Assembly (NCBI GenBank): GCA_011364975.1
Contig: RDOE01000028.1
Coordinates: 1-38,995, forward strand
Length of the DNA stretch: 38,995 bases
Source of the DNA: Promethearchaeota archaeon
Lineage (GTDB): Archaea; Asgardarchaeota; Lokiarchaeia; Sigyniarchaeales; SOKP01
Direction: 5' to 3'
Shown here in pieces: positions 1 through 38,995 of the stretch. Both the position numbers and the translations under genes were made by a program. The notes under the pieces are model-generated. The model was given only the letters and a program-made list of their open reading frames with translations, did not search any database and was not told where the DNA came from. Position 1 is the stretch's first letter. Each line of letters begins with the position of its first letter.

Positions 1-1245
1 CCCTTCCTCCATCTCAACTCCAGCAAAAGAAAAGTACATTCCTACCCCATTTGGATAAAAATGTGAAACATGAGCTGTAAATAAAACGATCCCTTTAATA
101 GCTTTTACTTTTTCTAATACATTATGATATATATTAGCAGCGTTTTCCCAAGAGGCCGCTATTTCAATTGTATCAATCGTCAGGTGATATTGTGGACTTG
201 AACTAGTTTCCGTTACATTAAATCGGGTCTCAAACCAATGTTTGACCGGCTCATCTCCACAATCTACACCTCTGAATTTTACACATTCTCGTCTAGTGAT
301 ATCTTCTTCCAACTGCACTAGCTTTTTATTGCCTTCACAAACGAAAACAACCATAACTTTTCCATTAGCATTTCCAATATGTGGAAAATGACGTCTAGTT
401 TCGTCTTTATCATAGATCCTAATTACAGCAGGATATAGCTGTTCTCGTAGGATCAGCCTTACTGCTTCTAAAGAGTCTTCAAAAGTAGAAAAAGCGTAAG
501 ATATAAGAGACCTCTCTTCGGGATAAGGCCAGATTCTTAATGTAGCTTCTGTAACAATACCCAATGTTCCTTCATTGCCTAAAAATAATTTATTTAATTG
601 AGGACCTGTAGCATTCCTTACAATTGGTTTAAATTTAATTATTTCTCCTTTTGGTAATATCATTTCCATCCCAAGGATAATATCCTCGATTTTTCCATAC
701 TTCGTTGAGAATTGCCCAGCAGCTTTGTGAGCTATCCATCCCCCAACTGAAGAGAAATACGATGATTGTGGAATATGCCCTGAGGTATAACCCTTAGCAT
801 TTAAGAATCGTTCTAAATTCATCCCATTCATTCCTGCTTCCACAGTTACCGTTAAATCTTTATCACTAATGCAAAGCAATTTGTTAAATTTTTTCATATC
901 TATGATAATACCTCCTCGAACGGGGATAGCTCCTCCAACTACTCCAGACCCTTCTCCATAGGGAATAACTGGTATTTTTTCTAGGTTTGCCAATTTTAGA
1001 ATCTCACAGATCTGTTCTTTAGTTTCAGGCCAAACAACATAATCTGGTAATCCCGCAATCTTCCCTTCTAATGTCCAATTATGCCCGACTATTGTCCCAT
1101 CTTTCGAATAAGCGAGTAGATCAATCGGACTATCTGAAAAGTTAGTTTCTCCGAGTATATTGCGCAATTTTGATTTGACCTTATCTTTATCTTTAATTTT
1201 TACCTTATTTTCCTTATATATCAGTTCAAAATCATTCAAATCCAT
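1..1245 (-). CDS. FAD-binding oxidoreductase, alkyldihydroxyacetonephosphate synthase-like (VAO/FAD_binding_4 family); 3' end runs off the window
   Basis: Not in the ORF track because it is partial. Manual translation from ATG at 1245 gives IPYGEGSGVVGG, GHIPQSSYFSSVGGWIAHKAAGQFSTKYGKIED, TGPQLNKLFLGNEGTLGIVTEA and AHVSHFYPNGVGMYFSF, typical of AGPS-like/GlcD-family enzymes. Confidence 0.8.
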   Translation of the reverse strand, partial: MDLNDFELIYKENKVKIKDKDKVKSKLRNILGETNFSDSPIDLLAYSKDGTIVGHNWTLEGKIAGLPDYVVWPETKEQICEILKLANLEKIPVIPYGEGSGVVGGAIPVRGGIIIDMKKFNKLLCISDKDLTVTVEAGMNGMNLERFLNAKGYTSGHIPQSSYFSSVGGWIAHKAAGQFSTKYGKIEDIILGMEMILPKGEIIKFKPIVRNATGPQLNKLFLGNEGTLGIVTEATLRIWPYPEERSLISYAFSTFEDSLEAVRLILREQLYPAVIRIYDKDETRRHFPHIGNANGKVMVVFVCEGNKKLVQLEEDITRRECVKFRGVDCGDEPVKHWFETRFNVTETSSSPQYHLTIDTIEIAASWENAANIYHNVLEKVKAIKGIVLFTAHVSHFYPNGVGMYFSFAGVEMEEG

Positions 1246-1344
1246 AAATATCAATTTTGAAATTAATTCGATTAAATAGCTTAATGAAAAATATTACTTT
1301 AAAATTACTTCTTTTAAATTAAGTTTTAACTAAAAAGAGAAAAA

Positions 1345-2823
1345 TTATCTTATTGTCTCACCAGTTATTCGGTCCACTTTAAAATGCCTAAATTCAGCTT
1401 TTTTGATAAAAGATTCTTTTTCCTTTAATATAGTTTCTAAAACCTCAGGTGGAAAAAGATATTGAGATAATTTAAAAATCATTTCTTTAGTTTCAATACA
1501 ATTATATAATTTTAAAATTTCAAGAGAATAAATGAGTTCAGAAATGAGATCATAATTCATATCCGCTGTAAATTCTAAAATTTCAAGATTTCTGTAAATT
1601 CTTGATATAACGCTCTCTAATAAATCATAATCTTTTAGTTTTTCTAAAGTATTTCGCATATAATTACAAAATAAAATATAATATGTTGCTTCTGAAGTTA
1701 TGAAACCATCTCTATATTGCTTGATCCCATCGGGAGTAACCCTCGTATCTAATTCTTCGATTATTGCGTTAATATTACGCTCAACGTTGCTTGAATTCAA
1801 AATATTATAAATCTTTAAAATGATAACCAATTGAGATGTTTCTAATCTTTTCAAATAATTAGGTTCGAAGAATTTATTAGGTGTTTCAATTAATTGTTTG
1901 ATTTTAGGTTCTGGAAGCCATAATTTCATAAAATGAGTAGCTTTTAGGAAATAATAAATGCCATCTGTCGCTTCCATTAATGGAGCTTCAAATTCATCTA
2001 TTCCTTCTTCATATAGTTCTAATAGAAAATTTTTTGCTTTATTACGATCAATTCTCACATTTAATTCCTTTGCTATATATAATCCACAATAATAAAGATC
2101 TGGATTTTTTAAGGTGACTAAAGGTATAGTAACTAACCATTCTTCTTCGTTAGATGTAAGATAATCCATTATGGTAGAAAAATCAAAACTATTTACTAAA
2201 TTAAAGAAACCAATTATCCGATAAATTAAGTAGGTTAATTGTAATTTTTCTTTTGGCTTTTCTATAAGTTCAAAATTTTCGATCTTTGATTTATTGTTAT
2301 TTAACTTTTCTGTAATTTTATTTTTAATTAGTAGATATTTTCTTAAATTTTCTTCTTTATCTGGATATTTACTATATAAATTCTTTAAATTTGTTAATTC
2401 CATTATGAATTCTATTGGCAGAATACCTTTTGATCTCCAGCTTAACATTAAATCTGTAATATTGGGATCGATGATATAATTAACAAATTTTTCCATAAAA
2501 ATTTCATTTACAATGTAACTAAACTTTTGGGTGTAAGAGTCATAAATAGAAAGATATGATGGAGGATTCTCCTCCAATGAATATAGAAAAGGATCTGAAA
2601 ATTGATTTTTGATATATTCTTTATCAAATCCTAAATTAATAAACTCATTTGTAATTAGGCGCCCCAGTTTTATTAATTCAACTTGTAATTCTTCTTGATT
2701 ACTAACATTAGTTTTAATATTATTAGTAATTAAATTTCGGAAATAATTTTCAATAGCATTATAAAATAAATCTACATCTTCTAAGTATAAGCTTATTATA
2801 TTGAAAATTCCTTGATAAATCAT
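1345..2823 (-). CDS. Hypothetical protein, probably all-helical (492 aa)
   Basis: Long open ORF with normal composition; no family motif recognised. Confidence 0.6.
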   Translation of the reverse strand: MIYQGIFNIISLYLEDVDLFYNAIENYFRNLITNNIKTNVSNQEELQVELIKLGRLITNEFINLGFDKEYIKNQFSDPFLYSLEENPPSYLSIYDSYTQKFSYIVNEIFMEKFVNYIIDPNITDLMLSWRSKGILPIEFIMELTNLKNLYSKYPDKEENLRKYLLIKNKITEKLNNNKSKIENFELIEKPKEKLQLTYLIYRIIGFFNLVNSFDFSTIMDYLTSNEEEWLVTIPLVTLKNPDLYYCGLYIAKELNVRIDRNKAKNFLLELYEEGIDEFEAPLMEATDGIYYFLKATHFMKLWLPEPKIKQLIETPNKFFEPNYLKRLETSQLVIILKIYNILNSSNVERNINAIIEELDTRVTPDGIKQYRDGFITSEATYYILFCNYMRNTLEKLKDYDLLESVISRIYRNLEILEFTADMNYDLISELIYSLEILKLYNCIETKEMIFKLSQYLFPPEVLETILKEKESFIKKAEFRHFKVDRITGETIR

Positions 2824-3122
2824 TATACTACATTTTAAGTCGTAATTTACTGATTTAAATATAAAAAATTACTCTACTCTATGAAATATATATAAGTAAA
2901 AAAATTAATATTTTATGATTTCACACAATAATTCTACGATTTTTATTAATAACTTGCTTTTAATAAAAATAAAGTTAACAACATTTAATTAAATAATTCT
3001 AATATCCCATAATTGGAAAAAGGAACGGAAATAGATTTAATAAAAATAAATAATTAGAGTTCTTATATTTATTAATTAAGTATTAATTTTCTATTCATAC
3101 CTATTTAGATTTGGAGATAATT

Positions 3123-4550
3123 ATGACAAGTAATATTTTTGGAACGTCTGGGATAAGACGGGTTTTTCAGAATTATTCAGATAAATCTGAAGGATTTACA
3201 CCTCAAATGGCAGTAGAGGTAGGTTTAGCATTAGGTAGTTATTTGCGAGGAGGGACAGTGGTAATTGGAAAGGATATTAGAACTTCTGCTCTTCCCATAG
3301 AACACGGTTTAATATCTGGTTTGGTAAGTTGTGGTACTAACGTAAAGTCTTTAGGAATAGTAACTACCCCTACATTAGCTATGTCGCTTCCTTTCTTGAA
3401 AGCTGATGCAGGATGTATGATAACCGCGAGTCATAATACTCCTGAATATATTGGTTTAAAATTGTGGAACACTTCAGGTGTGGGTTTTTCTCCAGAACAA
3501 GAAGAAGAGATTGAGAGAATTTATAACGAAAAAGATTTTGTTAAAACAGAATGGGATGGCGTTGGCAAGTTATCGATTATAAATGACATTAATGATGTCC
3601 ATATCTCCGAAATTATAGAAAAAATAAATCTTGATGGAAGTAAATTACATATAATTATAGATCCAGGTAATGGAACCGGTTGTGATATCGTTCCAAAATT
3701 ATTAAGCGCTTATCGTATTGATCACTTCACATCTATTAATGCAAATATGTCTGGGAATTTTCCAGGGCGTCTATCAGAACCAAGTAAAGAAAATCTAATG
3801 CAAATTTCTAAATTTTTAAGAATATCAACTCAAGAAGAAATTGGTATTGCCTTGGATGGCGATGCGGATAGAGTAATTTTTCTTGATGAAGATGGAGAGA
3901 TTGTTGATCCTATTCGGTTAATGACCTTATTAGCGAAATTTCATATCAAAGAATATAAAGGACAATATCCAAAGGACAATATGAAGATTGCCACTCCAAT
4001 CAATTCCTCAAGTTTAATAGAAAATGTTTTAGAACCTTTGGGGTGTCAAGTAATACGGACTGAAGTCGGAGATATCAAAGTTGCTATTGCTTTAAAAGAA
4101 CAAGGGGGATTTTTGGGAGGAGAAACTTCTGGAACATATATTTGGCCTGAATTTCACTATGGTCCTGATTCAATAGTAACTATAGCTAAAGTATTAAATG
4201 TGATATTAACCACCAACAAAAGTTTGAAAGAATTACTTAAAGATATACCGAATTACCCTTATTTTGCGGATAAATTTAAGTTAAAGAAAGATATCCCTTT
4301 TACTTCTGAAACTAATGAATTAATAATTAAAGAAATGAATGACTTATTTGATTCTATCGGTAAAAAGTTAAAAAATGTTAATATGATGGATGGATGCCGT
4401 TTTGATTATGAAGATGGCTGGCTTCTAATTCGAAGGTCTGGAACGAGTCCATTCTTACGAATATCAGGGGAATCTAATAAAACTATGGACGATTCTATTG
4501 AAATGAATAGACTAACAAAGGAAAGAATGCAAACCTTAAATTTAATTTAG
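3123..4550 (+). CDS. glmM: Phosphohexomutase (phosphoglucosamine mutase / PMM-PGM family)
   Basis: FGTSGIR, phosphoserine loop ITASHN, metal loop DGDADR, GETSG, RRSGT. ATG at 3123 follows GGAGAT. Substrate inferred from proximity to glmS. Confidence 0.8.
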   Translation: MTSNIFGTSGIRRVFQNYSDKSEGFTPQMAVEVGLALGSYLRGGTVVIGKDIRTSALPIEHGLISGLVSCGTNVKSLGIVTTPTLAMSLPFLKADAGCMITASHNTPEYIGLKLWNTSGVGFSPEQEEEIERIYNEKDFVKTEWDGVGKLSIINDINDVHISEIIEKINLDGSKLHIIIDPGNGTGCDIVPKLLSAYRIDHFTSINANMSGNFPGRLSEPSKENLMQISKFLRISTQEEIGIALDGDADRVIFLDEDGEIVDPIRLMTLLAKFHIKEYKGQYPKDNMKIATPINSSSLIENVLEPLGCQVIRTEVGDIKVAIALKEQGGFLGGETSGTYIWPEFHYGPDSIVTIAKVLNVILTTNKSLKELLKDIPNYPYFADKFKLKKDIPFTSETNELIIKEMNDLFDSIGKKLKNVNMMDGCRFDYEDGWLLIRRSGTSPFLRISGESNKTMDDSIEMNRLTKERMQTLNLI

Positions 4551-4563
4551 AAATTCTCTCTTT

Positions 4564-5667
4564 TCATATATTACTAACTTTTTTTAGAAATTTGGGTTCA
4601 TCCGGATTTAAACCATTTACGCGAGCAATCTCTAAAGTTAATAATTGAATTGCAAGGATCATCACTAAAGGTTGAAGGTCAAGTGAGGTATCTGGAACCT
4701 GTAACCCGATATCAAAGGGAAGATCATGTATATTTTCATCTAAGGATTCATATATCGCAAGGATAGTTGCTTTTCTCTCCTTTATTCGCTCAAGTAAATT
4801 CAATAGTTTATTTTTTCTACTGTCTCTTTCTTGAGGAATTATTGCTATTATACAAGTATCCGAATCTGCAAGGGTTATAGGCCCATGAGGAAATTCCGCT
4901 GTTGAATAAGCTTGCCCAAAAATACGTGCACCTTCCTTTAGTTTTAGAGAACCCTCCATTGCTGTAGCATAATCCGGTCCACTGCCAAGTATGAAACAAA
5001 ATTTAACAAATTTGAAATGATATGAAGAATTTATTACTTTTTTATGTAGGATGGGTAAAGTGGAGTGAATTTTATCTGGTATTCTTCTTAATTCACCCCA
5101 TAATGAATCATATTCTTCACTTGTAATTGATTTATTTAAATGAGAGATTTCTAATGATAACATTGATAGTAGAGTTAATTGTGCAACATAAGTTTTCGTT
5201 GCTAGTACGGAGATCTCTTCTCCACACCCTAAACCTATAACGCAATCTGTAATTTTTGAGAGATTTGAATTCGTATTATTTGTAATAGCAATAGTTAAAC
5301 ATCCCAGATCTTTTGCAATCTTGATCGAATCAATTGTGTCGCTCGTCTCTCCACTTTGAGAAATCCCAATAACACAATCATCCTTTTTTAAAATAGGTTT
5401 GATCAAATATTGAAATTCCATTGAAAACTCTGTGTACGTAGGGATTTTCGTAATCCTATTAAACAAATAGTTCATCGCAAAACCAGCATGATATGAACTA
5501 CCAGCACCGATTAAATAAATGTGCCTAATTCCTGATTCTTTAATTATCTGTGCAATTCTTTGTATTTCATTTTTCTGTTCAATAACTTTCTTCAATATTA
5601 AGGGAATTTCATAAATTTCTTTTTCAGTATATTTTCCTAATATAGCTTTATCTTTTGATTTATTCAT
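4564..5667 (-). CDS. Double SIS-domain sugar isomerase/deaminase (GlmS isomerase-like, no glutaminase domain)
   Basis: GAGSSYHA, ISQSGETSD, LATKTY, EGSLKLKE, EFPHGP; C-terminal NPDEPKFLKKV. Confidence 0.85.
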   Translation of the reverse strand: MNKSKDKAILGKYTEKEIYEIPLILKKVIEQKNEIQRIAQIIKESGIRHIYLIGAGSSYHAGFAMNYLFNRITKIPTYTEFSMEFQYLIKPILKKDDCVIGISQSGETSDTIDSIKIAKDLGCLTIAITNNTNSNLSKITDCVIGLGCGEEISVLATKTYVAQLTLLSMLSLEISHLNKSITSEEYDSLWGELRRIPDKIHSTLPILHKKVINSSYHFKFVKFCFILGSGPDYATAMEGSLKLKEGARIFGQAYSTAEFPHGPITLADSDTCIIAIIPQERDSRKNKLLNLLERIKERKATILAIYESLDENIHDLPFDIGLQVPDTSLDLQPLVMILAIQLLTLEIARVNGLNPDEPKFLKKVSNI

Positions 5668-5883
5668 ATTATATCATAGAAAATTTGGAGTCTCAGTTTA
5701 TAAAAATCCTAAGAAGCTTAGTTATTTCTTATTGCGTTCAACAAATTAAAATATTTAACCAATTAACGTAATAATCTTAAAATAAATATCATTCTTTTTT
5801 AATTTAATTGCATTAAAATTACGAGAATATTTGCAGAATAATTTGAGTCTTTCGTAAAATAATAAAAAAAGTGATAAATAGCT

Positions 5884-7740
5884 ATGTGTGGAATATTTGG
5901 ATTAATAACAAATCAAGATATAGAGATTGGAAAAATAATTCTTGAAGGGATTAAACGCTTAGAATATAGAGGGTATGATTCATGTGGAATTGTAGCTCAG
6001 CATAATTCTAAATTGTATGTAAAGAAAGATGCAGGTAAAATTAATGAAATTCATAAAAGACTCAAATTAGATGAATTTCCTTTTGGTACTAAATTAGGTT
6101 TAGCACATACACGGTGGGCTACTCACGGACCTCCGACTAAGATCAATAGTCATCCCCATCTTGATTGTAATGAGAAGATAGCTGTGTTACATAACGGTAT
6201 TCTCGAAAATTTTTTTGAGTTAAAAGAAGAGTTGGAAAGAAAGGGGCATATATTCAGATCTGAAACAGATACAGAAATTTTTCCTCATTTAATTGAAGAG
6301 TATATGAAAACCGGAATAGATTTTAAATTTGCTGTTAGTGAGGCAATGAAGCGTTGTAAAGGTGCTTATGGTTTAGCAATCTGTCATGCTGAATATCCTG
6401 ATCAAATAATTGTTGTTAGAAAAGAATCTCCTCTTGTTATTGGATTGGAAGAAGGGAAAACCACTTATTGTGCTTCAGATATCCCCGCATTTTTGCCTTA
6501 TACTCGTGAATGCTATATATTGGATGACAATGAAATGGCAGTTTTAGCAGCAGGATATGTTGATTTTTATGATATTGATAATTTAACAAATCCAAAAGAA
6601 AAAGAGAAGCAAATTATTCAATGGAGTATTGACGCTGCGGAAAAAGGCGGTTATAAACATTTTATGTTAAAAGAAATTTATGAAGAACCGTCTGCAATGC
6701 GGAGGACATTAAAGATTTCAAAAGAGACTTTACAAATATTTGCTCGAATTCTTTGGGGGGCAAAAAATATTTATATCACTGCAGCAGGCACTTCATATTA
6801 TGCCTGTTTAGCTGGTAAATTTATAATTACTAAATTTTTGCATAAATACATTGAAGCCATTGAATGTTCTGAATTTCAAACTCAATTAGGTGATGCTCTC
6901 CAAGAAGATTCTGTAATAATTGCTGTATCCCAGTCAGGAGAAACTGTAGATACGATTGAGGCAATAAGATGGGCTAAAGAAAAGTTAAAGAATAATGTTA
7001 AAATTTTATGTATAACAAATGTTGTAGGGTCTTCATTAACACGTTATTCTGATTACGTTATTGTAACTCAAGCAGGTCCTGAAATTGGAGTTGCAGCGAC
7101 AAAAACGTATTGTACTCAAGTCCTAACCCTAGCATTAATCGGTTTAGAGATCGCTAAATTTAGAAAAATATTAACTAAGGAAGAGATTGATAATTATTAT
7201 CACGCGTTAAATTCAACTCCAGATATTATTGAAACCTTTTTACAGGAAAATATTGATTTAATAAAGGATATCGTTAAAAATCTTGACAAAAGTCATAATT
7301 TTTTCTACTTAGCTCGAGGTATTTCCATTGCTACGGCAAGAGAAGGGGGTCTGAAGTTAAAAGAGGTAGCATGTCGATTTATTGAGGGTTATTCCGCAGC
7401 CCACGCAAAACATGGACCTATATCTTTAGTTAGAGAAGGTTTTCCAATAATCTTTATTGCTCCACCTGATGAGACTTATGAAAGATTATTGGGGAATGTA
7501 ATGGAATTTAAGGCAAGAGGCGGTATGATCATCTCGGTTGTTGTTGAAGATGATAGGTTAATAACGGGATTTAGCCACCGAACAATACGAATCCCTCAAC
7601 CGAGTGATAAATACTTCAGTTTATTTAGCCCGATAACCTTTATTCCTGCTTTACAATTACTATCCTATTATGCTGCCCTTAAGAACGGACTTGATCCCGA
7701 TCAACCATTAAATTTGGCAAAAACGGTTACTGTACATTAA
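5884..7740 (+). CDS. glmS: Glutamine--fructose-6-phosphate transaminase (isomerizing)
   Basis: N-terminal MCGI, LEYRGYDS, HTRWATHG, HNG, SQSGET, LKLKE, KHGP, C-terminal NLAKTVTV. Confidence 0.97.
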   Translation: MCGIFGLITNQDIEIGKIILEGIKRLEYRGYDSCGIVAQHNSKLYVKKDAGKINEIHKRLKLDEFPFGTKLGLAHTRWATHGPPTKINSHPHLDCNEKIAVLHNGILENFFELKEELERKGHIFRSETDTEIFPHLIEEYMKTGIDFKFAVSEAMKRCKGAYGLAICHAEYPDQIIVVRKESPLVIGLEEGKTTYCASDIPAFLPYTRECYILDDNEMAVLAAGYVDFYDIDNLTNPKEKEKQIIQWSIDAAEKGGYKHFMLKEIYEEPSAMRRTLKISKETLQIFARILWGAKNIYITAAGTSYYACLAGKFIITKFLHKYIEAIECSEFQTQLGDALQEDSVIIAVSQSGETVDTIEAIRWAKEKLKNNVKILCITNVVGSSLTRYSDYVIVTQAGPEIGVAATKTYCTQVLTLALIGLEIAKFRKILTKEEIDNYYHALNSTPDIIETFLQENIDLIKDIVKNLDKSHNFFYLARGISIATAREGGLKLKEVACRFIEGYSAAHAKHGPISLVREGFPIIFIAPPDETYERLLGNVMEFKARGGMIISVVVEDDRLITGFSHRTIRIPQPSDKYFSLFSPITFIPALQLLSYYAALKNGLDPDQPLNLAKTVTVH

Positions 7741-7744
7741 GTTT

Positions 7745-9238
7745 TCATTGTTGTCTTTTAACCTCAAATATATGAGCTTTCCAGGCATCTAATTCTATAT
7801 ATAATCCAAAATTTTTCAAATCTTCACCCTTATAGATATATTCTTTATCATTCAATAGATCGTTGAATTTCCAGTTAAAAGAACCATAATCAATATTATT
7901 AATCTTAATATGTGCTTTTGATTTCACCAAACTATAATTTACTACAGTAATAAGATGTATACTATCTAAGATCCATTGGTATGCTATTATATTCTGATAA
8001 GTTGTATCATGGGATATTATGGGAGTTACGGTACATAAAACCCATTTAGCATTATTATATTTTTTTCCTGGAATGATTTGTAATAGCTTATTATAAAATT
8101 CGATTAATTCTATATCTTCCTCTTCAGGAGGAATTCGTTTTAATTGGACAGGTAATTTAACTTGATGGCCATGAGTTTGCCCTTCAAAAATTAATCTTGC
8201 CCCCGGAAGAGTAAGTATTATAATAGCTGCTGCTTTTGAAGCTTCTTTTCCAAATATACTAACTGCTCTCTCCTCATCATGATTTTCTATAAATCTTACT
8301 AATTTCGACTGGTATTGCCAATCAGCGCTAAGAAGATCAACGACTGCCTGAGCATTTTCATTAGCAAGGCGATCATAGAGTTTTTTATCATAACAATAAT
8401 CAAATCCTTGTTTTATAAGAGTTGATTCAAGATCCCAATAAACTTCAGCAATAAATTTAAAATTTGGGTATTTTTCTCTAACCTTTTGAATGATTTCTTC
8501 CCAATATTCTTTTTCCAATGGACTTCCAGCTTTTTCACCCCAGGTTGTTGAAAATACATCATTAATCATTAACATTGCCATATCGCATCTTACTCCATCA
8601 CACTGCTGAGCTATTGAGAGTAAAGTATTAATTGCTTTTGAACGGGCTTCCTTAGCAAAAGCATTAATTTGTATGGTATCGGTCCATGGAGGAAAATTAG
8701 GATCTCTACCATAAGCATATATCGTTTTACCTAAAGAGAAATAATCATATGGCTTTTTCATAAGATCGTCCAAGGTTCCTTTAATAAAAACATCAGACTT
8801 TTCGAGTGTCCATAAATGATCAACTGAAACATGATTAGGAACAAAATCTAAGATTAAGAAAATTCCTCGCGCTTCTAGCTCCTTTCGAAAAGAAGATAAT
8901 GCTTCCGGACCACCTATTTGTTTACTCACATGATAATAATATACTGAATATGGAGATCCTACAATATCATCAGTATTATAGTAACGTAAAGCTTTCTGAT
9001 ATTCTTTTTGTAATGCTTCATTCTCAATAGCGATAGCTCTACTTTTTGGACTTCTTTCCCACACTCCCATTAACCAAACCGCATCAAATACACTAAATTC
9101 CTGATCAATCAATTCAACTGGAATATTAGCTAAGGTTATTTTATGCCCGTATATTTCTGTAAGGGTATTTAACCAAGGCAATGTGTTAATTTCATATATT
9201 TTGGGATGGTTAGGCCATTCTATTCTACTTTTTGACAT
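7745..9238 (-). CDS. Alpha-amylase family (GH13) glycoside hydrolase
   Basis: Conserved regions LDFVPNH, DGVRCDMA, FIAEVYW and FIENHDE contain the D/E/D catalytic triad. Confidence 0.9.
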   Translation of the reverse strand: MSKSRIEWPNHPKIYEINTLPWLNTLTEIYGHKITLANIPVELIDQEFSVFDAVWLMGVWERSPKSRAIAIENEALQKEYQKALRYYNTDDIVGSPYSVYYYHVSKQIGGPEALSSFRKELEARGIFLILDFVPNHVSVDHLWTLEKSDVFIKGTLDDLMKKPYDYFSLGKTIYAYGRDPNFPPWTDTIQINAFAKEARSKAINTLLSIAQQCDGVRCDMAMLMINDVFSTTWGEKAGSPLEKEYWEEIIQKVREKYPNFKFIAEVYWDLESTLIKQGFDYCYDKKLYDRLANENAQAVVDLLSADWQYQSKLVRFIENHDEERAVSIFGKEASKAAAIIILTLPGARLIFEGQTHGHQVKLPVQLKRIPPEEEDIELIEFYNKLLQIIPGKKYNNAKWVLCTVTPIISHDTTYQNIIAYQWILDSIHLITVVNYSLVKSKAHIKINNIDYGSFNWKFNDLLNDKEYIYKGEDLKNFGLYIELDAWKAHIFEVKRQQ

Positions 9239-9414
9239 TATTTATAACTAAACTTAAACAGTATTTCCTAATAATAATTATAAAATATCTCTCCTCATTT
9301 AAAAAATAAATTTAAATTTATCTAGTATACCGCTTAGTTTAGAAAAATCAATAGATATAAATTATTAATTAATCATATGAAATATAAAGAAAAGTAAAGT
9401 AGCTAGATTTTAAA

Positions 9415-9987
9415 ATGAGTGAAGAAAAAGAAGAACTTCGAAAACTAATAATGGTTATTTCAGATCTTAGAGCTAAAGATGAAGAGAGGTATGAAGCTCA
9501 CGTATCTTTTATGAATGAAACAATTAAAATGATTACCGCGATTGAATCTCAAATGAATAAACATTGGTCAACAGTTTTGGATTCATTAAAAGAACTAAAT
9601 GAGAATATTAATAATAACCTTGATTCTTTACTTACGGGTATCAATCCTAAGGGACTTCGAGAAACTTCAAAATCATTACAAGAAATAATGGATACTATGA
9701 ATAAAAGTGTCCAATCTATGAATCTGGAAAAGGTTCTTAGTGAATTGAAGGTATTAAAATCATCTACGAGCCCAACTATGAATGCTCCCACTAATATTCC
9801 TGGGACTTTACCAGTTGGCCAACAACCAGAACCAATATCAGCGGGAATGAGTTTTAAATCCCCTTCACCTGTAGTATCTACCACTAAACAAGAATCGGAA
9901 GTATATGGATATGTCCCTCAGAAAAAGAAAAAGGACGAAGACGAAGATGAACCTCATCTTATGAAACCTTCAGATCTTTTCAAGTAA
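9415..9987 (+). CDS. Hypothetical protein: N-terminal coiled coil, P/S/T-rich tail
   Basis: 190-aa ORF filling the gap between neighbours; heptad-like N half, low-complexity C half. Confidence 0.7.
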   Translation: MSEEKEELRKLIMVISDLRAKDEERYEAHVSFMNETIKMITAIESQMNKHWSTVLDSLKELNENINNNLDSLLTGINPKGLRETSKSLQEIMDTMNKSVQSMNLEKVLSELKVLKSSTSPTMNAPTNIPGTLPVGQQPEPISAGMSFKSPSPVVSTTKQESEVYGYVPQKKKKDEDEDEPHLMKPSDLFK

Positions 9988-10007
9988 TCTTTAGTCTTTA
10001 AAATTAA

Positions 10008-11360
10008 TTATATTCGTAATTTTTCGATAAAAGGTCTTAAATTGCTTTTTACTTCATCTACATTCTCTCCAATTTTCTTAAAGGTAATAACAGTCGCAGG
10101 AAGGTCTAATTCTCTTTTAATTTTTAACATTAAATTGTTATAGATACTCGAAATCGATGGACACCCAAAAACTTGGTTAAATATTAATCCATCAATTTCT
10201 AAATTTTTAGCAGAAGTCAAATATGAATCGGTCATGTTCTGGTCATCGCACCCAATGCCTTTTTTTGACGCGTTTAAAAGAAACTTCGCATACTCCTCGA
10301 TTGGGTCAGAGTTTTGAGACACGGGAATTTCCTCTAAAAGTCCTAAAATGTCCCAATCCGCATAAATAGTCCGACCCCCTAATTCATAAATAATCTCATG
10401 AATTTCTGGTTCATAACCTGCATAAATGGGAGAAAATAGTAACCGTGGCATATTTGAAGTATCCATCCCTACTTTTTTATTAATCCGCTTCCTCATTTCT
10501 TTGACTATTTGGCTTATATTTTCTAGATATCTCTGAGGATTAGAATTATAATCTTGAAAGGTGATAGTTAATAAAGCTAATATTTCAGCAAATGTAGCGG
10601 GATTGCAAGGATAAAAATCTGATGCACTTATCTCATAAAGAATGGTTTTATAAAACCGCTTTACTTGATTTCCTATTCTGAATTGTTTTTGCAGACTATT
10701 ATCAGATATAAAGTTTCCTGTTAACGCTTCTAGTTTTTCAATTGCATTTTTAATATTATTTACCATTTGTTCAAGAGCTAAATCTTCATTATTGAGTTCT
10801 TTAGAAGGAATATCAACCCAAATTTGATTTGGGACTAATAATTTTAAGGATTCAGATAATTTATTCCACTCACCGCAACGCATGGCAAAATTAAGATTAG
10901 CATCTACATTTTTTCCTTTCGACTTATGCATTCCGTAAAGAGCTTTAACACCATAACATAGTTCTTCTGCTAAATCTTCTTGGACACCTAAATCATACAG
11001 TTCATTATATTTTTCATTTATTGATGAAACAACGTCCTCCAATATTTTATCTACAAGTTTAAAAACATCAAATTGACGAGCAAAATCTAATACTTTGGAA
11101 GTTAATCCCCATCCTAATACGCTAGTAGCAGAATTTAAGGCAGTAAGATATGTATTAATTTTAAAAGATTCCATTCTAATAGGAAATACTGGTATCGCAC
11201 CTACTGCAAACACTAGATCGGGAAATCCTAATGCAACTGAAACTAATTTTTTTCTTTCTCTTAATTTTTTCCTTCTTAAATAATCTCTTCCAGATAAAAA
11301 ATTAAAAGCCATTTTCAGTACTGGGGTAAAACTTATAATGTCATCGGCATATATGCTCGT
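10008..11360 (-). CDS. 2-hydroxyacyl-CoA dehydratase (HGD-D/HgdAB family) subunit; paralog of 15713-17071
   Basis: Colinear with the 452-aa paralog (SDFYPCNPATF, IIYELGGR, DGLIFNQVFGC). Homology extends 16 codons upstream of the ATG at 11312 to an ACG at 11360. Confidence 0.8.
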   Translation of the reverse strand, partial: TSIYADDIISFTPVLKMAFNFLSGRDYLRRKKLRERKKLVSVALGFPDLVFAVGAIPVFPIRMESFKINTYLTALNSATSVLGWGLTSKVLDFARQFDVFKLVDKILEDVVSSINEKYNELYDLGVQEDLAEELCYGVKALYGMHKSKGKNVDANLNFAMRCGEWNKLSESLKLLVPNQIWVDIPSKELNNEDLALEQMVNNIKNAIEKLEALTGNFISDNSLQKQFRIGNQVKRFYKTILYEISASDFYPCNPATFAEILALLTITFQDYNSNPQRYLENISQIVKEMRKRINKKVGMDTSNMPRLLFSPIYAGYEPEIHEIIYELGGRTIYADWDILGLLEEIPVSQNSDPIEEYAKFLLNASKKGIGCDDQNMTDSYLTSAKNLEIDGLIFNQVFGCPSISSIYNNLMLKIKRELDLPATVITFKKIGENVDEVKSNLRPFIEKLRI

Positions 11361-12012
11361 GATATTGTCATCTCCATCTAAATTAAAGTAAAGATCGTTA
11401 AATTGCTTAATATAATTAAGAATTAGTAATTATATTGTAATAAAATTTATGAGAATAGATAATATTAAGAAATTCTAACCAGAAAATTATTATATGATAA
11501 TTAGATTTTTGGAAAATAACCTTAAATAAATAAATTGTAATTAAAATTGTGGAGATAGAATAAGTAGTATTTTATATTTTTCTTAAATTCTAAAAAAGTA
11601 TTTGTAAATTAAATTTTGGAATAAAAAGTATGTAGATATAGAATTTTACTCCAAAATCCTTCTTTAAATGCAATTTTTCAGCAATAAATTATGAATTTTT
11701 AGTTTTACATAAAAATAAATAAAAGGATTCACTTGTTTAATTGTAGTAGAATTGATTATTGCTTTATACTTTTATACATAAAATTTTTGTTAGAAAATTA
11801 TCTAAAAGTATAATATTTTGGAATTTTAATCAATTTTTCATTTTATTAGTTGTTTCAAAAACACTATTCTATGATTATTGGATGTTTTAAAGAGGAATAT
11901 TCTCAATAGTTTAATTCTTCAAATGAGTTACAGAGTTTAAAGCTAGAAATTTTGTAAATATAAAGAAATTTTTGTAAAGAAAAACCAACAGAATTCAAAA
12001 AAAGATTCTAAA

Positions 12013-12210
12013 ATGACTAAAAGAAAAAAAAGTAAGAAAAGAATTTTCATTAAAACAAAATTAGAAATATTTTCAAATATAAAAGCTAGATCCAAGAATA
12101 AGAAAGTTAGAAATGAAATTTCTGAAGATTTAGAAAAAATAAATTTAACACCAGAAGATTTAATCTTAATTGAATATATTGATAAGAAAATATCGGAATC
12201 AAAAAAATAG
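12013..12210 (+). CDS. Small basic hypothetical protein
   Basis: 65-aa Lys-rich ORF upstream of co-oriented genes; no motif. Confidence 0.35.
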   Translation: MTKRKKSKKRIFIKTKLEIFSNIKARSKNKKVRNEISEDLEKINLTPEDLILIEYIDKKISESKK

Positions 12211-12255
12211 TTTAAAATCATTTATCTAAAGAAATATGTTATGATTTGAAATAAA

Positions 12256-12473
12256 ATGACTAAATATTATTGCTTAAAATGTGAAAAATACCATTATCGA
12301 GGAAAGATTTATAATAATCACTTACAATTTAAAAGAGAACAAAATTACAACTTAGACCGATAGCCAAACGGCAAATTCTACTACTAATAAGAAAGATGGA
12401 AAATTCAAAAATGCCTGAATTTTATAAAAAACAAATTACGAGGGTAATTGTTTATGAGAACAAAAACGATTGA
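12256..12473 (+). pseudogene. Small CxxC..H..H zinc-finger-like protein, apparently frameshifted
   Basis: MTKYYCLKCEKYHYRGKIYNNHLQFK ends at TAG 12361-12363. The -1 frame continues LRPIAKRQILLLIRKM...VIVYENKND to TGA 12473. Confidence 0.5.
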
Positions 12474-13716
12474 AAAAATATTGTCCTTAAAGGATATTAA
12501 TTCGATGATTAAGCAAATAATTAGCTCTCAGTTTACAATTTCGGATAAATCTCTGATTTGTAATGATTATTTATTAATTATCGGAATTAATGAAAAAAAT
12601 GCAATATTAATTATTAGAGCCTCTATTGATAAAGATTTCGAGAGAACCTATTTATCAGTTTTGGTGTTATCAATCAATTCATGCATCAAAAATTCAACTT
12701 TAAATACTATCTCAAATACTAATATTGAGCAGATGGTAAGTAAAATTATACAAGAATTAGAAAATAAAGGAGAAAATGCATACAATTATCCTTTTATTGG
12801 TTTATCTAACTTAGAACAACCATCTTCCTCAGAAATAATAAAATTATTAAAAATAGAGACAAAAATTATTAATTTAATTTTAAAAAATTTATCTCGAGTT
12901 TATGGATATTCTGACCATATTCCAAAATTTCCTTTTTCAATAACCTATGTAGATGGAAAAAGGGAATTTTGGGAAAATTTTTATTACTCCTATGTAGTAT
13001 TAATCGAAAAAAAATTAAAAAATTTGTACCAAAAGGAAATAGAAATTTATCAGAATTACGATTTTGCCTTAACTAATGACATTTTCCCTAGGATTATTGA
13101 TCTGGTTATAATTGAAAAATTCAAAGTAAAAATAGAATTGGAGGCGCAAAAAAAAAGGAATGAACTAGAAACTGAGCCTTCTGAGATGTACAATTATATC
13201 ATAACCTTTATATATTGCAATAGAAACTCCAAACCTTATGATTTGATGAATCTATTAAAGTTTATGAATGAAATTAAGAATTTTTCAACAAGTTTTAAGC
13301 AAAAAAATAAAAATGTTTGTAATGAAATTCGCTGTCAAATGATAATAGTATCAATACTTGGATTTGAATCTAAAGTTGAAGAATACTTAAGGACCCATTT
13401 ATTTAGGCAAACAGATTATATAATCCCAATTTTTGTTATCCCTCCTGTCAAAGATGAACTATGGCATAATTTCATAGATTATGAAAATACACGAACAGAA
13501 AAACCCGGAAAGAGAAAAGAGTTAGAGAAGATTATACAAATAAGTAAAAATCAAGATATCTCTGCTGCTTTTAGATTTAGTAGAGCAAAAACAGCACTTA
13601 ATGAATATGAAGAAATTGTTGAAAGAGAGAAAATGGCAAAACTAGATGAGGAATTTTTAAACAAATGGCATTTAATATTAAATGTCTCTGACTCAAAAGA
13701 ATTATTGAAAATTTAA
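12454..13716 (+). CDS. Hypothetical protein, possible degenerate PD-(D/E)XK-like C-terminal domain
   Basis: About 420-aa ORF; the pattern IIDLVII...FIYCN..KP...MIIVSILGF resembles the Mrr-like fold, but there is no ExK. Confidence 0.55.
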   Translation: MRTKTIEKILSLKDINSMIKQIISSQFTISDKSLICNDYLLIIGINEKNAILIIRASIDKDFERTYLSVLVLSINSCIKNSTLNTISNTNIEQMVSKIIQELENKGENAYNYPFIGLSNLEQPSSSEIIKLLKIETKIINLILKNLSRVYGYSDHIPKFPFSITYVDGKREFWENFYYSYVVLIEKKLKNLYQKEIEIYQNYDFALTNDIFPRIIDLVIIEKFKVKIELEAQKKRNELETEPSEMYNYIITFIYCNRNSKPYDLMNLLKFMNEIKNFSTSFKQKNKNVCNEIRCQMIIVSILGFESKVEEYLRTHLFRQTDYIIPIFVIPPVKDELWHNFIDYENTRTEKPGKRKELEKIIQISKNQDISAAFRFSRAKTALNEYEEIVEREKMAKLDEEFLNKWHLILNVSDSKELLKI

Positions 13717-13901
13717 ACCGAGATTATAGATAAATTATTATCTTAATTAGTTGTTTCATAATTGGTAATAATTTATAATCTATAGATAAATAAACGTGAT
13801 TAAACTCCTCTTAGTTAGAGAAATATGCAAAGAAATTCAAAATGCATTGAAAATTGTATTTTGATAAATTATTTAATTAAAAAAGAGTTGATACAAAAAA
13901 A

Positions 13902-15092
13902 ATGAGTATTTATAATTATAAGTATTTAATTATTGGAGGGGGAATGACTGCTGATGCTGCGGTTCGCGGAATACGTGAACACGATCCCAATGGAACAATT
14001 GGTTTGATTAGTAGTGAAGAATATGCTCCCTATGCACGCCCTCCCTTATCTAAATCTCTTTGGAAGGGGGAAGAAACAGTTGAGGATATCGATTTAAACA
14101 CTGCTGAAGTAGAACTCGAAATGCATTTAGGTCAAGTGGTGAAAAAAATTGATCTTGCTAAAAAAATAGTATATGATGAAAAAGGAAATAAGTACAATTA
14201 TGAAAAAGTGCTAATGGCAACAGGAGGTATCCCCAAAAGGCTTCCAAATATTGAAGAAGCAGGCATAATTTACTATAGAACTCTTTCCGATTATAAAAAA
14301 TTAAAAGATTTGGTAAATAAAAACAAAACCTTCGGAGTTATAGGGGGAGGATTTATAGGCTCGGAAATTGCGGCGGCAATAAAAATTTATAAACCAGATT
14401 CAAAAATAACCATGATTTTCCTTGAAACTGGAATTGGAGCTCTAATTTTTCCCAAAAAGTTAAGTAATTTCCTTAACAATTATTATCAAAAAAAGGGTAT
14501 TGAGATTGCCGCAGGTGAAATGGTAAAAAGTATCGTTAAACAAGAAAAAGGTTATGTGGTTGAGACTAAAAGTGGTAAAAAGTTTAAGTTTGATGTTATA
14601 ATAGCTGGTTTGGGAATAAATCCGAATACAGAATTAATAAAAGGAACAAATATTAAAATTGATAATGGGATTATAGTAAATAAATTCCTTCAAACAAATG
14701 ATATTGATGTTTTTGCTGCAGGTGATGTAGCAATTTATTATAATACTGCACTTAATAAGCTAATTCGTGTCGAACATGAAGATAACGCTATAAGCATGGG
14801 AGAAATTGCAGGTCAAAACATGGCGGGTGCAAATTTACCTTATGATCATATATCTTATTTTTACTCGGATTTGTTCGATCTTGGATATGAAGCAGTTGGT
14901 ATTTTAGATTCAAATTTAGAAATTGTGGAAGATTGGAAAGAACCATTCGAGGAAGGTGTCATATATTATCTAAAAGAGGGAAAAATTCAAGGAGTATTAC
15001 TATGGAACGTTTGGGAAAAAACTGATGAAGCTCGTGGACTAATCGCTAAAGCTGGACCATTCTCACCTAAAAATTTGAAGGATCGAATTTAA
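13902..15092 (+). CDS. NAD(P)/FAD-dependent oxidoreductase, AIF/ferredoxin-reductase-like
   Basis: IIGGG, PYARPPLSK, ATGG, GGGFIGSE, FAAGD, RVEHEDNA, FYSDLFDLGYEAVG. Confidence 0.9.
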   Translation: MSIYNYKYLIIGGGMTADAAVRGIREHDPNGTIGLISSEEYAPYARPPLSKSLWKGEETVEDIDLNTAEVELEMHLGQVVKKIDLAKKIVYDEKGNKYNYEKVLMATGGIPKRLPNIEEAGIIYYRTLSDYKKLKDLVNKNKTFGVIGGGFIGSEIAAAIKIYKPDSKITMIFLETGIGALIFPKKLSNFLNNYYQKKGIEIAAGEMVKSIVKQEKGYVVETKSGKKFKFDVIIAGLGINPNTELIKGTNIKIDNGIIVNKFLQTNDIDVFAAGDVAIYYNTALNKLIRVEHEDNAISMGEIAGQNMAGANLPYDHISYFYSDLFDLGYEAVGILDSNLEIVEDWKEPFEEGVIYYLKEGKIQGVLLWNVWEKTDEARGLIAKAGPFSPKNLKDRI

Positions 15093-15233
15093 TTCTTCAT
15101 CACTCTAGAAGTTATTATTGATTTTTTTTTATTTAAGATTAAAAGTTACTACACTTAATTCCATTATTTCAAAAGATGCAAAATTTTTAAGGGCACATTC
15201 AATAAGCATTAAGATTTAAATATAAAGTGAAGA

Positions 15234-15710
15234 TTGATTTATTTTGTGACCGCTAAAAATATTGAGTGGAAAAGCAGTTTAATAAAGAGCTTAATATATA
15301 GAGCTATAACGGTTGTGCTTGGAACATTTACGGCTTATATTTTAACAGGTAGTATTGCGATTGCTACAGGTACAGCACTTTTAACGGAATTGGTACAAGG
15401 TATCAATTATTTTATTTATGAGTTAATTTGGAGCAATATTGCAAGAAGAAAGCTTGAAAAGCGTATAATTGAAAAGATAAAAAGAAAAGAAATTAAATTG
15501 AACATAAATTATAGCTCCATTAAAGAATTGGTGTATGTGTTTTCTCAAATTGATACTTTTGATCCTAAATTATATTTGTCTACGCTAAACATTTTTACCA
15601 GTATGTTAGAAAATGAGGAATTAGAGGAGCTTAGAGAAGATATTCAAAAATATAAAGATCATTTTGTAAGAGTCCATTCAAAAAGGAAATTGTTTTTTCC
15701 CGAAAATTAA
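15234..15710 (+). CDS. DUF2061-like small membrane protein with C-terminal helical extension
   Basis: SLIKSLIYR followed by two hydrophobic helices and YFIYELIW. The true start may be GTG at 15246. Confidence 0.65.
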   Translation: MIYFVTAKNIEWKSSLIKSLIYRAITVVLGTFTAYILTGSIAIATGTALLTELVQGINYFIYELIWSNIARRKLEKRIIEKIKRKEIKLNINYSSIKELVYVFSQIDTFDPKLYLSTLNIFTSMLENEELEELREDIQKYKDHFVRVHSKRKLFFPEN

Positions 15711-15712
15711 CC

Positions 15713-17071
15713 TTAAGTTAGCATCTCCATAAATGCACCCAAACGAGTTTTTACCTGTTCTAAATTCTCACCTATTCTATTGAAGGTTAACGCAATCGCA
15801 GGAATCTCTAAATCTTTACGAGTTTTTTCTTTTAACAATGTGAAACAGTTTGAAATAGAATGACATCCGAAAAGTTGGTTAAACACTACGCCATCTACTT
15901 TTGTTTTTTCTGCAACCCGGATATATGAATTCGTTAAAGTATTATTATCACATCCAACTCCATTTTCAGTGATATTAAGTAAAAACTTAGCATATGCTTC
16001 TATTGGATTGGTAGTATTAGAAATTGGAACCTCATCTAGAAATCTTAAGACATCCCAGTCCGCATATAATGCTCTACCTCCTAATTCATAGATGATTTCA
16101 TGAGTTTGGGGTTCCCAACCTCCAAACATTGGTGTGACCAATACTTTTGGCATTTCTGAAACATCCATACCTATGCCTTTACGAATCCGTTCTCTCATTT
16201 CATTTACCATCTGGTGAATATTTTCAGCATAGCGTTTGGCGTTAGAATTATAATCTTGGAAACTAATACTTAGCAAGGCGAGTACTTCACTAAAAGTCGC
16301 GGGGTTACAAGGGTAAAAATCAGAAGTACCTATATCATATAAAATTGTTTTATAATCCTGTTTAATCTGATTAGCTACTTTAAAATGATCACGCATAATA
16401 TTTTGATTATATGAATTTCCGCTCAATGTTTCAAGCTGGTGAATCACATCTGATAAATTTTCAATCAATAATTCTAAAGCATTACCGATATTTCTTGGAG
16501 GAATATCTAACCAAATCTGTTTTACATTACCATCTATTGCTTTTAATGATTCCAAATATTTGTTCCAAGCGCTACATCTAATAGAATAATTCATGTTAGC
16601 ACTTACATTCTTGGATTTTGTAACATACATCCCCACTAAAGTTTTAAGCGCAAAACAAAAATCGCTTGAAATTCCACGCTCTACACCAATATCAAACATT
16701 TCATTATACTTTTCATTCAAAGTTTCAATAACGTCGTCAATTATTTGATCTATTACTTTATTAACTTCATTAATACCCATATTCTTTACATAACCTAAGA
16801 ATTTTGAAACATTATCCCACCCGAATAAGGAAGCACTCGATCCTAATAAGGAAAGGTATTTGCTTATTTTAAAGACATGCATTCTTATGGGAAAGACTGG
16901 AACTAAATTAGGAAAGCCATAGATTAAATCTGAAAACGGTAAAGCTACGGAGATTAAATGTTTTTTTTCTCTGAGCTTCAATCTTTTTAATTCTTCTCTT
17001 CCGGCAATAAGATTGTAAGACATTTTTAAAACAGAAGAAAATCGTATAATTTCATCAGCGTATAAACTCAT
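15713..17071 (-). CDS. 2-hydroxyacyl-CoA dehydratase (HGD-D/HgdAB family) subunit
   Basis: Cys motifs (DFCFALK, RCSAW, DGVVFNQLFGC) and C-terminal QVKTRLGAFMEML; TAATG overlap with the upstream gene; in an operon with the activator. Confidence 0.85.
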   Translation of the reverse strand: MSLYADEIIRFSSVLKMSYNLIAGREELKRLKLREKKHLISVALPFSDLIYGFPNLVPVFPIRMHVFKISKYLSLLGSSASLFGWDNVSKFLGYVKNMGINEVNKVIDQIIDDVIETLNEKYNEMFDIGVERGISSDFCFALKTLVGMYVTKSKNVSANMNYSIRCSAWNKYLESLKAIDGNVKQIWLDIPPRNIGNALELLIENLSDVIHQLETLSGNSYNQNIMRDHFKVANQIKQDYKTILYDIGTSDFYPCNPATFSEVLALLSISFQDYNSNAKRYAENIHQMVNEMRERIRKGIGMDVSEMPKVLVTPMFGGWEPQTHEIIYELGGRALYADWDVLRFLDEVPISNTTNPIEAYAKFLLNITENGVGCDNNTLTNSYIRVAEKTKVDGVVFNQLFGCHSISNCFTLLKEKTRKDLEIPAIALTFNRIGENLEQVKTRLGAFMEMLT

Positions 17072-18079
17072 TATGCAATCATCTCCAAAAATGCTTCAAT
17101 TCTGGTTGATATTTGACCTCTGTTAGCTCTTGAGTAATCTCTTTCCAGATTTAATACTTGTATTCCATACTTTTGTAAGTTCTCTTTGAAATAAGTTGAA
17201 AGCATGGAAAAATGATCGCAAAATTTTATGATATGATTGATTACACCAAATGATTTACCCTTGCCTTCTTTATACTTTTTATTTAATGCTACTATTTGTG
17301 AAATTTTATTATCGAGAAAATGGGGAACAGAGTGGTCACTTAAAATATTTTGTCTAAACCTTTCAACAAAAAATTCATATGGGTCTTTTAGGCTATTATA
17401 TGATTCAAATTTGCGACACGTGCTATTGCAGAAATATTTAGTTCTTCTTTTTCTGCTAATGTTTTTAAAATAATTATTCTTCCTTTTGAGGATAAAATTT
17501 CCTCAATAGAATGTTTAACTTTTTTGAGCCTAAAATTTTAAGCTCGTTCAATTCCTGCAATTTTATTTTAAAATTATTGTATTTTCGAATACTTTCCATC
17601 AAAGTGTTGGCATTAATTTCGGTACTAGTAATTTTCTCAAGTTGTTTCTTAAAATCCATTAATTCTAATCGAAAATACTTTAAGCTATTTTCATTCTTAG
17701 TGTAGGGTATATAAAAATTAATCCTAGCTACATTACAATATTTCGATATAATCTCTGAGCCACATATATCTGAGACACAATGATTAGATACGATAACGTA
17801 ATCTACCAGCTCTAAAAATCGAAAGTCACTTGGTTTTGTAGAGAATAACCCAATACAAGATTGAGTAAAAGCACAGGTTGAAGGTGGAAGAAAGTCATGA
17901 CTAGCATCCATTAACTCATCATTACCTGCAAACATCATTCTTATAGGGTAAAAACCCGATGCATCTAATATCTCTTCCGGAATGTTATCATGAGCGATAA
18001 AACTGGCAATTTTAACTCTACTTTCTTTTTTTTGCCTCAAAAACTCAAAGAAATCTGATAAGAAATCACGATCAAACAT
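17071..18079 (-). pseudogene. 2-hydroxyacyl-CoA dehydratase subunit, interrupted by a foreign HTH-like segment
   Basis: N part: IPEEILDASGFYPIR, STCAFTQS, SNHC. C part in another frame: IIKFCD...LERDYSRANRGQISTRIEAFLEMIA, stop at 17071-17073. The central region appears missing and 17400-17513 encodes unrelated sequence. Confidence 0.75.
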
Positions 18080-18189
18080 AGAAAAACTTTAGCTTTTTCA
18101 AAGGTTTTAATTGTAAAAAATGAATTGTTTATAAAATTTTACCGATTAAAAATATAAATAAGGATATTATAAAAGAGACTCTATTAAAT

Positions 18190-19014
18190 TTAATTTGAGT
18201 TATGCTCTTGAGCAATTAGGGCAGCGCCAATAGCTCCAGTTAACTGTGGCAGCTCGGGGATAACAATTTCAAATCCAAATTCTTCTTCTAAATACTTTTT
18301 TACAGCGGGATTTTTAGCAACTCCTCCACAAAATACTAATAGAGGTTCCACTCCAATTCGTTTTGCCATGCCAGCAACCCTTCTTGCGATGGATTTATGA
18401 ATTCCGCTTGCAATATCCTCTTTAGAAGCTCCTCTTGCAAATAAGCTAATAACTTCACTTTCAGCGAATACTGTACAAGTAGAGCTTATTGATTCTGGTT
18501 TTTTTGATTTTAAGGCAAGGTTGCCAAATTCGTCAATGGGAACTTCTAATGCATGCGCCATTACTTCGAGAAACCTACCCGTTCCAGCAGCACATTTTGA
18601 CTATGCAAAAATCAAATTTTGCAATTTATCATTCATTTGGAAATCAATTACGCTACCGGTCTTCGGAGAGATAACTATTGCCTTACTATCTTGTCCTCCG
18701 ATATCTACAACAGAGTGTGTTTCTGGGAAAAAATATTGAACTCCTCTTGCATGAGCTGTAATTTCTGTAACCCTATCATTGGCTATATCTATAGTATTTC
18801 GACCATACCCTGTACTCATAACAAACACATCCGACGCTTTCAATTCATGGCTTCTTAGTAATTCTTCAAACAAATTGTGACCCACTCTTTTAAAGTCATA
18901 TGTAGAACGCTCTGTGCGGTGATCAATTAATTTTCCGTCATTTATTAGAACAATTTTTGTAGCTAATGAACCAATATCAATTCCTATAAAATGTTTCAAG
19001 TTTGTTACCACCAA
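18190..19014 (-). CDS. hgdC: Acyl-CoA dehydratase activator (HgdC/BadF-BadG-BcrA-BcrD ATPase), split by a candidate 30-nt intron
   Basis: [32 protein letters not shown]|[37 protein letters not shown]. Both ORF-track pieces are in the same frame. Spliced length is 264 aa from 19014; the start may be TTG at 18999 after GGTGG. Confidence 0.9.
18596..18625 (-). other. Candidate bulge-helix-bulge (EndA-type) mRNA intron, 30 nt
   Basis: mRNA reads UGAU AA/A U UGCAAAA UUUGAU UUUUGCA U A GUCA AA/A UGU: 4-bp central helix UGAU:GUCA, two AAA bulges, 7-bp intron stem, in-frame UAG. Excision yields AAU GAU AAA UGU GCU (NDKCA). Confidence 0.75.
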
Positions 19015-19077
19015 AATTAATTTTAGTTAGGAAATCTTTTTGTAAATTTTAATTTTTTGATAATTAGAAAACATAAA

Positions 19078-19751
19078 TCAGCCTAAGAAAAAAATTGAAA
19101 TCAAAATTGTTATGAGAAAGGCAAATATCATCTGAACAATATTTTTTATAATAGACTCTCGAGAAACTAGTCCTAAGAATGTCCCTAGCATTATTATGAA
19201 CATTAAAACTATAATAAATGAACTAATGAATATAAGAAGGTTAGCAGAGGATACAAATAAAAATGGAATTAAAGGAACAATTCCTCCTAAAAAAGGAGAC
19301 CCTCCATTAACTATAGCGACAATAATAGTTGCATATCGCTCTGCTCTACACTCAAATTCTTTTTGCGTAACATTCTTCTTCTATTTACATTCATTAGCAT
19401 CGATTTCTCAATTTCTTCTACATAAGAAATCGCAACTTGCTTATTATTCTCGGTTTCATTTAGAGCCATAGCTTTATCTAATGCAATTTTCAGCTTTTTT
19501 TGTTCAGCCCTTTCCGATAAATATGAACCGGTTAATCCAGATATAAACATAGAAATAGAAGAGCCTAAGCTTGTCAAAATCACTAAATTGCTTTCTATTG
19601 AATTAATACTTCCTTTTAGAAGGATAACGAAGAAGCCTAATAAGATACCAAGAACCGTAAGCATGCCATCATAAAAATTATTTATGAAATATCGACGAGC
19701 AATAGCCCATAATCCGGTTATCCTAGCATATGTTTTGAGCTTGTCTAACAT
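19078..19751 (-). pseudogene. VIT1/CCC1-like (TIGR00267-type) membrane protein, frameshifted near 19340-19380
   Basis: N part: IARRYFINNFYDG, GSYLSERAE. C part in the -1 frame: AERYATIIVAIVNGGSPFLGGIVPLIPF...IFFLG, stop at 19078-19080; matches the C half of the adjacent paralog. Confidence 0.75.
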
Positions 19752-19861
19752 TTTTAATATTTATCTTTCTAATATATAGTAATATAAAATAGGATTAAAT
19801 CCCATCTGTAAATCTAACTTATATATCTTCTACATACTCAACATTGATTATTTTTACGAAT

Positions 19862-20644
19862 TTATAGAGTCCCTGTAGCTAAACTTAATAGTAAAGATAT
19901 AACAAGTGTCACCACACCAGCGGTAACCAAATGTAACGAATACTTTATTCGACCTTGTCCTGAAATATTTCCCAAGAATATGCCTAGATAAACTAATAAT
20001 CCCACAAGAACAATATAAGAGAAAATAAAGTGAAAAATGCCTAATTCTGTGCCAAAAAAGAAAGGAATCAAAGGTAAAATGGATCCTAATGCGGGAGCTC
20101 CCCCATCAACTAAAGAAGCAACAATAGTCGCAAACTTTTCAGCTTGTTCGATCATAGTCTTATTATTTTTGGTTTTTTTTGGACTGGCTTTAATTGGAAT
20201 TAAAATATTCCTTTTACGTCCTGAATCTTCAGATTTAACGGGAATAACCATTGCTTTTTCAATTTCCTTACCTTCCATGATTTTTTTTGCTATTTCGAGT
20301 TTTTCCTTTTCTAACTCATCATTATTTTCGCCGCGTTCAAGAATTACCATTTCACGTTTGAGGTCATATACTTTCTTTTTTCTTTCGGCTTCTTCGGAGA
20401 GAAATGCACCCCATAGCCCACTAATTCCTATAGCTAATGCAGTAGAAAATCCTAAAATAACGATGGTAGAAGGGGAGTTTGCACCACTTCCAAATAAAAA
20501 TAAAACAAAAGCACCACTAACAATACCTGCACAGGTTAATGCGCCATCAAAACAATTATTAAAAAACTTTCTACGAGCGATAACTCCCAGATCAGCCATT
20601 TCTGAGTAAGTCCGCCATTTTTTAATTGAAGATTTTAATCCCAT
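19862..20644 (-). CDS. VIT1/CCC1-like (TIGR00267-type) membrane transporter
   Basis: IARRKFFNNCFDG, GAFLSEEAE, LGSILPLIPF; five hydrophobic segments. Confidence 0.8.
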   Translation of the reverse strand: MGLKSSIKKWRTYSEMADLGVIARRKFFNNCFDGALTCAGIVSGAFVLFLFGSGANSPSTIVILGFSTALAIGISGLWGAFLSEEAERKKKVYDLKREMVILERGENNDELEKEKLEIAKKIMEGKEIEKAMVIPVKSEDSGRKRNILIPIKASPKKTKNNKTMIEQAEKFATIVASLVDGGAPALGSILPLIPFFFGTELGIFHFIFSYIVLVGLLVYLGIFLGNISGQGRIKYSLHLVTAGVVTLVISLLLSLATGTL

Positions 20645-20875
20645 TTTGTTTAATATACACCTTTAATCCCAAGAATTATTAGGGTTTAATTTATAAGCCG
20701 AAAGGGGGAAATTAAAATATAAAGATAAAAAGTCCAAATTATCGTTCATTATTATAATAATAGTAAAATTTAGCAGTTTTTAATATTTTTGAATTAAAAT
20801 TCTTTAAAAACGATGATTTTTATTTGTCTAATCATATATTTATCTTAAAGTATTAAAATTTTAGTGAATTTCAAA

Positions 20876-21523
20876 ATGGCATCCAATAGAAAAACAAAAG
20901 AAGAGATAATTTCACTACTTATAGAGCATTCTAGGATTATCTATTCAGTTATTAGTGATATGGGCGTATATTACTCCACTTGGTCAGATAATTTTGAATT
21001 AAACCAAGATGATTTAGAAAAAAAGAAAAATAAAATGCAATTATCAGAAGAGGAAGCTGATGAGATCAAAATTAGATTGATTCAAGATTTTTCAGATACA
21101 GGTGCTTCAGGGCTTGGAAATTTTATTAACTTGGTGTTGAGAATGGATAATGTTATCAATTATCCCCTTGAATTTGTTGAAATGTTACCAAAAATCAAGC
21201 TTGATCCAAAAATCTTTCAAGAGATAAAACCTCATTACCATAAATTAATAAATCAAATTCTTGAAATGGCTGATGCATTAAAAACGGTTCTAAAATATTT
21301 TAGAGATACTCCAAAAAAAGTATTTGATATGACAACAAAAATTCATGAATATGAAAATTATATTGATACACTTTATCGGCAATTCTTGGAATTCTTGTAT
21401 TCGAATGAGAAAATTGATTTACGAAATTTACTACGAATTAGAGATAGTATAGTTTTATTAGAACAATTAGCAGATCGAATACACGATATTGCGGATGTAA
21501 TGCGAGTTTTGTTATACCAATAG
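20876..21523 (+). CDS. DUF47 / PhoU-like protein
   Basis: Two repeats of E..AD/E..ID and D..... motifs (EEEADEIK, ENYIDTLYR, LEQLADRIHDIAD). Confidence 0.8.
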   Translation: MASNRKTKEEIISLLIEHSRIIYSVISDMGVYYSTWSDNFELNQDDLEKKKNKMQLSEEEADEIKIRLIQDFSDTGASGLGNFINLVLRMDNVINYPLEFVEMLPKIKLDPKIFQEIKPHYHKLINQILEMADALKTVLKYFRDTPKKVFDMTTKIHEYENYIDTLYRQFLEFLYSNEKIDLRNLLRIRDSIVLLEQLADRIHDIADVMRVLLYQ

Positions 21524-21750
21524 TCTAATTTAAATTTCGGTTTTATAGAACTCTGAAAAAATTCAATAAAAATTTTATACAATTTCCCTAATTTTTTAGA
21601 ATCTATTTTGAAGCTGATTTAACTGTATGATTTTAAAACATTTATAGTGGAAAAAAAAAGGGCGTTTTTAATTTAAAAAAGTAAAATTTTTACGCATTAA
21701 ATTCTTTTGGAATTGTAATATAATTCAAATAAAAAATTTTAGATATTGAA

Positions 21751-22122
21751 GTGGATAAAATGAACGGAAAAAGAAAATTTTACCTCTTGATAGCAATTTA
21801 TCAAGTTTTGCTGGTATTTGTTGTCTTTTTTTCTGTAAATGGAATAATTACTTTTACCGTTGCTCAAACACCAAGTAATCTCGAATATTACCAATCTGCA
21901 ACTGCGGGAATGCTAGGTTTATCTGCAGCCATAGCAGTAGGAGCGGCAGTATTAGGAAGTGGAATGGCCATTAAGACAGTAGGTACTTCAGCAATTGCTG
22001 CTTTGACAGAAAGGGAGGAATCATTCTTTAAAGCATTCTTGGTAGTAGCATTAGGAGAAGCATTAGCAGTATATGGTTTGATAATTGCGATTCTTCTATG
22101 GACAAAAATACCCACACCCTAG
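21751..22122 (+). CDS. atpK: A/V-type ATPase proteolipid subunit c (K)
   Basis: Gly/Ala-rich hairpin with VALGEALAVYGLI carrier glutamate and an extra N-terminal hydrophobic segment; the start may be ATG at 21760. Confidence 0.9.
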   Translation: MDKMNGKRKFYLLIAIYQVLLVFVVFFSVNGIITFTVAQTPSNLEYYQSATAGMLGLSAAIAVGAAVLGSGMAIKTVGTSAIAALTEREESFFKAFLVVALGEALAVYGLIIAILLWTKIPTP

Positions 22123-22165
22123 ATTGCTCTTAAAAAAAAATCTTAAGATAGAGAGGGGATTTTAT

Positions 22166-23224
22166 ACGAGTGTCCCAGTTTCAGCATATGAATATACCTT
22201 TATACGAATAGGATTTCTTAAACAGTTGATAATGGATGATTTAACATTAAAAGAGTTCGACAATCTAACAGATATGGAAGATTTGATTAATTTCATATTG
22301 CCTTATTATCCTAACTTTAAAATCAGAGAAAATAAAATTGAAGAAATAGAAAAAGCATTGTATGATGTTTTTTTCAGGTTAATAGGGAAACTAATTAATG
22401 TATCTCCTATGAAATTGAGACTTTTTTTAAAAGATTATTTGTTAAAATATGAAATTATGAATATTAAACAAATTATTTTAAGTGTAATATTGGGAATGAC
22501 AATTGAAGAAAAAGCGAGGAATATTAATATGTTGATTGAAAAATACCTAGAGAACACAGAGTTTATCAATAAATTAATTGAGACTCCTTCCTTAGAAAGA
22601 ATTCAATTAGTTATGAAAGCTACAAGATATAATAAAGCTGTAAGGGAGGGTATACTTTATTTTAATAGTAATAATGAAATTTTTGTATTGGAAGCATTTT
22701 TAGACCAATTATATTATATAAACTTGTTGCAAAGAGAACATATATATGCTCATAAAGAAAAAGAAATGATCTCTCTGTTTAATTCACTTATCACAGAATT
22801 ATATAACATAAATATAATTTATAGAGGGATAATAAATAATATTGATGAAAAATTATTAAGCCAATTCCTTGTTGAGAATTATTTATTTTTTGATATAAAT
22901 AAATTAGATTTCTTAATTCATCAAAAAAACCTAAATGATTTTTTTATTGCACTCGATTACGAATTACATAAAATTACAAAATTGAATTATAATATATCCC
23001 TAAAAGATATTGAACATCCTATTTGGGAACTCAACAAGATTTATATCAATTATTACTTTAAAAAGTTCAAAATTAAAATGGATGATATAGAATATTTAAC
23101 AATATACAGAATTATAGAATTAATTATAAAAAAAGAAAAAGAAATTAATATAATGATATTACCAAAAGTAGTAGATTTACTTCACAAGAAGTTTAATAAA
23201 TTAAAGATTGTAGACAATAAATGA
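22166..23224 (+). CDS. atpC: A/V-type ATPase subunit C
   Basis: AYEYTFIRIGFLK N-terminus, YEIMNIKQII, LEAFLDQLYY, ELYNINIIYRG; size and operon context. Start uncertain (ACG 22166 proposed; ORF track gives TTG 22085). Confidence 0.8.
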   Translation, partial: TSVPVSAYEYTFIRIGFLKQLIMDDLTLKEFDNLTDMEDLINFILPYYPNFKIRENKIEEIEKALYDVFFRLIGKLINVSPMKLRLFLKDYLLKYEIMNIKQIILSVILGMTIEEKARNINMLIEKYLENTEFINKLIETPSLERIQLVMKATRYNKAVREGILYFNSNNEIFVLEAFLDQLYYINLLQREHIYAHKEKEMISLFNSLITELYNINIIYRGIINNIDEKLLSQFLVENYLFFDINKLDFLIHQKNLNDFFIALDYELHKITKLNYNISLKDIEHPIWELNKIYINYYFKKFKIKMDDIEYLTIYRIIELIIKKEKEINIMILPKVVDLLHKKFNKLKIVDNK

Positions 23225-23231
23225 TAATAGG

Positions 23232-23552
23232 GTGAGTTATATGGAACTTTTCAAATGGTTAATAGATATTGAGGAGAAGTATGAAGCACTAATAGAGGAA
23301 GCAAAAACTGAGAGTGAACAGCAAATATCCTTATTAAAGACCGAAAAAGATGGAGAGATGGAGGACCTTATTAAAATTAAAAAGGACTTTGTGGATTCGG
23401 TTTTAAATAATTTAATGACAGATTTAAAAGAGCAAATTTCAAAGTTTAAGGACACTTGTAATAACGAGATTGAAACACTAAAAGGTACCTATTTAGCTAA
23501 TCGAGATAATTTAGTTCAAATAATACTAAAAAAACTAGGATATGATTTCTAA
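23232..23552 (+). CDS. Probable A/V-type ATPase subunit H/G (peripheral stalk)
   Basis: 106-aa charged helical protein (IEEKYEALIEEAK) inside the operon. Confidence 0.65.
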   Translation: MSYMELFKWLIDIEEKYEALIEEAKTESEQQISLLKTEKDGEMEDLIKIKKDFVDSVLNNLMTDLKEQISKFKDTCNNEIETLKGTYLANRDNLVQIILKKLGYDF

Positions 23553-23872
23553 TGGTTGAACAAAGAATTTTTGCATTAGGTGATGATGAGACTGTAACTA
23601 TGCTTGGCCTTATTGGAATAGATGGAATCACCTTAGAAGATACTGGAGATTTTTTGAAAGAGTTCAATAAATTAACTAATGATCAATCTATTAGCATGAT
23701 TATAATAGTAATCGATTTACCTAATGATATTATTGATTATTTAATTGATTATAAATTGAATAAGAGAAGACCATTCATTTTTTATATGCCAGATATTTTT
23801 AATTTACAAGAAGATTCTAAAGAATATATTTTAAATAGAGTATATGGTGCGATTAATAAGCTAGTTACTTAA
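23552..23872 (+). CDS. atpF: A/V-type ATPase subunit F
   Basis: IFALGDDETVTMLGLIGI N-terminal motif; 106 aa. Confidence 0.85.
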   Translation: MVEQRIFALGDDETVTMLGLIGIDGITLEDTGDFLKEFNKLTNDQSISMIIIVIDLPNDIIDYLIDYKLNKRRPFIFYMPDIFNLQEDSKEYILNRVYGAINKLVT

Positions 23873-23887
23873 ACATGAGGGATTTGT

Positions 23888-24610
23888 ATGATAGAAGAAA
23901 AAGAATTAAAACGAAACACTGGAAAATTAGGATTATATATGATTGAAAATGCACAACAAGAAATCAAAAATATTCAGCGAAAAACGTTATTTCAGAAAGC
24001 TGAAATCAGAAAAGAATACGAGGAGAGAATCTTTAAGTCATCTCAAAGGATTAGAGATGATTTTTTTTCTAAATACAACGAAATTTTGAATAAATCTTTA
24101 GCTAACTCCCTTATAGAATCTAAAGATCAGATTTTAAAATTAAAAAATGACATGATAAAAGATTTAAAATCATATCTACAAAAAGGGATTGGGGAAATAA
24201 TTAATCAAAGGTATAATAATTATATAGAATTTATTATCAATCTTTTAAAAAGTATTAAATCTTCCATAGATTATCAAGGAGATATACTTATTCTTTTTAA
24301 TTCAACCGATTATGAATACTTCTCCAAGAATTTCTCAAAAATTAAAGATATTTTTAAAACCCATCTAATTATTGATAAAAGTCCTGAAGAACACATCGGT
24401 GGCTTTATAATTTCCTTAATTGATGCTAAGATGATATTTGACAATACCATCGATTCATTAATTACAAAAAATTTCGCAGAGATAGAAATCGAATTCTCTA
24501 AAATTATATCCGACATTAATTATCAAAATTTAAGTGCTCAATTTGAAGAATCTATTAAAAATGAGAAAAAAAGTATAGAAAAATACTTGAGAAAATATGA
24601 TAGCCTCTAA
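23888..24610 (+). CDS. atpE: A/V-type ATPase subunit E
   Basis: N-terminal coiled coil; IGGFII...IFDNTIDS motif. Confidence 0.8.
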   Translation: MIEEKELKRNTGKLGLYMIENAQQEIKNIQRKTLFQKAEIRKEYEERIFKSSQRIRDDFFSKYNEILNKSLANSLIESKDQILKLKNDMIKDLKSYLQKGIGEIINQRYNNYIEFIINLLKSIKSSIDYQGDILILFNSTDYEYFSKNFSKIKDIFKTHLIIDKSPEEHIGGFIISLIDAKMIFDNTIDSLITKNFAEIEIEFSKIISDINYQNLSAQFEESIKNEKKSIEKYLRKYDSL

Positions 24611-26432
24611 TGAACAAGATTCTGGATATATCTCAGCAATTAATGGTTCTCTGATTGAAATTAAGGGATTAGAACATGAAATTCGTCTTCATGATCTAGT
24701 TAAGATTTCAAATATTAATGTACTAGGAGAAGCAATTCAGATTTATTCAGATAAAGTTATAGTCCAATGTTTTGAAGATACAAGTAATTTAATTTTGAAT
24801 GAAAAAGTTGTAAATTTAAGTGAACCATTATCTATGGAATTGGGACCAGGTTTATTATCAAGCATATTTGATGGAATCCAGAGACCTCTAAAAACGCTTT
24901 ATTCTGAATTTAATGATACTGCTTTTTTAAAAAGAGGTATAGATTTGCCTTCTCTTCCAAGAGAAAAAGAGTGGCCATTTATCCCACTAAAGAAAGAGAA
25001 TTCTCAAGTAGTGAGTGGTGATATTATAGGAGTAGTGCAAGAAACACCTTTAATAAAGCACTATATTATGGTACCTCCAGGAATATCTGGAACTTTAAGT
25101 TCAATAGCTAAAAAAGGCGATTATTCGATAACTGATGACCTATATCAAATAAAGATTCAAGGGAAGGAAAAATCTTTTAATATGATACAAAAATGGCCAG
25201 TTACTAAAAGTAGACCATTTTTTAAAAAATTAAGTCCAAATGAACCATTAATTACTGGTACACGAGTGATAGATTTATTATTCCCTATTGCTAAAGGGGG
25301 AACTGTAGCTGTTCCGGGAGGATTTGGGACGGGTAAGACAGTAATTCAGCAAACATTAGCAAAATGGTGCGATGCTAATGTGATTGTATTCGTTGGTTGC
25401 GGTGAACGAGGAAATGAAATTGCAGATAGTCTTAAAGAATTTTCAAAACTAACTGACCCGCGTACTGGACGTCCATTATTAGAACGTGTTGTTATAATAG
25501 CAAATACATCAAATATGCCTGTTTCTGCACGAGAAGCGAGTATTTTTTCAGGTATAACTATTGCTGAATATTATAGAGACATGGGATATGATGTTGCTCT
25601 AATGGCAGACAGTACTTCTAGGTGGGCTGAATCATTAAGGGAAATTTCAGGTTTACTAGAGGAAATGCCTGCAGAGGAGGGGTATCCTGCATATTTGCCC
25701 TCTAAATTATCCAGTTTTTATGAACGCGCTGGAATCGTTAAAGTTTTAGGGGAAGAAGGGGTTAGAACAAAAGATGTCGGTTCATTAACTATTATAGGCT
25801 CAGTATCCCCTCCTTCAGGAGATTTTAGTGAACCAGTTACTGCTACAACAAAACGATTTGTCCAAGCATTTTGGGCATTAGATGCAAGGCTTGCTTATGC
25901 TAAGCATTACCCTGCGCTTAATTGGCTTGATTCATATTCAAATTATCCAGAATATATATCAAGATGGTGGAATAAACGTGACATTAATTGGTCTGAAATT
26001 GATATAGATTGGATAAACACACGTAAATGGTTAAATGAAATACTTTCAGAGGAAAACAATCTACGAAATATAACCCAATTGATAGGAGAAGAGAACTTGC
26101 CAGAAGATCAACGATTAATTTTATTTTGTGCTAAATTAATCAAGGAAGGCTTTTTGATTCAAAACGCTTTTGATCCAATTGATAATTATACTGATGCTAA
26201 AAAATTAATGGGAATTATAAAAATAATTCTCCTATTGTACCAAAAAGCAAAAATTCTGCTGGGACAAGGTGTTATAATCGAAGAGATAAAAGATCTAAAC
26301 TTAATAAATGACATTTTAAGAATGGCCAGTACCATTCCGAATGAAGATTTTGAAAAAATAACAGAATTAAAAGAACGATTATTGAAGGAACTTGAAAAAT
26401 TGAAATTATCTTATAGTAGAGTTGAATATTAA
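24597..26432 (+). CDS. atpA: A/V-type ATPase catalytic subunit A
   Basis: GGFGTGKT, GCGERGNE, ANTSNMPV, ADSTSRWAE, EMPAEEGYPAYL. Confidence 0.97.
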   Translation: MIASNEQDSGYISAINGSLIEIKGLEHEIRLHDLVKISNINVLGEAIQIYSDKVIVQCFEDTSNLILNEKVVNLSEPLSMELGPGLLSSIFDGIQRPLKTLYSEFNDTAFLKRGIDLPSLPREKEWPFIPLKKENSQVVSGDIIGVVQETPLIKHYIMVPPGISGTLSSIAKKGDYSITDDLYQIKIQGKEKSFNMIQKWPVTKSRPFFKKLSPNEPLITGTRVIDLLFPIAKGGTVAVPGGFGTGKTVIQQTLAKWCDANVIVFVGCGERGNEIADSLKEFSKLTDPRTGRPLLERVVIIANTSNMPVSAREASIFSGITIAEYYRDMGYDVALMADSTSRWAESLREISGLLEEMPAEEGYPAYLPSKLSSFYERAGIVKVLGEEGVRTKDVGSLTIIGSVSPPSGDFSEPVTATTKRFVQAFWALDARLAYAKHYPALNWLDSYSNYPEYISRWWNKRDINWSEIDIDWINTRKWLNEILSEENNLRNITQLIGEENLPEDQRLILFCAKLIKEGFLIQNAFDPIDNYTDAKKLMGIIKIILLLYQKAKILLGQGVIIEEIKDLNLINDILRMASTIPNEDFEKITELKERLLKELEKLKLSYSRVEY

Positions 26433-27817
26433 TGAGTGTAAGTTATAAAAATATAAAAAAATTAATAGGTCCATTATTATTCATAGAGAATAATCATGAA
26501 GCTAAGTATGGCGAAATTGTAGAAATTAAAACTATTAATCAACCTAATAGACTTGGTCAAGTAGTTAAATTAAGTGAAGATATAATAGTAGTTGAAGTTT
26601 TTGAAGATACTAAGGGAATGTCCTCTGATAACTCAGAAGTGAGATTTACTGGATCGCCCTTTAAAGTTAAAATTTCTAAAGATATGTTAGGAGGAGTTTT
26701 TAATTCATTAGGAAAACCTATAGATATTTATACAAAAAAAGTTCTAAATTCTGATATATTGACGGATGTTGAAAAAGATATTAATGGTTCTCCAATTAAT
26801 CCTTTCGCACGCCAATATCCTTCACAGGTTATACAAACAGGAATTTCTACTATTGATGGATTATTTACCTTAATAAGGGGTCAAAAACTTCCAATATTTA
26901 GTGGTCAAGGTTTAACACATAATAAACTTGCTGCTCAAATAGTCTCTCAAGCTAAGGTTCTTACAGAAGAACCTTTCTTAGTGATTTTTTGCGGGATTGG
27001 TATAATTCAAGATGAAGCAATATTTTTCATGGATCAGTTTCAAAAAAGTGGAAATATACAAAATATAATTTCCTTCATCAATTTTGCAGATGATCCAGTA
27101 CTTGAAAGATTAATTATCCCGAAAGTTGCTTTAACAACCGCAGAATATTTTGCTTTTGAGAAGGAAATGCATGTTTTAGTAATATTAATTGATATGTCTA
27201 ATTACGCTGAAGCATTAAGGGAATTAAGTTCAGCTAAAGAAGAAATCCCGAGTAGAAAAGGTTATCCTGGATATTTATATTCAAATTTTGCATCAATCTA
27301 TGAAAGGACCGGTGTAATTAAAGAAAAAAAAGGTTCCATTACACAAATACCCATATTAACTATGCCAAATGATGATTTATCTCATCCAATCCCAGATACC
27401 ACTGGTTATATAACTGAAGGTCAGTTGGTGTTAAATAGGAACATCCACAAAAAAGGTATTTATCCTCCATTTGATGTTTTAGCTTCAATTTCAAGATTAA
27501 TGAAGGATTCAATTGGTAAGAATACTACTAGAGAAGATCACTCCGATATCAGTTCACAATTGTTAGCCTCTTATTCAAATGCATTAGAAACCAGAGATTT
27601 GATATCAGTTGTTGGAGAGGATAGCTTGAATTTAGATCAAAAAGCTTTATTGAAGTTTGGAGAAGGTTTTGAAAATAAGTTCATAAATCAGGATTTTACT
27701 GAAAATAGAGATTTTAACAATACATTTTCAATTGGATGGAATATTTTAGCAAATTTACCTAAAAATCAATTAATTAGGATTCATCAAGAGTATATTAATA
27801 AATATTATCCAAAATAG
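26432..27817 (+). CDS. atpB: A/V-type ATPase subunit B
   Basis: RGQKLPIFS, YAEALRE, GYPGYLY, HPIPDTTGYITEGQ, SISRLM arginine finger. Confidence 0.95.
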   Translation: MSVSYKNIKKLIGPLLFIENNHEAKYGEIVEIKTINQPNRLGQVVKLSEDIIVVEVFEDTKGMSSDNSEVRFTGSPFKVKISKDMLGGVFNSLGKPIDIYTKKVLNSDILTDVEKDINGSPINPFARQYPSQVIQTGISTIDGLFTLIRGQKLPIFSGQGLTHNKLAAQIVSQAKVLTEEPFLVIFCGIGIIQDEAIFFMDQFQKSGNIQNIISFINFADDPVLERLIIPKVALTTAEYFAFEKEMHVLVILIDMSNYAEALRELSSAKEEIPSRKGYPGYLYSNFASIYERTGVIKEKKGSITQIPILTMPNDDLSHPIPDTTGYITEGQLVLNRNIHKKGIYPPFDVLASISRLMKDSIGKNTTREDHSDISSQLLASYSNALETRDLISVVGEDSLNLDQKALLKFGEGFENKFINQDFTENRDFNNTFSIGWNILANLPKNQLIRIHQEYINKYYPK

Positions 27818-27828
27818 GTGGAAGAAAA

Positions 27829-28458
27829 ATAAGTTTTAGAAAATTACAACCAACAAAAACAAACTTAATCAATATTTCAAAAAAGTTGAATTTTGTAACC
27901 AAGGGAGAAAGTTTTTTAGAATATAAACAGGAGCAATTAATTCAACAAATCAAGGTTTTCTGGCCTATTTATAAAGCATCACAAAAGAAGTTTTTTAGTC
28001 TATACTTTGAAGCTTTATTAAAACTCAATGAATCTTATAAAGAAATGGGGAAGAGAGAGATACTGTTGATAAATAAAATCAGTAGAATTCAATTCACACC
28101 TGTAATAGATATAAAATATAAAAAAAAAATTGGGGTATTATTACCGGATATAAATTATGTTTTAAAGCAAGAAAAGAATTTACCTCCATACTCTTTTGAA
28201 AAAACAAGCCACCATCTTGATGAATTATTAAATATCTTAAAGGAGTTTTTCAATCAGATTTTAATCTATGCTCAAAATGAAGATGCATTATTAAAATTAC
28301 TTTTTAATTTTAAAAAGATATCACGCAGAATAAACGGATTAAAAAATGTGATTAGACCACAGTTGGAGAGAGACATTAAAACCATAAAAGATATTCTAGA
28401 AGAATCAGAAAGAGAAAATTTTGTAAGGTTAAAAAAAACTAAAGCTTTAATAAAATAA
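27829..28458 (+). CDS. atpD: A/V-type ATPase subunit D
   Basis: QPTKTNL...KG..FLEYK (upstream of the ORF-track start), RRINGLKNVIRP, LEESERENFVRLKKTK. Start proposed at ATA 27829. Confidence 0.9.
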   Translation: MSFRKLQPTKTNLINISKKLNFVTKGESFLEYKQEQLIQQIKVFWPIYKASQKKFFSLYFEALLKLNESYKEMGKREILLINKISRIQFTPVIDIKYKKKIGVLLPDINYVLKQEKNLPPYSFEKTSHHLDELLNILKEFFNQILIYAQNEDALLKLLFNFKKISRRINGLKNVIRPQLERDIKTIKDILEESERENFVRLKKTKALIK

Positions 28459-28484
28459 TTAAACATTGTTTAAGGTTATGTAAG

Positions 28485-30764
28485 ATGAAGCGTAATAATG
28501 AAATGTGTTTGTTTAAAATTAATTTAAATGCGCGTTATAAGGATCTATTCTTAATTAGATTAGCAAAATTACATGGAGTTCATATTAAGAAAAAAAGTGA
28601 AGAAATTTCCTCAAAAACTACTGATGAAGAAATAGTTTATAAGGAAAAACTTAAGAATTTACGATCAGATTTAGATAATCTATTTAAAAAGCTTGATATC
28701 AAAGAAAATGATTTATACAGTCTAAAAATAAAGGAATCTGCAAAAATAAAATACATCGCAAAAGATTCACATGAAATAATTAATCATTTATTGGAAGATA
28801 TTAACTTTTATACCAATCGTTATAATGAATTAGAAAAATATATTGCGAATACAAAAATAGAACTGGAAAAGATTATAAATATTAAAAATACATATGAATT
28901 TCTCGAGGAAATCGATCTAACTCGAGATAATTTATCTCAATTAAAGAATTTAAATTTTGAAGTTTATACTACTTTTACAAAAAATATTAGCATTTTAAGA
29001 AGCGTTTTTGATTTTAAAGATATTCCAAACCTTATTTATATAAAAGAAATCTCAAGTGACAGAACTGCCTTTTTCATTTTTTATCCAAAAGATCATGTTA
29101 ATATCGTAAGGGAAAGAATTAGTCTTATACATGCTGAGGAAGTCCCTATTTTAAGAAAATTTCTTCTTTCTTCTGGTATTAATTTTAAACGCATTAATAA
29201 CGAGCTTGAACTATTAGAAAATTATCTGAGTAAATATGAAAATGAATTGCAACGAATAAGACATGACAATTTATTAAAGTTTGCCTCCATTAACGAGGTA
29301 ATATCTAATCTTGAGGAATATAACTGGGCTGCTAGCCAATTTGAAGAAATAACACTAGATCGATTAAGTTATAAATTTTTTGCTCTTCAAGGATTTAAAA
29401 AGCAGATATTCAAAGAATTAACCTCCACATTTAAAGATGAAATTATGATTGAGGTATATAATATTGAAAAAGGAGGGAAAATTACAAAAGAGCAGAATTT
29501 AGAACGAAAACCTACAAAACTTAAGAAGAAGGAAAAAGAAGTAGATGAAGAAGCTAGAAAAGAGGATTCCAAGGAAAGTTGGGATGGATTACAGGAAGAA
29601 ACTCCTACCATGATGTCTCATAATCCTATATTTAGACCATTCGAGACCTTGACAAAAATGTATGGTACGCCTTCTTACTCCGAGATAGATCCAACTGCTT
29701 TTCTGTTTTTCACGTTTCCATTTCTATTTGGAATTATGTTTGGGGATATTGGACATGGATTTGTTTTAGTGTTATCTGGTTTAATTGGAGCTATAGCCTT
29801 CAGAAAGCGGAGTGGAGGTATTTATAATTTTAGTTGGATAATCTTTTGGTGTGGTTGTTGGGCAATGTTAGGAGGGTTACTATATGGAGAATTCTTCGGT
29901 ACCGAAGAGATTTTAGGAATTTCATTAAATCCTATACCTATACCCCTTCCTTTTGGTGGCTCTTTAGTATTATATAATCCTTTGAATAATGTGACTACTG
30001 TGTTTTTTGTAACTATATTTGTGGGGATCTTTCATATGAATTTAGGATGGCTCATCCAAATGGTCAATTTTATAAAATCCTCTAAAAAATATAAGGCATT
30101 TACAGAATCACTCATGAAAATATTCTTTTTAGATGGTGCTTTTTATCTAGTTTTGATATATCGATTTAATTTTAGTGCATGGTTAGCGCCCCCGTTTCCA
30201 CCTGTTCTGTTTCCGTTAATTCCTGGTCTTTTATTGATTATTTTAAAACCTTTAGGGAAGATTTTTGGGATTTCCTATATAAAGAAAATGACTTATGGCG
30301 AATTATTAAGTGAGGGATCTATGGATACTTTTGAAACAATACTGTCCGTGCCAAGTAATATCCTCTCGTATATCCGATTATTAGCTTTAGCATTAGCTCA
30401 CGTATCCCTAATGTTAGCTATCCAAGCTATGATTTCAATTATCCCTGGAGAAGGTATTTTTGTTCAAATTATAGTGATAATTGGGTTAACATTTGGTAAT
30501 ATTGTTGTTATTTTATTAGAAGGAGTATTAGTATTTCTAAATGCGCTGAGGTTGAATTTTTATGAATTCTTTTTCAAATTTTATGAAGGTAGAGGAATAG
30601 ATTTTGTACCCTTTATTTTAGAAGAGCGATATTCTACTATTACGTTTGAATTTGAACAAAGGAAAGATGTTATTTCCTCAGAAATTGAAAAAGAAATTGA
30701 AAGTGAAAAGATTCGTACCGAAATTGAAAAAACTAAGAATTATATTACTAATGAATATCTTTAA
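28485..30764 (+). CDS. atpI: A/V-type ATPase membrane subunit I (a)
   Basis: YGTPSYSEIDPT, FGIMFGDIGHG, SYIRLLALALAH with the essential Arg, LRLNFYEFF. Confidence 0.95.
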   Translation: MKRNNEMCLFKINLNARYKDLFLIRLAKLHGVHIKKKSEEISSKTTDEEIVYKEKLKNLRSDLDNLFKKLDIKENDLYSLKIKESAKIKYIAKDSHEIINHLLEDINFYTNRYNELEKYIANTKIELEKIINIKNTYEFLEEIDLTRDNLSQLKNLNFEVYTTFTKNISILRSVFDFKDIPNLIYIKEISSDRTAFFIFYPKDHVNIVRERISLIHAEEVPILRKFLLSSGINFKRINNELELLENYLSKYENELQRIRHDNLLKFASINEVISNLEEYNWAASQFEEITLDRLSYKFFALQGFKKQIFKELTSTFKDEIMIEVYNIEKGGKITKEQNLERKPTKLKKKEKEVDEEARKEDSKESWDGLQEETPTMMSHNPIFRPFETLTKMYGTPSYSEIDPTAFLFFTFPFLFGIMFGDIGHGFVLVLSGLIGAIAFRKRSGGIYNFSWIIFWCGCWAMLGGLLYGEFFGTEEILGISLNPIPIPLPFGGSLVLYNPLNNVTTVFFVTIFVGIFHMNLGWLIQMVNFIKSSKKYKAFTESLMKIFFLDGAFYLVLIYRFNFSAWLAPPFPPVLFPLIPGLLLIILKPLGKIFGISYIKKMTYGELLSEGSMDTFETILSVPSNILSYIRLLALALAHVSLMLAIQAMISIIPGEGIFVQIIVIIGLTFGNIVVILLEGVLVFLNALRLNFYEFFFKFYEGRGIDFVPFILEERYSTITFEFEQRKDVISSEIEKEIESEKIRTEIEKTKNYITNEYL

Positions 30765-30791
30765 CAGAAAATTAAATAACCCAAATTAAAT

Positions 30792-31199
30792 ATGAATGAC
30801 ATTTTTTATAATAAAAGGTTCACACGTCTGCAAATTTTCATCCGATTAGTTTTTTTAGTAATTTATCTCATAGTTCTTTATATATTTTATTGGATTTTAA
30901 TAGATTTAGGGACATATCCTTTTGTAGCAATTTTAATTTTAATCTTTGCATTATTACTTTTCTTAGGAATCTTACTTAAAAAAAAAGGAAAGTCATTATT
31001 TTCACGATTTAGACGAAAATCCCCAAATCTCTCCGATCGTTATAAAACTGAAAAACCTCGGGTAAGGAGAGTTGATCTTATTACTCTAGATACAAAATAT
31101 CGAAAACCTATAGTGCGAAAATGCCCTAATTGTGGGATACAATTAGCAGGTTTCGTTAAAAAATGCCCAAATTGCGGGGAAGAAATGTTGAAGACTTAA
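30792..31199 (+). CDS. Two-TM membrane protein with C-terminal zinc ribbon
   Basis: Two hydrophobic helices, basic linker, CPNC-x10-CPNC. Confidence 0.75.
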   Translation: MNDIFYNKRFTRLQIFIRLVFLVIYLIVLYIFYWILIDLGTYPFVAILILIFALLLFLGILLKKKGKSLFSRFRRKSPNLSDRYKTEKPRVRRVDLITLDTKYRKPIVRKCPNCGIQLAGFVKKCPNCGEEMLKT

Positions 31200-31240
31200 A
31201 GAAAAATATAAAATTTAATATAACAAATTATTTTCAAGAT

Positions 31241-33043
31241 ATGAAATCTAAAGGTTATATCTCTGGGATTAAGGGCTCTTTAATTGAAATCAAAGGGTTA
31301 GAAAACCAAATACGATTATTTGATTTAGTAAAGATAACTAAAAGAAATATTTTAAGCGAAGTTATTCAAATACATAAGGATTATGTGGTTGCTCAATGTT
31401 TTGAAGATACATTAAATTTAACGTTAAATGAAGAAGTTACAAATCTGCATGAACCATTATCAATGGAGTTGGCTCCTGGATTATTGTCACACATTTTTGA
31501 CGGAATCCAAAGACCCTTAGAAGATGTTTATTCCACACTTAATGATTGTACTTTACAAAAAGGGATAGAATTCCAACCCTTATCCAAAGAAAAAAAATGG
31601 CATTTTGTACCTAAGAAGAGAGAAGGTGATGTTGTTTATCCCGGAGATGTAATAGGAATTGTACAAGAAACCCCAGTAATAGTTCATAAAATAATGTTAC
31701 CATATAATATGGAGGGAATGATAACCAGTATTGTTAAAGAAGGACATTATACGATTGTTGAGGAAATATATCGGGTAAAGTCAAATCAAAAGGAGAATGT
31801 TTTTTGTATGCTTCAAAAAACACCTATAACTAAACGACGGCCTTTTAAAAAAAAGATAGATCCTAAAGAACCATTACTTACTGGAATCAGAATGATTGAT
31901 TTATTATTTCCTGTTGCAAAAGGGGGAACAATAGCAATTCCAGGAGGTTTTGGAACAGGTAAAACGGTTATCCAAGAATGTATATCTAAATTTTGTAATG
32001 CGGATATTGTTGTGTTTATTGGATGTGGAGAACCGGGAAATGAAATAGCTAATATTTTGAAGCAATTTTCAGAAACAATAGATTCGAGGAATGGACGTCC
32101 TTTATTAGAACATATTGTATTAGTTGTAAATACATCAAATATGCCTGTTTCTGCGCGTGAAGCAAGTCTGTTCTCAGGCATAACTATAGGTGAATATTAT
32201 CGAGATATGGGTTATGATGTTGCTGTAATTGTTGATAGTATATCGAGATGGGCAGAATCTTTAAGAGAAATATCAAGTTTATTGGAAGAAATGCCTGCCG
32301 AAGAGGGGTATCCTGCCTATTTATCCTCAAAACTTTCTAGTTTTTATGAACGCGCAGGAGTGGTAAAAGTTTTAGGTCATGACTACAATGATCAAGAAAT
32401 AAATGGTTCTCTCACTATAATCAGTTCTATATCACCTCCAGGAGGAGATTTAAATGAACCAGTGACAGCCGCTTCAAAAAGAGTGGTACAAGGGATCTGG
32501 GTTTTAGACGCTCGCTTAGCATATTTAAAGCAATATCCTGCTTTAGATTGGCTAAATTCTTATTCAAATTATCCAGAATACATTTCCGAATGGTGGAGGA
32601 GTAAAACTATTGAATGGCAAGCCCTAGATTTCGATTGGTTCGAATGCCGAAAAAGGGTTAATGAATTATTAGCTAAGGAGAATGAATTTCTATTAGCTTA
32701 TCAATTAACAGGAGAACTTGATTTATTAGATTATCAGAAATTCAATGTTTTTATGGCGCGACTATTAAGAAATACTTTCTTAAATCAAAATGCATTTGAT
32801 AAAATCGATAATTTTACTGATTTCAACAAATTAATTCTTTTAATTAAACTAATTTTGATTATAGATCAAGAGGGAAGAGCCTTAATGAATAAAGGGTTAT
32901 TCTTTGACCAAAGTTGTTTTAATAAAGTTATTAATATTATTAAAGCGACAAATATGACAATATCTAATGATCAATTTGAGAAAATAATACAAATGAAGGA
33001 TGAAGTTTTAGAGGGATGTTTGAGATTAATGTTTCCTTCGTAA
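31241..33043 (+). CDS. atpA: Second A/V-type ATPase subunit A paralog with altered catalytic motif
   Basis: Colinear with 24597-26432; GGFGTGKT intact, but GCGEPGNE replaces GCGERGNE. ATG at 31241 aligns with the paralog N-terminus. Confidence 0.9.
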   Translation: MKSKGYISGIKGSLIEIKGLENQIRLFDLVKITKRNILSEVIQIHKDYVVAQCFEDTLNLTLNEEVTNLHEPLSMELAPGLLSHIFDGIQRPLEDVYSTLNDCTLQKGIEFQPLSKEKKWHFVPKKREGDVVYPGDVIGIVQETPVIVHKIMLPYNMEGMITSIVKEGHYTIVEEIYRVKSNQKENVFCMLQKTPITKRRPFKKKIDPKEPLLTGIRMIDLLFPVAKGGTIAIPGGFGTGKTVIQECISKFCNADIVVFIGCGEPGNEIANILKQFSETIDSRNGRPLLEHIVLVVNTSNMPVSAREASLFSGITIGEYYRDMGYDVAVIVDSISRWAESLREISSLLEEMPAEEGYPAYLSSKLSSFYERAGVVKVLGHDYNDQEINGSLTIISSISPPGGDLNEPVTAASKRVVQGIWVLDARLAYLKQYPALDWLNSYSNYPEYISEWWRSKTIEWQALDFDWFECRKRVNELLAKENEFLLAYQLTGELDLLDYQKFNVFMARLLRNTFLNQNAFDKIDNFTDFNKLILLIKLILIIDQEGRALMNKGLFFDQSCFNKVINIIKATNMTISNDQFEKIIQMKDEVLEGCLRLMFPS

Positions 33044-33131
33044 GAATCCAAATAAAGAATCGAAAAATACGTATTAAATATTGTTTTAAATAATAACGAA
33101 CTTCCCCTTGTATTTTAGAATAATTGGCTCT

Positions 33132-33734
33132 TTAAGGTTTAAACCACTCAAAGAAGTAATAAGTAATTGTTAAAGGATTAGCAATTACAAACTTTTTTCT
33201 AACAGAGGTTGCTAAGCGCCCAGCGCGTACCATATCAATAGCAGATATCTTGGCATCATGAGGAAGTACATGAACAATAAAAGGAGAATGCTCTAAACCA
33301 GGACCCCTTTTATATACTACAAAATCTGCTCCAAATTTTAGACCAGGTCTTGGAATATAACCTTTTTCTCTTAAATCTTGATATATTATAAATTTCTCTT
33401 CAAATTTGTGATGAATTTTCTTCCCAATTTCATAAAAATCATCGGGTGTTAGAGATTTATTTTGTTGTGGGTCAAAAAGGGTGATCCTGTCATTCTTTAA
33501 TAAGTAATATGCTTCTATTACAGATAACTCCGAAGGTTTTGAAAAGTATTCTAATCTTGGTTTACTTATACCCAAAGGGGACCCAAAAAAACCTTTTTTA
33601 ACATATAAATAAGAGGCATATAACGGATTGAATATAATCACTCTATTATTAACAAATTTAGCGGGTATTTTATCTGGAATATCCGATTCATCAATATTTT
33701 CTAAAGAGATCTGAATAGTTTTTTCTTGATCCAT
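33132..33734 (-). CDS. endA: tRNA splicing endonuclease, catalytic (alpha) subunit
   Basis: LSVIEAYYL, YQDLREKGY, GLKFGADFVVY...EHS, RLATSVRK containing the Tyr/His/Lys triad; single unit of 200 aa. Confidence 0.95.
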   Translation of the reverse strand: MDQEKTIQISLENIDESDIPDKIPAKFVNNRVIIFNPLYASYLYVKKGFFGSPLGISKPRLEYFSKPSELSVIEAYYLLKNDRITLFDPQQNKSLTPDDFYEIGKKIHHKFEEKFIIYQDLREKGYIPRPGLKFGADFVVYKRGPGLEHSPFIVHVLPHDAKISAIDMVRAGRLATSVRKKFVIANPLTITYYFFEWFKP

Positions 33735-33891
33735 TACTCTAGAAATATTAATTGTGTCTTAATAATTCTTTTATAACGAATTTTACTTAACTCGTGGTAT
33801 AATTATTAGACGAATTAAAATTATAAAAACCAGTGAATAATTTTATTAATTAATAAATTGATAGTTAAAGAAATTACTAGGGTGAATTTTT

Positions 33892-34767
33892 ATGAATATT
33901 AGACGTATGGTAAATGCAGGGTCGTGGTATCCACGAAATGAAAATGACTTAGTCCAAATGTTACAAGAATTCATGAAAGATAAGGAATTTGGACCTGGCA
34001 AAGAATTAAAAACAAAAGGTTTACCAGAAAGAAAAATTATAGGAGGTGTATCTCCCCATGCTGGTATGTATTATTCGGGGGCGTGTGCAATTTGTACTTA
34101 TCTAACCTTATTTGAAGAAAAAATACCAGATACAGTAATTGTAATTGGATTTGATCATCGTAATTATTTCCCGGATTGTTTATTAGAGGAAGGAGAATGG
34201 GAGACGCCATTAGGGAATTTAAAAGTAGACAGCGAATTAGCAAAAAGTATATTAGATGACTGTAAAAGCTTAGTTGCTAAAAGTTCTGCTTTTATTGGGA
34301 GTAGTGAAAATAGTTTAGAGCTTCAGATGCCGATTATAAAATATTTTGCTGGAGATAATGATGTAAAAATCGTCCCAATTAAAATATCATCTCATGAATA
34401 TCCAGTTTTGGAAAAAATTGCTAATGAATTAACAGCTTTGATTCAAAAAGTAAATAAGGATATCGTGATTGTAGCATCATCGGACCTTTATCATGAACAT
34501 GTTTATAATGAGCAAGAATTGCTAAAATTCAAAAAGAAGGATGAGAATGTCATAAATAACTTTATTAAATTAAGAGCACATGATATTTTTGACTTAGGAA
34601 TGCGAGCTACAGTTTGCGGGCGTCATACAATTACTTTAGTCTTGTTGATTGGTACAAAACTGGGAGCTAAAGAAGGTAATTGTTTAAAGCATTATACAAG
34701 TATTGAAAGGACAAAAGAATTTGGGTATTGTGTCGGTTATTTCTCAGGAGTTATAACGAAATTATAA
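33892..34767 (+). CDS. MEMO1 family protein (AmmeMemoRadiSam B)
   Basis: AGSWYP, VSPHAGMYYSG, WETPLG, ENSLELQMP, ASSDLYH, TVCG, VGY. Confidence 0.9.
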   Translation: MNIRRMVNAGSWYPRNENDLVQMLQEFMKDKEFGPGKELKTKGLPERKIIGGVSPHAGMYYSGACAICTYLTLFEEKIPDTVIVIGFDHRNYFPDCLLEEGEWETPLGNLKVDSELAKSILDDCKSLVAKSSAFIGSSENSLELQMPIIKYFAGDNDVKIVPIKISSHEYPVLEKIANELTALIQKVNKDIVIVASSDLYHEHVYNEQELLKFKKKDENVINNFIKLRAHDIFDLGMRATVCGRHTITLVLLIGTKLGAKEGNCLKHYTSIERTKEFGYCVGYFSGVITKL

Positions 34768-34813
34768 ATTTTCGATTAATTTAAATGGAATTAATATATA
34801 CATTAAAATAGTT

Positions 34814-35893
34814 ATGCCAGAAGAAAATGAAAAGATAGAGGATTTCATTAGCCTATGGAAGAAAAAAATCGCTTCTGAAAATAAACCCTCCGCTATTGGT
34901 GATTCTTTAAATAAAATTGAAGATTTACAAAAAGAAAATGAAATTTTAAAGTTGAAAATTGCAGAAAATCTGCAGTTAATAACAAAATCAGAAGAGATTT
35001 TAAATTCTGCTATACAAGAAAAAGAAAAATTAAAATTAGAAAAAGAAGAGGCTCTCACAGATGCTACATTTAGAATTAACGAATTACAACAAGAAAATGT
35101 GAATCTTAGTAATAAAGTAAATAGTATGGTTAATCTATTACAAGAAAAAGATAAAAGTATCTCCCAGTTTCAAAATACTCAAATTCCAATAAAAGCCACT
35201 CAAGTAAATTTAAATAATACTATAGTTGAGGAGCTAAAGGGAGAATTATCCAAAAAAAATACTCATATACAAGCTCTTGAGGAGAAGATCAAGGGTTTAC
35301 AACTTGAAAATGAAAATTTAAGTAAGCAAATGATTGAAAAAATGAAGAGTTTGCCTGTAGATTATGTTCTACCAGTAGTTACAACCCAAAGCACCATTAT
35401 TAAACCACCTTCATCTGAAGGAGCATCTCTGCCTCTTGAAACGCTATGCCAAGATTTACAAACTGATTTGAATAAATATAAAAAAATTGTAGAAAAACTT
35501 ACCGAAGAGAAATCTCAATTAAAAAAATCTTTAGAAGAGAAAGGAATTCAATTTAATGCTTCAGATCTTGAAGTATTGAAAAATGAAAATGAAATTTTAA
35601 AGCAGGATCTTGAGAAAATTCAACAATCGCTTAAAAATAAGGAGATAGAAATATCCCAAGTAGCTATGCGACAAGTAGAAGATAAAATTATGGATCTTGA
35701 GAGCAAATTAAGCGAAAAAGAAATTATCATTACTGAATTAAAGTTATCTCAACCAAACCAAACTCTGGCTTCTTCAGGTACGATGTCTGGTTTAATTGAA
35801 AATCTGCAGAATCAAATTAATAAATTGAAAATCTTGGTTAAAGAAAAAGATCAAAAAATTGTTGAATTGAGTAATGAGTTAAATAAAAGATAA
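34814..35893 (+). CDS. Segmented coiled-coil hypothetical protein
   Basis: E/K/L/Q-rich heptads broken by short P/S/T linkers. Confidence 0.75.
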   Translation: MPEENEKIEDFISLWKKKIASENKPSAIGDSLNKIEDLQKENEILKLKIAENLQLITKSEEILNSAIQEKEKLKLEKEEALTDATFRINELQQENVNLSNKVNSMVNLLQEKDKSISQFQNTQIPIKATQVNLNNTIVEELKGELSKKNTHIQALEEKIKGLQLENENLSKQMIEKMKSLPVDYVLPVVTTQSTIIKPPSSEGASLPLETLCQDLQTDLNKYKKIVEKLTEEKSQLKKSLEEKGIQFNASDLEVLKNENEILKQDLEKIQQSLKNKEIEISQVAMRQVEDKIMDLESKLSEKEIIITELKLSQPNQTLASSGTMSGLIENLQNQINKLKILVKEKDQKIVELSNELNKR

Positions 35894-36019
35894 TTTTTTT
35901 AGAAAAACTATTGAATAATTTTCAGTTTCATTACTATTTAGTTATATTTTATTTTAAAAGCCTTTCTTTTGCTGGTTAAAGTAAATTTTATGTAGGATAA
36001 GAAATTATGAAACGAAAAT

Positions 36020-37000
36020 ATGTATAAATATAACTCAAAATTTATCTCAATATTATTTATTGGTCATTTAGCAATAGATAATATTATAAGGTTTAATAAA
36101 CCAAATACACCCTCATTGGGTGGAACTGTTACATTTGGTTCATTAGCTTTAAGAAATTATACAAAACATGTAAATATTGGAATAATATCAAATATTGGCA
36201 AAAAAAATTTTTATGCATCATTTATAAATAAGTTCAATAAGAAAAATATTGATCTGGATGGTATAAAATGGTCTGATTCCCTTAATACTAATTTTGTTCT
36301 GAATTATTTAGACCATTCAAGAATTTTAACCCTTAAATCTAAAAGCCCTAATTTAAATTTTGATGATATTCCAAATTTTTATAAGATAAATAAACCAGAT
36401 ATTATAGTATTAGCACCTTTATGTAATGAAATTTCCTATGAATATGTTTCCAGAATTGTTTTAGAATTTCCCAAATCATATATAGGAATTGATTTACAGG
36501 GATTTATAAGAAATATAAATGAAAAAGGTGAAGTTTCTTATATCTCGAATAAAGAATTGCTAGAAAAAGTGTATAATATTATTGAATTGATAGGTGATCG
36601 TTTAATATTAAAAGGTTCTGAAATTGAAATGAAATTATTAACTGGAAAAGAAAATTTAGGTGAGGTTATGGAATATTTTCAAAAGTTTAAAAATAAAGGT
36701 ATTTACATTATGACTTTAGGAGAGAATGGTTCTATGATTAAAAAAGAGGAGGCTCCCATAATAAGAGTTCCTGCATTCAAGCCTGTTGAGGTAATTGATG
36801 AAACTGGAGCAGGAGATGTTTATCTAGCCATTTTTCTTTATGAATTCATGACTTCTAATCGTTCTAGACATGATATTGAAGCATCAGCATATTTAGCTTC
36901 TGCTGCAGCTTCCTATTTAGTAGAAGAGAACGGTCCAGCGGGATTCCAGAGAAAAACCAAAGTTTTAAAAAGAGTAAATAGTAAAAATTATATAAATTGA
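36020..37000 (+). CDS. PfkB/ribokinase-family carbohydrate kinase
   Basis: IGHLAID, LGG, IDLQG, TLGENGS, DETGAGDVY. Confidence 0.9.
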   Translation: MYKYNSKFISILFIGHLAIDNIIRFNKPNTPSLGGTVTFGSLALRNYTKHVNIGIISNIGKKNFYASFINKFNKKNIDLDGIKWSDSLNTNFVLNYLDHSRILTLKSKSPNLNFDDIPNFYKINKPDIIVLAPLCNEISYEYVSRIVLEFPKSYIGIDLQGFIRNINEKGEVSYISNKELLEKVYNIIELIGDRLILKGSEIEMKLLTGKENLGEVMEYFQKFKNKGIYIMTLGENGSMIKKEEAPIIRVPAFKPVEVIDETGAGDVYLAIFLYEFMTSNRSRHDIEASAYLASAAASYLVEENGPAGFQRKTKVLKRVNSKNYIN

Positions 37001-37020
37001 TTTAGTTAAAACTATTTATC

Positions 37021-37626
37021 ATGCATATAAATAGTCATTTTGCTATAGGGATCATTTTTAGTTCTTTATTTCATTATTTCCTGAATTTTTCATTACTAAA
37101 TTTTACATTAACAGTAATATTTTCTTTTATTTGTGATTTTGATGTGTTTTTTTCACAATATGCTAAAGATCATAATCATAGAATGTTATTTTCCCATTCA
37201 ATTATTCCAAGTCTCCTTATAATAATAATAGGATTGCTAATTAATTGGCCTGTTCTATATCTAAGTGGATTTACATATGCAATCCATATTTTTATTGATA
37301 CTCTTGATTGGGGCACGAATTTTTTCTACTTCAATAAAAAGTTATTAGGATTGAAACTTCTTATAACTAAAGAAGAGTTAGAAAATTTACCTAATTATTT
37401 GATGAAATATCAAAAATCTGAATCTTTCTTTGATGCTAAATATTATACTAATAAATATTGTCTTGGTATTGAGTTTTTGTTATTTATATTAATGATTTTA
37501 TTTGTTTCTATGTTTGCTCTTGAATACATGTGGCTGATTGCTTTTTACTTTATTGGCTTGTACTTCCATTTATCAAGGCATTTTTTATTAAAGAAAATAG
37601 AAACCTCAAAAAATCCAAGTGACTAA
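37021..37626 (+). CDS. Membrane-bound metal-dependent hydrolase (YdjM-like)
   Basis: HxxxH, CDFD, HR..FSHS and HIFIDT motifs among hydrophobic helices. Confidence 0.7.
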   Translation: MHINSHFAIGIIFSSLFHYFLNFSLLNFTLTVIFSFICDFDVFFSQYAKDHNHRMLFSHSIIPSLLIIIIGLLINWPVLYLSGFTYAIHIFIDTLDWGTNFFYFNKKLLGLKLLITKEELENLPNYLMKYQKSESFFDAKYYTNKYCLGIEFLLFILMILFVSMFALEYMWLIAFYFIGLYFHLSRHFLLKKIETSKNPSD

Positions 37627-37745
37627 CCGTTAGAGAAGTAATATTTATTGGTTAAATTAAAAAGGTTTAAGAAGTAATCCAGTGTTTTTAATATAATAAT
37701 TATTAAAAATAACTCAAATAATAACAAATTAAAGAATTTATAAAA

Positions 37746-38183
37746 ATGTCTGATGAGATAAAAACCAAGGTTGGGATTAAATTAGAGGAAGAAATGATTT
37801 TTAAATGTGACCTGGGGACAATGAAAGTAAAAGATTGTTATATAGATGAAACTAATAAGGATGAAGTAGATATGCTTGGACCAAATCCCTCTAGAATGTT
37901 AGGGTTAGCTATTTTAGGGTGCTTAAGTGCAAGCTTTATATTTTGTTTAAAAAAAAGGGTTCTCTCACTTGATGATCTGAAAGCTATAGCAGAAGTGACT
38001 TTAGCTCGTAATGAAAAAGGTTTTTTAAGAGTCAAAAAGATTGATGTGAACATTGATACCATTATAAAAGATCCAGATGCGCGAAAAAGAGCGGAACAAT
38101 GTAAGAAAATGTTTGAAAATTATTGCACTGTAACTCAGAGTGTTAGAGACGGTATAAAAGTAGAGGTAAATCTTAATTTTTAA
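37746..38183 (+). CDS. OsmC/Ohr-like family protein
   Basis: GPNP..ML..A..GC and YCTVTQSV two-cysteine pattern. Confidence 0.85.
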   Translation: MSDEIKTKVGIKLEEEMIFKCDLGTMKVKDCYIDETNKDEVDMLGPNPSRMLGLAILGCLSASFIFCLKKRVLSLDDLKAIAEVTLARNEKGFLRVKKIDVNIDTIIKDPDARKRAEQCKKMFENYCTVTQSVRDGIKVEVNLNF

Positions 38184-38287
38184 TCTATAACCTATTGATT
38201 CTCTTATAATATATTCCAGAGATAGAAATACATGCCCCCTTTTTATTTTGTAGTTTATCAGTGAGAAACTACTTTAAGTAAAAACTT

Positions 38288-38995
38288 TCAATCTTGAATT
38301 CCATCCTCAGTAATAGAAAAAATCGCTTCTCCTTCAGGTAAATGAGGGGCATCAACTAATTTTGCAACTCTCTGCTCTCCTTTTCCTTTACGCAGCCTAA
38401 TTCTGATTGTTGCTCCATGAGCAATAATATTCCCTCCCGTAGCCGTTAATGGATCTCCATAAAAAACATCTGGTTTTGAAGAAACTTGATTAGTAATTAA
38501 TACTGCTAATTCATCATACATTTCAGTTAATCTTAATAAATCATGAACATGGCTATTTAGCGTTTGTTGTCTACTTGCTAATGTACCACGACCTACGTAT
38601 TCACTGCGAAAATGGCCAATAATTGAGTCCACTATTATTAACTTTATATTTTTTTCATCTACAATTTTTGATGCCTCTCTGGCTAATAAAACCTGATGAT
38701 CGCTATTAAATGCTCTCCCTACTGTAATATTTTTTAAAATTATACGATGATCTAAATTTTTTCCTTCAGCCATTTGAATGATACGTTCTGGTCTGAAAGT
38801 CCCTTCGGTATCAATGTATAGCGCATTGCCTTCAAGACCCCCATCCTCATAAGTCAATTGGACATTAACACAAAGTTGATGAGCAATCTGTGTTTTACCT
38901 GTTCGATATTCTCCGAATAGTTCAGTTACAGATCCAGGTTCAATACCGCCCATTAGTAAATCGTCTAAGTTCTGACTTCCCGTGGTTAAGTGATT
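38288..38995 (-). CDS. radA: DNA repair/recombination protein RadA (5' end outside the window)
   Basis: TTGSQNLDDLL.GG, GEYRTGKTQ, YIDTEGTFRPERI, IVDSI, FRSEYVGRGTLASRQQ, TNQV, GGNIIAH. Confidence 0.92.
   Translation of the reverse strand, partial: NHLTTGSQNLDDLLMGGIEPGSVTELFGEYRTGKTQIAHQLCVNVQLTYEDGGLEGNALYIDTEGTFRPERIIQMAEGKNLDHRIILKNITVGRAFNSDHQVLLAREASKIVDEKNIKLIIVDSIIGHFRSEYVGRGTLASRQQTLNSHVHDLLRLTEMYDELAVLITNQVSSKPDVFYGDPLTATGGNIIAHGATIRIRLRKGKGEQRVAKLVDAPHLPEGEAIFSITEDGIQD

Follow-up and report, generated by a model that had tools for sequence, protein, structure and literature searches.

A candidate bulge–helix–bulge intron in a dehydratase activator gene of a Promethearchaeota archaeon

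A 30-nt insert in a dehydratase activator gene of a Promethearchaeota archaeon is probably a relaxed bulge–helix–bulge (BHB) intron of a protein-coding gene, spliced by machinery of the EndA/RtcB type. The original prediction, made from the DNA sequence of this one locus, had proposed a BHB intron, and comparison with related genomes supports that interpretation. The case is built on a conserved insertion site and BHB geometry, covariation of an intron hairpin, restored reading frames, purifying selection, and encoded splicing enzymes, and from these we infer cleavage, ligation, and the exact cut positions. In the proposed mechanism, exonic UGAU (within the Asn and Asp codons) would pair with intronic GUCA to form a 4-bp central helix, a 3-nt AAA bulge would lie directly 3' of each helix strand, and one side would be closed by the intron hairpin. 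An (alpha-beta)2 EndA would cut within both bulges, and RtcB would then ligate the exons, restoring the motif ...MNDK-CAAGTG..., whose Cys is expected by homology to ligate a [4Fe-4S] cluster. An mRNA left unspliced would give only a truncated protein; that splicing acts as a switch, as was also proposed, is speculation.

The insert and its host gene

The window (the whole 38,995-nt stretch of DNA that was analyzed) belongs to the genome referred to here as G000, whereas G005, G048, G101, G141, and G097 denote related genomes that carry an insert at the same site. The host had been predicted to be an Asgard archaeon, which its assignment to Promethearchaeota (Loki type) bears out. Re-reading of the minus strand confirmed the insert as first described: 30 nt with an in-frame TAG (18603–18601, minus strand) separate MNDK from CAAGTG in a conserved motif. 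Because AAAU is repeated at both borders of the insert, five cut registers lead to an identical product, and the insert can be written either as 18595–18624 or as 18596–18625 (both minus strand). The latter follows from the BHB cutting rule, under which each bulge is cut after its second nucleotide. The interrupted gene is laid out as follows.

18626–19014, minus strand: exon 1 of the activator gene, the N-terminal half of BcrAD_BadFG (ORF 18601–19014; PF01869 positions 1–136, E = 4.7e-23)
18596–18625, minus strand: candidate 30-nt BHB intron (eight other genomes have homologous inserts of 27–35 nt; covariance model R1 fits all nine)
18190–18595, minus strand: exon 2 of the activator gene, from the Cys codon of CAAGTG to the stop codon (PF01869 positions 148–271, E = 3e-27)

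For exon 1, TTG at 19014 marks where the ORF mechanically begins and is not an assigned start codon. Exon 1 ends in the Asn-Asp-Lys codons, which contain the exon strand of the proposed BHB helix and the first bulge. Since the Pfam BcrAD_BadFG profile is divided between the upstream ORF (1–136) and the downstream ORF (148–271), the break lies inside one domain. After excision, the G000 frame is open over 268 codons from stop to stop. In agreement with the predicted function, an intronless orthologue has the activators HadI (4EHT; E = 4e-66) and HgdC (1HUX) as its best solved relatives, and by this homology the host gene is a BcrAD/HgdC-type 2-hydroxyacyl-CoA dehydratase activator.

An assembly artifact had been named as a way in which the prediction might fail. 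The insert is, however, present in independent DNA contigs from two studies. Within the window, the 30-mer has one match at up to three mismatches (expected from 100 shuffles: 0), and at the same threshold it is single-copy in the 3.74-Mb genome.

Proposed fold, same-site inserts, and splicing enzymes

Every fold element named in the original prediction (UGAU, GUCA, the two AAA bulges, and the UGCAAAA/UUUUGCA stem) is found at its claimed coordinates.

18628–18631, minus strand: H5, exon strand of the central 4-bp helix, UGAU, formed by the last base of the Asn codon and the Asp codon; pairs with GUCA in all nine carriers
18625–18627, minus strand: B1, 5' bulge of 3 nt, AAA, the proposed 5' cleavage site (AAA in eight carriers, AAG in one)
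18604–18623, minus strand: h', intron hairpin with a 7-bp stem (18623–18617 with 18610–18604, UGCAAAA/UUUUGCA) and a loop at 18616–18611
18598–18601, minus strand: H3, intron strand of the central helix, GUCA (invariant in all nine carriers, while the rest of the intron differs)
18595–18597, minus strand: B2, 3' bulge of 3 nt, AAA, the proposed 3' cleavage site (AAA in seven carriers, AAG in two)

On splicing, the last base of B2 would complete the Lys codon as its third base. The predicted weakness of exon-side pairing also holds: the outer exon–exon helix h consists of a single contiguous pair beyond the 4-bp helix, and the motif is therefore of the relaxed HBh' kind rather than a strict hBHBh'. 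According to PMC5829648, relaxed HBh' motifs are cut only by (alpha-beta)2 and epsilon2 enzymes.

Taken from the G000 sequence alone, the BHB fit is not compelling. The intron by itself folds at -6.4 kcal/mol, a 91-nt G000 fold has z = -1.71 (14 of 200 shuffles fold equally well), and in the minimum free energy structure of the G000 transcript AGUCAA pairs with an upstream UUGAUU, leaving the proposed UGAU helix unused. The fit gains its significance from the eight other genomes that share it.

The comparison of orthologues proposed with the original prediction revealed inserts at exactly the same codon boundary in 9 of the 154 genomes of the order, distributed over two genera of one family, with BHB geometry kept and the hairpin covarying. 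Carriers make up 4/42 genomes of the genus and, with G000 counted, 9/135 of the family; the other three families have none (0/19). No same-site insert was found in the Asn-Asp-Arg paralogues of the 154 genomes. The nine inserts measure 30, 35, 32, 33, 32, 32, 32, 35, and 27 nt. Six of these lengths are not multiples of three, and the three that are contain in-frame stops, so that read-through is impossible. Excision in silico regenerates D-K-C as predicted and restores a full-length conserved protein in all nine carriers, with open frames of 261–278 codons (stop to stop) and a conserved C-terminus.

The geometry is shared even though the inserts have diverged. H5 and H3 are paired in all nine carriers, with UGAU in eight and UGAC in one (a U-G to C-G change), and an AAR bulge lies directly 3' of each helix strand in every case. 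The h' hairpin was found in all carriers, its sequence differing with compensatory changes. In alignment A4 of the nine sequences, which was fitted to the structural model and is hence biased toward the proposed structure, 89.4% of cells are paired, compared to 82.5% in shuffles (0/500 as high) and 28–45% in slid controls, and five of the nine stem pairs are changed on both sides. The MAFFT alignments A1 and A2 misplace the hairpins; A2 was used only as the seed of covariance model R1. In a contiguous-stem test, which underrates bulged hairpins, P-values were 0.94 for G005, 0.71 for G048, and 0.37 for G101. Deviations from the ideal motif include a 5' bulge enlarged by extra bases to about 9 nt in G005, and one or two unpaired bases between hairpin and helix in several carriers. 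Synonymous sites flanking the putative intron are consistent with constraint by the helix: Asn is encoded by AAT in 9/9 carriers versus 41/60 intronless genes (one-sided P-value = 0.044), and exon position +6 is U in 9/9 carriers versus 26/60 intronless genes (P-value = 0.0012, uncorrected over 270 sites).

The enzymes invoked by the original prediction, EndA (here with alpha and beta subunits) and RtcB, are encoded in G000, EndA alpha within the window.

33132–33734, minus strand: EndA catalytic alpha subunit, the proposed intron-cutting enzyme (PF01974, 102.9 bits)

The best solved relative of EndA alpha is the catalytic subunit of A. pernix (3P1Z_B; E = 1.6e-35); Tyr, His, and Lys occupy the aligned positions, and the region aligning with the A. 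pernix loop is present. EndA beta is without the catalytic Tyr and His, and RtcB scores 553.7 bits. Asgard EndA is described as (alpha-beta)2 with an L1 loop linked to broad specificity (PMC5829648). Two EndA paralogues are encoded in eight of the nine carrier genomes, and nine of the 15 tRNAs that Aragorn found in G000 have introns (8–35 nt).

Alternative explanations

We give little credence to the view that the insert is a disabling one, in which a small hairpin inserted, perhaps along with a target-site duplication, and inactivated the gene, so that all nine carriers would be pseudogenes observed before decay. This view would account for the AAA(U) direct repeat at both borders and for the carriers being a small minority (9/154). 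It also draws on G000 itself, whose own branch has a ratio of nonsynonymous to synonymous changes (N:S) of 23:24 and whose adjoining HgdB-like gene is clearly broken.

17071–18079, minus strand: HgdB-like dehydratase subunit gene, broken in G000 (aligns only to residues 9–201 and 277–386 of the intact 387-aa orthologue of G005)
15713–17071, minus strand: HgdA-like dehydratase subunit gene, intact, 452 aa (PF06050, E = 7.4e-33)

In the broken gene, about 94 unrelated bases replace the center and the frame changes twice; the activator operon of G000 may be decaying. However, G005 and G048 have intact dehydratase genes downstream (387/388 and 467 codons). Besides frame shifts in L053 and L070, no other small inserts were found in the HgdB and HgdA genes of the examined loci. 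A disabled gene also fits poorly with nine strongly diverged inserts that retain GUCA and, via compensatory change, a hairpin, with exons that are both open in 9/9 carriers, and with the lack of further copies of the insert in the G000 genome. Moreover, the carrier genes show the signature of purifying selection. Lineage-specific changes pooled over the terminal branches of carriers give N:S = 87:199 (0.44), no higher than in intronless sisters (62:122, 0.51) and far from the neutral expectation of about 3.4:1, a comparison that is uninformative for any carrier with a very recent intron gain. Among 140 highly conserved columns, carriers differ at only 0–2.

Programmed translational bypassing, which we regard as highly unlikely, would yield the same protein with no RNA splicing: the ribosome would take off at the Lys codon, skip 27–35 nt, and land on the matching Lys codon before Cys. 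T4 gene 60 and the byp elements of yeast mitochondria are marked by matched take-off and landing codons, an insert length that is not a multiple of three, a hairpin, and a stop directly following take-off. Here, all nine carriers have AAR at the take-off as well as at the landing site, the insert length is free of the multiple-of-three requirement, the hairpin begins directly after the take-off codon, and UAA follows that codon in G005. A stop in this position occurs, however, in only one of the nine carriers, and bypassing leaves unexplained both the invariant GUCA:UGAY pairing and the exact spacing of 4 bp and 3 nt (9/9). In addition, AAA or AAG triplets occur within each of the nine inserts, some of them in loops, and would act as decoy landing sites. 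Bypassing is not known to occur in archaea. EndA-type mRNA splicing, on the other hand, is known there (PMC2738675). As a separate observation, AAR is directly repeated in the two bulges, a feature that the BHB model does not demand and that would be expected of a target-site duplication or of a pair of take-off and landing codons.

A split protein, in which two separately made halves would come together as a functional activator and the insert would be an intergenic spacer, is very improbable. Both frames are open, over 137 and 123+ aa, and gene callers would give them as two genes, but the break falls within one domain and adjoins a conserved motif, and the junction is without an in-frame ATG, GTG, or TTG. 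In G000, the second half has its first in-frame ATG 11 codons past the junction (ORF 18190–18561), so a protein begun there would lose CAAGTG and its Cys. Finally, recoding of the TAG as an amino acid such as pyrrolysine, which would turn the insert of G000 (30 nt, in frame, with a single TAG) into a 10-residue in-frame insertion, is refuted by the lengths of the homologous inserts, six of nine not being multiples of three, and by the TAA stops of the other two in-frame inserts.

Precedents, uniqueness, and origin of the candidate intron

A pre-mRNA intron in cbf5 of Crenarchaeota was reportedly described by Watanabe in 2002. This intron is the closest precedent for the candidate BHB intron of the activator gene. 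Yokobori 2009 (PMC2738675) presents it as short, BHB-like, located within the coding sequence, and cut by EndA; its hosts have a hetero-oligomeric EndA, some lineages have lost it, and because it interrupts the codon of a key residue, its removal is obligatory. The two cases thus share a short BHB-like intron in coding sequence at a key-residue codon and its absence from some lineages. They differ in that cbf5 encodes an RNA pseudouridine synthase and the intron is crenarchaeal, whereas here the host is a metabolic activator gene of an Asgard archaeon, splicing is predicted, and the distribution is much patchier (9/154 genomes). The activator gene belongs to BcrAD_BadFG, outside the cbf5 intron family, and cbf5 (TruB_N) of G000 is itself uninterrupted, with one 345-aa open frame free of stops.

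The mechanism of HAC1/XBP1 mRNA splicing in eukaryotes relies on Ire1 and tRNA ligase or RtcB, is independent of the spliceosome, and is regulated by stress. It resembles the process proposed here in the protein-catalyzed removal of a small, frame-controlling mRNA intron and in sealing of the tRNA-ligase kind, but its endonuclease and recognition motif are different, and it is under the control of stress signaling, while no such control is known for the activator intron. Bypass elements (T4 gene 60 and mitochondrial byps) share with the insert a short length that is not a multiple of three, matching border codons, and a hairpin; the insert instead has a conserved 4-bp helix with 3-nt bulges and internal decoy Lys triplets. 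BHB introns of pre-tRNAs, described as abundant in Asgard archaea (bioRxiv 10.64898/2026.10.13.758758; PMC11291895), match the candidate in motif (4-bp helix, two 3-nt bulges), in the enzymes proposed, and in size range, but here the host RNA is an mRNA. According to PMC7714728, the HVO_1309 mRNA of Haloferax volcanii has a BHB intron in its 5' UTR; EndA would act on an mRNA in both cases, but in HVO_1309 the intron occupies the untranslated leader and breaks no reading frame. EndA/RtcB splicing of archaeal coding sequence has been described for essentially one gene, crenarchaeal cbf5 (PMC7714728).

BHB introns inside protein-coding genes are very rare in archaea. In the full-text literature outside subscription journals and paper supplements, we found no report of one in an Asgard mRNA. 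If the activator gene has such an intron, then mRNAs, too, are substrates of the tRNA-splicing machinery in the lineage closest to eukaryotes, BHB introns can occupy metabolic genes, and these introns are gained and lost over short evolutionary times. In Asgard metagenome-assembled genomes, genes of this kind would then be liable to be split or discarded by gene callers.

Within G000, the 30-mer and the core motif were not found as dispersed copies, the outcome that the original prediction had named as contrary to it; with one genomic copy at up to three mismatches, a dispersed MITE-like mobile hairpin with a target-site duplication was rejected. A scan of G000 with the core motif returned 11 matches compared to nine in a reversed control, and the 7-bp stem occurred only at the activator locus. 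With model R1, applied to 150 of 2770 first-look candidates, the activator locus was the sole match at E ≤ 10. We also carried out a paralogue-based scan for split genes, in which 13663 ORFs of at least 50 aa and 9138 adjacent pairs yielded 21 candidates, among them the activator gene. Inspection covered all but 8 of the 21 rows, with three of the inspected rows representing one paralogue family, and at none of the 14 further junctions was another short BHB-compatible insert present; judged by their sequences, these junctions appear to be frameshifts, adjacent genes, in-frame TGA codons, or a tandem duplication. The scan is blind to genes without a paralogue in G000 and therefore does not establish that the intron is unique.

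The putative intron is old; it is common to two genera and has homologous 3' ends. Its patchy distribution implies repeated precise loss and/or spread by recombination, and the gene tree forces at least seven changes between intron presence and absence. In AU tests, the carrier clades G101+G141+G097 (P-value = 0.485) and G141+G097 (P-value = 0.283) were not rejected, whereas G005+G048 was (P-value = 3e-98). Clustering of all carrier alleles around the intron was reached by 149, 438, and 312 of 2000 label permutations in three windows, and by 31 of 2000 in a window of ±15 codons; the evidence for such local clustering is weak. Together with the patchiness, clusters of substitutions next to the intron hint that it spread by recombination.

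We entertain, as a possible but doubtful extension of the BHB-intron reading, that the intron is more than a relic, namely a mobile allele that recombines between Loki lineages into the same site, dragging short exon tracts along, and that it may persist as an EndA-dependent gate on production of an oxygen-sensitive, ATP-consuming radical-enzyme activator. Such spread would resemble the co-conversion that accompanies intron homing, in which flanking exon tracts also move along, although this intron has no endonuclease of its own. If true, it would be the first evidence that BHB introns of protein-coding genes spread horizontally in the prokaryotes most closely related to eukaryotes. The nine natural variants, some of them relaxed, and the many intronless alleles offer a substrate for studying how specific EndA is, how the intron is gained and lost, and whether it may be regulated.

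An interrupted dehydratase activator gene

The minus strand of the window carries a BcrAD/BadFG-family ATPase gene that is interrupted:

about 19014 to 18190, minus strand: activator gene (mechanical ORF list)

The reading frame runs to ...IDFQMNDK, continues through ten codons that include an in-frame TAG (18603–18601) and then resumes; Pfam places PF01869 profile positions 1–136 in the upstream ORF and 148–271 in the downstream ORF. Among solved structures, the intronless orthologue L038 is matched by the 2-hydroxyisocaproyl-CoA dehydratase activator (4EHT; E = 4e-66) and the 2-hydroxyglutaryl-CoA dehydratase activator (1HUX), and a 13-residue stretch around the Cys motif is identical to theirs letter for letter. 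By homology with the HgdC structure, the Cys of this motif, just after the insert, is a [4Fe-4S] ligand.

The 30-nt insert is single-copy in both the window and the whole genome (3.74 Mb, 30.6 per cent G+C). Because AAAU is repeated at both of its borders, it can be written as 18595–18624 or, by the bulge-helix-bulge (BHB) cutting rule, as 18596–18625. The insert is really in the DNA, as the original prediction supposed: it is present gap-free in contigs of two studies, a 1596-nt contig of sequencing run X7 that spans the region and an 802-nt contig of run X6 that covers 18450–18699 with zero differences. One of these contigs may come from the source sample of the window. The related genomes are recorded as Promethearchaeota or Promethearchaeia, which bears out the Asgard host of the original prediction.

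Distribution, selection and evolution of the insert

With the N-terminal exon as query, a match was obtained in 40 of 41 genomes (that of the window, G000, and 40 relatives). Most same-genus orthologues are a single open frame, roughly 261 aa long, in which MNDKCAAGTG is unbroken; those of the related genomes G005 and G019 are broken at the same place as in G000. A search pattern that demanded 12–42 additional bases separating the Lys codon from the Cys codon matched 4 of the 42 genomes in the genus and 9 of the 154 in the order. All nine carriers fall in one family (genus g1, 4/42; genus g22, 5/54), and the pattern found no same-site insert in that family's other 11 genera or in 19 genomes of three other families, with the proviso that a gap in an incomplete genome is no proof of absence. 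Of 80 named loci, 4 have the insert and 76 lack it. The nine inserts measure 30, 35, 32, 33, 32, 32, 32, 35 and 27 nt; six of these lengths are indivisible by three, and the remaining three inserts contain TAG or TAA. Rescue of the gene by read-through or recoding is therefore ruled out.

In-silico excision yields open frames of 261–278 codons (stop to stop) with a conserved C-terminus in every carrier. Parsimony, with one sister and two outgroups for comparison and restricted to sites at which the outgroups agree, served to assign lineage-specific substitutions to the terminal branches. The pooled nonsynonymous to synonymous ratio (N:S) is 87:199 = 0.44 in carriers and 62:122 = 0.51 in seven intronless sisters, against a neutral expectation of about 3.4. 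Of the 140 columns that 93 per cent or more of 75 sequences conserve, carriers deviate at 0–2, and the downstream dehydratase subunit frames, HgdB-like (387/388 codons) and HgdA-like (467 codons), are intact in G005 and G048. By these measures selection maintains the carrier genes, which means that the insert must be removed or skipped in expression.

Lineage-specific substitutions in the nine carriers (N:S), with clustering near the intron where in excess
G005: 4:29; 19/33 within ±32 codons, P = 0.00015
G048: 1:26; 9/27 within ±20 codons, P = 0.018
G141: 4:19; 10/23 within ±20 codons, P = 0.0015
G019: 15:25
G096: 12:15
G144: 12:14
G097: 11:24
G101: 5:23
G000: 23:24

A maximum-likelihood DNA tree was reconstructed from 75 spliced coding sequences from 90 loci, leaving out two loci without the motif, one 3'-incomplete locus and exact duplicates. 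The carriers are scattered on this tree, where the intron label needs nine changes, at least seven of them forced by well-supported branches. A clade of G005 and G048 was rejected (AU test; P-value = 3e-98), and one of G101, G141 and G097 was not (P-value = 0.485). The G005 gene is 92 per cent identical to its intronless sister. Judged by sequence, with the 3' end ...ATAGTCAAA common to six of the nine carriers across both genera, the introns are homologous; homology in scattered carriers in turn implies many precise losses or recombinational spread. Lineage-specific, mostly synonymous substitutions are in excess near the intron in three of eight carrier lineages and in none of six sisters (two windows tested per lineage), and a global test of local similarity among all carriers gave a weak signal. 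The Asn codon at the junction is AAT in 9/9 carriers versus 41/60 intronless genes, and exon position +6 is U in 9/9 versus 26/60; both biases could result from helix constraints or from hitch-hiking with the intron. For recombinational mobility these observations amount to a hint rather than a finding.

Several loci carry odd titles. Metagenome-assembled genomes titled Hod-, Hermod-, Thor- or Odinarchaeota (L061, L067, L068, L073, L079, L085, L089 and L093) nest within the Promethearchaeota clade of the tree, and L104 (DATKTW010000061.1), titled Nanopelagicaceae bacterium, holds an 86 per cent identical fragment of the archaeal activator gene; mis-binning or outdated labels are the likely cause. 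The orthologous activator of G004 (L011, G004:C234:3069-3449) has one TGA inside the match, which may reflect an error in sequencing, pseudogenization or recoding.

BHB geometry and splicing enzymes

Pairing between the exon tetramer UGAU (UGAC in G048) and an intronic GUCA that never varies is possible in each of the nine carriers, and AAA or AAG directly follows each strand of this 4-bp helix. Between bulge and helix lies a hairpin of genome-specific sequence, with stems of 6–10 bp in intron-only folds, that abuts both exactly in G144 and G019 and with one mismatch or one-base bulge in G000, G097 and G141; in G005 the 5' bulge is enlarged by six extra bases. A covariance model built from three carriers (R1) recovers all nine at 45–79 bits. 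In the R1-derived alignment, which is model-fitted and so favours structure, 89.4 per cent of cells pair versus 82.5 per cent in shuffles, none of which reached the observed value in 500. Five of nine hairpin pairs have changed on both sides, and pairing in the central helix is complete (100 per cent); sliding the partners by 1–3 columns as a control gives 28–45 per cent pairing. The exon-exon outer helix has one contiguous pair, a weakness that makes the motif one of the relaxed HBh' kind. Taken by itself, G000 would make a thin BHB case: folding of 91 nt gives nothing remarkable (z = −1.71), and in the minimum free energy structure AGUCAA pairs with a different upstream partner.

G000 encodes the RNA ligase RtcB and two PF01974 genes for the splicing endonuclease EndA, one of them in the window:

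33132–33734, minus strand: EndA gene

Among solved structures its product comes closest to the A. pernix (alpha-beta)2 enzyme's catalytic subunit (3P1Z_B; E = 1.6e-35), and it keeps the catalytic residues Tyr, His and Lys at the aligned positions. The second EndA (contig C191) aligns best with the M. jannaschii enzyme, whose Tyr and His are replaced by Phe and Ser, a pattern as expected of a putative structural beta subunit. Two paralogues occur in eight of the nine carrier genomes, and one was seen in G096 (92 per cent complete). One study describes Asgard EndA as (alpha-beta)2 with an L1 loop, and relaxed motifs as cut only by (alpha-beta)2 and epsilon2 enzymes (PMC5829648).

In five of nine carrier genomes (the window, G096:C56, G144:C7, G101:C26 and G097:C157), one contig holds both the EndA alpha gene and the intron-bearing activator gene, about 15–19 kb apart, which probably reflects ordinary conservation of gene order. 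Aragorn recognises only 15 tRNA genes in G000 (99 per cent complete), nine with introns of 8–35 nt; many others are probably too interrupted for recognition, which fits reports of heavily interrupted Asgard tRNA genes.

Competing explanations and neighbouring genes

With fairly high confidence, the best explanation of the insert is a BHB intron that EndA would cut and whose exons RtcB would join. The EndA/RtcB-type intron originally predicted gains support from BHB geometry, restored frames, selection and encoded enzymes; splicing itself we infer. Among functional rivals, translational bypassing of the insert is the one to take most seriously, suggested by the matching Lys triplets at the insert borders in 9/9 carriers. 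Bypassing leaves the invariant GUCA and the exact 4-bp/3-nt spacing unexplained, a stop follows the take-off codon in one insert only, and every insert contains internal AAA/AAG decoys. The selection data speak against a non-functional activator in the carriers, and two separately made protein halves would lose the CAAGTG motif. Single-copy status contradicts a dispersed mobile hairpin, which the original prediction named as an observation that would count against it: the 30-mer has one copy in G000 with up to three mismatches, a core-motif scan gave 11 matches versus 9 in the reversed control, and R1, with 150 of 2770 first-look candidates scored, matched this locus only at E ≤ 10.

According to a 2020 account, the BHB introns known outside tRNA and rRNA were confined to the cbf5 mRNA of Crenarchaeota and to a Haloferax 5' UTR that the same study added (PMC7714728). 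The cbf5 intron, for which gain and loss are described, disrupts the codon of a catalytic residue (PMC2738675), a parallel to the activator intron adjoining the cluster-binding Cys; cbf5 of G000 is uninterrupted. The full-text literature searched contained no report of an Asgard mRNA BHB intron. The proposed splicing mechanism is a known one; the gene, lineage and population dynamics are new.

Next to the activator gene is a broken neighbour:

17071–18079, minus strand: HgdB-like gene
17206–17473, minus strand: its centre, where 225 bases have given way to about 94 unrelated, AT-rich ones, with two frame changes

This gene aligns only to residues 9–201 and 277–386 of the G005 protein and is probably a pseudogene in G000 only; the dehydratase of the G000 operon would then probably be dead, though the activator still looks intact. 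HgdB-like genes of two relatives (L053 and L070) show a frame change without a matching insert (tblastn), probably frameshifts or sequencing errors rather than introns.

The scan for further mRNA introns took in genes with paralogues in G000; it recovered the activator, and the 14 further junctions inspected showed no second short insert compatible with a BHB. Outside the window, several paralogous genes of G000 (C149 about 47726 and 49296, C145 about 8343 and C124 about 11033, all on the plus strand, and C69) are each broken by one TGA in frame. The TGA falls at a common position in the alignment, through which a paralogue without the break continues; it may encode selenocysteine.
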